Source of the DNA: Escherichia coli
Lineage (GTDB): Bacteria > Pseudomonadota > Gammaproteobacteria > Enterobacterales > Enterobacteriaceae
Strand: one strand, 5' to 3'
DNA length: 64,000 nucleotides
Assembly (NCBI RefSeq): GCF_044324875.1
Contig: NZ_CP172185.1
The notes under the pieces were generated by a model, which saw nothing but the letters and a program-made list of their open reading frames with translations, was not told the DNA's origin and did not search any database. The translations under genes and the position numbers were made by a program. Of the stretch, positions 1-64,000 are shown one piece after another; position 1 is the stretch's first letter; every line of letters starts with the position of its first letter.

Positions 1-830
1 CGGGAAGCCCTTTTACCGGCGAACGTACTTTACCGCCGGAAGTGATGGCCAATATCGAAGCGAAATATCATCTTAATGATCCGATCATGACACAGTATTT
101 CAGCTACCTGAAACAACTGGCGCATGGCGATTTCGGTCCATCGTTTAAATATAAAGATTATTCGGTCAACGACCTGGTTGCATCCAGTTTTCCCGTTTCT
201 GCCAAACTGGGAGCCGCAGCATTTTTCCTTGCGGTAATACTGGGTGTTAGTGCTGGCGTTATTGCAGCATTAAAACAAAACACCAAATGGGACTATACCG
301 TGATGGGGCTGGCAATGACCGGGGTTGTTATCCCCAGTTTTGTGGTTGCGCCATTATTAGTCATGATATTTGCGATCATTTTGCATTGGCTGCCGGGCGG
401 TGGCTGGAATGGTGGTGCGCTTAAATTCATGATACTGCCAATGGTGGCGTTGTCACTCGCCTATATCGCCAGTATTGCGCGTATTACCCGTGGCTCTATG
501 ATTGAAGTATTACACTCCAACTTTATTCGTACTGCCCGGGCGAAAGGGTTACCTATGCGGCGGATCATTTTACGCCACGCATTAAAACCTGCTCTGTTAC
601 CCGTGCTCTCCTATATGGGCCCTGCATTTGTCGGCATTATTACCGGTTCTATGGTCATCGAAACCATTTATGGTTTGCCGGGGATTGGGCAATTGTTCGT
701 TAATGGTGCATTGAACCGTGACTATTCCTTAGTGTTAAGCCTGACCATTCTGGTTGGCGCGTTAACCATTTTGTTTAATGCCATTGTCGATGTGCTATAT
801 GCGGTTATCGACCCGAAAATCCGTTACTGA
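1..830 (+). CDS. oppB: oligopeptide ABC transporter permease OppB (5' end cut by window edge)
   Basis: Frame is open from nt 3 to stop at 828-830; translation matches remembered OppB C-terminal two thirds; first gene of opp permease/ATPase run. Confidence 0.9.
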   Translation, partial: GSPFTGERTLPPEVMANIEAKYHLNDPIMTQYFSYLKQLAHGDFGPSFKYKDYSVNDLVASSFPVSAKLGAAAFFLAVILGVSAGVIAALKQNTKWDYTVMGLAMTGVVIPSFVVAPLLVMIFAIILHWLPGGGWNGGALKFMILPMVALSLAYIASIARITRGSMIEVLHSNFIRTARAKGLPMRRIILRHALKPALLPVLSYMGPAFVGIITGSMVIETIYGLPGIGQLFVNGALNRDYSLVLSLTILVGALTILFNAIVDVLYAVIDPKIRY

Positions 831-844
831 TACTGGAGCTCGCG

Positions 845-1753
845 ATGATGTTAAGTAAGAAAAACAGCGAGACGCTGGAAAATTTCAGTGAAAAGCTGGA
901 GGTCGAAGGGCGCAGCTTGTGGCAGGACGCACGTCGACGTTTTATGCATAACCGTGCGGCGGTTGCCAGTCTGATAGTGCTGGTGCTGATCGCGTTATTT
1001 GTCATCCTGGCACCGATGCTTTCGCAGTTTGCCTATGACGATACTGACTGGGCGATGATGTCCAGCGCCCCGGATATGGAGTCCGGTCACTACTTTGGAA
1101 CTGACTCATCCGGTCGCGATCTGCTTGTGCGCGTTGCGATTGGCGGGCGTATCTCACTCATGGTCGGTGTTGCTGCGGCACTGGTGGCAGTGGTCGTCGG
1201 GACACTTTACGGTTCGCTTTCCGGTTATCTGGGCGGTAAAGTGGATTCGGTAATGATGCGTCTGCTGGAAATCCTCAACTCCTTCCCATTCATGTTCTTC
1301 GTCATTTTGCTGGTGACCTTTTTCGGTCAAAACATCCTGCTGATTTTCGTGGCGATAGGCATGGTTTCCTGGCTGGATATGGCTCGTATTGTGCGTGGGC
1401 AAACCCTGAGTCTGAAGCGCAAAGAGTTTATTGAGGCGGCACAAGTTGGCGGTGTATCGACGTCGGGCATTGTTATTCGCCACATTGTGCCGAACGTACT
1501 CGGTGTGGTGGTGGTCTACGCATCACTTCTGGTGCCCAGCATGATCCTCTTTGAATCTTTCCTTAGCTTCCTGGGGTTGGGTACGCAAGAGCCGTTAAGC
1601 AGCTGGGGTGCATTGCTGAGTGATGGCGCGAACTCGATGGAAGTCTCTCCATGGTTATTGTTGTTCCCAGCGGGATTCCTCGTGGTGACGCTATTTTGTT
1701 TCAACTTTATCGGCGATGGCTTGCGTGATGCCCTCGACCCGAAAGATCGTTAA
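845..1753 (+). CDS. oppC: oligopeptide ABC transporter permease OppC
   Basis: 302-aa ORF, polytopic membrane protein, position between oppB and oppD. Confidence 0.93.
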   Translation: MMLSKKNSETLENFSEKLEVEGRSLWQDARRRFMHNRAAVASLIVLVLIALFVILAPMLSQFAYDDTDWAMMSSAPDMESGHYFGTDSSGRDLLVRVAIGGRISLMVGVAAALVAVVVGTLYGSLSGYLGGKVDSVMMRLLEILNSFPFMFFVILLVTFFGQNILLIFVAIGMVSWLDMARIVRGQTLSLKRKEFIEAAQVGGVSTSGIVIRHIVPNVLGVVVVYASLLVPSMILFESFLSFLGLGTQEPLSSWGALLSDGANSMEVSPWLLLFPAGFLVVTLFCFNFIGDGLRDALDPKDR

Positions 1754-1764
1754 GGAGTGCAGCC

Positions 1765-2778
1765 ATGAGCGTAATTGAAACTGCAACTGTGCCGCTCGCA
1801 CAACAACAGGCTGACGCACTGCTGAACGTGAAAGATTTGCGTGTCACCTTTAGTACCCCGGACGGCGACGTCACGGCGGTCAATGATTTGAATTTTTCCC
1901 TACGTGCCGGAGAAACGCTGGGCATTGTAGGTGAGTCTGGTTCGGGTAAATCGCAAACTGCATTTGCGTTGATGGGCCTGTTGGCTGCCAACGGACGTAT
2001 TGGCGGATCGGCAACCTTCAATGGGCGTGAAATCCTCAATTTGCCAGAGCATGAACTCAATAAACTGCGCGCTGAACAAATCTCAATGATTTTTCAGGAC
2101 CCAATGACTTCGTTGAATCCCTATATGCGTGTCGGTGAGCAGTTGATGGAAGTGCTGATGCTGCATAAGAACATGAGCAAAGCTGAGGCGTTTGAAGAGT
2201 CGGTGCGGATGCTCGATGCGGTAAAAATGCCGGAAGCACGTAAACGCATGAAAATGTACCCGCATGAATTTTCTGGTGGCATGCGTCAGCGAGTCATGAT
2301 TGCGATGGCATTGCTATGTCGACCTAAGCTGCTGATTGCGGATGAACCCACTACTGCGCTGGACGTCACCGTACAGGCGCAGATCATGACGCTATTAAAT
2401 GAACTGAAGCGGGAATTTAATACCGCCATCATTATGATCACCCACGATCTTGGCGTGGTGGCGGGGATCTGCGACAAAGTGCTGGTAATGTACGCCGGGC
2501 GCACGATGGAATATGGCAATGCGCGCGATGTCTTTTATCAACCCGTTCATCCTTATTCTATCGGTTTGCTCAACGCGGTGCCGCGTCTCGATGCGGAAGG
2601 TGAAACAATGTTGACCATCCCGGGTAATCCGCCAAACTTGCTGCGATTACCGAAAGGTTGCCCGTTCCAGCCACGTTGTCCACATGCGATGGAAATTTGT
2701 AGTAGCGCACCGCCGCTGGAAGAGTTTACGCCTGGCCGTCTGCGTGCTTGCTTTAAACCGGTGGAGGAACTGTTATGA
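1765..2778 (+). CDS. oppD: oligopeptide ABC transporter ATP-binding protein OppD
   Basis: 337 aa; Walker [12 protein letters not shown] signature FSGGMRQR, Walker B LLIADEPT; 4-nt overlap with oppF. Confidence 0.95.
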   Translation: MSVIETATVPLAQQQADALLNVKDLRVTFSTPDGDVTAVNDLNFSLRAGETLGIVGESGSGKSQTAFALMGLLAANGRIGGSATFNGREILNLPEHELNKLRAEQISMIFQDPMTSLNPYMRVGEQLMEVLMLHKNMSKAEAFEESVRMLDAVKMPEARKRMKMYPHEFSGGMRQRVMIAMALLCRPKLLIADEPTTALDVTVQAQIMTLLNELKREFNTAIIMITHDLGVVAGICDKVLVMYAGRTMEYGNARDVFYQPVHPYSIGLLNAVPRLDAEGETMLTIPGNPPNLLRLPKGCPFQPRCPHAMEICSSAPPLEEFTPGRLRACFKPVEELL

Positions 2779-3779
2779 ATGCTGTAACTGAAGGAAGAAA
2801 AGTCCTCCTTGAAATCGCCGATCTGAAAGTGCACTTTGAAATCAAAGATGGCAAACAGTGGTTCTGGCAACCGCCGAAAACGCTCAAAGCCGTCGATGGT
2901 GTCACTCTTCGCCTGTATGAAGGGGAAACATTAGGTGTGGTAGGGGAGTCGGGATGCGGTAAGTCCACCTTTGCTCGCGCCATCATCGGTTTGGTCAAGG
3001 CGACCGACGGTCATGTTGCCTGGTTAGGTAAAGAGTTGCTGGGCATGAAGCCCGATGAATGGCGTGCCGTTCGCAGTGATATTCAGATGATTTTCCAGGA
3101 TCCGTTGGCATCGCTAAACCCGCGTATGACCATCGGCGAGATTATCGCTGAACCGCTGCGTACCTATCATCCGAAAATGTCACGCCAGGAAGTTCGCGAG
3201 CGCGTGAAGGCGATGATGCTGAAAGTCGGGTTATTGCCTAACCTGATTAACCGCTATCCGCATGAGTTCTCTGGTGGGCAGTGCCAGCGTATCGGGATTG
3301 CTCGTGCTCTTATTCTTGAACCGAAGCTGATTATCTGTGATGAGCCGGTGTCGGCGCTGGACGTGTCAATTCAGGCGCAGGTGGTCAACCTGCTCCAGCA
3401 GCTGCAACGCGAGATGGGATTGTCATTAATTTTTATCGCTCACGACCTGGCCGTGGTAAAACACATTTCCGATCGTGTGCTGGTGATGTATCTCGGCCAT
3501 GCGGTAGAACTGGGGACCTATGATGAGGTCTACCACAATCCACTACATCCTTACACCAGGGCATTGATGTCGGCAGTCCCCATACCTGATCCGGATCTGG
3601 AGAAGAATAAAACCATCCAGTTACTGGAAGGGGAATTACCGTCGCCGATCAACCCGCCTTCCGGTTGTGTTTTCCGTACCCGTTGCCCGATTGCCGGTCC
3701 GGAGTGCGCCAAAACACGTCCTGTTCTGGAGGGGAGTTTCAGACACGCCGTTTCTTGCCTGAAAGTCGATCCGCTTTAA
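2775..3779 (+). CDS. oppF: oligopeptide ABC transporter ATP-binding protein OppF
   Basis: 334 aa; Walker A GESGCGKS, signature FSGGQCQR. Confidence 0.95.
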   Translation: MNAVTEGRKVLLEIADLKVHFEIKDGKQWFWQPPKTLKAVDGVTLRLYEGETLGVVGESGCGKSTFARAIIGLVKATDGHVAWLGKELLGMKPDEWRAVRSDIQMIFQDPLASLNPRMTIGEIIAEPLRTYHPKMSRQEVRERVKAMMLKVGLLPNLINRYPHEFSGGQCQRIGIARALILEPKLIICDEPVSALDVSIQAQVVNLLQQLQREMGLSLIFIAHDLAVVKHISDRVLVMYLGHAVELGTYDEVYHNPLHPYTRALMSAVPIPDPDLEKNKTIQLLEGELPSPINPPSGCVFRTRCPIAGPECAKTRPVLEGSFRHAVSCLKVDPL

Positions 3780-3831
3780 ACACAATAAGGGCTGACAGTT
3801 GTCAGCCCTTTTTCACGCCGAAAGTGATTAT

Positions 3832-5656
<1,825 letters not shown>

Positions 5657-5798
5657 AGATTAGAAATCCTTTTGAAAGCGCATTGTTATGAGTTTACGCA
5701 TATGGATTCATCTGGCAAATAAAAACGCGGGAAAAGCACTGGTCAGCGTCGGGGGCGGGGGTATAATGACCATTCTGTTATTGCATAGAGTAGTTAAC

Positions 5799-5972
5799 AT
5801 GAAGCGGAGTAGAACGGAAGTGGGGCGCTGGCGCATGCAGCGTCAGGCTAGCCGACGTAAATCGCGTTGGCTTGAGGGGCAGTCGCGCCGAAATATGCGT
5901 ATCCACAGCATCAGGAAGTGCATTCTAAACAAACAGCGTAACTCGTTATTGTTTGCGATCTACAATATCTAA
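5799..5972 (+). CDS. yciY: small arginine-rich protein (YciY-like, 57 aa)
   Basis: Internal ATG of ORF 5688-5972; translation MKRSRTEVGRWRMQ... matches my recollection of K-12 YciY; hairpin just downstream; weak SD. Confidence 0.45.
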   Translation: MKRSRTEVGRWRMQRQASRRKSRWLEGQSRRNMRIHSIRKCILNKQRNSLLFAIYNI

Positions 5973-5979
5973 ATGTACT

Positions 5980-5998
5980 GGGCACCATTGCGGTGCCC
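5980..5998. terminator. hairpin between convergent yciY and kch (GGGCACC-attgc-GGTGCCC)
   Basis: 7-bp perfect inverted repeat read directly; weak T tract. Confidence 0.4.
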
Positions 5999-6026
5999 AA
6001 TAAGTTTACTCTTCCGTCTTTAAACT

Positions 6027-7280
6027 CTATTTTTGCGCCGATTCTTTACTGTCAGCTTTCGTTTCTTGTTCATCGTTATCGCTGAAAATACCATGACCTG
6101 AGTTCAACAACATTGAAACGAGCATATCATTATTAATCTCTTCACCATTTAAAACTCGCGCCAGAATTTCGCTGCCAAACAGTTGCGGTGAGAGAATGAT
6201 ATCCGGATGTACCATCTTAATCTTATTCAGGTTTTTGCTATCACTGACGGCGAGAACTGTTTTGACATCACTGCTCATATCTTTTGCCGAGAGTACAACA
6301 AACGCGTTATCTGCATCGTTATCACTCAGCGCCAGAATGGCCCGGCAACGATCGATTCCCGCTTTCTTTAATACTGAACTGTCATTACTGTCACCGGGGA
6401 TAACATCAGCGTTATCGCCTAAGCGTTGCTCAAGTTGCTTGATATCATCTTCAGGCAAGTTGCTGATAACCGTTACGTTTTGTCCGCGTTGATTCAGTTG
6501 CAGGATCGTATTGATGGCGAGAATCGAATGTCCGCAAACAATAAAATGATCTTTACGATGCATTGTATGATTGTTTCCTTTTACAAGTTTGTTGAATCCC
6601 CCGCGGATAAGCGGACCAAAAATTGAGGTCATAGAGGTGGCAAAAACGGTAATGCCGGAAATAATGACCGAAATAGTGAACAATCGTGCTGATTCAGAAA
6701 CAGGGACAATATCGCCATAGCCGACGGTTGACATGGTTTCTATCGAAAAATAGAACGCGGTCATCAAACTTTCTATTCGCGGATTAAAACCTTCGCTTAA
6801 ATAAAGCGCACCGTAGGTGGAGTAAAACAGTAACGTCGTGAAACTAATAAATGCGAAAATTGTCCCGGCTGCGGCGCTACTGTGGGAGAAGTCTTTGCGC
6901 AGTATCAGCAAAAACACCAGCGTAAAAATGCAAAATCCAATACTAAATTTCAGCCAGGGATAAAAATGCAGGGTGTAAATTAGCGCTATCAACAACAAAA
7001 TGATACTGATTGCCCATGCGAGCTTTGCCCGGAACAGTAAGCCAATGGAGTTCAGGACAAGAAAGACGCCGAGCATAAATAGTGGGGCGTTTGCCAGCAA
7101 GGAGAGATCCAACTCTGAAAATGCTTTGATATGGAAAATATCAAGCAAATTGACCGACATACCATAGATTGTTTTAAAAATAAGCAATCCATTTAAAAAG
7201 ACGGCCAGCGCGAGAATGTCGTGCCGTAGGGTCACCCATAAATTTGTTGCTGTTTGTTTGAATGTAGCCCAGTGACTCAC
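6027..7280 (-). CDS. kch: voltage-gated K+ channel Kch
   Basis: TVGYGD selectivity filter plus RCK/TrkA-N domain; 417 aa if the GTG at 7280 (remembered K-12 start) is used, ORF extends to alternative GTG at 7298. Confidence 0.9.
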   Translation of the reverse strand: MSHWATFKQTATNLWVTLRHDILALAVFLNGLLIFKTIYGMSVNLLDIFHIKAFSELDLSLLANAPLFMLGVFLVLNSIGLLFRAKLAWAISIILLLIALIYTLHFYPWLKFSIGFCIFTLVFLLILRKDFSHSSAAAGTIFAFISFTTLLFYSTYGALYLSEGFNPRIESLMTAFYFSIETMSTVGYGDIVPVSESARLFTISVIISGITVFATSMTSIFGPLIRGGFNKLVKGNNHTMHRKDHFIVCGHSILAINTILQLNQRGQNVTVISNLPEDDIKQLEQRLGDNADVIPGDSNDSSVLKKAGIDRCRAILALSDNDADNAFVVLSAKDMSSDVKTVLAVSDSKNLNKIKMVHPDIILSPQLFGSEILARVLNGEEINNDMLVSMLLNSGHGIFSDNDEQETKADSKESAQK

Positions 7281-7537
7281 TGATACCTCTGTAACCACAA
7301 TTTTGTTTAATTATCTCAACGTGCACATTTTCTGAACATACATGCGGCACGTGAATGTGTTAAACAATAGTAGATGACTTTATCCGCAGTAATCAAAGGT
7401 TTTGAGTGAGCAACTCTGCGTCAGGAAAGGGCATTTTTCCTGAATATGCTCACATCATATAAAGAAATACAGATAAAGTTATTATCTGCTTGTGGGGGGG
7501 AATGCACTGACCGACCTATAAGGAAAGGCCAAACAAG

Positions 7538-7562
7538 AACACGGTTGCAAAAACCGTGCCCT
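7538..7562 (-). terminator. yciI intrinsic terminator
   Basis: On minus strand CACGGTT-tttgc-AACCGTG followed by TTCTTGTTT. Confidence 0.5.
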
Positions 7563-7580
7563 TAAATATTGAATCTCTAT

Positions 7581-7877
7581 TCAGAACACTTTCTTAAATG
7601 GTTTCACTGAAACGTGTTCATAGACTCCTGCCGCTACGTACGGGTCAGCATCGGCCCAGGCCTGAGCTGCTTCCAGCGATTCAAATTCAGCAATAACGGT
7701 TGAGCCAGTAAATCCCGCAGCCCCTGGATCGTTACTGTCTACCGCTGGCATTGGACCAGCTGTCAACAAACGACCTTCATCATGCAGTAACTGTAAACGT
7801 GCTAAATGTGCCGGACGAACGGAAAGGCGTTTTTCGAGGCTATCAGCTTTGTCTTGAGCGTAAATAACATACAACAC
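7581..7877 (-). CDS. yciI: YciI-like protein
   Basis: 98 aa from GTG start with AGGAG SD 4 nt upstream; matches remembered YciI. Confidence 0.85.
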
Positions 7878-8032
7878 GGGCACAACTCCTTGTTCGGGAA
7901 AGTTGTAAAGTACGTTATTTGAAAGGGCGAAGATCTGCAACGGAAAGATGATGACTTTGTTAAGACCATGCATAAAGTAAGGTCAATTACGCTAAAAATG
8001 ACATTTTCACTGATCCTGATCGTCTTGCCTTA

Positions 8033-8057
8033 TTGAATATGATTGCTATTTGCATTT
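8033..8057 (+). promoter_or_regulatory. tonB promoter region with Fur-box-like sequence
   Basis: TTGAATATGATTGCTATTTGCATTT lies 45-70 nt upstream of tonB ATG; tonB is a classical Fur target; match to the Fur consensus is partial. Confidence 0.4.
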
Positions 8058-8100
8058 AAAATCGAGGCCTGGTTTTTCTACTGAAATGATTATGACTTCA

Positions 8101-8826
8101 ATGACCCTTGATTTACCTCGCCGCTTCCCCTGGCCGACGTTACTTTCGGTCTGCATTCATGGTGCTGTTGTGGCGGGTCTGCTCTATACCTCGGTACATC
8201 AGGTTATTGAACTACCTGCGCCTGCGCAGCCAATTTCTGTCACGATGGTTGCGCCTGCGGATCTCGAACCGCCACAAGCCGTTCAGCCGCCACCGGAGCC
8301 GGTGGTAGAGCCAGAACCGGAACCTGAGCCGATCCCCGAACCGCCAAAAGAAGCACCGGTGGTCATTGAAAAGCCGAAGCCGAAGCCGAAACCTAAGCCA
8401 AAACCGAAGCCGGTGAAAAAGGTACAGGAGCAGCCAAAACGCGATGTCAAACCCGTAGAGTCGCGTCCGGCATCACCGTTTGAAAATACGGCACCCGCGC
8501 GCCCGACATCAAGTACGGCAACGGCTGCAACCAGCAAGCCGGTTACCAGTGTGGCTTCAGGACCACGCGCATTAAGCCGCAATCAGCCGCAGTATCCGGC
8601 ACGAGCACAGGCATTGCGCATTGAAGGGCAGGTTAAAGTTAAATTTGATGTCACGCCGGATGGTCGCGTGGATAACGTGCAAATCCTCTCAGCCAAGCCT
8701 GCGAACATGTTTGAGCGTGAGGTGAAAAATGCGATGCGCAGATGGCGTTATGAGCCGGGTAAGCCAGGCAGTGGGATTGTGGTGAATATCCTGTTTAAAA
8801 TTAACGGCACCACCGAAATTCAGTAA
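8101..8826 (+). CDS. tonB: energy transducer TonB
   Basis: Start [11 protein letters not shown]; (EP)n and (KP)n proline-rich linker; C-terminal TonB domain; 241 aa here versus 239 aa remembered for K-12. Confidence 0.93.
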
Positions 8827-8836
8827 GCAGAAAGTC

Positions 8837-8860
8837 AAAAGCCTCCGACCGGAGGCTTTT
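8837..8860. terminator. tonB/yciA bidirectional intrinsic terminator
   Basis: AAAAGCCTCCG-acc-GGAGGCTTTT perfect hairpin with A/T tracts on both sides between convergent genes. Confidence 0.85.
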
Positions 8861-8865
8861 GATTA

Positions 8866-9264
8866 TTACTCAACAGGTAAGGCGCGAGGTTTTCCTTCAG
8901 GATCAACCGCGACATACTTAAATAATGCTTCTGTCGCTTTATAGCGTTGCCCGATGGGTTCAGACGCGACTTTTTTCACCCACACTTCAATATTAATGCT
9001 GACCGATGTCGTCCCTTTCTGGACACAGCGTGCATAGCAGCACACCACATCGCCGACCGCAACCGGCCGTAAGAAAGTCATTCCTTCAACCCGCACAGTC
9101 ACGACGCGACCGTGGGCAATTTCTTTCGCCAGAATAGCGCCGCCAATATCCATTTGTGACATTAACCAACCACCAAAGATGTCACCATTGGCATTGGTAT
9201 CGGCGGGCATGGCTAAAGTACGTAAAACAAGATCGCCCTGAGGGACGTTATGTGTTGTAGACAT
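8866..9264 (-). CDS. yciA: acyl-CoA thioesterase YciA (hotdog fold)
   Basis: 132-aa ORF matches remembered YciA. Confidence 0.92.
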   Translation of the reverse strand: MSTTHNVPQGDLVLRTLAMPADTNANGDIFGGWLMSQMDIGGAILAKEIAHGRVVTVRVEGMTFLRPVAVGDVVCCYARCVQKGTTSVSINIEVWVKKVASEPIGQRYKATEALFKYVAVDPEGKPRALPVE

Positions 9265-9368
9265 GGTAAAACCGACTTAAAAGGAAAATCACAGGCGCGA
9301 TGCTACTATGATTTTCCTGAGGAGAACAGAGGAGATACAGCGCCAGCCCCGAAGGACTGGCAGTCTGG

Positions 9369-9908
9369 TTAGGATTTATCTTCCTGCGGCATGTGGCGGT
9401 AGATATAGATACCGCTTAACAATGTGAAGATTAAGGTAAGGGCGGTCAGGCCAAAGACTTTAAAGTTGACCCAAATATTTTGCGGCAGCCAGAATGCGAT
9501 GTAGATGTTTGCCAGACCGCAAAGGATAAAGAAAACAGCCCAGGCCAGATTCAGCTTCGACCATACCGGTTGCGGCAGCGTGAGTTCTTTACCCAGCATC
9601 CGCTGAATTAGCGGCTTTTTCATCACCCATTGGCTGACTAACAGGGCTCCCGCAAACAGAGCATAAATGACTGTAACCTTCCATTTAATAAACTCATCAT
9701 TGTGGAAGAACAGCGTCAAGCCACCGAAGACGACCACCAGAACAAAAGTGATCAGGGCCATCTTCTCAACCTTACGAAAGCGAACCCAGCTATATATAAG
9801 CACAATCGCCGTGGCGACGATCAGCGCCGCAGTAGCCGCATAGATGTCATAAATCTTGTAAAACGCGAAAAAGACAACCAGCGGTAAAAAATCAAGAAAC
9901 TGCTTCAT
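9369..9908 (-). CDS. yciB: inner membrane protein YciB (intracellular septation protein A family)
   Basis: 179-aa polytopic membrane ORF, conserved position. Confidence 0.9.
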
Positions 9909-9937
9909 TTTACGATTCCGTAATCAAATGCTTAAGG

Positions 9938-10681
9938 TTATTGGCGAATCAACATATACAGGCGGAACAGATAGATGAGCAGTACGGCTGAAATCAGGTT
10001 GCTCAAGGTGTTCGCCAGTACGGCACCAATTTCCGGGGTTAATGCGGCAAAAGAAGAGGCAAAAAGCAGCAACAGTGTCTTTGCCAGCAACCAGCTCAGT
10101 ACTGCGGGTGCCACCAGACGCATATTCGCCCAGGTCAGGCGCATGCTGCTTCGCATCGAGGCAAAAATGCCCATTTTGTCCTGTACCAACATCACCGGTG
10201 CCAGGGCCAATAAAATGGCCATGATAATTCCCGGAACGACCACCAGCATGATGCCAATCTGTACTAAAAGGGTAGTCAGAAAAATCAGAATAAATAACTT
10301 GGGCAATATCGGCGCACTGGCACCAATAGCTCGCAGCGCACTGACTCTCTGACCCGCAGACACCAGCTGGATAATTAATATTACGCCTCCGGCGAGAATG
10401 GCGTTACCGATTAATCCTGAAAAAGTGGACGCCGCTGAAGCCTGCAGCAAAATTTGTTGCTGTTCCGGTGACATATTCTGAACCAGGTCGAACAACCCAC
10501 TACTGCCGCTAACGGGCACGCCGTCATTGAGCTGCGCAAGCTGTGCATCACTGGGTGAGAAAACATGCCCTAACACCACTGTGATAAACGCACATAGCAA
10601 CGATACCAGCAGAATGGTCATAAATTGATTACGGAAGAAATTTCCGGTGTCACGGTATACGGACTGCGCCGTGATAGACAT
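9938..10681 (-). CDS. yciC: UPF0259 membrane protein YciC
   Basis: 247-aa polytopic membrane ORF, conserved position. Confidence 0.9.
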
Positions 10682-10875
10682 GCACTCTCCTTGAGTTTTA
10701 TGCAGGTGTTAATTAGCGGGCAATTGTACCCTGGTTAAGCCTCGGGTGGCAGCATCAGGTCTTGTATGGAAAAGCATATCTTTGTAAAGCGGAGGTAATT
10801 GCTGGCCTTCAGGCGTGGGCAAACCGCGGCAAGTGGCGAACGAGTTAATATTTGCGTAGCGAAAATATTTAAAAA

Positions 10876-10889
10876 TTGATTTAAATCAC
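10876..10889 (+). promoter_or_regulatory. FNR/CRP-family half-site pair TTGAT-ttaa-ATCAC upstream of ompW
   Basis: Close match to FNR consensus TTGAT-N4-ATCAA about 150 nt upstream of ompW ATG; ompW is known to be FNR-activated. Confidence 0.5.
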
Positions 10890-11037
10890 ATTAACCAGGA
10901 TTCTCAATGCAACTTCTAAATTAATCCAGATCAATAAATGGTGAATTATCATATGTAATGTGATCTATGTAGGATCATTTGTTACTCCAATGTAGGTATA
11001 TTCGTCACGTTTTTATAACCATAACGACGGAGCGGAT

Positions 11038-11676
11038 ATGAAAAAGTTAACAGTGGCGGCTTTGGCAGTAACAACTCTTCTCTCTGGCAGTGCCTATGCG
11101 CATGAAGCAGGCGAATTTTTTATGCGTGCAGGGTCTGCAACCGTACGTCCAACAGAAGGTGCTGGTGGTACGTTAGGAAGTCTGGGTGGATTCAGCGTGA
11201 CCAATAACACGCAACTGGGCCTGACGTTTACTTATATGGCGACCGATAACATTGGTGTGGAATTGCTGGCAGCGACGCCGTTCCGCCATAAAATCGGCAC
11301 CCGGGCGACCGGCGATATTGCAACCGTTCATCATCTGCCGCCAACACTGATGGCGCAGTGGTATTTTGGTGATGCCAGCAGCAAATTCCGTCCTTACGTT
11401 GGTGCAGGTATTAACTACACCACCTTCTTTGATAATGGATTTAACGATCATGGCAAAGAGGCGGGGCTTTCCGATCTCAGTCTGAAAGACTCCTGGGGAG
11501 CTGCCGGGCAGGTGGGGGTTGATTATCTGATTAACCGTGACTGGTTGGTTAACATGTCAGTCTGGTACATGGATATCGATACCACTGCCAATTATAAACT
11601 GGGCGGTGCACAGCAACACGATAGCGTACGCCTCGATCCGTGGGTGTTTATGTTCTCAGCAGGATATCGTTTTTAA
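11038..11676 (+). CDS. ompW: outer membrane protein W
   Basis: 212 aa; signal peptide MKKLTVAALAVTTLLSGSAYA; beta-barrel, C-terminal aromatic residue. Confidence 0.95.
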   Translation: MKKLTVAALAVTTLLSGSAYAHEAGEFFMRAGSATVRPTEGAGGTLGSLGGFSVTNNTQLGLTFTYMATDNIGVELLAATPFRHKIGTRATGDIATVHHLPPTLMAQWYFGDASSKFRPYVGAGINYTTFFDNGFNDHGKEAGLSDLSLKDSWGAAGQVGVDYLINRDWLVNMSVWYMDIDTTANYKLGGAQQHDSVRLDPWVFMFSAGYRF

Positions 11677-11690
11677 TTCCGCACAAAAAT

Positions 11691-11710
11691 GACCCCGTAA
11701 TTACGGGGTC
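11691..11710. terminator. ompW/yciE bidirectional terminator hairpin
   Basis: GACCCCGTAA-TTACGGGGTC perfect palindrome between convergent genes. Confidence 0.75.
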
Positions 11711-11734
11711 AATAAGGACATGGTATAAAGGGTA

Positions 11735-12241
11735 TTATTTCTTCGCTTCCACGCCATCAGTTTCAGAGCGAATTAAGAATTTCTCAGTTGTTTGCGGAAT
11801 ATGCTGAATTAGCCAGTCGGCCATGTGCTTTTCCTCATTTAAAATCGCTTCGATAATCGGAATTGAGGCTGTATCACCGGCATTTTTTGCTGCTGCTAAG
11901 AGTGAGGTATAACAGGCGATTTCAAATTGCTCGAAGACATATCCGCTAATAGAGCCTTTGACTATTTCATCAGAAGGGAATATACCACCGATTGACTGTC
12001 CAAGCGCAGCCATTTTACTCATGGAATCTTTAATGACTGAACGTGAAATGTCATTACGATCAAGAATAGTTTCCAGTTGAACAATCTGGTTTTTGGTTTC
12101 ACTAAGATGTTGTTCAATACGAGCGCGTAGTTCAGGATAATTATCTATACGACTGGCCATGGATTCAAGCATAGATTCGGCTTGCTTTTCCATTGCGTGG
12201 GCGTCACGTAACCAGTCATGATAATGTTCAATACGATTCAT
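11735..12241 (-). CDS. yciE: ferritin-like/DUF892 stress protein YciE
   Basis: 168-aa ORF matches remembered YciE. Confidence 0.9.
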   Translation of the reverse strand: MNRIEHYHDWLRDAHAMEKQAESMLESMASRIDNYPELRARIEQHLSETKNQIVQLETILDRNDISRSVIKDSMSKMAALGQSIGGIFPSDEIVKGSISGYVFEQFEIACYTSLLAAAKNAGDTASIPIIEAILNEEKHMADWLIQHIPQTTEKFLIRSETDGVEAKK

Positions 12242-12286
12242 GAAAATGTCCTCTTTATAAAATGACTAAAAGTTAAAGTTCATATT

Positions 12287-12787
12287 TCAGGCTTTATTTT
12301 CGGCTTTCTTATTTACGTTATTAAGGGCCAGATCAGTCAGTTTGATGTCTGTGGCCTTTTCTTCTTCCAAAGTTTCTTTCAGAAGCTTCGCTGCTTTACG
12401 GTAACCTAATTGTTCAGCCAGCGTCGCTAAGGTCCCGTAACTGGCGATCTCATAGTGCTCGACTTTCTGTGCAGCGGCAATTAGTGCGGCATCACGTACT
12501 TCGTTTTTCTCGGTGCTTTCGATGACCTCATTAGCTTCTTCAATGAGACCTTCCATTGCCACACATTTCATGCGCTTAATTTTCAGGTTCGATTCAGATT
12601 CCACAACTTGATCAATTCGTTCAATCTGTCCATGAGTTTCCTCGAGGTGCGCATGAAAAGCCTGACTTAATTTTTCATTTGATGTTGCTCTTGCGAGTTT
12701 TGCCAGTGCCCGGGTTAATTGTTTTTCTGCGCTGTAGGTATCTGAAAGCAGGTGAATAAATACATCTTCAATGGTCTTCATATTCAT
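12287..12787 (-). CDS. yciF: ferritin-like/DUF892 stress protein YciF
   Basis: ORF trimmed to MNMKTIEDVF (166 aa); paralogue of YciE. Confidence 0.88.
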   Translation of the reverse strand: MNMKTIEDVFIHLLSDTYSAEKQLTRALAKLARATSNEKLSQAFHAHLEETHGQIERIDQVVESESNLKIKRMKCVAMEGLIEEANEVIESTEKNEVRDAALIAAAQKVEHYEIASYGTLATLAEQLGYRKAAKLLKETLEEEKATDIKLTDLALNNVNKKAENKA

Positions 12788-12872
12788 ATTTTTCTCCAGT
12801 GAAATCACTGCGAGCCATACGGCCCGCAGATGCAATTATCTTTATCAGCTGATATTAATAATTAACGGTGAA

Positions 12873-13052
12873 TCAGGATTTTCCTGATTTATTACCACCG
12901 CTTTGTTGACCGCCTTTTTTACCCGCTTCGGATGCGCGTTGCGGATCATTTTTAAAATTACCGCCGCTATGCTGACCGCCTTTACGGCCTGCGTCGGATG
13001 CCTTCTCACGGTCTTCGGCGAAATTTCCTGAACCACCACGATGTTCGGCCAT
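12873..13052 (-). CDS. yciG: KGG-repeat general stress protein YciG
   Basis: 59 aa from ATG at 13052 with GGGAGA SD; two internal KGGQxSGGN repeats. Confidence 0.85.
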   Translation of the reverse strand: MAEHRGGSGNFAEDREKASDAGRKGGQHSGGNFKNDPQRASEAGKKGGQQSGGNKSGKS

Positions 13053-13400
13053 GTTATTTCTCCCGTTGCGTTGCATTGTTTCATTAATATGAGTGTTGTG
13101 TGTCGACACTCATTAAAATTAGTCGCTAATGAGAATTAGTCAAATTAAGCGTAACGAGAAGAAAATGGGAAAATATATTATGAGGAAAGTTCTTGATATA
13201 TTAACAATTGCCTGAGGAATAAGTGACTTAGAGAAAATTATTGATTTTACTGGTGTTATGTTGCGGGATTAATTTATTTGATTATATTACTGTTGGGCGG
13301 AAAAATGACGTAAGTTGACGTTCGACAGGGGTAAGCGAAACGGTAAAAAGATAAATATTAAATGAATTTAGGATTTTTCTGGCTTCGTTAAAGAAAGTTA

Positions 13401-13428
13401 AAATGCCGCCAGCGGAACTGGCGGCTGT
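13401..13428 (-). terminator. trp operon terminator (trp t)
   Basis: On minus strand CAGCCGCCAG-ttcc-GCTGGCGGC followed by ATTTT immediately after trpA stop. Confidence 0.85.
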
Positions 13429-13432
13429 GGGA

Positions 13433-14239
13433 TTAACTGCGCGTCGCCGCTTTCATCGGTTGTACAAAAACTTTCAGTGCCACCAGCATTTTCTCTGGCT
13501 CATTAATATGTTGCTCGATGATTTTAACAATGGCTGAACCTGAAATCGCGCCTGCAGCTCCTGCATCAATCGCTGCTTTGACCTGATCCGGGGCGGAAAT
13601 ACCAAATCCCTGCAATGGAGGTGCAGCGTTGTACTCTTTCAGCTTCGCAACCAGATGATCGAGGGGTAACGCGGCGCGGTTTTCTGCGCCGGTCACGCCC
13701 GCACGTGACAATAAATAGGTGTATCCACGACCGTAGGAGGCTATCTGGCGCAGCAAATCATCGTCGGCATTCGGCGGGCAAATAAAGATAGGTGCGACAT
13801 TATGACGCAACGCGGCCTGGCGGAAGGGAGCGGACTCTTCCACTGGCACATCGGCAACCAGCACCGAATCGACGCCGACTTTCTCGCACTGGGCATAAAA
13901 CTCATCAATGCCTTTGTTAAACACCAGGTTGGCATACATCAAAAGGCCGATGGGAATGGTCGGGTGCTTCTGGCGAATCAGTGCCAGCATCTCAAAGCAC
14001 TGTGCCGGGGTCACACCTGCCGCAAAGGCACGCAGTGTGGCGTTTTGAATCGTCGGGCCATCCGCCAGTGGGTCGGAGAAGGGGATACCTAACTCCAGCG
14101 CGTCAGCACCGGCTTCAATTAGCGTGTCGATAATTTTCAGCGACTGCTCAATGCCCGGATCACCGAGCGTGACGAAAGGAACGAATGCGCCTTCTTTGCG
14201 CTCCTTCAACTGGGCAAACAGAGATTCGTAGCGTTCCAT
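13433..14239 (-). CDS. trpA: tryptophan synthase alpha subunit
   Basis: 268 aa [12 protein letters not shown]...; 1-nt overlap with trpB. Confidence 0.97.
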
Positions 14240-15432
14240 CAGATTTCCCCTCGTGCTTTCAAAATATCGTGAACGGTGAAGATGTCTTTATCGCCGCGAC
14301 CGGAAAGGTTAACCACCAGTAGCTGCTCTTTTTCCGGGTTTTCGCGCATCATTTTCAGCGCATGGGCCAGGGCGTGGGAGGATTCTAGCGCCGGGATGAT
14401 CCCTTCGTGCAGGCACAGCGTTTTGAAGGCTTCCAGTGCTTCATCATCGGTAATTGACACGTAATCAGCGCGTCCAGTGCTGTTAAGATACGCGTGTTGT
14501 GGGCCGACAGACGGGAAATCCAGTCCGGCGGAGATGGAGTAAGATTCTTCAATCTGTCCGTCTTCGGTTTGCATCATCGGCGCTTTCATACCGAAATAGA
14601 TGCCCACGCGACCGTGTTTTAACGGTGCGCCGTGCTCGCCAGTTTCGATACCGTGACCGCCTGGTTCGACACCAATCAGGCCGACGTCGGTTTCGTTGAT
14701 AAAATCAGCAAACATGCCGATGGCATTCGAACCGCCGCCAACACAGGCGATAACCGCATCCGGCAGGCGACCTTCTCTTTCCAGAATCTGCGCTTTCGTT
14801 TCTTCGCCAATCATTCGCTGAAACTCACGCACAATGGTCGGGTAAGGATGCGGGCCAGCCGCGGTGCCCAGCATATAGTGCGCGGTTTCATAACTGCCGG
14901 ACCAGTCGCGTAGCGCCTCATTACAGGCATCTTTCAGCGTCGCGGAACCGCTATGCACCGGGATCACTTCCGCACCCATTAAGCGCATACGAAAAACGTT
15001 AGGCGACTGGCGCTCGACGTCTTTGGCACCCATATAAATGCGACATTTCAGGCCGAGCAGGGCGCTGGCAAGGGCCGACGCCACGCCATGCTGACCGGCT
15101 CCGGTTTCGGCGATGATTTCCGTTTTACCCATCCGCTTCGCCAGCAACGCCTGGCCGAGCACCTGGTTGGTTTTATGCGCGCCGCCGTGCAGCAAATCTT
15201 CGCGCTTCAGATACAGCGTGGTGTTCGTGCCAGCCGTAATGTTCTGGCATTTGGTCAGCGCGGTTGGACGCCCGGCATAGTTTTTCAGCAGGTCGTTGAA
15301 CTGAGCCTGAAATTCAGGATCTTTTTGCGCACTGACAAAAGCTTCTTCCAGCTGGCGCAGAGCAGGCATCAGGATTTGTGGCACGTACATGCCGCCAAAC
15401 TCACCAAAATAGGGGTTAAGTAATGTTGTCAT
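14239..15432 (-). CDS. trpB: tryptophan synthase beta subunit
   Basis: 397 aa; PLP-dependent fold, HGGAHKTN lysine motif. Confidence 0.97.
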
Positions 15433-15443
15433 TGTTCCTTTCC

Positions 15444-16805
15444 TTAATATGCGCGCAGCGTCTGGAAAACCGAGGCCAAAAGACGTGCGTCTTTGATGCC
15501 CGGTTGCGACTCTACAGCAGAATTAAAATCAAGTCCGGCGCAGCCGGTTTGTGCCGCTTCCACGCAGTTATCTGCGCCTAAGCCCCCCGCCAGCAGAACG
15601 TTGCAAAGCGATTGACCGTTTAACAGTGACCAGTCGAAACGTTGCCCGCTTCCACCCTGGCCGTTGTCTAAAACATATTTATCAACGTGCTGAAGCTCGC
15701 GGGCTGGCAGGGTTTCACCGACGCTTAATGCTTTCCAGATGGCAACGTTTTCAGGCAGCGCACCACGCAGCGTATCGATATACAGCTGATCTTCATTACC
15801 ATGCAGTTGCACTGCTGCCAGCGATAACACCTTAGCTTTGTCCACCACATCGGCAATATCGTGATTGCGGAACACGCCAACATACTGCAACGGTGCCGCA
15901 GCCATCACTTCCTGCGCCTGTTCAACGTTGACGCAACGCGGTGACGTCGCAACAAAAATCAACCCACCGTAAATTGCGCCCGCGTCATAAGCTGCTTTAG
16001 CATCTTGCCCACGCGTCAGGCCACATACTTTATTCTCACCCAGCAACACCCGGCGCACGGCGGCGTGCAAATCGTCATGGGCCATCAACGCCGAACCAAT
16101 CAGAAAACCGTTAGCGAAGTGGCTTAACTCGCGCACCTGAGCGTAAGTATTGATGCCGGATTCGCTGATTACCGTCACGTTGTGCCCCAGTTTCGGCGCA
16201 AGCTCGCGGGTACGGTTGAGATCAATCGACAAATCACGCAGATCGCGGTTGTTGATGCCAACGACCTTTGCCCCCAATGCAATGGCACGCTCCAGTTCCT
16301 CTTCATTACTGACTTCGGTCAGCACACCCATCTCCAGACTGTGGGCGACGGCGGCAAGCTGGCGATATTGTTCGTCATCAAGTACTGAAAGCATTAATAA
16401 GCAGGCATCGGCCTGGTAATAGCGCGCCAGATAGATCTGGTAAGGGTCGATTATGAAGTCTTTACATAAAATCGGCTGCGGGGCGATTTGACTGACGATG
16501 GGGAGGAAATCAAAGCTCCCCTGAAAATATTTCTCATCAGTCAGCACCGAAATTGCCGAAGCGTAATGTTTATAAATGGCGGCAATGCGTGCCGGATCGA
16601 AATCATCACGGATCACGCCTTTTGACGGCGACGCTTTTTTACACTCCAGAATAAACGCCGTGCGTGCGCCCTGAAGTGCATCATAAAAATGTCGCGTGCT
16701 CGGCTGAACCACATTCTGAAAACTGGCCAGCGGTTGCTGTTCTTTGCGGGTTTCTACCCAAATCGCCTTGTCTGCGACGATTTTCGCTAAAACGGTTTGC
16801 ATCAT
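15444..16805 (-). CDS. trpC: bifunctional indole-3-glycerol-phosphate synthase / phosphoribosylanthranilate isomerase
   Basis: 453-aa ORF in trp operon order. Confidence 0.97.
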
Positions 16806-18401
16806 TTACCCTCGTGCCGCCAGTGCGGTGACTCTGTCGTAAGCGGAACCACTGCGCAGTACCTCAAGAACGGTTTGCGCATTGGCTTGCAGATCTTCAT
16901 GGCCATGCAGGCGCATTAACATGGCGACATTCGCCGCGACGGCTGCTTCATGGGCGGCGTCGCCTTTACCTTGTAACAAGCGTGTTAAAATGTCACGGTT
17001 TTCTTCCGGTGTTCCGCCTGCCAGTTGCTCCTGGTGGTAGGGGGTCAGGCCAAAATCTTCAGCGGTCAATTGATAGCTCTTAATTTCGCCGTCATGCAGT
17101 TCGGCAACGATTGTCGGCGCGTGTAATGAAACTTCATCCATCCCGCCGCTGTGCACCACTGCCGCGCGTTGATACCCCAGCACGCGCAAGGTTTCGGCAA
17201 TCGGTAGCACCAGTTCCGGACTATAAACACCAATTAACGCCAGCGGCGGATGCGCCGGGTTAATCAATGGCCCCAGCACATTGAACAGGGTGCGGGTTTT
17301 CAGTTGCTGGCGAACCGGCATCGCGTGGCGGAATCCGGTGTGATATTTCGGCGCAAAGAGGAAACATACGCCTAACTCATCCAGCGCCTGGCGCGATTTA
17401 TCGGCGTTCATATCAAGATTAATACCGAATGCCGCCAGCAGATCCGACGAGCCGGATTTACTGGAGACGCTGCGGTTACCGTGTTTCGCCACTTTCAGCC
17501 CACAGGCCGCGGCGACAAACGCACTGGCGGTAGAAATATTGATGCTGTTGCTGCCGTCACCGCCAGTACCGACGATATCAGCAAACAGATAATCCGGGCG
17601 CGGGAACGGCGCTGCGTTTTCCAGTAGCGCGGTTGCTGCCCCGGCGATCTCGTTCGGGTGCTCACCGCGAATTTTCATGCTCACCAGCGCCGCCGCCAGT
17701 TGTTCCGGCTTCAGCTCGCCACGCACCACCGCTGAAAACAGCTGGTGACTTTCTTGTTGGCTAAGCGTCTGCGCCTGATACAGTTTTTCCAGAATCGGTT
17801 GCAGCGTGTTAGTCGGTTCCAGTTTCTGCTGCGCCCAGGCCAATGTTTGTTCCAGCAGGCGAGCGCCCTGGGTAGTAAGAATGGATTCCGGATGGAACTG
17901 GAATCCACAAACGCGATCTGCATCGTGACGCACCGCCATCACCATGCCATTAAAATGGGCGTTGATGGTTAAACCGGCCGGAATGTTACTGCCAACCAGC
18001 GAGTGATAACGCGCCACTGGCAGCGGGTTTGTTAATCCGGCAAACATCGCCTGACCGTCATGTTCAATGCTGGAGGCTTTACCGTGAAGAATTTCGCCCG
18101 CCTGACCGACATACCCCCCATAAGCTTCGACAATCGCCTGATGACCGAGGCAAATGCCAATAATTGGCAGCTTGCCGCGCAGGCGGGTGAGGAGTTCCGG
18201 CATACAACCGGCTTCGCTTGGCACACCGGGGCCAGGAGAAAGCATCAGCACCGGATTGCTCATTGTCGCCAGGCGTTCAATTAAGGTCTGCGCCGGAATA
18301 TGGTTGCGGTAAATCACCACGTTATGACCATTGCTGCGCAACTGATCTGCCAGGTTGTAAGTAAAAGAGTCGATATTATCGAGCAGCAGAATGTCAGCCA
18401 T
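16806..18401 (-). CDS. trpD: anthranilate synthase component II / anthranilate phosphoribosyltransferase
   Basis: 531-aa fusion of glutamine amidotransferase (GICLGHQ) and PRT domains. Confidence 0.97.
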
Positions 18402-19963
18402 CAGAAAGTCTCCTGTGCATGGTGCGCGGTGGCGATAGCGCGCAGTACAGCGCGGGCTTTATTTCGGGTTTCGTCGGCTTCCGACTGCGGAACAGAATCA
18501 AGGACTACGCCAGCACCGGCTTGCACGGTGGCGATACCGTTTTCCACCAGCGCCGAGCGGATCACAATGCAGGTGTCGAGATCGCCATGCGCGGTGAAAT
18601 AACCTACCGCGCCGCCGTAGCTGCCGCGGCGACGACCTTCCGCCTCGGCAATTAACTGCATAGCGCGTACTTTCGGTGCACCGCTTAACGTCCCCATATT
18701 CATACAGGCGCGGTAAGCGTGCAGGGCGTCGAGATCGTGGCGCAGCTCACCGACCACGCGGGAGACCAGGTGCATCACGTAAGAGTAACGGTCAACTTTG
18801 GTGAGATCGGCGACGTAGCGGCTGCCGGGGGTGCAAATGCGCGCCAGGTCATTACGGGCGAGATCCACCAGCATCAGATGTTCAGAAAGCTCTTTATGAT
18901 CGGTACGCATTTCCAGTTCGATGCGGCTGTCGAGGTCTCTGTCCAGCGAGCCATCGGCGCGACGACCGCGCGGGCGTGTTCCGGCAATCGGGTAGATCTC
19001 AATCTGGCGGCTGGTGGCGTCATACTTGAGCGAACTTTCCGGCGACGCGCCAAACAGGGTGAAATCATTATCCTGCATAAAAAACATGTACGGGCTGGGA
19101 TTACTCTTTTTCAGCACGTAATAGGCCGCCAGCGGTGACGGGCAGGGCAGAGAGAAACGGCGAGATGGTACGACCTGGAAAATTTCTCCGGCGCGAATCG
19201 CTTTTTGCAACAAACGCACTACGCCACCGAACTCTTCATCGCTCTGGTTACATTCACAACGCATATGCGGCACGGAAACCACCGGCAGCGGTGGCGCGGT
19301 TTCAGTCAGTTGCTGGCGAAGATCGTTCAGGCGAGCAGTGAGACGTTGTTTTTCTTCTTCATTCGGAGCAAACAGACTGGCCTGAATGCGGGTGCTTTTT
19401 TTCTGATGGTCAATCACCATCAGCGTTTCAGCGAGATAAAAACAGAAATCAGGGCAGTTATTTTCCGCTGACAGTTGCGGTAAATCTTCAAACCCCACCA
19501 CAAGGTCATAAGAGAACAGGCCGCCGAAGAACATTGCTTCTCGTTCTTCCTTCGGTACATGCAACAGATTCTGTAATAAGCGGAAAGCGTCAAAAACCGA
19601 AAGGGAGCATAAGCGGGCGTCTTCATCCAGCAGTGGACTGACAGGGGGGAAGCGCAGCACACGGCAGTTTGGTGATTGTTCATTTTCCACACCCGCAGGC
19701 AGGGCGTTATCCAGTAGTGCCAGCAGGGCTTCACCATTGCCGGAAAGTGCCTGAATTGTGACCGTGTCACCTAATGCTGTAATGCGCAGCGCACTGTCTA
19801 CCAGCAGCAGGCTTTTTAAATCATCTTTGCTGTCGATATCTGCGGATTCCAGCAGCAGCGTTGCTGGACGATTCCCACACAACTGGTGAAAAAGCGCAGT
19901 CGGGTTGTCGCGATAAGCGCCTTCGCAGGTTAGCAGTTCAAGAGTCGGTTTTTGTGTTTGCAT
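18401..19963 (-). CDS. trpE: anthranilate synthase component I
   Basis: 520-aa [28 protein letters not shown]... Confidence 0.97.
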
Positions 19964-19984
19964 TGTTATTCTCTAATTTTGTTC

Positions 19985-20012
19985 AAAAAAAAGCCCGCTC
20001 ATTAGGCGGGCT
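19985..20012 (-). terminator. trp attenuator (3:4 terminator hairpin + U tract)
   Basis: Minus strand reads AGCCCGCCTAATGAGCGGGCTTTTTTTT between trpL and trpE. Confidence 0.9.
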
Positions 20013-20054
20013 GGGTATCTGATTGCTTTACGCATGGTGAATACACTGCCCGTT

Positions 20055-20099
20055 TCAGGAAGTGCGCCACCAACCTTTCAGTACGAAAATTGCTTTCAT
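20055..20099 (-). CDS. trpL: trp operon leader peptide (14 aa, tandem Trp codons)
   Basis: ATG AAA GCA ATT TTC GTA CTG AAA GGT TGG TGG CGC ACT TCC TGA read on minus strand. Confidence 0.93.
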
Positions 20100-20119
20100 T
20101 GTCGATACCCTTTTTACGT

Positions 20120-20162
20120 GAACTTGCGTACTAGTTAACTAGTTCGATGATTAATTGTCAAC
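20120..20162 (-). promoter_or_regulatory. trp promoter and TrpR operator
   Basis: Minus strand TTGACA-attaatcatcgaactag-TTAACT with operator palindrome CGAACTAGTTAACTAGTACG overlapping the -10. Confidence 0.9.
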
Positions 20163-20236
20163 AGCTCATTTCAGAATATTTGCCAGAACCGTTATGATGT
20201 CGGCGCAAAAAACATTATCCAGAACGGGAGTGCGCC

Positions 20237-21118
20237 TTGAGCGACACGAATTACGCAGTGATTTACGACCTGCACAGCCATACCACAGCTTCCGATGGCT
20301 GCCTGACGCCAGAAGCATTGGTGCACCGTGCAGTCGAGATGCGCGTCGGCACCCTGGCGATCACCGACCATGACACCACAGCTGCAATCGCGCCAGCAAG
20401 AGAGGAAATTTCACGTTCGGGACTGGCGCTGAATCTTATTCCCGGCGTGGAAATTTCCACGGTCTGGGAAAATCATGAAATTCATATTGTCGGGCTGAAT
20501 ATTGATATTACTCATCCGCTAATGTGTGAGTTCCTCGCGCAGCAGACAGAACGGCGCAATCAGCGGGCGCAGCTGATTGCCGAAAGACTTGAAAAAGCGC
20601 AAATACCAGGTGCGCTGGAAGGCGCGCAACGACTGGCGCAGGGCGGTGCGGTGACGCGCGGTCATTTTGCGCGTTTCCTTGTGGAGTGCGGCAAAGCCAG
20701 TTCAATGGCGGATGTCTTTAAAAAATATCTGGCGCGCGGGAAAACCGGATACGTTCCGCCACAGTGGTGTACAATAGAACAAGCTATTGATGTCATTCAT
20801 CATTCTGGCGGTAAGGCGGTGCTAGCTCATCCTGGGCGGTACAATCTTAGTGCTAAATGGCTGAAAAGATTGGTTGCGCATTTTGCTGAACACCACGGCG
20901 ACGCGATGGAAGTCGCGCAGTGCCAGCAATCGCCCAATGAACGCACCCAGCTGGCGACACTTGCGCGTCAGCATCATTTATGGGCATCACAAGGATCTGA
21001 TTTTCATCAGCCATGCCCGTGGATCGAACTGGGTCGTAAACTCTGGCTGCCCGCAGGCGTTGAAGGCGTCTGGCAGCTATGGGAACAGCCGCAGAACACC
21101 ACAGAGAGGGAATTATGA
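20237..21118 (+). CDS. yciV: PHP-domain 5'-3' exoribonuclease (RNase AM; YciV/TrpH)
   Basis: 293 aa from TTG start; HSHT...DG and ITDHD PHP motifs. Confidence 0.9.
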   Translation: MSDTNYAVIYDLHSHTTASDGCLTPEALVHRAVEMRVGTLAITDHDTTAAIAPAREEISRSGLALNLIPGVEISTVWENHEIHIVGLNIDITHPLMCEFLAQQTERRNQRAQLIAERLEKAQIPGALEGAQRLAQGGAVTRGHFARFLVECGKASSMADVFKKYLARGKTGYVPPQWCTIEQAIDVIHHSGGKAVLAHPGRYNLSAKWLKRLVAHFAEHHGDAMEVAQCQQSPNERTQLATLARQHHLWASQGSDFHQPCPWIELGRKLWLPAGVEGVWQLWEQPQNTTEREL

Positions 21119-21735
21119 GCCAGTTTTTTTATATTCATCCTGATAATCCGCAGCAACGTCTGATCAACCAAGCGGTGGAGATCGTGCGTAAAGGCGGGGT
21201 GATTGTTTATCCAACCGATTCCGGCTATGCGCTCGGCTGTAAAATTGAAGATAAAAACGCCATGGAGCGTATTTGTCGAATTCGCCAGCTGCCGGACGGT
21301 CACAACTTTACCCTGATGTGTCGCGATCTTTCTGAGCTCTCGACCTATTCATTCGTGGATAACGTTGCGTTTCGTTTGATGAAAAACAACACGCCGGGCA
21401 ACTACACCTTCATCCTGAAAGGGACGAAGGAGGTGCCACGCCGTCTGTTGCAGGAAAAACGCAAAACCATCGGTATGCGTGTGCCTTCTAACCCGATTGC
21501 GCAGGCGTTGCTTGAAGCACTGGGCGAACCGATGCTTTCCACTTCGCTAATGCTGCCAGGCAGCGAATTTACCGAATCCGATCCGGAAGAAATTAAAGAC
21601 CGTCTGGAAAAACAGGTGGACTTGATTATTCACGGCGGCTATCTCGGGCAGAAACCAACAACGGTTATTGATCTTACTGATGATACGCCGGTCGTGGTGC
21701 GTGAAGGCGTAGGTGATGTGAAGCCTTTCTTATAA
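21115..21735 (+). CDS. yciO: Sua5/YrdC-family protein YciO
   Basis: 206 aa from ATG at 21115 (ATGA overlap with yciV stop); matches remembered YciO. Confidence 0.88.
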   Translation: MSQFFYIHPDNPQQRLINQAVEIVRKGGVIVYPTDSGYALGCKIEDKNAMERICRIRQLPDGHNFTLMCRDLSELSTYSFVDNVAFRLMKNNTPGNYTFILKGTKEVPRRLLQEKRKTIGMRVPSNPIAQALLEALGEPMLSTSLMLPGSEFTESDPEEIKDRLEKQVDLIIHGGYLGQKPTTVIDLTDDTPVVVREGVGDVKPFL

Positions 21736-21762
21736 CAAATTGCGTTCCACGGATGGAAGACT

Positions 21763-23658
21763 ATGGCAGGGATATATCGCTGCATTTTGCTGTTGATAGT
21801 TGGGCTTTTTTTCTCTTCGTTGAGTTATCCGAAAAACACGGAGATCCCTTTTTATGAAGAAGGGATCTCGCTCTTTGATGTTGAAGCCACTCTGCAACCG
21901 GATGGGGTGCTCGACATCAAAGAAAATATTCATTTTCAGGCGCGAAATCAGCAGATTAAGCACGGATTTTATCGTGATTTACCACGACTCTGGATGCAGC
22001 CTGATGGGGACGCTGCACTGCTGAACTATCATATTGTTGGCGTCACCCGTGATGGTATTCCTGAACCCTGGCATCTTGACTGGCATATCGGGTTAATGAG
22101 TATTGTCGTGGGCGATAAACAACGTTTCTTGCCTCAAGGCGACTATCATTATCAAATTCATTATCAGGTTAAAAATGCTTTCCTGCGTGAGGGAGATTCA
22201 GATCTGTTAATCTGGAACGTGACTGGTAACCACTGGCCGTTTGAAATCTATAAGACCCGATTTTCACTCAAGTTCCCTGATATCGCGGGTAATCCATTTA
22301 GCGAAATCGATCTCTTTACTGGAGAAGAGGGCGACACATATCGAAATGGCCGCATCCTTGAGGACGGAAGAATTGAATCCCGCGATCCGTTTTATCGTGA
22401 AGATTTCACGGTACTCTACCGCTGGCCTCACGCTTTACTTAGCAATGCCCCGGCTCCACAAACGACGAATATTTTCAGCCATCTTCTTTTACCCTCCACG
22501 TCATCGTTGTTAATTTGGTTTCCGTGTCTATTCCTGGTTTGTGGATGGTTATATCTCTGGAAGCGCAGGCCGCAATTTACGCCGGTAGATGTGATTGAAA
22601 CCGATGTCATTCCGCCAGATTACACGCCCGGCATGTTACGTCTCGATGCGAAGCTGGTTTACGACGATAAAGGTTTTTGTGCCGATATCGTAAATCTGAT
22701 TGTGAAAGGCAAAATTCATCTGAAAGATCAGTATGACAAGAACCAGCAAATCCTGATTCGTGTTAATGAAGGCGCGACCAGAAATAATGCGGTATTACTG
22801 CCCGCAGAGAAGTTATTACTGGAAGCGTTATTTCGTAAAGGCGATAAGGTCGTTCTTACGGGGAGACGCAACAGAGTCTTACGCAGTGCATTTTTACGGA
22901 TGCAGAAATTTTATCTGCCGCGTAAAAAGTCTTCGTTTTACCGGCCTGATACGTTTTTGCAATGGGGCGGAATGGCGATATTGGCGGTCATTCTCTATGG
23001 TAACCTGAGTCCCGTAGGTTGGGCAGGAATGAGTCTGGTTGGCGATATGTTTATTATGATCTGCTGGCTTCTTCCTTTTTTATTTTGTTCCCTTGAGCTT
23101 TTGTTTGCCCGCGATGATGACAAGCCTTGCGTTAATCGTGTAATCATCACTTTGTTTTTACCGCTGATTTGTTCAGGCGTGGCCTTTTACTCTCTCTATA
23201 TCAATGTCGGAGATGTATTCTTTTACTGGTATATGCCAGCGGGTTATTTTAGCGCTGTTTTCCTGACCGGTTATCTCACTGGCATAGGGTATATTTTTCT
23301 GCCAAAGTTTACCCAAACTGGGCAGCAACGTTATGCCCACGGTGAAGCTATCGTTAACTATCTTGCGGGTAAAGAGGCAGCAACACACAGTGGGCGGCGG
23401 CGGAAAGGGGAAACACGGAAACTGGATTACGCGTTGTTAGGTTGGGCGGTCTCGGCAAACCTTGGCAGAGAATGGGCAGCACGTATCACCCCATCACTCA
23501 CAGCGGCTGTTCGCGCCCCGGAAATTGCCCGTAGTGGCGTTTTGTTCTCATTACAGATGCACCTGAGTCTGGGGGCCAATACCAGTTTGTTGGGGCGAAG
23601 TTATTCCGGTGGTGGTGCTGGCGGCGGGGCGGGTGGCGGAGGCGGTGGTGGCTGGTAA
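21763..23658 (+). CDS. yciQ: DUF2207 family membrane protein YciQ
   Basis: 631 aa with N-terminal signal/TM, central TM cluster and Gly-rich C-terminal tail. Confidence 0.88.
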   Translation: MAGIYRCILLLIVGLFFSSLSYPKNTEIPFYEEGISLFDVEATLQPDGVLDIKENIHFQARNQQIKHGFYRDLPRLWMQPDGDAALLNYHIVGVTRDGIPEPWHLDWHIGLMSIVVGDKQRFLPQGDYHYQIHYQVKNAFLREGDSDLLIWNVTGNHWPFEIYKTRFSLKFPDIAGNPFSEIDLFTGEEGDTYRNGRILEDGRIESRDPFYREDFTVLYRWPHALLSNAPAPQTTNIFSHLLLPSTSSLLIWFPCLFLVCGWLYLWKRRPQFTPVDVIETDVIPPDYTPGMLRLDAKLVYDDKGFCADIVNLIVKGKIHLKDQYDKNQQILIRVNEGATRNNAVLLPAEKLLLEALFRKGDKVVLTGRRNRVLRSAFLRMQKFYLPRKKSSFYRPDTFLQWGGMAILAVILYGNLSPVGWAGMSLVGDMFIMICWLLPFLFCSLELLFARDDDKPCVNRVIITLFLPLICSGVAFYSLYINVGDVFFYWYMPAGYFSAVFLTGYLTGIGYIFLPKFTQTGQQRYAHGEAIVNYLAGKEAATHSGRRRKGETRKLDYALLGWAVSANLGREWAARITPSLTAAVRAPEIARSGVLFSLQMHLSLGANTSLLGRSYSGGGAGGGAGGGGGGGW

Positions 23659-23868
23659 TTAAGCTGATGTTAATCGAAACAAGCTTTAACCATAAAGATA
23701 GTGTAGTATGTTGCGCCTCAAAGCCAGGCCGATAAACGTCGAGTCGTTTACTTAAGGCCTGAAGAGTTCAAACAGACTTTACTATCAGTGAGTCAGATGT
23801 AAGTTCTGACTCACTGTTGCACAAAAGCATATCAGACGCCTGGGAAGGCGACACCAAAAGGAAGCTCT

Positions 23869-24744
23869 ATGAGCGAAAAGCTACAGAAAGTGCTGGCGCG
23901 TGCCGGCCACGGCTCTCGCCGTGAAATCGAATCTATTATTGAAGCCGGTCGTGTGAGTGTTGATGGCAAAATTGCTAAACTCGGCGATCGCGTTGAAATT
24001 ACCCCTGGATTGAAAATCCGTATCGATGGTCACCTGATTTCGGTACGTGAGTCCGCTGAACAAATTTGTCGCGTTCTGGCCTATTACAAACCGGAAGGTG
24101 AGTTGTGTACCCGTAACGATCCGGAAGGGCGTCCAACGGTGTTTGACCGTCTGCCAAAGCTGCGTGGCGCACGCTGGATTGCCGTGGGTCGCCTGGACGT
24201 TAATACCTGTGGTCTGCTGCTGTTCACTACCGACGGTGAACTGGCAAACCGTTTAATGCATCCAAGCCGTGAAGTTGAACGTGAATATGCCGTGCGTGTA
24301 TTTGGTCAGGTTGACGACGCGAAACTGCGTGATTTGAGTCGTGGCGTGCAGCTGGAAGATGGTCCGGCAGCCTTTAAAACCATCAAGTTCAGCGGCGGCG
24401 AAGGGATCAACCAGTGGTACAACGTAACTCTGACCGAAGGCCGTAACCGTGAAGTTCGTCGTCTTTGGGAAGCGGTTGGTGTGCAGGTAAGCCGCCTGAT
24501 CCGTGTTCGTTACGGTGATATCCCACTGCCGAAAGGTCTGCCACGCGGTGGCTGGACGGAGCTGGACCTCGCCCAGACTAACTATCTACGCGAACTGGTG
24601 GAGCTACCGCCAGAAACCAGCTCTAAAGTCGCTGTAGAAAAAGACCGTCGTCGTATGAAGGCGAATCAGATTCGTCGAGCGGTTAAGCGTCACAGTCAGG
24701 TGAGCGGCGGTCGTCGTTCTGGTGGACGTAATAATAACGGTTAA
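23869..24744 (+). CDS. rluB: 23S rRNA pseudouridine synthase B
   Basis: 291 aa; S4 domain plus RsuA-family catalytic core, Arg/Gly-rich C-terminus. Confidence 0.93.
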
Positions 24745-24763
24745 TTTAAGATAAGTATAAAAT

Positions 24764-24787
24764 AAAGGCCCTGCGGGGCCTTTTCTT
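24764..24787 (+). terminator. rluB intrinsic terminator
   Basis: AGGCCC-tgcg-GGGCCT hairpin followed by TTTTCTT 20 nt after rluB stop. Confidence 0.75.
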
Positions 24788-24913
24788 CATTTGAAGCATG
24801 ATAAATAGTCGCAGTATTTTAATTTAATTTCATACTTGCTTATGAATAATACCCGGAAATAGCCACATTACTATTTAATTATCTGAGATAAACTCAACGT
24901 CAAGAGGTGGGTT

Positions 24914-25936
24914 ATGATTAGATATAGTGGAATATTTCTATCGCTGTTAATGCTTTCAGGTTGTGCAACTGAAGCATTGAAAAACGAACAAGCTGAAACT
25001 GTTATTACTGCGGGTAACAAAGCAGTAGCGGCGAATGCAAGTTTCTTTAAACAATACTATGCTTCTCGTGAAAACTTCCTTGTTAATTTTTATGCGACTA
25101 ATCCGGATTGTGCACCTCGACCAGATTATGAGGTAGTTATTGAAAACAGTACCAGTGATGAGTCATTATGTCAGCAACCTGGAGATAAGCACAAAAAATC
25201 TCAAGAAGATCTTTTTATTACAAAGATAGTCGCTACTGAAAAAGAAAGATTGCTGGCTTCTATGGAAATCATTAGCAGTATGAGTTCTTATGTCGAACTT
25301 TTGAATGAGGATTTAGATGTTAAAGACAGCAAACAGTTCATATTGCTTAAACAAGCTCTGGATCACGCGAATAATGCGGGGGCACTTCTGGGCATCAATG
25401 ATGGTGGAACATTAACAAAATCTGCAGCAGCGGTTAAAGATTTAGTGGTTTATTTCAATGGGTTGTATAATACAAGGGTAAGCGCAGGGAATATAGGTAG
25501 TACGGTAAATAATCATTGGCAAAGAATAAAAAATGATCTAACTGATATACGAAACGATATCGCGACAAAAGGTAAACAAACTGGAAGAAATACCTTTGCG
25601 ACGGTACATAATAATCTCGTTTATTACAATGCCTCCTTAAAAAAAGGAGGAGGTAATGAATTTAAGACATTGAAGAGCAGACAAGAATTCCTGGCTGCGA
25701 TTATCAGTATTAATGAAACACGTCTTCGTGCAGCAGATCCAGCTATTCCAGCAATACAAGCACTGAACTCATTTCTTGACGAGGGGAATCACCTTAAGGA
25801 TTTATACACTAATAAAATACGCACAGCGGCTGAACAAAAAAGGCTAAATGAAATATTACGCGCACAGGTCATTAGTGGGTTAAAGGCGTCTGAGGGGCTG
25901 GCAAAACTACTTATTGCCAGCGGAATAATGTTATAG
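24914..25936 (+). CDS. predicted lipoprotein of unknown function (340 aa; AT-rich accessory gene absent from K-12 order)
   Basis: SD AAGAGGTG 6 nt before ATG; signal peptide MIRYSGIFLSLLMLSGC with lipobox L-S-G-C, +2 Ala; AT-rich codon usage; no family recognised. Confidence 0.75.
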   Translation: MIRYSGIFLSLLMLSGCATEALKNEQAETVITAGNKAVAANASFFKQYYASRENFLVNFYATNPDCAPRPDYEVVIENSTSDESLCQQPGDKHKKSQEDLFITKIVATEKERLLASMEIISSMSSYVELLNEDLDVKDSKQFILLKQALDHANNAGALLGINDGGTLTKSAAAVKDLVVYFNGLYNTRVSAGNIGSTVNNHWQRIKNDLTDIRNDIATKGKQTGRNTFATVHNNLVYYNASLKKGGGNEFKTLKSRQEFLAAIISINETRLRAADPAIPAIQALNSFLDEGNHLKDLYTNKIRTAAEQKRLNEILRAQVISGLKASEGLAKLLIASGIML

Positions 25937-25948
25937 GAGGGGCTTTTT

Positions 25949-26257
25949 ATGAACGATGTACAAAACCGTAGAATATTGGCATTACTTGATATGCTGTATA
26001 ATACTCTGGGCAACAAAACCACATGCAAGGTTTGTCATAAATATTTTATCCTTATCCTCACGGTGATGAACAATCTGACGATTAACTACGGTACTGAAAC
26101 TTCGCCAGAGTTAAGCGGAATCAGTTATGAAGATGCCAATGCGTTAATTACTGAACTGATATTATTTATTGAAGATGTTGACGCTGAGAATCATGAAGCA
26201 TATCCGGGACATTTGAATGAGATTAAACGGATTCTGAGTTTTGCTATTGCCGCTTGA
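25949..26257 (+). CDS. small hypothetical protein (102 aa) co-transcribed with upstream lipoprotein
   Basis: SD TAGGAGG overlaps stop of upstream ORF, ATG 12 nt downstream; no signal peptide; CKVCH motif, acidic C-terminal half; AT-rich. Confidence 0.65.
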   Translation: MNDVQNRRILALLDMLYNTLGNKTTCKVCHKYFILILTVMNNLTINYGTETSPELSGISYEDANALITELILFIEDVDAENHEAYPGHLNEIKRILSFAIAA

Positions 26258-26271
26258 ATATAATTATGATT

Positions 26272-26306
26272 AAAGCACCTCAAGAGGCGATCTTTTGAGG
26301 TGCTTT
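26272..26306. terminator. perfect 12-bp stem hairpin abutting btuR stop (bidirectional terminator candidate)
   Basis: AAAGCACCTCAA-gaggcgatctt-TTGAGGTGCTTT read directly; lies between the small ORF and convergent btuR. Confidence 0.65.
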
Positions 26307-26309
26307 CAC

Positions 26310-26900
26310 TTAATAATCAATCCCTATTTGCGCCTTAACACCGGCATCAAACGCATGTTTGATGGGGCGCAGCTCACTTACCGTATCCGCCAATTCAAGA
26401 ATATCCCGATGACAACCACGACCCGTGATAATCACCGTCTGTTGATGTGGACGTTCATTTAACGCCTGCACCACTTCTTCCAGTGGCAAATAGTCATACG
26501 CCACCATATACGTCAGTTCATCGAGCAAAACCATATCCAGTGAAGGATTGGCAAGCATCCGCTTTGCATGTTGCCAGACTTCGCGACAGGCGGCGGTATC
26601 AGACTCGCGGTTTTGTGTATCCCAGGTAAAGCCCGTTGCCATCACCTGAAATTCAACGCCGTGTGGTTCCAGCAGATTTCGTTCGCCATTAGGCCAGGTG
26701 CCTTTAATAAACTGCACGACGCCCACTTTTTTTCCGTGACCAACTGCGCGTGTTGCCGTACCAAATGCCGCGGTGGTTTTGCCTTTTCCATTGCCGGTAA
26801 AGACGATGATAATACCGCGTTCATCCTGGGCCTGGGCCACACGAGCATCGACTTTTTCTTTCACTCGCTGCTGACGCTGTTGGTAGCGTTCATCACTCAT
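26310..26900 (-). CDS. btuR: cob(I)alamin/cobinamide ATP:corrinoid adenosyltransferase
   Basis: 196 aa; P-loop GNGKGKTTAAFG; 4-nt overlap with yciK. Confidence 0.93.
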   Translation of the reverse strand: MSDERYQQRQQRVKEKVDARVAQAQDERGIIIVFTGNGKGKTTAAFGTATRAVGHGKKVGVVQFIKGTWPNGERNLLEPHGVEFQVMATGFTWDTQNRESDTAACREVWQHAKRMLANPSLDMVLLDELTYMVAYDYLPLEEVVQALNERPHQQTVIITGRGCHRDILELADTVSELRPIKHAFDAGVKAQIGIDY

Positions 26901-27655
26901 TGGGAAATTCCTGGTTTACGGCCCGGTTGGGCGTCAAAGGTCATGCCGGTTTTACGGCGGCTGTCATCACCCATCAGCCAGAGGTAGAGCGGCATGATAT
27001 CAGCGGGTGTTTTAAGTTTCTGTGGATCTTCGGTCGGGAAGGCGCTGGCACGCATTGCGGTGCGCGTACCGCCTGGGTTAATGCAGTTGACGCGCAGGCG
27101 CTGCTGATATTCATCGGCCAGTACCTGCATCATCCCTTCGGTGGCAAATTTCGACGCTGCATATGCGCCCCAGTTTGCACGCCCCTGACGTCCAACGCTT
27201 GATGAAGTAAAGACCAGTGAACCCGCGTCCGATTTGAGTAATAAAGGAAGCAGTGCCTGGGTGAGCATAAAGGTAGCATTAACGTTGACCTGCATGACGT
27301 CCTGCCAGACCTGCGGATTTTGTTCGCTCATTGGGCAAACATCGCCGAGCAATCCGGCATTATGCAAAACACCATCCAGACGCGGATAATTAACGGCAAT
27401 GCGCTGCGCCAGTTGTTGGCAATCTTCGGACGTGCAGGTCAGCAAATCGAGAATAAACCACTGTGGCTGACGCCCAGTTTCTTCGTTTATGTGGCTGGCT
27501 ACCTGACGTAATTTTTCTTCATTACGGCCTAACAGAATCACTGTCGCACCATAGCGTGCATACGTCATCGCGGCTTCACGGCCAATACCATCGCTGGCTC
27601 CCGTCACCAGGATAATGCGATCATTGAGTAAATCTTGTTTTGGCTGGTAATGCAT
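26897..27655 (-). CDS. yciK: SDR-family oxidoreductase YciK
   Basis: 252 aa; Rossmann motif TGASDGIG and YxxxK active site. Confidence 0.9.
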   Translation of the reverse strand: MHYQPKQDLLNDRIILVTGASDGIGREAAMTYARYGATVILLGRNEEKLRQVASHINEETGRQPQWFILDLLTCTSEDCQQLAQRIAVNYPRLDGVLHNAGLLGDVCPMSEQNPQVWQDVMQVNVNATFMLTQALLPLLLKSDAGSLVFTSSSVGRQGRANWGAYAASKFATEGMMQVLADEYQQRLRVNCINPGGTRTAMRASAFPTEDPQKLKTPADIMPLYLWLMGDDSRRKTGMTFDAQPGRKPGISQ

Positions 27656-27874
27656 GGCTACTCCTCAACGACGTTGTCTGTCGCGCTGCCAGTGTACTTT
27701 ATGACTTTGGGGCTTTATGCCTGAAACAGAAGGGCATTTCAATCAGCCTGGGGCGATAACACCGCAAAATGGATACTTTGTCATACTTTCGCTGCAATAA
27801 CATCTCTGCGAGACGGCTTAACATGCCTGTTGTAAACTGTCAGCCAAAGCGTTGTTTAACCAAGGTGGGGACTC

Positions 27875-28924
27875 GTGGAATTGTTGTCTGAATATGGTTT
27901 GTTTTTGGCGAAAATCGTTACCGTTGTGCTAGCGATTGCGGCGATTGCCGCCATTATTGTCAATGTTGCTCAACGTAATAAACGCCAGCGTGGCGAGTTA
28001 CGGGTCAACAATCTCAGCGAACAGTATAAGGAGATGAAAGAAGAACTGGCCGCGGCGCTGATGGACTCACATCAGCAAAAACAGTGGCACAAAGCGCAGA
28101 AGAAAAAGCACAAGCAAGAAGCGAAAGCAGCAAAAGCGAAAGCCAAACTGGGCGAGGTGGCAACTGACAGTAAACCTCGCGTCTGGGTGCTGGATTTTAA
28201 AGGCAGCATGGACGCCCATGAAGTGAACTCGCTACGTGAAGAGATAACGGCGGTACTCGCAGCATTCAAACCGCAGGATCAGGTTGTGCTACGTCTGGAA
28301 AGCCCTGGTGGCATGGTGCATGGTTACGGGCTGGCGGCTTCGCAGCTGCAGCGTCTGCGTGATAAAAACATTCCTTTAACTGTTACGGTAGACAAAGTCG
28401 CTGCCAGTGGCGGTTACATGATGGCCTGTGTGGCAGACAAAATTGTTTCCGCACCGTTTGCTATTGTGGGTTCCATTGGGGTGGTGGCGCAAATGCCCAA
28501 CTTTAACCGCTTCCTGAAAAGCAAAGATATTGATATCGAACTGCACACCGCCGGGCAGTATAAGCGCACGCTGACCTTGCTGGGTGAAAATACCGAAGAA
28601 GGGCGGGAGAAATTCCGCGAAGAGCTGAACGAAACGCATCAGTTATTTAAAGATTTTGTGAAGCGTATGCGTCCGTCTCTGGATATTGATCAGGTGGCAA
28701 CGGGTGAACACTGGTACGGACAACAGGCGGTAGAGAAAGGCCTGGTTGATGAAATCAACACCAGTGATGAAGTTATTCTTAGCCTGATGGAAGGCCGTGA
28801 AGTGGTCAATGTACGCTATATGCAGCGTAAACGACTCATTGACCGATTCACCGGCAGCGCGGCAGAGAGCGCCGATCGATTGTTGCTACGCTGGTGGCAG
28901 CGGGGTCAAAAGCCATTGATGTAA
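27875..28924 (+). CDS. sohB: S49-family periplasmic protease SohB
   Basis: 349 aa from GTG start; N-terminal TM helix then ClpP/SppA-like fold. Confidence 0.9.
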   Translation: MELLSEYGLFLAKIVTVVLAIAAIAAIIVNVAQRNKRQRGELRVNNLSEQYKEMKEELAAALMDSHQQKQWHKAQKKKHKQEAKAAKAKAKLGEVATDSKPRVWVLDFKGSMDAHEVNSLREEITAVLAAFKPQDQVVLRLESPGGMVHGYGLAASQLQRLRDKNIPLTVTVDKVAASGGYMMACVADKIVSAPFAIVGSIGVVAQMPNFNRFLKSKDIDIELHTAGQYKRTLTLLGENTEEGREKFREELNETHQLFKDFVKRMRPSLDIDQVATGEHWYGQQAVEKGLVDEINTSDEVILSLMEGREVVNVRYMQRKRLIDRFTGSAAESADRLLLRWWQRGQKPLM

Positions 28925-28959
28925 AAGACAAACGCGAGGCTAAGACCTCGCGTTTTGCT

Positions 28960-29211
28960 TTAATCAACCAGGTGATATTTTTCTGAAAGCACATGGGCCA
29001 GGTGTTTGAACATATTAAACACCGCGGTGCTTTTGGCTGTTGGCAATCCTTGTTCATCTAAAAAGTAGTCGCCGGTAAATACCAGCACGCCATTACGCTG
29101 CGTGACGCCGGTGGCTTCAATCCCTGCGAGCGTATCCTCATGCTCACGAATGATTTTGTTGGCCTCTTTCAACAGCGTTTCGCGGTCGATGGGTTGTGTC
29201 TCTTTGTTCAT
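28960..29211 (-). CDS. yciN: DUF2498 protein YciN
   Basis: 83-aa ORF in conserved position upstream of topA. Confidence 0.88.
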
Positions 29212-29590
29212 TATTTACTCCTTAAACAAGGACATTAGTCTACGCCAGGCATGGCTTGCAGACAAATATACCACGCTGGTGGCAAGAGCGCCTTACTGGC
29301 AACTTTGGATTTTGCATGCTAATAAAGTTGCGTATCGGATTTTATCAGGTACAGTGTGACGCTTTCGTCAATCTGGCAATAGATTTGCTTGACATTCGAC
29401 CAAAATTCCGTCGTGCTATAGCGCCTGTAGGCCAAGACCTGTTAACTCAGTCACCTGAATTTTCGTGAACAGAGTCACGACAAGGGGTTGATATCCGCAG
29501 AGAGCGAGTCCATATCGGTAACTCGTTGCCAGTGGAAGGTTTATCAACGTGCGACGCATTCCTGGAAGAATCAAATTAGGTAAGGTGAAT

Positions 29591-32188
29591 ATGGGTAAAG
29601 CTCTTGTCATCGTTGAGTCCCCGGCAAAAGCCAAAACGATCAACAAGTATCTGGGTAGTGACTACGTGGTGAAATCCAGCGTCGGTCACATCCGCGATTT
29701 GCCGACCAGTGGCTCAGCTGCCAAAAAGAGTGCCGACTCTACCTCCACCAAGACGGCTAAAAAGCCTAAAAAGGATGAACGTGGCGCTCTCGTCAACCGT
29801 ATGGGGGTTGACCCGTGGCACAATTGGGAGGCGCACTATGAAGTGTTGCCTGGTAAAGAGAAGGTCGTCTCTGAACTGAAACAACTGGCTGAAAAAGCCG
29901 ACCACATCTATCTCGCAACCGACCTTGACCGCGAAGGGGAAGCCATTGCATGGCACCTGCGGGAAGTGATTGGTGGTGATGATGCGCGCTATAGCCGAGT
30001 GGTGTTTAACGAAATTACTAAAAACGCGATCCGCCAGGCATTTAACAAACCAGGTGAGCTGAATATTGATCGTGTTAATGCCCAGCAGGCGCGTCGCTTT
30101 ATGGACCGCGTGGTGGGGTATATGGTTTCGCCGCTGCTGTGGAAAAAGATCGCTCGTGGTCTGTCTGCCGGTCGTGTGCAGTCGGTGGCGGTCCGCCTGG
30201 TGGTCGAGCGTGAGCGTGAAATTAAAGCGTTCGTACCGGAAGAGTTCTGGGAAGTCGATGCCAGCACGACCACGCCATCTGGTGATGCGTTGGCGTTGCA
30301 GGTGACTCATCAGAACGACAAACCGTTCCGCCCGGTCAACAAAGAACAAACTCAGGCTGCGGTAAGTCTGCTGGAAAAAGCGCGCTACAGCGTGCTGGAA
30401 CGTGAAGACAAACCGACAACCAGTAAACCTGGCGCTCCTTTTATTACCTCTACGCTGCAACAAGCTGCCAGCACCCGTCTTGGTTTTGGCGTGAAAAAAA
30501 CCATGATGATGGCGCAGCGTTTGTATGAAGCTGGCTATATAACATACATGCGTACCGACTCCACCAACCTGAGTCAGGACGCGGTAAATATGGTTCGCGG
30601 TTATATCAGCGATAATTTTGGTAAGAAATATCTGCCGGAAAGTCCGAATCAGTACGCCAGCAAAGAAAACTCACAGGAAGCGCACGAAGCGATTCGTCCT
30701 TCTGACGTCAATGTGATGGCGGAATCGCTGAAGGATATGGAAGCAGATGCGCAGAAACTGTACCAGTTAATCTGGCGTCAGTTCGTTGCCTGCCAGATGA
30801 CCCCAGCGAAATATGACTCTACGACGCTGACCGTTGGTGCGGGCGATTTCCGCCTGAAAGCACGCGGTCGTATTTTGCGCTTTGATGGCTGGACGAAAGT
30901 GATGCCTGCGCTGCGTAAAGGCGATGAAGATCGTATCTTACCGGCAGTCGATAAAGGCGATGCTTTAACACTCGTTGAACTGACACCAGCCCAGCACTTT
31001 ACCAAGCCGCCAGCGCGTTTCAGTGAAGCATCGTTGGTTAAAGAGCTGGAAAAACGCGGCATCGGTCGTCCGTCTACCTATGCGTCGATCATTTCGACCA
31101 TTCAGGATCGTGGCTATGTGCGAGTAGAAAATCGTCGTTTCTACGCGGAAAAAATGGGTGAAATTGTCACCGATCGCCTGGAAGAAAATTTCCGTGAGTT
31201 AATGAACTACGACTTTACCGCGCAGATGGAAAACAGCCTCGACCAGGTGGCAAATCACGAAGCAGAGTGGAAAGCTGTACTGGATCACTTCTTCTCGGAT
31301 TTCACCCAGCAGTTAGATAAAGCGGAAAAAGATCCGGAAGAGGGGGGGATGCGCCCGAACCAGATGGTTCTGACCAGCATCGACTGCCCGACCTGTGGTC
31401 GCAAAATGGGTATTCGCACAGCGAGCACCGGGGTATTCCTTGGCTGTTCCGGCTACGCTCTGCCACCGAAAGAGCGTTGCAAAACCACCATCAACCTGGT
31501 GCCGGAAAACGAAGTGCTGAACGTGCTGGAAGGTGAAGACGCTGAAACCAACGCGCTGCGCGCAAAACGTCGTTGCCCGAAATGCGGCACGGCGATGGAC
31601 AGCTATCTCATCGATCCGAAACGTAAGTTGCATGTCTGTGGTAATAACCCAACCTGCGACGGTTACGAGATCGAAGAGGGCGAATTCCGCATTAAAGGTT
31701 ATGACGGCCCGATCGTTGAGTGTGAAAAATGTGGCTCTGAAATGCACCTGAAAATGGGGCGTTTCGGTAAATACATGGCCTGCACCAACGAAGAGTGTAA
31801 AAACACACGTAAGATTTTACGTAACGGCGAAGTGGCACCACCGAAAGAAGATCCGGTGCCATTACCTGAGTTGCCGTGCGAAAAATCAGATGCTTATTTC
31901 GTGCTGCGTGACGGTGCTGCCGGTGTGTTCCTGGCGGCCAATACCTTCCCGAAATCGCGTGAAACACGTGCGCCACTGGTGGAAGAGCTTTATCGCTTCC
32001 GCGACCGTCTGCCGGAAAAACTGCGTTATCTGGCCGATGCGCCACAGCAGGATCCGGAAGGTAATAAGACCATGGTTCGCTTTAGCCGTAAAACCAAACA
32101 GCAATATGTCTCTTCGGAAAAAGACGGAAAGGCGACTGGCTGGTCAGCATTTTATGTTGATGGCAAATGGGTTGAAGGAAAAAAATAA
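29591..32188 (+). CDS. topA: DNA topoisomerase I
   Basis: 865 aa from ATG with AAGGTGA SD; TOPRIM start [17 protein letters not shown]; C-terminal zinc-ribbon CxxC repeats. Confidence 0.96.
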
Positions 32189-32374
32189 CCTTTAATTCTG
32201 TCAGGTTTTTATAAACAAAGGGTCGCGAAAGCGGCCCTTTTTTATTGCATATTATTTTTTCTTCACACCTATACACTAAGGCTATAAATGATATAGTGGT
32301 TATAGTTAGCACCTTTTTTATTATTAAATCGTATTAGTCACGCCGCCTGGTGTGACGAAAAAACGATGTTCTGA

Positions 32375-33373
<999 letters not shown>

Positions 33374-33389
33374 TTTCTTGCGTTATTTT

Positions 33390-33417
33390 CGGCACCTTTT
33401 ATGTAGCGAAGGTGCCG
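33390..33417 (+). terminator. hairpin downstream of cysB
   Basis: CGGCACCTT-ttatgtagcg-AAGGTGCCG 9-bp stem; weak T tract. Confidence 0.45.
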
Positions 33418-33691
33418 GAATATATTCTCTTTTGTTGCTTATTTGTATACCGTGCACAATATTTTTATCCCTCATATTTATAGGGTAAATTACCTGTAAA
33501 GTAGTGTCTAATTACCCGCCTCGCAAACTCCAGTTTTCAAATATCTATTTCAGGTCAAAAGATTGAATTATTCACTGGAGACGATTCGTAAATTCGCTGG
33601 ATTTTTGACTAAAGTTTCTTTAGGATTTGTCTCATCGTATGATTAATTACACCAATCGTTCAACGTCTTGCTGATAAGTGATGCCGATTAT

Positions 33692-33832
33692 ATGAGGTTA
33701 GCAATGCCTTCTGGAAATCAGGAACCCCGCCGGGACCCTGAATTAAAACGCAAAGCCTGGCTGGCGGTATTTCTTGGTTCTGCTCTTTTCTGGGTGGTTG
33801 TCGCACTGCTGATTTGGAAAGTGTGGGGATAA
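33692..33832 (+). CDS. ymiA: small membrane protein YmiA (46 aa)
   Basis: MRLAMPSGNQEPRRDPELKRKAWLAVFLGSALFWVVVALLIWKVWG read from sequence; single TM helix; matches remembered YmiA. Confidence 0.7.
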   Translation: MRLAMPSGNQEPRRDPELKRKAWLAVFLGSALFWVVVALLIWKVWG

Positions 33833-33834
33833 CT

Positions 33835-34002
33835 ATGGTCGGTCAGGAGCAACTGGAGTCGTCACCATTATGTCAGCAAAGTGATGATGAACCAGAAACG
33901 AAACGGGAATGTTCCGTCGTTATTCCAGACGACTGGCAACTAACATCGCAGCAGCAAGCCTTTATAGAACTGTTTGCTGAAGATGATCAGCCGAAACAAT
34001 AA
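33835..34002 (+). CDS. yciX: small acidic protein YciX (55 aa)
   Basis: ATG 2 nt after ymiA stop (GGATAACTATG); translation MVGQEQLESSPLCQQSDDEPE... Confidence 0.7.
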   Translation: MVGQEQLESSPLCQQSDDEPETKRECSVVIPDDWQLTSQQQAFIELFAEDDQPKQ

Positions 34003-34115
34003 TTATCATCATTCTTATTACCCATTTTTAATGAATTAAAGGGCTTTTAATACACCGCAGCAATAACAGGTTGAGTTATCTCAACACAAAGTAATAACCG
34101 TTAAAGGTGTAGCCT

Positions 34116-34211
34116 ATGATCAACACAAATATGAAATATTGGTCCTGGATGGGCGCATTTTCTCTGTCGATGCTCTTCTGGGCCGAACTCCTCTGGATCA
34201 TTACTCACTGA
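34116..34211 (+). CDS. candidate 31-aa hydrophobic small protein (possibly the K-12 small protein in the yciX-acnA gap)
   Basis: SD AAAGGTG 6 nt before ATG; MINTNMKYWSWMGAFSLSMLFWAELLWIITH; intrinsic terminator 8 nt after stop. Confidence 0.45.
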   Translation: MINTNMKYWSWMGAFSLSMLFWAELLWIITH

Positions 34212-34218
34212 TCCCTGA

Positions 34219-34239
34219 CCCCGCTGCGGCGGGGTTTTC
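34219..34239 (+). terminator. intrinsic terminator after small ORF
   Basis: CCCCGC-tgcg-GCGGGG followed by TTTTC. Confidence 0.7.
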
Positions 34240-34374
34240 ATTTGCTTTGCCACAAGGTTTCTCCTCTTTTATCAATTTGGGTTGTTATCAAATCGTTACG
34301 CGATGTTTGTGTTATCTTTAATATTCACCCTGAAGAGAATCAGGGCTTCGCAACCCTGTCATTAAGGAGGAGCT

Positions 34375-37050
34375 ATGTCGTCAACCCTACGAGAAGCCAG
34401 TAAGGACACGTTGCAGGCCAAAGATAAAACTTACCACTACTACAGCCTGCCGCTTGCTGCCAAATCACTGGGCGATATCACCCGTTTGCCTAAGTCACTC
34501 AAAGTTTTGCTCGAAAACCTGCTGCGCTGGCAGGATGGTAACTCGGTTACCGAAGAGGATATCTACGCGCTGGCGGGATGGCTGAAAAATGCCCATGCTG
34601 ACCGTGAAATTGCCTACCGCCCGGCAAGGGTGCTGATGCAGGACTTTACCGGCGTACCTGCCGTTGTTGATCTCGCTGCAATGCGCGAAGCGGTTAAACG
34701 CCTCGGCGGCGATACTGCAAAGGTTAACCCGCTCTCACCGGTCGACCTGGTCATTGACCACTCGGTGACCGTCGATCGTTTTGGTGATGATGAGGCATTT
34801 GAAGAAAACGTACGCCTGGAAATGGAGCGCAACCACGAACGTTATGTGTTCCTGAAATGGGGAAAGCAAGCGTTCAGTCGGTTTAGCGTCGTGCCGCCAG
34901 GCACAGGCATTTGCCATCAGGTTAACCTCGAATATCTCGGCAAAGCAGTGTGGAGCGAATTGCAGGACGGTGAATGGATTGCTTATCCGGATACACTCGT
35001 TGGTACTGACTCGCACACCACCATGATCAACGGCCTTGGCGTGCTGGGGTGGGGCGTTGGTGGGATCGAAGCCGAAGCCGCAATGTTAGGACAGCCGGTT
35101 TCCATGCTTATCCCGGACGTAGTGGGCTTTAAACTCACCGGAAAATTACGTGAAGGTATTACCGCCACAGACCTGGTTCTCACCGTTACCCAAATGCTGC
35201 GCAAACATGGCGTGGTGGGGAAATTCGTCGAATTTTATGGTGATGGGCTGGATTCACTACCGTTGGCGGATCGCGCCACCATTGCCAATATGTCGCCAGA
35301 ATATGGTGCCACCTGTGGCTTCTTCCCAATCGATGCTGTCACCCTCGATTACATGCGTTTAAGCGGGCGCAGCGAAGATCAGGTCGAGTTGGTCGAAAAA
35401 TATGCCAAAGCGCAGGGCATGTGGCGTAACCCGGGCGATGAACCGATTTTTACCAGTACGTTAGAACTGGATATGAATGACGTTGAAGCGAGCCTGGCAG
35501 GGCCAAAACGCCCACAGGATCGCGTTGCACTGCCCGATGTACCAAAAGCATTTGCCGCCAGTAACGAACTGGAAGTAAATGCCACGCATAAAGATCGCCA
35601 GCCGGTCGATTATGTTATGAACGGACATCAGTATCGGTTACCTGATGGCGCGGTGGTCATTGCTGCGATAACGTCGTGCACCAACACCTCTAACCCAAGT
35701 GTGCTGATGGCCGCAGGTTTGCTGGCGAAAAAAGCTGTAACTCTGGGCCTCAAGCGGCAACCGTGGGTCAAAGCGTCGCTGGCACCGGGTTCGAAAGTCG
35801 TTTCTGATTATCTGGCAAAAGCGAAATTGACACCGTATCTCGACGAACTGGGGTTTAACCTTGTGGGATATGGTTGTACCACCTGTATTGGTAACTCTGG
35901 GCCGCTGCCCGATCCTATCGAAACGGCAATCAAAAAAGGCGATTTAACCGTCGGTGCAGTGCTGTCCGGCAACCGTAACTTTGAAGGCCGTATCCATCCG
36001 CTGGTTAAAACCAACTGGCTGGCCTCGCCGCCGCTGGTGGTTGCCTATGCGCTGGCGGGAAATATGAATATCAACCTCGCATCTGAGCCTATCGGCCATG
36101 ATCGCAAAGGCGATCCGGTATATATGAAAGATATCTGGCCATCGGCACAAGAAATTGCCCGTGCGGTAGAACAAGTCTCCACAGAAATGTTCCGTAAAGA
36201 GTACGCAGAAGTTTTTGAAGGCACAGCAGAGTGGAAGGAAATTAACGTCGCACGATCCGATACCTACGGTTGGCAGGAGGATTCAACCTATATTCGCTTA
36301 TCGCCTTTCTTTGATGAAATGCAGGCAACACCAGCACCTGTGGAAGATATTCACTGTGCGCGGATCCTCGCAATGCTTGGGGATTCAGTCACCACTGACC
36401 ATATCTCTCCGGCGGGCAGTATTAAGCCCGACAGCCCAGCGGGTCGATATCTACAAGGCCGGGGTGTTGAGCGAAAAGACTTTAACTCCTACGGTTCGCG
36501 GCGTGGTAACCATGAAGTGATGATGCGCGGCACCTTCGCCAATATTCGCATCCGTAATGAAATGGTGCCTGGCGTTGAAGGGGGGATGACGCGGCATTTA
36601 CCTGACAGCGACGTAGTCTCTATTTATGATGCCGCGATGCGCTATAAGCAGGAGCAAACGCCGCTGGCGGTGATTGCCGGGAAAGAGTATGGATCAGGCT
36701 CCAGCCGTGACTGGGCGGCAAAAGGTCCGCGTCTACTTGGTATTCGTGTTGTGATTGCCGAATCGTTTGAACGAATTCACCGCTCGAATTTAATTGGCAT
36801 GGGCATCCTGCCGCTAGAATTTCCGCAAGGCGTGACGCGTAAAACGTTAGGGCTAATCGGGGAAGAGAAGATTGATATTGTCGATCTGCAAAGTCTACAA
36901 CCCGGCGCGACGGTTCCGGTGACGTTTACGCGCGCGGATGGTAGCCAGGAAGTCGTACCCTGCCGTTGTCGTATCGACACCGCGACGGAGTTGACCTACT
37001 ACCAGAACGACGGCATTTTGCATTATGTCATTCGTAATATGTTGAAGTAA
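34375..37050 (+). CDS. acnA: aconitate hydratase A
   Basis: 891 aa; Fe-S cluster cysteines in aconitase family context. Confidence 0.97.
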
Positions 37051-37055
37051 CGAGT

Positions 37056-37092
37056 ATTTGCTTGCCGGTTATTTTGCTTCCGGCAAGCAAAT
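37056..37092. terminator. acnA/ribA bidirectional terminator hairpin
   Basis: ATTTGCTTGCCGG-ttattttgcttc-CGGCAAGCAAAT long perfect stem between convergent genes. Confidence 0.8.
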
Positions 37093-37113
37093 GAATTACA
37101 CAATGCAAGAGGG

Positions 37114-37704
37114 TTATTTGTTCAGCAAATGACCCATTTTCTCGGCTTTGGTATCGAGATAATGTTCGTTATTGGGGTTACGACCTACAATCAACGGTAC
37201 GCGTTCAACAATATTAATCCCTGCTTCGGTCAGAATTTCGACTTTTTTTGGGTTGTTGGTTAACAAGCGGACTTCATTGACGCCAAGGAGTTTGAACATA
37301 TCAGCGCAAAGAGTGAAGTCGCGCTCATCAGCGGCGAAGCCTAACTGGTGGTTAGCCTCTACAGTATCGTAACCTTGATCCTGCAGTGCATAAGCGCGGA
37401 TTTTATTCAGCAGACCAATGTTACGACCTTCCTGACGGTGATACAGCAAAATACCACGGCCTTCTTCGGCAATTTGCGTCAGTGCCGCTTCGAGCTGGAA
37501 GCCACAATCGCAGCGCAAGCTGAACAGGGCGTCACCGGTCAGACATTCGGAATGGACGCGCGCAAGTACCGGGGTATGCCCGGAAATATCGCCATAGACT
37601 AGCGCGACATGATCGTGTCCGGTTGCCAGTTCTTCAAATCCCACCATCAGGAAATCGCCCCATGGGGTTGGCAGTTTGGCTTCTGCCACACGTTTAAGCT
37701 GCAT
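37114..37704 (-). CDS. ribA: GTP cyclohydrolase II
   Basis: 196 aa from [16 protein letters not shown]; zinc-site CxxC ([14 protein letters not shown]). Confidence 0.95.
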
Positions 37705-37873
37705 GAAATTCTCCAGATAATGCTGGTTCTGTATTGGCTTATTTTGCCATAACGAGAAGGGGTTCACCTAATCACGACGCGTCGATCGTTCACGGAATGG
37801 CACAAATCTGTCAATTTTTCCTGGAACTGGCATTTTCAGTTATGATTGTGGGACTTATCAAAAAGGAGAGGCC

Positions 37874-38638
37874 ATGCGTTCGATTGCCAGACGTACCGCA
37901 GTGGGAGCTGCACTATTGCTTGTTATGCCAGTAGCCGTATGGATTTCTGGCTGGCGTTGGCAACCTGGAGAACAAAGTTGGCTACTAAAAGCGGCTTTTT
38001 GGGTTACTGAAACTGTCACCCAGCCCTGGGGCGTCATTACACATTTGATTTTATTCGGTTGGTTTCTCTGGTGTCTGCGTTTTCGCATTAAGGCTGCCAT
38101 TATGTTATTTGCCATTCTGGCGGCGGCAATTCTTGTGGGACAAGGCGTTAAATCCTGGATCAAAGGCAAAGTCCAGGAACCACGACCTTTTGTTATCTGG
38201 CTGGAAAAAACACATCATATTCCGGTTGATGAGTTCTACACTTTAAAGCGAGCAGAACGCGGAAATCTAGTGAAAGAACAGTTGGCTGAAGAGAAAAATA
38301 TCCCACAATATTTGCGTTCACACTGGCAGAAAGAGACGGGGTTTGCCTTTCCTTCCGGTCACACGATGTTTGCTGCCAGTTGGGCGCTGCTGGCCGTTGG
38401 TTTGCTGTGGCCGCGTCGGCGAACGTTAACCATTGCTATCTTGTTGGTCTGGGCAACGGGAGTCATGGGAAGCCGCCTGCTGCTCGGGATGCATTGGCCA
38501 CGCGATCTGGTGGTAGCTACGTTGATTTCGTGGGCGCTGGTGGCGGTGGCAACGTGGCTTGCGCAACAAATTTGTGGGCCATTAACACCACCTGCGGAAG
38601 AAAATCGCGACATTGCACAACGAGAACAAGAAAGTTAA
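37874..38638 (+). CDS. pgpB: phosphatidylglycerophosphatase B
   Basis: 254 aa; PAP2 motifs (KxxxxxxRP; PSGH; SRLLLGMHWPRD). Confidence 0.95.
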   Translation: MRSIARRTAVGAALLLVMPVAVWISGWRWQPGEQSWLLKAAFWVTETVTQPWGVITHLILFGWFLWCLRFRIKAAIMLFAILAAAILVGQGVKSWIKGKVQEPRPFVIWLEKTHHIPVDEFYTLKRAERGNLVKEQLAEEKNIPQYLRSHWQKETGFAFPSGHTMFAASWALLAVGLLWPRRRTLTIAILLVWATGVMGSRLLLGMHWPRDLVVATLISWALVAVATWLAQQICGPLTPPAEENRDIAQREQES

Positions 38639-38786
38639 CGCTGGTTGATTTTCCGAATTTAGCCCTTAAATCATCAACAATGCGCGTGGATGCCATTTCG
38701 CAGACGGCGCGAAAATGGTACTTTAAAGGGCTATTGCGGTAAGTTGACCATAATTTATTCGCTCTAACCACATAACGGGAAGTAAT

Positions 38787-39095
38787 GTGAAATATTTACT
38801 CATTTTCTTACTGGTGTTAGCGATCTTCGTGATTTCGGTCACGTTAGGTGCGCAGAACGATCAACAGGTGACGTTTAATTATCTGTTAGCGCAAGGGGAG
38901 TACCGTATTTCCACATTGCTGGCGGTATTGTTTGCTGCGGGGTTTGCTATCGGTTGGCTGATTTGCGGTCTGTTCTGGCTGCGAGTTCGTGTTTCCCTGG
39001 CGCGCGCTGAACGTAAAATAAAGCGACTGGAAAACCAGCTTTCACCCGCGACTGACGTGGCTGTAGCGCCGCATTCGTCAGCGGCGAAGGAATAA
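38787..39095 (+). CDS. lapA: LPS assembly protein LapA (YciS)
   Basis: 102 aa from GTG start; two TM helices; immediately upstream of lapB. Confidence 0.9.
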   Translation: MKYLLIFLLVLAIFVISVTLGAQNDQQVTFNYLLAQGEYRISTLLAVLFAAGFAIGWLICGLFWLRVRVSLARAERKIKRLENQLSPATDVAVAPHSSAAKE

Positions 39096-39101
39096 CTTTC
39101 T

Positions 39102-40271
39102 ATGCTGGAGTTGTTGTTTCTGCTTTTGCCTGTAGCCGCTGCCTATGGCTGGTATATGGGCCGCAGAAGTGCGCAACAAAACAAGCAAGATGAAGCCAAC
39201 CGCTTGTCGCGTGATTACGTAGCGGGGGTTAACTTCCTGCTTAGTAATCAACAGGATAAAGCGGTAGACCTGTTTCTCGATATGCTTAAAGAGGATACGG
39301 GTACCGTTGAAGCCCACCTTACGCTCGGAAACCTGTTCCGTTCGCGTGGCGAAGTTGATCGCGCTATTCGCATCCATCAGACCCTAATGGAAAGCGCCTC
39401 GCTGACCTATGAACAGCGTCTGTTGGCGATTCAACAATTGGGGCGTGATTACATGGCCGCCGGGTTATACGACCGCGCGGAAGACATGTTCAATCAGCTG
39501 ACCGATGAAACTGACTTCCGCATTGGCGCGCTGCAACAGTTGCTACAAATCTACCAGGCTACCAGCGAGTGGCAGAAAGCAATTGATGTTGCCGAACGCC
39601 TGGTGAAGCTGGGTAAAGATAAACAGCGCGTCGAAATTGCCCATTTCTACTGTGAGTTAGCCCTGCAGCATATGGCCAGCGACGATCTCGATCGTGCCAT
39701 GACCTTGCTAAAAAAAGGGGCTGCGGCAGATAAAAACAGCGCCCGCGTATCCATCATGATGGGACGCGTGTTTATGGCGAAAGGAGAATACGCCAAAGCC
39801 GTCGAAAGTCTGCAACGCGTGATATCCCAGGACAGAGAACTGGTCAGCGAAACGCTGGAAATGTTGCAAACCTGCTATCAGCAGTTGGGTAAAACTGCCG
39901 AATGGGCAGAATTCCTGCAGCGCGCGGTGGAAGAGAACACCGGTGCCGATGCTGAACTAATGCTTGCGGACATCATCGAAGCACGCGACGGTAGTGAGGC
40001 CGCACAGGTCTATATTACGCGTCAGCTTCAGCGTCATCCGACCATGCGTGTGTTCCATAAGCTAATGGATTACCACTTAAATGAAGCGGAAGAAGGGCGT
40101 GCCAAAGAGAGTCTGATGGTGCTGCGTGACATGGTTGGCGAGAAGGTGCGTAGTAAGCCTCGTTATCGCTGCCAGAAATGTGGTTTTACCGCATACACCC
40201 TCTACTGGCATTGTCCGTCTTGTCGGGCCTGGTCAACCATTAAACCGATTCGCGGTCTTGATGGCCTGTAA
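39102..40271 (+). CDS. lapB: LPS assembly protein LapB (YciM), TPR + rubredoxin-like
   Basis: 389 aa; N-terminal TM, TPR repeats, C-terminal CQKCGF...HCPSC metal site. Confidence 0.95.
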   Translation: MLELLFLLLPVAAAYGWYMGRRSAQQNKQDEANRLSRDYVAGVNFLLSNQQDKAVDLFLDMLKEDTGTVEAHLTLGNLFRSRGEVDRAIRIHQTLMESASLTYEQRLLAIQQLGRDYMAAGLYDRAEDMFNQLTDETDFRIGALQQLLQIYQATSEWQKAIDVAERLVKLGKDKQRVEIAHFYCELALQHMASDDLDRAMTLLKKGAAADKNSARVSIMMGRVFMAKGEYAKAVESLQRVISQDRELVSETLEMLQTCYQQLGKTAEWAEFLQRAVEENTGADAELMLADIIEARDGSEAAQVYITRQLQRHPTMRVFHKLMDYHLNEAEEGRAKESLMVLRDMVGEKVRSKPRYRCQKCGFTAYTLYWHCPSCRAWSTIKPIRGLDGL

Positions 40272-40462
40272 TTTTTAAAAAAATCCGACTTTAGTTACAA
40301 CATACTAATTGTTGATGTTCCATTATGCTCCGGTAACTCAGGCGCAGAAAAGCCTGCCAGGGGAGAAATCGCAACTGTTAATTTTTTATTTCCACGGGTA
40401 GAATGCTCGCCGTTTACCTGTTTCGCGCCACTTCCGGTGCCCATCATCAAGAAGGTCTGGTC

Positions 40463-41200
40463 ATGACGTTAACTGCTTCATCTTCTTCCCGCGCTGTTAC
40501 GAATTCTCCTGTGGTTGTTGCCCTTGATTATCATAATCGTGATGCCGCGCTGGCCTTTGTCGACAAGATCGACCCACGCGATTGTCGTCTGAAAGTCGGC
40601 AAAGAGATGTTTACGCTGTTTGGACCTCAATTTGTACGCGAACTTCAACAGCGTGGTTTTGATATCTTCCTCGACCTGAAATTTCACGATATTCCCAACA
40701 CTGCAGCGCACGCTGTCGCTGCTGCAGCTGACTTAGGCGTGTGGATGGTGAATGTTCACGCCTCCGGTGGGGCGCGTATGATGACCGCAGCGCGTGAGGC
40801 ACTGGTTCCGTTTGGCAAAGATGCACCGCTTTTGATTGCTGTGACAGTGTTGACCAGCATGGAAGCCAGCGACCTGGCCGATCTTGGCGTGACACTGTCA
40901 CCTGCAGATTATGCAGAACGTCTGGCGGCACTGACGCAAAAATGTGGCCTTGATGGTGTGGTGTGTTCTGCTCAGGAAGCTGTGCGCTTTAAACAGGTAT
41001 TCGGTCAGGAGTTCAAACTGGTTACACCGGGCATTCGTCCGCAGGGGAGTGAAGCAGGTGACCAGCGCCGCATTATGACGCCAGAACAGGCGTTGGCGGC
41101 TGGTGTTGATTATATGGTGATTGGTCGCCCGGTAACGCAATCGGTAGATCCAGCGCAGACGCTGAAAGCGATCAACGCCTCTTTACAGCGGAGTGCATGA
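40463..41200 (+). CDS. pyrF: orotidine-5'-phosphate decarboxylase
   Basis: 245 aa from [12 protein letters not shown]; DxKxxD active-site motif ([12 protein letters not shown]). Confidence 0.95.
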
Positions 41201-41526
41201 TGAGTGATTCCAACAGCCGTCTGGTCTACTCAACAGAAACCGGGCGTATTGATGAGCCCAAAGCGGCCCCAGTACGCCCTAAAGGCGATGGTGTGGTGCG
41301 TATTCAGCGTCAGACCAGTGGACGTAAAGGTAAGGGCGTTTGCTTGATTACCGGTGTCGATCTCGATGATGCCGAACTGACAAAACTGGCAGCGGAACTG
41401 AAGAAAAAATGCGGCTGCGGCGGGGCAGTTAAAGATGGAATTATTGAAATCCAGGGCGATAAGCGTGATTTATTAAAATCACTGCTTGAAGCGAAAGGGA
41501 TGAAGGTAAAACTCGCAGGCGGTTAA
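41200..41526 (+). CDS. yciH: SUI1/eIF1-like translation factor YciH
   Basis: 108 aa; ATG overlaps pyrF stop (ATGATGA). Confidence 0.9.
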   Translation: MSDSNSRLVYSTETGRIDEPKAAPVRPKGDGVVRIQRQTSGRKGKGVCLITGVDLDDAELTKLAAELKKKCGCGGAVKDGIIEIQGDKRDLLKSLLEAKGMKVKLAGG

Positions 41527-41651
41527 CATAAAAAGCCACGGATATATCCGTGGCTTTCGAATATTTTACTGTGTGTATTATTCAGTTATTTCGTACTGAA
41601 CAAAATCAAGCGTATTATAATTGCGAGTCGATAATCGACATTTATTTACGA

Positions 41652-41870
41652 TTATTTACCGACCTGGTGACCAATAACACCACCGACGGCTGCACCACCT
41701 AATGTACCCAGCGTACTGCCATCGGTCAGTACTGCACCGCCTAATGCCCCTGCACCCGCGCCGATTGCGGTGTTGCGATCCCGTTTAGACCAGTTAGAAC
41801 AGGCACTCAGAGACATTGCCAGGGTAATTGCCAGAACAGCCGCGGTCATTTTTTTGCTCGTTACAAACAT
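41652..41870 (-). CDS. osmB: osmotically inducible lipoprotein OsmB
   Basis: 72 aa; lipobox LSAC; Gly/Ala-rich mature part. Confidence 0.93.
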   Translation of the reverse strand: MFVTSKKMTAAVLAITLAMSLSACSNWSKRDRNTAIGAGAGALGGAVLTDGSTLGTLGGAAVGGVIGHQVGK

Positions 41871-42138
41871 AATACTCTCTCCTGAATTTATGATTCACGG
41901 AAGTAAGCTCTCTATAACTATAATAGCTAAGAATAAGCCTGGTGAAATTATTCCGTGAAATCCGCTCGCGCGCAGGGTTATATCACGCAGGTGATAATGA
42001 CTTCCTGTTATATCGCTGATAATAATTTTATATCTTGAGAGTGTTAATAACAGGTAAATAGTCTTAATTATCAACCAGGAATCATCTTAGAGCGGATGAT
42101 TTGCCAAAGTGCAAATCATCCATAGAGGAGGGAAATGG

Positions 42139-42888
42139 TTAAATGTCAACGACGTGAACGGTGAGTTTACTGTGCTCAAGATGCATCAGATCGCTGGCGC
42201 GTATTTTCGAATCGGTAATCACGCGATTGAATCGCTCAACGGGACCGATGGAGTATGAATGTACAGCACCAAATTTCGAGCTGTCAGTCAGGACTATCGC
42301 TTCGCACTCTTTTTCCAGCACGGCATTGACCACATCGGTACGCATCATATCGCGACCGGTGAATCCAGTTTCAGGTTGCCAACCATCAATACCAATAAAT
42401 GCTTTGCTGAAATGCACCTGTTGGATGCACTGGCGTGTCAAAGGGCCAACCATACTTTCGCTTTTTTTCTGGTACACGCCACCGAGCAAAATAACTTCAC
42501 AAGGCGCGTCTTTCAGCAAATGCGCGATGTAGCTGCTGACCGTGATGATCGTGACATTTTTCTTCTGCTCGCCCAGAGTCCGGGCGAGCAGGGCATTGCT
42601 GCTGCCATTTTCGATAAAGATGGTTTCGCCCGGTTGAACCAGTGACGCGGCAAACTCGGCGAGTTCACGCTTCAGCGTATAGTTGCTCATCATACGAGTT
42701 TCGACGTCATCACTATCAAGCGATACTGCAAAGCCATGTGCACGGCGGAGGTAACTCAGTTTTTCGAGGGTGTTGAGATCCTGGCGAATGGTAACTTCAG
42801 AAACTCCAGTGGCTTTTGCCAGATCGGTTACGCTAACCTGACCCTGGTCAATGACCATCTGTAGAATAGTTTGTTGTCGGGAATTCAT
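42139..42888 (-). CDS. yciT: DeoR-family transcriptional regulator YciT
   Basis: 249 aa; N-terminal HTH, C-terminal sugar-phosphate-binding domain. Confidence 0.9.
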
Positions 42889-42977
42889 CGCTGTAATTCT
42901 TATAACGTTATAATACTAAATAAAAAAATACTGACGCGCCGGGCATCCTCAAATAGGAAAACCTGAAGGCACGATTG

Positions 42978-43151
42978 TTAAATCTCCCACGGTGCCTTCG
43001 GGATGTCTGGCGTAGATTCAGCAACCTGGCGCAAGAGTTCTGCTTTAAGTATCTCGAGATTATGGATCGCAGAGTGGTAATCGCCTGCCACAAGGATATC
43101 TAACACAATATCAATACGTTCGGCAACGCGCTGGGCATCAAATTCAGACAT
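42978..43151 (-). CDS. yciZ: UPF0509 small protein YciZ
   Basis: 57 aa from internal ATG ([16 protein letters not shown]...). Confidence 0.8.
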
Positions 43152-43297
43152 CAAGGACATCCTTATAGCAAAAGGGGAAAATGAATAATGCAAAAATTGC
43201 CGCTAAAAGAGAAGTGTTTAACAGCAACGGCTAATTATCATCCGGGAATACGATATATAATTACGGAATATAGCGCTAAGTATATATATTCATCTAC

Positions 43298-45283
43298 TTA
43301 TGCGCGCTTCAGATAGCGTTTATACCAACGTTCGAAGGCGACGGCGGGCATCGGTTTGGCAAACAAAAATCCTTGCCGCTCATTGATCCCGTTCTTGGTT
43401 AAAAAAGCATCTTCCTTTTTACTCTCCACTCCTTCAGCGATCACCTGAAGATTCAATGCCTGGGCCACAGCGACGATCGCCCGGACCAGCGACTGTGAGA
43501 CAGGTTGTTTGTGAATATCTCGAACAAAAACCTGGTCAAGTTTAATCGCATCGATCGGAAAGCGCGCCAGTTGCGAAAGTGAAGAGTAGCCGGTACCAAA
43601 ATCGTCCAGATGCACTTGCGCACCTAGTTGGCTAAATTGTTGAATAACAGAAAGTGCCAGTTCATCATTCTCAATCAGGCAGCTCTCCGTCAGTTCAACA
43701 TCAATAGGGCAGTATTCAAAATTGAGTTCCTGGAGAACCTGTTTCAGGGCGGTGAAAATGGTTTGATCGGCGAGCTGACGTGCAGAAATGTTTACCGCCA
43801 CTCGCAGGTTAATACCTTTATCCCGCCACTTTGCCACCTGGCGTACGACATCGAGAATCACCCAACGGCCTAAAGGCACAATTAGCCCTGACTCTTCGGC
43901 GTAGGAAATGAAGTCCAACGGTGGAATCAACCCACGTTCAGGTGACTGCCAACGTACTAGTGCTTCCAGACTGCGCACTTCGCCACGCCAGGTGATTTTC
44001 GGTTGATAGTGAATAACCAACTGATCGTTTTCCAGTGCTTTACGCAAGTTGGTATCCAGCCAGAGATATTCAAATACCCGCTGATTCATTTCTGGAGTAA
44101 AAACGCAAAATTGTCCTCGTCCGCCTTCCTTCGCTGTGTACATTGCTGTGTCGGCGTGACGAATAATAGCCGCGCTGTCCGAACCATGTTCGGGAGAGAG
44201 TGAAATACCCACTGAACAGCTGGTATAAACTTCAATTAAACCAATGCGGAAGGGGAGTCGTAAGCGAGTCAAAATTCGTGATGCCATTGCTTCCAGCGCG
44301 CTTTGTGAGGTATTGGATGCCAGTACCAGAAACTCATCGCCACCTGGACGCGCCAACACCTGATCATGTTCGAGACAGCTTAAAATGGCCAATGACACGT
44401 CGCGTAATAGCTGGTCACCAAACAAATGCCCATAAGCGTCGTTGACCTTTTTAAAATTATCCAAATCAAGATACACAACCCCAACTTTATTGTTATCTGC
44501 CTGATTAATGGCGTGATCGATTAACTCCTGCATTGCGTTACGATTCGGCAGTCCGGTGATACTGTCGGTATTTGCCAGAATACGCAGTCGCTCCTGAGCG
44601 CGGCGCTCTTCGGTAATGTCGGTGCCGGAACAGATTAAAAAAATCTCGTTCTTGCCACTGCCGCTGTGGACAAATTTATTGCGAAACAGAAACAGCCGCT
44701 GGCCTTTACGTGTTGGTATCCACAGTTCGACTTCATATGAATTGCCGCTTCGAAAAAATACACGGTTATTGCGCCTGGATGCCGCAGCTTCACGACGGCT
44801 CATAAACAGTTTAAACACGCTTTGCCCAATGACGTCATGTTCTTTCAACCCTGTGTAATCTTCACATAACCGATTGAAGCGTTGGATATTCCCCCGGCTG
44901 TCGAGAATCACTATTGCGGAATGTGCTTCAGAAACTACCTGCTCAGCAAAGGAAAGCCCGTGTGATAAATCACGAGCAACTGCTGGTGTGTCATGCCATG
45001 CAGACGCGTTGCCAGCCCATTCCCGTTTATTGATTTTTCGTCCTACCAGATGCACAGAAAGATCACTTTCATCGACGGTCAGACTCATCATCAGGCTGGA
45101 GGTGATGACCGTCATTTCCCTGATGCGAGCAGCCTGTTCGGCAGATAACTGCAACGTACGTTCAGGTTCTGTGGTTTCGGTGGTAGAAAAGCGCAAAACA
45201 TCGCTGCTTTCCGTTAACCGCCAGTATGGATTGTGCGATCCGAGAAAGTTGTACAACGTTGTGGACTCCCTAACGGTTTTCAT
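43298..45283 (-). CDS. pdeR: c-di-GMP phosphodiesterase PdeR (Gmr/YciR), PAS-GGDEF-EAL
   Basis: 661 aa; GGDEF motif (RPGGDEFLV) and EAL motif (EALVRW) read in translation. Confidence 0.95.
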   Translation of the reverse strand: MKTVRESTTLYNFLGSHNPYWRLTESSDVLRFSTTETTEPERTLQLSAEQAARIREMTVITSSLMMSLTVDESDLSVHLVGRKINKREWAGNASAWHDTPAVARDLSHGLSFAEQVVSEAHSAIVILDSRGNIQRFNRLCEDYTGLKEHDVIGQSVFKLFMSRREAAASRRNNRVFFRSGNSYEVELWIPTRKGQRLFLFRNKFVHSGSGKNEIFLICSGTDITEERRAQERLRILANTDSITGLPNRNAMQELIDHAINQADNNKVGVVYLDLDNFKKVNDAYGHLFGDQLLRDVSLAILSCLEHDQVLARPGGDEFLVLASNTSQSALEAMASRILTRLRLPFRIGLIEVYTSCSVGISLSPEHGSDSAAIIRHADTAMYTAKEGGRGQFCVFTPEMNQRVFEYLWLDTNLRKALENDQLVIHYQPKITWRGEVRSLEALVRWQSPERGLIPPLDFISYAEESGLIVPLGRWVILDVVRQVAKWRDKGINLRVAVNISARQLADQTIFTALKQVLQELNFEYCPIDVELTESCLIENDELALSVIQQFSQLGAQVHLDDFGTGYSSLSQLARFPIDAIKLDQVFVRDIHKQPVSQSLVRAIVAVAQALNLQVIAEGVESKKEDAFLTKNGINERQGFLFAKPMPAVAFERWYKRYLKRA

Positions 45284-45517
45284 GATGCATATCCTCCGGT
45301 TAACAGCGGAGTCCGCGGTTAAATAAAAGGAACAACATGACTTACATGAAATTAACGGCGGCTAAACGCATTGTTTTTTTTATATATTTATTTGTAATCC
45401 AGTTTTGGAAAAACGCCAGTTTTCAAACGAAAGTCAGTTAAAAATCTGCCGGGATATGACGAAGGTGGAGCGGGGAAATAAACGGCCCATTCATGAGGAA
45501 TGGGCCGTGAAAGGAGA

Positions 45518-47452
45518 TTACGCGACCGGGCGCGCAATAATGCTGCGGGTTTCCATGCGGACTTCGGCAATGGTGACGTCAATAACGTCAGTCACTTTGT
45601 AAGCCGTTTCACCTTTAATTTGTACAGTGCCGTTTTCCTGGCTGCAAACCAGTTCATCGCGCACAGCGTGTAAGAAAGGTGCCGGAATAAAGGCAATAGC
45701 GCCGTTATCAACCAAACGCACACGCATGCCGCCACGGCTGATATCGACAATTTCCGCCGCGAAACGGGTGTCAGTCCCGGCTTTGTCTTTCAGGAAGCGT
45801 GCGTATAACCAGTCGCCAACATCACGTTCTGCCATTCGGTTGAGACGGCGACGCTCGGCCATTTGGACAGTGATTTCATCCTGCGGACGCGTCGCAGTTT
45901 CGCCTTTGATAACCGCTTTCAGCAGACGGTGGTTGATCATGTCGCCATATTTACGGATCGGCGAAGTCCAGGTGGCGTATGCCTCCAGACCGAGGCCAAA
46001 GTGAGGACCGGGTTCAGTGCTAATTTCAGCAAATGACTGGAAGCGACGAATGCGGCTGTCGAGGAAACCAGTTGGTTGCGCATCCAGTTCACGACGCAGT
46101 TTGCAGAAACCGTCCAGCGTGAGCACTTCTTCGGCATCGACATGCAGACCGTGGGTTTTCAGCAACGCTGCCAGCGCGTCGGCATTCGCCGGATCAAAGC
46201 CCATATGCACGTTATAGATGCCAAAACCGAGCTTATCGCGCAGTACGCGGGCCGCACAAATGTTAGCGGCAATCATCGCTTCTTCGACGATACGATTGGC
46301 AATGCGACGAGGCTCGGCGACGATATCCAGCACTTCACCTTTTTCACCGAGAATAAAGCGGTAATCCGGGCGATCTTTAAATACCAGTGCGTGGTTATGA
46401 CGCCACTCGCCGCGGCGTTGGCAAATTTGCGCTAACAAACGGACTTGTTCGGCAATTGCTTCACTTTCAGGCTGCCAGTCACCGGTATTTTCCAGCCAGT
46501 CAGAGACCTGGTCATACACCAGCTTCGCTTTGGATTCGATGGTGGCGGCAAAGAATTCGATATTATCTTCAATGGTGCCATCAGCGGAGAGCGTCATGCG
46601 GCATGCCAGTACCGGGCGGACTTCATTGGCGCGCAGTGAGCAGAGATCGTCAGAAAGCTCGCGAGGCAGCATAGGGATGTTGAAGCCAGGCAGATAGTTG
46701 GTGAATGCGCGAATTTTCGCGGCTTTGTCCAGCTTGCTGCCTTCAGCAATCCACGCGGTTGGATCGGCAATCGCCACAATCAGCTGAAGTTTGTCATCCG
46801 GCAACGCCTTAGCGAAAAGGGCGTCATCCATATCTTCTGTGCTGGCACTGTCGATGGTGACAAAATCCAGCGCGGTCAGATCTTCACGAACCAGACCTTC
46901 ATCGAGCATTTCGGTAGCGACGCCGTCTGGTGCTTCTTTTTCCAGATTATGGCGCGCAAGGGTAACCCACCACGGTACAAAGTGATCGTCACCAAAAGTG
47001 ATGTATTGTGTCAGTTCAGCATAGAAAGAACGATCGCCTTTCAGCGGATGACGGCGCATTTCGGCAACCGCCCAGTCGCCTTCTTTAAACTCGTGGTTCA
47101 GGCCACGGGCTGCGCGGCAAGGAATGGCGTCTTTTAAGAGTGGATGATCAGGAACGATGGCCAGACGGTCATTTTTGCCCTGAACTTTACCCACGAAACG
47201 AGTCAGAAACGGTTCAACCAGTTCTTCTGGCTCTGCGGATTCACGTTCTTTTTCACTGTGGATAACCGCGATAATTCGGTCGCCATGCATGACTTTTTTC
47301 ATCTGCGGCGGCGGAATGAAATAACTTTTTTGCGCGTCGACTTCCAGGAAGCCAAAGCCTTTTTCTGTGGCTTTTACCACCCCTTCAGCGCGTGGCGTCT
47401 GGGAATGCAGTTGCTGTTTAAGCTGCGCTAGCAGCGGGTTGTCCTGAAACAT
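45518..47452 (-). CDS. rnb: exoribonuclease II
   Basis: 644 aa; RNB catalytic domain with C-terminal S1 domain. Confidence 0.96.
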
Positions 47453-47519
47453 AATTGTCTATTTTGGTGGCCATTAGAGCGGCTGACAGTTTTACGCGAA
47501 TCTGTCTGACGCGGCAAGG

Positions 47520-48647
47520 TTAATATGTCTCACCCAACGCGATTTTTAAGCGATTTATCCAGCCACACAGCCCGCTCCATACCAGCAGATTAATAATCTG
47601 CGTTGATGATTTTTCGTGTTCGAGTAATGGGCTGAACTGGGCGGCGCTAAAGCGATCGGGTGCTCGGGTCAGCCATTGTATCGCCTGAACGGTAGCGCGC
47701 TCAACAGAATGACGGTCAGCCCATTGGTTAATTTCATTTTCGCCCTTGCGCAGAAGGGCGCTGATTTTTTTATATTCATTTGATGAATCCATACAGATGG
47801 CAAAACAAGCAGGACTGCCATTTATCCGCGCGCATAACAACGCCGCAAGCTGATTATCCGGCTGTGTATTGACCCGTGTGCTGTTTAGCAACTTTTCGAG
47901 AAGGGAAAGTGAAATAGGGTGGAGAGAGAGTGTTTCGGCCAGTTGGCAAAGTTCTGCAGTTGAACTTTTTGTGTGCTCTTCAGGTAGTTTTTCCACCTCA
48001 TAGCTGCTTCGCCAGCGTATTGACTCATCAGCAAACAGTGACGCGTCGGCATAGTTTTGTATCTCCAGACCGGGTAACCAGCGTACCGGATGCCCGAGAT
48101 AAGCCTGAAATGTCGCAATGGTCCGCGCCTGAAAGCCAATAAAACCAATGATTTGATTAATGATCACACAGTCCCAGACAGTAAGACCGACGTCATTCAG
48201 ATGCTGGCGCGATCGGTTGTCGATAATAGAAGGCGAGCTAGCCAGTTGGCGGGCATATTGCGTGATTTGTGCTAACCGATGATTACTTTCCCTGGAGGAA
48301 TCAGGCCCGGGGAGCGGCGTAAGTCGCGCCGAATAGTAGTTACATAACCGCTGGACGCCGCAAACCTGAGCAACCGTCAGGGCCGTCGACAAGCGTTCAT
48401 AAGCGGTGAAGGTCTGTGAACGGGTCACGGTAAGCTGGTCAGGGAACAACTCCACTGCAAGAACGCGCGCAGGGACCAGCCATGAAAGGAAGGGTGACAG
48501 CGTTTCTTCATCAAGGATCACGTCGAGCAGAAAGGGATCGCTGACCTTTGCGGCTTCCGGGACCAGAGGCAGAACGTCATATTCCGCAGTACTGGATTGC
48601 GTTTCATGATACCAGTGGCTTTTGCCGGTGATGTGGCGTTGTTCCAT
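47520..48647 (-). CDS. yciW: CMD/AhpD-like protein YciW
   Basis: 375 aa from ATG at 48647 with AGGAG SD; ORF continues upstream to 48725 as an alternative start. Confidence 0.85.
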
Positions 48648-48790
48648 GGGCGCTCCTTGGTCGTAAAGGAAATCGTTATCCTGACGCAAGGCGGGAAGGG
48701 GAGAAAGACGGATCGGCGATAACAAATATCAGAAAGGTATAACAGAGATAACGGGCGGCAGAACGCCGCCCGTCTTGACCAACAGAACGA

Positions 48791-49579
48791 TTATTTCAGT
48801 TCGAGTTCGTTCATTGCAGCGATGCTGAAACCGCCGTCAACGTGGACCACTTCACCGGAGATACCGGCAGAGAGATCGGAGCACAGGAATGCCGCAGAGT
48901 TACCCACATCTTCAATGGTAACGGTACGGCGAATCGGGGTAACGGCTTCGCAATGAGCCAGCATTTTGCGGAAGTCTTTGATACCGGAAGCCGCCAGAGT
49001 ACGGATCGGACCCGCAGAGATGGCGTTAACACGCACACCTTCCGGACCCATCGCGTTCGCCATATAGCGCACGTTTGCTTCCAGAGACGCTTTTGCCAGA
49101 CCCATAACGTTGTAGTTCGGGATAGCGCGCTCAGCGCCAAGGTAGGAAAGGGTCAGCAGGGCAGAACCCGGATTCAGCATGGAGCGGCAAGCTTTTGCCA
49201 TTGCAACGAAGCTGTAGGAGCTGATGTCGTGAGCAATTTTGAAGCCTTCACGGGTAACGGCGTTAACATAGTCACCATCCAGCTGATCGCCAGGTGCAAA
49301 ACCAATAGAGTGTACGAAACCGTCAAATTTCGGCCAAACTTTCGCCAGTTCAGCGAACATGGTGTCGATGCTGGCATCTTCGGCAACATCGCACTGCAGA
49401 ACGATGTCAGAACCCAATTGAGCGGCAAATTCTTCTACGCGGCCTTTCAGTTTGTCGTTCTGGTAGGTGAATGCCAGTTCAGCTCCTTCGCGGTGCATCG
49501 CCTGAGCGATACCGTAGGCGATGGACAGTTTGCTGGCAACACCGGTTACCAGAATGCGCTTACCGGAAAGAAAACCCAT
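48791..49579 (-). CDS. fabI: enoyl-[acyl-carrier-protein] reductase (NADH)
   Basis: 262 aa [26 protein letters not shown]... Confidence 0.97.
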
Positions 49580-49743
49580 AGCTTTAATCCTTATTGTTGA
49601 TGCTTGTTGTGCCTGAAAATCAGGCGATTCGTCGTTTTAGTAAACAGTACGAACAGATAAACGGTTATTATAATCAACCTGGCTGTGGGTGGCTATAGTT
49701 GCCAGGTCCGACCGGAGCAGGGTGCGGGCAGGGTGGGCGCTTT

Positions 49744-50000
49744 TCCCCTCACCCTAACCCTCTCCCCAGAGGGGCGAGGGGACCGTATTGTGCAAATATT
49801 GTCACCCCAGCAACAAACAGGCTTATACAGCCCCCTAACCCTTTCAGGGCGATGGCTGGGGTGAGAGTGAATGGTGGTTCAGACCTTGCCGAATATTCTT
49901 CATCATCCGCCTCCATGTTTTCACCACAACAGCTATTCGGCTCGGTCGGCCCCCTCGCCCTTTCAGGGAGAGGGTTGGGGTGAGGGTGACAGGCGGTTCA
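49744..50000. repeat. cluster of three GC-rich imperfect-palindrome repeat units (copies at ~49744-49785, ~49831-49882, ~49950-50000)
   Basis: Shared core CCCCCT(a/c)(a/g)CCCTTTCAGGG(c/a)GA(t/g)GG(c/t)TGGGGTGAG(a/g)GTGA; copy 1 inverted relative to copies 2-3; each self-complementary. Confidence 0.75.
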
Positions 50001-50325
50001 GTTCCTGCAGAATAATCTCCAGCACCGCCTCCTCATTACAATCAATCTCGTTATTCCAGAAACGCAGCACGGTCCAGCCCTGCGACTCAAGCCAGCTAGT
50101 GCGCCTGGAATCATAGGCAACTGCCAAATCATGCTGCCCACCATCCAGCTCAACTACTACACGCGCCGAGCAGCAAGCAAAATCGAGAATGTAGCTCCCC
50201 ACCGGATGTTGACGGCGAAATTTGAAATCACCAAAACGTCGGCTGCGAAGATATCGCCAGAGCTTTCGTTCCTGCGAAGTGAGATTGCGTCTTAAATCAC
50301 GCGCATTTGATTTTATTTTATCCAT
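49963..50325 (-). CDS. ycjD: DUF559 (Vsr-like endonuclease fold) protein YcjD
   Basis: 120 aa from second ATG (MDKIKSNARDL...); 3' end of ORF runs into GC-rich repeat copy 3. Confidence 0.8.
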   Translation of the reverse strand: MDKIKSNARDLRRNLTSQERKLWRYLRSRRFGDFKFRRQHPVGSYILDFACCSARVVVELDGGQHDLAVAYDSRRTSWLESQGWTVLRFWNNEIDCNEEAVLEIILQELNRLSPSPQPSP

Positions 50326-50395
50326 CACCTCATTCTGACAAGATTTAATCTCTTGTCAGAATGAGGTGAATAATCTGGAAGGAGGATTCAGAAAA

Positions 50396-51202
50396 TTAAC
50401 GATCTTTACGCCACGCATCCGCCGTCAATGCCTCGCCAAAATGACCGGCAATAAGCCGTTTGGTGAGTTCATGCAGCGGCGATGCCAGCACATCGGCGGT
50501 GCTGCCTCGCTCGACAACCTCGCCCTGATGCATCACCAGCACCTGGTCGCTAATATGCTTCATCATTCCGATATGCTGGGTGACATAAATATACGAAATG
50601 CCCTGTTTTTCCTGTAACTCCAGCATCAGATTAATCAACTGCGAACGCATCGACATATCCAGTGAGGCGAGGGCTTCATCGGCAATAATGACTTTTGGGC
50701 GCAATATCAGCGCGCGCGCCAGCCCCAGACGCTGTTTTTGCCCGGGTGCCAACATATGCGGATAGTAACTGACGTGATCCGGTAGCAGCCCAACCATACG
50801 CATCGTTTCAATAATCTGTTTGCGACGCTGTTCCGGTTCCAGATCGGTGTTCAGACGCAGTGGAAAATCCAGTATTTGCGAGATACGTTGACGGGGATTC
50901 AACGATGTCGAAGGATCCTGAAAAATCATGCGAATACGCTGACTACGGAAGGAATAATCGCCAAAATGCAGCGGATGATCGTCAATCAATAACTCGCCGC
51001 TGGTAGGTTCTATCATTCCCGCCAGCATTTTTGCCAGCGTGGATTTACCCGAACCATTCTCGCCAATAATCGCCAGTGTCTGGCCTTCACGTAGCGTAAA
51101 GCTCAAGGGTTTTACCGCTTCTACGGTCTGACGACGAAACCAACCGGTCCGGTAGCGGAACGTTTTACTTAAATTACGCACTTCAAGCAGCGTTTCGATC
51201 AT
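50396..51202 (-). CDS. sapF: peptide/putrescine ABC transporter ATP-binding protein SapF
   Basis: 268 aa; Walker A GENGSGKS, signature LAPGQKQR. Confidence 0.95.
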   Translation of the reverse strand: MIETLLEVRNLSKTFRYRTGWFRRQTVEAVKPLSFTLREGQTLAIIGENGSGKSTLAKMLAGMIEPTSGELLIDDHPLHFGDYSFRSQRIRMIFQDPSTSLNPRQRISQILDFPLRLNTDLEPEQRRKQIIETMRMVGLLPDHVSYYPHMLAPGQKQRLGLARALILRPKVIIADEALASLDMSMRSQLINLMLELQEKQGISYIYVTQHIGMMKHISDQVLVMHQGEVVERGSTADVLASPLHELTKRLIAGHFGEALTADAWRKDR

Positions 51203-51203
51203 C

Positions 51204-52196
51204 TCACTCTTTCTCCATGTTCAGCGGGAAATGACAGGCATAGAGATGATTTTTCGCCCCCGTCAAACGTGGCGTCACAATGCATTCTCGTTGTGCATAC
51301 GGGCAACGCGGCCCCAGACGACACCCAATCGGTAACTGTTCCAGCAGTGGGATAGCGCCGGGCAGCGTATTGAGGCGACTTTTATGCGGCATCGCGCTGC
51401 CGAAGTCTGGTATCGCGCGGATCAGCGCCTGGGTATAAGGATGATGTGGCATCGTCACCAACTCCTTACTCGGCGCGGTTTCCACCGTTTGACCGCAGTA
51501 AAGCACGTTAATTTTATCCGCCCATTGGCTAAGCATTTGTAAGTCATGGCTGATAAGCAAAATAGTGGTATTGCTGTTTTGGTTGAGACGCGTCAGGAGG
51601 CGAAAGATTTGCGCCTGGGTTGTTGGCTCCATTGAGTTTGTCGGTTCGTCAGCAATCAGCAGACGCGGTTGATTCGCCAGTGCAATGGCTATCATCACTT
51701 TCTGACATTCACCTTCGGTCAACTCATAGGGAAAACTGCGCATCGCATCTTTGTGATCTTTAATCCCCACGCGGTGCAGCAGTTCAATGGCACGGCGTTT
51801 GCGCCAGCCAAAACGCTGCCACCAACGGCCTTTATAGGTCCAGGCTGGGATGTTTTGCATCAACTGGCGACCCACTCGTTCTGAAGGATCAAGACACGAC
51901 TGCGGTTCCTGGAAAATCATCGACACGTTGTGACCAACCAGCTTGCGCCGTTCGCGTGCGGAGAGACGCAGCAAATCGATATCATCAAAACGCATACGAT
52001 CAGCTGTAACACGCCAGTTATCTTTATTCACCCCACAAATTGCTTTCGCAATCAAACTTTTGCCGGAACCGGATTCGCCAACAAGACCGCGGATTTCACC
52101 TTCGGTTAAGGTCATACTTACGCGGTCGACGGCTTTAACCCACTCATCACCGGTTTTAAATTCAATGGTCAGGTTACGAATATCGAGTAATGGCAT
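51204..52196 (-). CDS. sapD: ABC transporter ATP-binding protein SapD
   Basis: 330 aa; Walker A GESGSGKS. Confidence 0.95.
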
Positions 52197-53086
52197 TATT
52201 CCACCCCCGCAATAATTGCACGACGGACACCGTCGCCAAGGAGGTTAACCAACAGCACGCTAATCATAATTGCCGCACCTGGCAGCATGACAGTCCACGG
52301 AGCGACATAAATCAGTTCCAGCGCATCACCGAGCATCGCTCCCCATTCAGGTGAGGGGAGTTGTGCGCCGAGATCGAGAAAGCCCAGCGCGGCGATATCG
52401 AGAATTGCCATCGACAGTGCGCGGGTGATCTCGGTGACCAGCCCGGCGGTGATGTTTGGCATCACAGCAAACCAGAGAATATTCAGCGTTGATGCGCCAT
52501 CCAGACGGGCGGCGATAACGTACTCTTTTTCCAGTTCGTCATGCACCATGCTGTAAATCGAACGTACCATACGAGGCAGCAGCGCCAGCCAGACGGCAAA
52601 CATGGCGTGAGACAAACTCGGCCCGGCAAACGCTACAACGATAATTGCCAGCAGTAGGGAAGGGATCGCCAGTAAGGTATCCAGAATATGGTTAAGCACC
52701 GCTGAGCGTAGGCCGTGCGTCGCCCCGGCGAAGGTGCCCAGTATCAGGCCGCAGATCGTCGCGGCAAGCGTCACCACAAATGCGCCGCCTACGGTTGGCG
52801 CAGCTCCGCTCAGTAAACGGCTTAAAACATCGCGTCCGAGGTCGTCAGTCCCAAGGAAGAAAGAAACTTCGCCATAGCGCGACCATGACGGCGGCAATAA
52901 TTGATAACCGAGAAATTGCTGATCGATGCCGTAAGGCGCAAACCAGCCGCCAAAAATACACAGTACAGCCAGCCCCGCGCAGCCGTACAGGCCGACCATC
53001 GCAGAGGCGTCACTATAAAATTTGCGCCAGGCGGTACGCAGCGTGCCCGGCGGGCGCTTTTCGCTGTATACGCTATCGTAAGGCAT
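52196..53086 (-). CDS. sapC: ABC transporter permease SapC
   Basis: 296-aa membrane ORF; 14-nt overlap with sapB. Confidence 0.93.
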
Positions 53087-54038
53087 ACCATTCCTTATGT
53101 TTCAGAGGGTTAGCCATGGCACCCAAAATATCAGAAATCACGTTAACAATAATGACCAGTGAGCCACACACCATCACTCCGGCGGAAATGGCTGCGTAAT
53201 CCTGCTGGCGGATAGCGTTAATTAACCAGCGCCCTAAACCCGGCCAGCTAAAAACCATTTCGGTGATCATCGCCAGCGTCAGCATGGTAGAAAACTGTAA
53301 GCCCAGGCGAGGAATAACCGGAGGTAACGCGTTATGCAGAACGTGGCGACGCAAAATAGTAAAGCGCGACAAACCGCGGGTCGCCGCTGCTTTAACATAG
53401 TTCTGGTCATACACTTCGATAGTGCTAATACGCATCAGTCGGATCACTTCAGTTGTTGGCGCAACCGACAGGGTGATCACGGGCAATATCATATGGCGGA
53501 TTGCGCTCATGACCATTTCATCCCGCCATGGTGAGTCCGAAAGCCAGGCATCAATCAACGCAAAACCGGTAATCGGTTTCACTTCGTAGAGCAGATCGAA
53601 ACGTCCTGAAACGGGCAACCAACCTAGCGTGAGTGAACAAAACAGCGTCAACAGAAGCGCCAGCCAGAACACCGGGATTGAAAAGCCCAGTAAGGCGATG
53701 GCGTTGATCAAGTTATCCTGCCACTTATGGCGCGTAATCCCGGCAATCATCCCCACGGGGATGCCAACAATCAGCGCAAAACCGAAGGCGAGGATGCACA
53801 GTTCCATCGTCGCCGGGAAGACCTCTTTTAACTGTTCGGCAATCGGTTGACCGTTAATGCTGGAAACACCAAAATCCCAGTGGATCAGGCCATTAAACCA
53901 GAACACCCAGGCATTCCACAGTGACGCGCCTTGTAACGGCGCATGTGGGGTGAAATAGCTCAAGCTGAAGCCAACAAAGGTCAGCAGGAACAAGGTGACA
54001 ATCAATAACAAAATGCGGCGTAAGGTGAAGATAATCAT
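53073..54038 (-). CDS. sapB: ABC transporter permease SapB
   Basis: 321-aa membrane ORF; 4-nt overlap with sapA. Confidence 0.93.
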
Positions 54039-55678
54039 GGTTTTTTCACCTCATCCTGTTTCTCGCGATACACCCCAGCAAAGGAGGCGTTACCAAACGG
54101 ACTAAGTACCAGACCTTTGATATCGTACCGATAGGCCTGCAAGCGCAATGACGACGCCAGCGGCAGAATGGGTAATTCCTGCGCCAGAATACTCTGCGCT
54201 TCGTCATAGGCTTCAATACGCGCCGCCAGCTGCTGCGAGGAGAGCGCCTTACGCAACACGCTGTCGAATTTCGGATCGCACCAGTGGGCGAGGTTGGTCT
54301 GCGAATGAATTGCCGCGCAGCTCAGTAACGGACGGAAGAAACTGTCCGGGTCGTTACTGTCAGTCGCCCAACCGGATAACGTCAGATCATGGCTCATATC
54401 CATCAACCGCGCCTCCTGAAAGCGACCTTCTACCGGCACAATCACCACTTTTACGCCAACCTGCGCCATATCCGCCTGAATCAGTTCGGCGGTTTTCAGT
54501 GGACTGGGGTTCCACGCCTGCGAACGTGTTGGCACCCACAGTTTCAGCGTTAAGTTTTCCAGCCCCAACGCCTTCAACTGTTCGCGCGATTTCGCCGGAT
54601 TGTATTCAGTAATTTTAGCCTCGTTGTCATAGGCCCACGAGGCGCGCGGTAAAATAGAGGCCGCCGTTTCAGCCGTACCATAATAGATGGATTGCATCAG
54701 GCGCTGGTTATTAATCGCCAGTGCCAGCGCATGGCGGACAGCGGGATTATTTAGTGGCGGTTTGGCGGTGTTAAATGCCAGATAGGCGACGTTCATCCCA
54801 GGACGCAGCGTTAAACGCAAGCGTGGGTCGTCACGCAAAATGGATAGCTGACTGGCAGCAGGCCAGGCCAGAACGTCGCACTCTCCGGTCAGGAGTTTCG
54901 ACAGACGTCCGGTACCGCCGGAGCCTAAATCCACCACCACCTGCGGCATTAACGGTTTGCCGCGCCAGAAGTCATCATGACGTTGTAGGCGAATAAATTG
55001 CCCGGCGCGGTATTCCGACAACTGATACGGTCCAGTGCCGACCGGCTGACGGTCGAGTTGTTCCTGACGATCTTCTTTCTCTAACTTCCCGGCATATTCT
55101 GCCGACATGACCGATGCATAATGGGTCGCCAGGTGCCACAAAAAAGAAGCATCCGGCTGGGCGAGTCGGAACTCAACCGTATGATTATCCAGTTTGCGGA
55201 CGCTTTTCACGTTATCGGCAAATTGCAGGCTGTCGAAGTAGGGGAAGTTGCTGCCGTTGACGTTATGCCACGGGTTGTTGCGGTCAAAAATTCGCTGGAA
55301 GGTAAACACCACATCGTCGGCATTCATTTTACGAGTGGGAGTAAACCAGTCGGTTTTTTGAAACGGAACATCGCGACGCAGGTGGAAGCGATAGGTCGCG
55401 CCGTTATCGAGAACTTCCCAGCTTTCGGCAAGTTCCGGCATCAGGCGATAGGTATAGGGATCGACATCCAGCAGTCGATCATAAAACTGGGCGGCAAGGG
55501 TATCGACAATTAACCCACTGCTCGCTTTGGATGGGTTAAAGGTGTTGACTTGCCCGCTGACGCAATAGACAAAACCGCTGTCGCGGATATCAGCATGCGG
55601 GGGGGATTCAGGCGCGGCGATTGCCTGACCACTCACAAGTCCAGCAATCACCAAAAGAGACGATAATACCTGGCGCAT
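54035..55678 (-). CDS. sapA: ABC transporter periplasmic substrate-binding protein SapA
   Basis: 547 aa; signal peptide [21 protein letters not shown]. Confidence 0.95.
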
Positions 55679-55990
55679 AATATTAATGGATTTTATGTAA
55701 AGAGGCTATCTTACTAATATTTAATGACATTTGCCATTACCGTTTGTGTTCAGGGGTCGTAATGAGGGCCGTGTGGTTGGTCGTTGAACAGGTGACGTCG
55801 CCATCTGTTCAACATTCGTACCCGTGATTTCTCTATAACTATAACTCACAGAACAACTTAGCGAGGAGCAGAGCGGTACGATCGTGAGAAACCCATTAAA
55901 GCACGCTGCAGTGCGTGTCATTTTTAGCCGGATGCGGCGTGAACGCTTTATCCGGGCAACGATACTGACCGAGCGTCTGCAATGAAATAA

Positions 55991-56236
55991 TTACTCATTA
56001 CCCCATTGATTCAAAAACTCTGCGATCTCATCAATGCGTACGGGATTAATCCCCGCTTCAGCAGCCATTTCATGTTGGGCTTCTTCGCTGATCTCTTCAT
56101 TGTTCATCAAACGGGTGAGCAGTAACTGGAAGTAGTGGGCCAGCGGTGTGCGTTCAGCGTCTGCGACAGGCTCTGCGCATTCGGTCGCGTACTCATCGGC
56201 AATATCAAAATATTTTAGCGGGATATCGTGGTTCAT
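55991..56236 (-). CDS. ymjA: DUF2543 protein YmjA
   Basis: 81-aa acidic ORF in conserved position. Confidence 0.85.
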
Positions 56237-56369
56237 TATTTGCCCTTGGGGTTAATGCGCTAAGCATAAGGGCGGATGATAGCACTCGTGATCCGGGTCA
56301 TACATCTTTTTATAGTTAATGGCGCGGTGCATTACCCTCAGGCAGGATAATGCGCCGCGCATCCGACTA

Positions 56370-57755
56370 TTACGTTTCGCTCACCGGCGCTCTGTCACCA
56401 TCATACAACGGCACTTTGCGATAGCGGCGGATCAGATACCACAAATATGCGCCGCCTAACGAAGCCCATACCAGACCGAGTGTCAGTGACGTTGACTCGA
56501 GGTTAACCCACAGCACACCCACCGTCAGCGCGCCAACCAGCGGCATCAGCAAATAGTGGAAGTGATCCTTCCAGCTTTTATTCATTCCTTTACGCCGCCA
56601 GAAATGATTAAACACCGACAGATTTACGAAGGTAAATGCCACCAGAGCACCGAAGTTAATCAATGCTGTCGCGGTGACTAAATCAAAGAACAGCGCTGAC
56701 AACGCGACAATCCCGACCATAATGACGTTCAGTGCCGGAGTCCGCCATTTCGGGTGCACATAGCCAAACACGCGCTCCGGAAACACATTGTCACGCCCCA
56801 TCACATACAGCAGACGCGACACGCTGGCGTGCGACGCCAGGCCAGACGCTAACGTGTTCACAAACGTGGTACAGAGGAAAATCGACTGGAAGAGCTTGCC
56901 GCCGACGTATAGCGCAATTTCAGGCAGTGCGGCGTCCGGGTCTTTAAAGCGGCTGATATCGGGAAAGAACAGCTGCATAAAGAACGACGCAGCGATAAAG
57001 ATAACGCCGCCGTATACCGCCGTCAGGAAGATGGCTTTCGGGATCACGCGTGCGGCGTACGGCGTCTCTTCCGAAAGCGTGGTCACCGCATCGAAACCGA
57101 GGAAGGAGAAACAGACAATCGTCGCCCCGGTAATAATCGGGATCAGGTGCGCGTTCTCGCTGATAAACGGCTGAAGTGACCAGACGGTGCCAACGCCTTC
57201 TCCTTTATGCAGTCCCTGAACCACCAGGAAGATAAACACCACCATGATGGAGATTTGCACCAGTACAAACAGGGTATTGAAGTTAGCAACCAGGTTGACG
57301 CTCTTCAGATTCGCGGCGGTTAAAATGGCGACGAAGGTTACCACCCACACCCACGGCGGCACTTCCGGGAAGAGGGCGGAGAGATAGATTTTCGCCAATA
57401 AAACGTTGATCATTGGCAAAAAGAGATAATCCAGCAGCGATGACCAGCCGACCATAAATCCGACGTGCGGGTTAATCGACTTTTGCGCGTAGGTATAGGC
57501 CGAACCGGCTTCCGGAAACTGGCGAACCAGTTTGCCGTAGCTGATAGCGGTAAACAGCACGCCCGCCAGCGCCAGCAAATAGGACGCCGGAACGTGACCG
57601 TCGCTAATGCCGGAGACAATACCAAAAGTATCAAATACGGTCATCGGCGTGAGATAGGCCAGACCCATCATCACCACCTGCCACAATTTCAGTGATTTTC
57701 GCAGACGGGTTTTGCCAGATTGCGCAGCAATAGTTAGTGGTGAATTAATAGCCAT
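56370..57755 (-). CDS. puuP: putrescine importer PuuP (APC family)
   Basis: 461 aa from [15 protein letters not shown]; 12-TM amino-acid/polyamine permease. Confidence 0.93.
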
Positions 57756-58057
57756 AATTGCTGCCTCCCCTGCGTAATAAGGTTTGCGGTCGTGTCGACC
57801 TGAAATCAAACCTGTTTAGCAAGGGAAGCAAAGGGGGCGGAGTCCAGTCAGTAGCAGGAGGGGCGCATACGCAGCCTCCCTCGCCATGCGGGGATTTAAT
57901 CATCGGCATCATCTCATTTCCTCGTCACAGTCTTAATCGTTAACGGAAGCCCGTTGCCGCCTGCGCTCCATAACGCGACATCCGGAAAATGTCTGGATTA
58001 CCAGCAAATGTCAGGCCTGGCTCCGCTCAGGCCGATGAAACAACCCCGCAAGGGGTA

Positions 58058-59476
58058 TTACGCGTTTTTCAACATCCACTCAATTTCTGTTTCTGTGATG
58101 AGGCGCTCAAACTGCAACAGCTCATCATTTTTACAGGCGTGATAGACATGGCAGAAGCGTTCGCCTAAATAGCGGCGCAGGTGATCATTCTCGATAAACT
58201 CACCCAGGGCATCGCTCTGGCGAATCGGGAAGGGTAAGCCTTCCTGTTCCAGCCCGTTACCTTCGACTTCTTCCTGTAATGGCAGTTCGTTATCAAGGCC
58301 ATGCAAAATACCGGCAAAAATCGCCGCCATCACCAGATACGGGTTGGCATCGGCACCCGCCACGCGATATTCCACGCGGTGATTATGGCGATCGCCGCAG
58401 GGAATACGCAGGGCGACGGTGCGGTTGTTATGGCCCCACGACGCCTGCGTCGGTACATACATCCCCGGCTGGAAGCGGCGATACGAGTTCACGTTTGGTG
58501 CCAGCAACGCCATTGATGACGGCATCAGATCGATCATTCCGGCGAGCATTTTTTTCAGCAGCGGCGAATCTTCGCCTTCCGCGTCAGAAAGCACGTTCTC
58601 GCCACGATTATTTTGCATACTGATATGGATATGCATCCCGCTGCCCGCGTGCTCTTCATACGGCTTCGCCATAAAAGTGGCGTGCATCTTATGCTTTTCT
58701 GCCATCAGACGCACCAGGCGTTTTAGTGCCAGCGCATCATCGCAAGCTTCCAGCACGTTATCGGTATGGTAAAGATTGATTTCAAACTGACCTGGCGAGG
58801 CCTCGGCGACCGCGCCATCTGCCGGAATCAGCTGTAACTGCGCCAGCTCATCAATATCATTGAGCACGTCGGCGAAGTGGTTGAGGTTATCAACGGAGTA
58901 AACCTGGCTTTGTGTATTGCGGTCATCGGTGCCGGGCGCGCAGGGCGGTTGCAGATATCCTTCAGCGTCGCGCTGGCGATCCAGTAAATAGAACTCCAGC
59001 TCTACCGCTACGACCGGGAACAATCCGCGCTGGCGCAGCTGCTGCCACAGGCGGTTAAGAACGTTCCGCGGCTCAACGTCAAAGGGAGCGCCATCTTCAT
59101 CGACCATGGTCAGGAGCATCTGACCGATAAACTCTGGATCGGCGGCAGAAGGGGTTAAGGAACCGAGAACAGGAACACAGGTACGATCCGGCTCGCCCAT
59201 TTCCTGACCCAGGCCCGCTTCTTCTACTACGTTGCCCAGAATATCCATTGCAAACACCGAGGCCGGGAAATAACACCCTTTCTCGAGCTTCTTCAGGCTT
59301 GAAACAGGAATACGTTTTCCACGGAAGCAACCATTCAAATCGGTAAGTAAAACATCAACATATTGCGTATTCGGGTAGCGCTCCAGGTAGCGTTTCACTT
59401 CCTGCGTAAAGGCGCTACCCCGCCTCTCTTCTGACTGCTGAACAAAGTTCTCTACTTCAACGATATTGGTTTCCAT
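58058..59476 (-). CDS. puuA: gamma-glutamylputrescine synthetase
   Basis: 472 aa from METNIVEVENF; glutamine-synthetase fold. Confidence 0.95.
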   Translation of the reverse strand: METNIVEVENFVQQSEERRGSAFTQEVKRYLERYPNTQYVDVLLTDLNGCFRGKRIPVSSLKKLEKGCYFPASVFAMDILGNVVEEAGLGQEMGEPDRTCVPVLGSLTPSAADPEFIGQMLLTMVDEDGAPFDVEPRNVLNRLWQQLRQRGLFPVVAVELEFYLLDRQRDAEGYLQPPCAPGTDDRNTQSQVYSVDNLNHFADVLNDIDELAQLQLIPADGAVAEASPGQFEINLYHTDNVLEACDDALALKRLVRLMAEKHKMHATFMAKPYEEHAGSGMHIHISMQNNRGENVLSDAEGEDSPLLKKMLAGMIDLMPSSMALLAPNVNSYRRFQPGMYVPTQASWGHNNRTVALRIPCGDRHNHRVEYRVAGADANPYLVMAAIFAGILHGLDNELPLQEEVEGNGLEQEGLPFPIRQSDALGEFIENDHLRRYLGERFCHVYHACKNDELLQFERLITETEIEWMLKNA

Positions 59477-59519
59477 GATTCTTCGCCTTTGGTTTGTTTT
59501 CCGCTCGTTATCAAAGCGT

Positions 59520-59534
59520 AAAATATAATGACCA
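59520..59534. promoter_or_regulatory. PuuR-operator-like motif in puuA-puuD divergent region
   Basis: AAAATATAATGACCA resembles the 15-bp PuuR recognition sequence as I recall it (AAAATATAATGAACA). Confidence 0.35.
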
Positions 59535-59687
59535 CCATTCGAATCTGTATGCAAACTAAATGTTTGTCAAATGTTAAATTGAGTTTGCAAAAATGAAAAC
59601 CCACTGCTAGATTGAAAAAATATTGAACATAAAGGTCATTTAAAGCGCAGTAATGGCGATAATTTAGTCCACTTTGTGAGATTGAGC

Positions 59688-60452
59688 ATGGAAAATATAA
59701 TGAACAATCCGGTTATCGGTGTCGTAATGTGCAGGAACAGGCTTAAGGGTCATGCGACCCAGACTCTGCAAGAAAAGTACCTGAATGCCATCATCCACGC
59801 AGGCGGCTTGCCAATTGCGCTACCACATGCGCTGGCGGAACCGTCGTTACTTGAACAACTTTTGCCGAAACTCGATGGTATTTATCTTCCTGGTAGTCCC
59901 AGCAATGTGCAGCCGCACCTATATGGTGAAAACGGCGATGAGCCTGACGCCGATCCCGGGCGTGATCTTCTGAGCATGGCGTTAATTAATGCCGCACTCG
60001 AAAGGCGCATCCCCATTTTCGCCATCTGCCGGGGTTTACAGGAACTGGTGGTGGCAACCGGTGGTTCGTTGCATCGCAAGCTGTGCGAACAGCCTGAATT
60101 GCTGGAACATCGGGAAGATCCCGAACTGCCGGTGGAGCAGCAATATGCGCCGTCGCATGAAGTTCAGGTTGAAGAGGGGGGATTACTGTCTGCGTTGTTA
60201 CCTGAATGTAGCAACTTTTGGGTAAACTCTCTGCATGGACAAGGGGCGAAGGTCGTTAGCCCACGGTTGCGTGTTGAAGCTCGCTCGCCGGATGGCTTAG
60301 TTGAGGCGGTTAGCGTCATCAATCATCCTTTTGCGCTGGGCGTACAGTGGCACCCGGAATGGAACAGTAGCGAGTACGCGCTTTCGCGTATATTGTTCGA
60401 GGGCTTTATCACCGCTTGTCAGCACCATATCGCTGAAAAACAGCGACTCTGA
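59688..60452 (+). CDS. puuD: gamma-glutamyl-gamma-aminobutyrate hydrolase
   Basis: 254 aa from MENIMNNPVIGVV; class I glutamine amidotransferase, catalytic Cys in AICRG. Confidence 0.93.
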   Translation: MENIMNNPVIGVVMCRNRLKGHATQTLQEKYLNAIIHAGGLPIALPHALAEPSLLEQLLPKLDGIYLPGSPSNVQPHLYGENGDEPDADPGRDLLSMALINAALERRIPIFAICRGLQELVVATGGSLHRKLCEQPELLEHREDPELPVEQQYAPSHEVQVEEGGLLSALLPECSNFWVNSLHGQGAKVVSPRLRVEARSPDGLVEAVSVINHPFALGVQWHPEWNSSEYALSRILFEGFITACQHHIAEKQRL

Positions 60453-60478
60453 CCACTACAGTTTAAGGAAATGCAAAT

Positions 60479-61036
60479 ATGAGTGATGAGGGACTGGCGC
60501 CAGGAAAACGCTTGTCGGAAATCCGCCAGCAGCAGGGGCTTTCACAACGTCGTGCCGCCGAACTCTCCGGGCTGACTCACAGTGCTATCAGTACGATAGA
60601 ACAAGATAAAGTCAGCCCTGCCATCAGTACGCTGCAAAAGCTGCTGAAGGTGTATGGTCTGTCACTCTCGGAATTCTTTTCCGAGCCGGAAAAACCTGAT
60701 GAGCCGCAGGTCGTCATTAATCAGGACGACTTAATTGAGATGGGCAGTCAGGGTGTGTCAATGAAGCTGGTTCATAACGGTAACCCGAATCGCACGCTGG
60801 CGATGATCTTTGAAACGTACCAGCCGGGCACAACCACTGGGGAAAGAATTAAGCATCAGGGTGAGGAAATAGGCACTGTACTGGAAGGTGAAATTGTTCT
60901 GACGATTAATGGTCAGGATTACCACCTCGTCGCGGGGCAAAGTTATGCCATTAATACCGGCATCCCGCACAGTTTCAGTAATACGTCGGCAGGTATTTGC
61001 CGAATTATCAGCGCCCATACGCCCACCACGTTTTAA
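60479..61036 (+). CDS. puuR: HTH-XRE/cupin repressor PuuR
   Basis: 185 aa; N-terminal HTH (LSQRRAAELSGLTHSAISTIEQ), C-terminal cupin. Confidence 0.93.
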   Translation: MSDEGLAPGKRLSEIRQQQGLSQRRAAELSGLTHSAISTIEQDKVSPAISTLQKLLKVYGLSLSEFFSEPEKPDEPQVVINQDDLIEMGSQGVSMKLVHNGNPNRTLAMIFETYQPGTTTGERIKHQGEEIGTVLEGEIVLTINGQDYHLVAGQSYAINTGIPHSFSNTSAGICRIISAHTPTTF

Positions 61037-61185
61037 TCTTTTTGTTCTGTAAGCCGGGTAAGCGCAATGCGCCCGGCAATCTATAAAGAATGTCGCCAGA
61101 AATAAACGGGCATACGGCCCGGGGATCTCTGCGCCCTGACGTTCACAAACTGCATATATCTGATAGACGTGAAACAGGAGTCATA

Positions 61186-62673
61186 ATGAATTTTCATCAT
61201 CTGGCTTACTGGCAGGATAAAGCGTTAAGTCTCGCCATTGAAACCCGCTTATTTATTAACGGTGAATATACTGCTGCGGCGGAAAATGAAACTTTTGAAA
61301 CCGTTGATCCGGTCACCCAGGCACCGCTGGCGAAAATTGCCCGCGGCAAGAGCGTCGATATCGACCGTGCAGTGAGCGCAGCACGCGGCGTATTTGAACG
61401 CGGCGACTGGTCACTCTCTTCTCCGGCTAAACGTAAAGCGGTACTGAATAAACTCGCCGATTTAATGGAAGCCAACGCCGAAGAGCTGGCACTGCTGGAA
61501 ACGCTCGACACCGGCAAACCGATTCGTCACAGTCTGCGTGATGATATTCCCGGCGCGGCGCGCGCCATTCGCTGGTACGCCGAAGCGATCGACAAAGTGT
61601 ATGGCGAAGTGGCGACCACCAGTAGCCATGAGCTGGCGATGATCGTGCGTGAACCGGTCGGCGTGATTGCCGCCATCGTGCCGTGGAACTTCCCGCTGCT
61701 GCTGACTTGCTGGAAACTCGGCCCGGCGCTGGCGGCGGGAAACAGCGTGATTCTAAAACCGTCTGAAAAATCACCGCTCAGTGCGATTCGTCTCGCCGGG
61801 CTGGCTAAAGAGGCAGGCTTGCCGGATGGTGTGTTGAACGTGGTGACGGGTTTTGGTCATGAAGCGGGGCAGGCGCTGTCGCGTCATAACGATATCGATG
61901 CCATCGCCTTTACTGGCTCAACCCGCACCGGGAAACAGCTGCTGAAAGATGCAGGCGACAGCAACATGAAACGCGTCTGGCTGGAAGCGGGCGGCAAAAG
62001 CGCCAACATCGTTTTCGCCGACTGCCCGGATTTGCAACAGGCGGCAAGCGCCACCGCCGCAGGCATTTTCTACAACCAGGGCCAGGTGTGTATCGCCGGA
62101 ACGCGTTTGTTGCTAGAAGAGAGCATCGCCGATGAATTCTTAGCCCTGTTAAAACAGCAGGCGCAAAACTGGCAGCCGGGCCATCCACTTGATCCCGCAA
62201 CCACCATGGGCACCTTAATCGACTGCGCCCACGCCGACTCGGTGCATAGCTTTATTCAGGAAGGCGAAAGCAAAGGGCAACTGCTGCTGGATGGCCGTAA
62301 CGCCGAGCTGGCTGCCGCCATCGGCCCGACGATCTTTGTGGATGTAGACCCGAATGCGTCCTTAAGCCGCGAAGAGATTTTCGGTCCGGTGCTGGTGGTC
62401 ACGCGTTTCACATCAGAAGAACAGGCGCTACAGCTTGCCAACGACAGCCAGTACGGACTTGGCGCGGCGGTATGGACGCGCGACCTCTCCCGCGCGCACC
62501 GCATGAGTCGCCGCCTGAAAGCCGGCTCCGTCTTCGTCAATAACTACAACGACGGCGATATGACCGTGCCGTTTGGCGGCTATAAGCAGAGCGGCAACGG
62601 GCGCGACAAATCCCTGCATGCCCTTGAAAAATTCACCGAACTGAAAACCATCTGGATAAGCCTGGAGGCCTGA
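61186..62673 (+). CDS. puuC: gamma-glutamyl-gamma-aminobutyraldehyde dehydrogenase
   Basis: 495 aa from ATG with AGGAG SD; aldehyde dehydrogenase catalytic Cys (GQVCIAG) and Glu (LEAGGKS). Confidence 0.93.
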   Translation: MNFHHLAYWQDKALSLAIETRLFINGEYTAAAENETFETVDPVTQAPLAKIARGKSVDIDRAVSAARGVFERGDWSLSSPAKRKAVLNKLADLMEANAEELALLETLDTGKPIRHSLRDDIPGAARAIRWYAEAIDKVYGEVATTSSHELAMIVREPVGVIAAIVPWNFPLLLTCWKLGPALAAGNSVILKPSEKSPLSAIRLAGLAKEAGLPDGVLNVVTGFGHEAGQALSRHNDIDAIAFTGSTRTGKQLLKDAGDSNMKRVWLEAGGKSANIVFADCPDLQQAASATAAGIFYNQGQVCIAGTRLLLEESIADEFLALLKQQAQNWQPGHPLDPATTMGTLIDCAHADSVHSFIQEGESKGQLLLDGRNAELAAAIGPTIFVDVDPNASLSREEIFGPVLVVTRFTSEEQALQLANDSQYGLGAAVWTRDLSRAHRMSRRLKAGSVFVNNYNDGDMTVPFGGYKQSGNGRDKSLHALEKFTELKTIWISLEA

Positions 62674-62674
62674 A

Positions 62675-63955
62675 ATGACCGAACATACCAGCAGTTACTA
62701 CGCCGCCAGTGCGAATAAATACGCGCCATTCGACACGCTGAATGAGTCGATTTCCTGCGACGTTTGCGTGGTCGGTGGCGGCTATACCGGGCTGTCTTCC
62801 GCGCTGCATCTGGCGGAAGCGGGCTTTGACGTGGTGGTTCTTGAAGCCTCACGCATCGGCTTCGGCGCAAGCGGACGCAACGGCGGGCAGCTTGTGAACT
62901 CCTACAGCCGCGACATCGACGTCATTGAAAAAAGCTACGGCATGGACACCGCCCGTATGCTCGGCAGCATGATGTTCGAAGGCGGCGAGATCATCCGCGA
63001 ACGTATCAAACGTTATCAGATTGACTGCGACTACCGCCCCGGCGGCCTGTTTGTGGCGATGAATGATAAACAGCTCGCGACTCTGGAAGAGCAGAAAGAG
63101 AACTGGGAACGCTACGGCAATAAACAGCTGGAGCTGCTGGACGCCAACGCTATTCGCCGCGAGGTCGCCAGCGATCGCTACACTGGTGCGCTTCTGGATC
63201 ACAGCGGTGGGCATATTCACCCGCTAAACCTCGCCATTGGTGAAGCCGATGCCATCCGCCTGAACGGCGGGCGCGTGTATGAGCTTTCCGCCGTGACGCA
63301 GATCCAGCACACCACGCCAGCCGTGGTGCGGACTGCCAATGGTCAGGTGACGGCGAAGTATGTGATTGTCGCCGGGAATGCGTATCTGGGCGATAAAGTA
63401 GAGCCGGAACTAGCGAAACGCAGCATGCCGTGCGGCACGCAGGTGATCACCACCGAGCGGCTGTCGGAAGATTTAGCCCGTTCGCTGATCCCGAAAAACT
63501 ACTGCGTGGAAGACTGTAACTATCTGCTTGATTACTACCGTCTTACCGCCGATAACCGCCTGTTGTACGGCGGCGGCGTGGTCTACGGCGCGCGCGACCC
63601 GGATGACGTTGAGCGCCTTGTGGTGCCGAAACTGCTGAAAACCTTCCCGCAGCTGAAGGGCGTGAAAATTGATTACCGCTGGACGGGCAACTTCCTGCTG
63701 ACCTTGTCGCGCATGCCGCAGTTCGGTCGCCTTGATACCAACATCTATTACATGCAGGGTTACAGCGGCCACGGCGTCACCTGTACCCATCTTGCCGGGC
63801 GTTTGATTGCCGAACTGCTGCGCGGCGACGCCGAACGTTTCGATGCCTTCGCCAATCTGCCGCATTACCCGTTCCCCGGCGGGCGCACGCTGCGCGTGCC
63901 ATTTACCGCGATGGGCGCGGCTTATTACAGCCTGCGCGATCGTCTGGGCGTTTAA
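62675..63955 (+). CDS. puuB: gamma-glutamylputrescine oxidase (FAD)
   Basis: 426 aa; FAD-binding GxGxxG (VVGGGYTGLSSA). Confidence 0.93.
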   Translation: MTEHTSSYYAASANKYAPFDTLNESISCDVCVVGGGYTGLSSALHLAEAGFDVVVLEASRIGFGASGRNGGQLVNSYSRDIDVIEKSYGMDTARMLGSMMFEGGEIIRERIKRYQIDCDYRPGGLFVAMNDKQLATLEEQKENWERYGNKQLELLDANAIRREVASDRYTGALLDHSGGHIHPLNLAIGEADAIRLNGGRVYELSAVTQIQHTTPAVVRTANGQVTAKYVIVAGNAYLGDKVEPELAKRSMPCGTQVITTERLSEDLARSLIPKNYCVEDCNYLLDYYRLTADNRLLYGGGVVYGARDPDDVERLVVPKLLKTFPQLKGVKIDYRWTGNFLLTLSRMPQFGRLDTNIYYMQGYSGHGVTCTHLAGRLIAELLRGDAERFDAFANLPHYPFPGGRTLRVPFTAMGAAYYSLRDRLGV

Positions 63956-63992
63956 TTTCCGATTAACAGTGAAGAGTCAAAAGGTGTGAAAC

Positions 63993-64000
63993 ATGAGCAA
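63993..64000 (+). CDS. puuE: 4-aminobutyrate aminotransferase PuuE (first 8 nt only; cut by window edge)
   Basis: ATGAGCAA begins where puuE is expected after puuB; identity rests on synteny. Confidence 0.5.

Follow-up and report, generated by a model that had tools for sequence, protein, structure and literature searches.

The region between the divergent genes puuA and puuD of this Escherichia coli genome is, with a probability that we put at roughly 90%, the known bidirectional control region of the Puu cluster, which carries PuuR-type repeats and a published site for ArcA-P. The control region is real, functional and already known, and it implies no new biology. Within the window, by which we mean the whole stretch of 64,000 nucleotides that was analysed, the spacer occupies positions 59477–59687 (211 bp) and contains 34% GC against 50% for the window as a whole, and the AT-rich spacer delimited in the earlier note was placed correctly between the two start codons. 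Specifically, puuA (glutamate-putrescine ligase, 472 aa) lies on the minus strand at 58058–59476 with its ATG at 59476, and puuD (gamma-glutamyl-GABA hydrolase, 254 aa) lies on the plus strand at 59688–60452, where the ATG at 59688 opens the sequence MENIMNNPVIG. The repressor gene puuR (60479–61036, plus strand) was said to lie two genes downstream but is in fact the next gene after puuD and the second gene of the puuD operon, with a gap of 26 bp between the puuD stop and the puuR start. The products match their families, PuuD scoring 574 bits against the NCBIfam equivalog NF008471 and PuuR 385.5 bits against the PuuR equivalog NF007408 (cutoff 211), and PuuR combines the Pfam domains HTH_3 (residues 13–66) and Cupin_2 (residues 111–178). 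The gene order puuP-puuA / puuD-puuR-puuC-puuB is the same as in K-12, and collinearity with K-12 extends over the segment between sapB and puuB, interrupted by one 121-bp element between puuR and puuC that is found in K-12 only. All six of these Puu proteins are free of internal stops and carry 0–5 amino-acid changes relative to K-12 (PuuA none, PuuR none with 185/185 residues identical, PuuD one, PuuB two, PuuP four and PuuC five), so the claim of an intact operon holds for puuP, puuA, puuD, puuR, puuC and puuB, while puuE, which is cut by the window end 8 bp into the gene, falls outside the assessment.

The earlier note had proposed a comparison with the K-12 puuA–puuD intergenic sequence, and this gave complete identity: positions 59440–59740 match K-12 MG1655 (NC_000913.3) at 301 of 301 bases. 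The identity covers the whole spacer and at least 45 bp of each flanking gene, and no nucleotide difference from K-12 is seen anywhere across 59337–59797. The locus is thus the same as that of K-12, with an identical PuuR and a control region without any difference, and the cluster outside the control region differs from K-12 by 1.2–4.6% at the nucleotide level (puuD 1.2%, puuA 2.3%, puuC 2.6%, puuP 2.7% and puuB 4.6%). The absence of differences across 59337–59797 while the flanking genes diverge fits purifying selection on the control region. Since the spacer is identical to that of K-12 MG1655, published K-12 results should apply directly here. PuuR operators in the K-12 puuA–puuD intergenic region, which also holds the divergent puuAP and puuDRCBE promoters, were reportedly described by Nemoto et al. 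in 2012 (J Bacteriol 194:3437). According to PMC9951944, which cites Nemoto 2012, PuuR occupies four motifs in the puuA–puuD spacer, and putrescine causes its release; PuuR binding at the puuA and puuD promoter regions is also given in PMC9397018 and PMC9068703, the latter reporting putrescine induction via PuuR for puuE and puuP too. The PMC9951944 supplement gives constructs without motif positions, and the RegulonDB PuuR matrix is used in PMC12645834 without the matrix itself being reproduced.

The motif that the earlier note had named as PuuR-like, AAAATATAATGACCA, is indeed present at 59520–59534, is conserved, and lies in a spacer beside the gene for a PuuR equivalog; what had been described as a single 15-mer is repeated, with two further copies on the same strand. 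The 15-bp PuuR recognition sequence, which we take to be AAAATATAATGAACA, was searched on both strands of the 64-kb window and gave three matches at two or fewer mismatches, all of them here, within 187 bp, on the plus strand and in the same orientation. Copy 1 (AAAATATAATGACCA, 59520–59534), which lies in a conserved block at 59518–59537, has one mismatch to this assumed consensus; copy 2 (AAAAAATATTGAACA, 59615–59629) has two; and copy 3 (AAAATATAATGAACA, 59692–59706) has none and lies inside puuD codons 2–7 (MENIMNN), which puts the best of the three copies outside the interval 59477–59687 that the earlier note had considered. When the 240 bp around the site were shuffled 20,000 times with dinucleotide composition preserved, 0.0073 matches at two or fewer mismatches were expected and no shuffle reached three; with the only three such matches to AAAATATAATGAACA in 64 kb all falling here, the motif is beyond chance. 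In K-12 coordinates (NC_000913.3, window position plus 1,301,432) copies 1, 2 and 3 correspond to 1360952–1360966, 1361047–1361061 and 1361124–1361138. A repeat search that used no consensus recovered the same three copies as a direct-repeat family, and copies 2 and 3 share an additional direct-repeat family. A full-text search for the string AAAATATAATGAACA among the available papers gave no match.

The copies may have weak dyad symmetry, as a matrix built from copies 1–3 also scores fairly well on the reverse strand at two of them, copies 1 and 3. A symmetric 18-mer model derived from the cross-species consensus, TGGnCAATATATTGnCCA, was tried and abandoned in favour of the asymmetric 15-mer, as it gave unrelated window matches at equal mismatch counts. 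In its general layout the locus resembles those of other XRE-family helix-turn-helix and cupin repressors that respond to small molecules at divergent promoters: PuuR likewise combines an HTH_3 with a Cupin_2 domain, the PuuR-type sites overlap the candidate −10 elements and the deduced transcription start, and puuR lies inside the regulated operon. Unlike in those systems, the sites at this locus recur in a single orientation and show weak palindromic character at most.

Conservation beyond E. coli follows the same elements. A scan based on PuuD, with one genome per species, gave 41 Enterobacterales loci with a divergent puuA, from Escherichia, Pseudocitrobacter, Klebsiella, Raoultella, Citrobacter, Enterobacter, Buttiauxella, Cedecea, Yokenella, Pluralibacter, Franconibacter, Hafnia, Erwinia and Serratia; puuR lies right after puuD in 39 of the 41, and the other two end within puuD. 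Spacer length ranges from 205 to 239 bp across the compared loci. An alignment of 41 distinct spacers (40 from other Enterobacterales and that of the window) resolves into sharp conserved blocks separated by unconserved sequence, with identity expressed as the share of spacers that carry the E. coli base. By this measure the copy 1 block (59518–59537) stands at 81%, copy 2 (59615–59629) at 86% and a block covering copy 3 (59688–59706) at 80%; the region of the ArcA site (59549–59591) reaches 84%, with 92% in a core segment at 59559–59576 that contains most of the ArcA box, and the most conserved segment of the spacer, CTGCTAGATT at about 59604–59614, reaches 95%. A further block at 59654–59671, which we call block D, stands at 80% between flanks of 43% and 59%. 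The gaps between blocks range from 42 to 59%, except for the short gap at 59538–59548, which is at 66%. Within copy 1 the bases ATATAAT and CCAC are nearly invariant across the 41 spacers, as is AATATTGAAC within copy 2, and all 39 loci with an adjacent puuR have two or three strong matches to the matrix of copies 1–3 upstream of puuD. In copy 3, the pattern ATGG..AATATA..ACA is kept across genera while the encoded N-termini differ (MENIMNN, MGNIFDK, MGNILTD), and this pattern of substitution suggests that constraint on the DNA, and not on the protein, shapes the first codons of puuD.

Outside these loci, GC-rich loci without an adjacent puuR contain no matches to the 15-mer matrix. Loci of the alphaproteobacterial Kiloniella spp., in which regulators were assessed within a 3-kb flank, show a puuA-like gene divergent from puuD but lack puuR within those 3 kb; most of their spacers, which are AT-rich, carry a single moderate 15-mer match (for example TCAATATAACGAACA, approximately 11 bits), which could reflect chance or a distant PuuR-like system.

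Block D (TGGCGATAATTTAGTCCA, 59654–59671, plus strand; approximately 1361086–1361103 in NC_000913.3) is a candidate for the fourth PuuR site, for a proximal −10 element (GATAAT, 59658–59663), or for both, and we consider it probably a PuuR site on the basis of its pattern of conservation. Its cross-species consensus, TTGGCAATAATTTAGTCCAG, agrees by eye with the copy 3 consensus at 14 of 20 positions, and conservation extends for 8 bases (TTAGTCCA) past the −10 hexamer. In addition, the literature count is four PuuR motifs (as given in PMC9951944), and only three clear ones are otherwise present. Scored with the matrix of copies 1–3, block D ranks 62nd of 127,962 window positions, with approximately 0.2 such matches expected by chance in the spacer, a placement that is suggestive but not decisive. 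The competing explanation is that block D is not a PuuR site but the −10 element of a second, proximal and possibly sigma-S-dependent puuD promoter. As a 15-mer it is a poor match, with six mismatches, and its ATAAT is nearly invariant even though the expected −35 region upstream is unconserved, a feature typical of sigma-S-dependent or activator-dependent promoters; moreover, puuA and puuD are reported to be rpoS-dependent in vivo (PMC3141248). We give this explanation a minority share of the probability, well short of even odds, and the two roles may be combined in one element that serves both as PuuR site and as proximal −10.

The elements ATGCAAAC (59549–59556) and TTTGCAAA (59584–59591), which the earlier note had listed as repeats alongside the PuuR-like motif, are present but belong, as its outer repeats, to a published ArcA site and not to PuuR. 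This 43-bp site of four direct repeats, ATGCAAACTAAATGTTTGTCAAATGTTAAATTGAGTTTGCAAA at 59549–59591 on the plus strand, is identical to the one in a supplementary table of Park et al. 2013 (PLoS Genet, PMC3798270), where it is located in K-12 at U00096.2 1359005–1359047 and its four repeats are scored at 2.6, 2.7, 11.7 and 1.4 bits. Its 18-bp core ArcA box, ATGTTTGTCAAATGTTAA at 59560–59577 on the plus strand, is the same as the published box atgtttgtcaaatgttaa, scored there at 14 bits, and the motif AAATGTT occurs at 59558–59564 and again at 59569–59575, 11 bp apart, which is the spacing of ArcA repeats. The locus shares with the ArcA-P multi-direct-repeat operators of that study the same 43-bp site without any difference, including core repeats 11 bp apart. 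As given in PMC3798270, an ArcA ChIP-seq peak lies at puuD/puuA, and in an arcA mutant puuA is derepressed 15.3-fold and puuDR 10.6-fold.

The two outer elements also lie almost wholly within the arms of an inverted repeat, which a repeat search placed at 59550–59561 and 59578–59589 with 12-nt arms that are 92% complementary. Such a repeat has the form expected of a site for a dimeric helix-turn-helix protein, and its arms are weak as ArcA repeats (2.6 and 1.4 bits) yet 72–82% conserved, so it might be read as a PuuR operator or as the target of some other dimeric regulator, for instance FNR, for which, as for ArcA, sites in the spacer are described in a review (as given in PMC9397018). We regard this as improbable. 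The arms are unlike the 15-mer, with 5–6 mismatches in the best alignments in the stretch; no good match to TTGAT-N4-ATCAA was found there by eye; and the whole 43 bp form a single ArcA site under the ChIP-seq peak (according to PMC3798270). That the arms are conserved would be accounted for just as well if they carry −35 hexamers, TTGCAA (plus strand) and TTGCAT (minus strand). The arms (TGCAAAC... / ...GTTTGCA) may thus be conserved, although weak as ArcA repeats, because they are the −35 hexamers of two back-to-back promoters, both of which would be occluded at once by one ArcA-P array with a strong central box while PuuR would separately block each −10 or start point. We put forward this arrangement tentatively, at odds clearly below one half, and the doubling of the outer ArcA repeats as −35 hexamers goes beyond what the available text of PMC3798270 says. 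Binding of the arms by a further, undescribed dimeric regulator is less likely.

Taking ArcA-P as the occupant of the 43-bp site, its position relative to puuD helps to locate the puuD promoter. PMC3798270 gives the site as spanning −70 to −28 relative to the start of puuDR, so the puuD +1 should be at about 59619. A candidate puuD promoter at 59585–59613 on the plus strand fits this position: it consists of the −35 hexamer TTGCAA (59585–59590), which falls in the right-hand arm of the inverted repeat, a 17-bp spacer and an extended −10, TGcTAGATT (59605–59613), that is invariant across the compared genera, and the start near 59619, obtained by arithmetic from the PMC3798270 entry, is 6 nt after the −10 hexamer. 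We infer an extended −10 promoter for puuD from this agreement, and a simple promoter scan did not list it, as it falls below the threshold of the scan. Relative to the deduced start, copy 2 would span approximately −4 to +11, block D approximately +36 to +53 and copy 3 approximately +74 to +88. For puuA, for which Park et al. give ‘no TSS’ (PMC3798270), the minus strand offers two candidate −10 hexamers, CATTAT (59530→59525) and TATATT (59527→59522), both inside copy 1, and a possible −35, TTGCAT (59554→59549), overlaps the left arm of the inverted repeat at a distance of 18 bp from CATTAT. The match is poor (−35 3/6, −10 4/6, 18-bp spacer), and the puuA promoter would on this assignment have its −10 inside 59522–59530 on the minus strand. 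That copy 1 is kept only as a puuA −10 with AT-rich, UP-like sequence and is not a repressor site is very improbable: it does hold TATAAT on the plus strand and TATATT and CATTAT on the minus strand at approximately 40–45 nt from the puuA start codon, and conservation is to be expected of AT-rich promoter elements anyway, but the 15-mer occurs in the same orientation at two further places, across the puuD start and within the coding part of puuD, that have no need of a puuA promoter element, its conservation runs beyond the hexamer to G.CCAC, PuuR binding has been assigned to the puuA–puuD spacer (according to PMC9951944), and the two roles are not exclusive, as repression is expected to work through an operator that overlaps the −10.

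The sole match of the promoter scan, TTGTGA and TATAAT separated by 16 bp (59674–59701), was set aside; it falls within copy 3 and codons of puuD, its TATAAT is lost in most other genera, and it is probably a by-product of the operator sequence.

With the spacer read as a shared PuuR and ArcA control region, the elements could operate together as follows. PuuR, with its XRE-type helix-turn-helix and cupin domains, would bind the three clear same-orientation 15-bp copies and probably the degenerate fourth. On copy 1 it would cover the puuA −10 and on copy 2 the puuD start point, while from the candidate fourth site and from copy 3, which fall within the leader and opening codons of puuD, it may act as a roadblock. 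The divergent promoters would thus stand back to back, with PuuR blocking each of them at its −10 or start point and with ArcA-P, on the four-repeat site between them, covering both −35 regions and repressing both directions anaerobically. Release of PuuR by putrescine would then induce puuA and the puuD-puuR operon, and the circuit would be autoregulated because puuR lies within the operon that it regulates. In this scheme the match to K-12 and to the published ArcA site and the repeated, conserved motif come from the sequence comparisons, PuuR binding, its release by putrescine and ArcA occupancy come from published work, and the promoter hexamers, the fourth site and the roadblock are our proposals.

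The result has little significance beyond correct annotation. It does describe a compact bidirectional control region in which PuuR, responding to putrescine, and ArcA, a global regulator responding to redox state, share 211 bp, and in which the opening codons of a regulated gene contain one of the operator copies. PuuR-based putrescine biosensors presently use the whole spacer (according to PMC9951944), and the cross-genus map of constrained bases could guide their design.

Several other elements were considered. An Rfam scan of 59300–59900 found no RNA element, its best score of 17.5 bits against a gathering score of 39 being a sub-threshold chance match. By eye, a sigma-54 look-alike (TGGCGA-N5-TAGT at 59654), an FNR look-alike (TTGAT-N4-ATCAA) and a CRP look-alike (TGTGA at 59675) were all poor matches.

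A 601-bp query from the region has matches in 4,371 of 5,426 complete E. coli genomes, where the genes are annotated as puuA and puuD, this annotation being counted in 4,369 complete genomes. Approximately 19% of these genomes (1,055 of 5,426) have no puuA–puuD match, and the neighbouring pspF is present in nearly all. In strain Ecol_732 (NZ_CP015138.1, 12331–13978), only a 108-bp pseudogene remnant separates ymjA from pspF, and the entire puuP–puuE cluster is absent as a single block.

Divergence from K-12 is uneven across the cluster in the window, as puuR differs by 0.2% and both spacers by 0%, compared to 4.6% for puuB, which hints at mosaic recombination or at strong constraint around puuR. 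The puuR–puuC spacer (61037–61185) is 149 bp long here versus 274 bp in K-12, and the 121-bp K-12 element has no counterpart in it. This element, which may resemble the ERIC/IRU intergenic repeat, is a dispersed repeat; E. coli genomes carry it at 9 places each in the median, and 2,791 records contain a copy with at least 99% identity.
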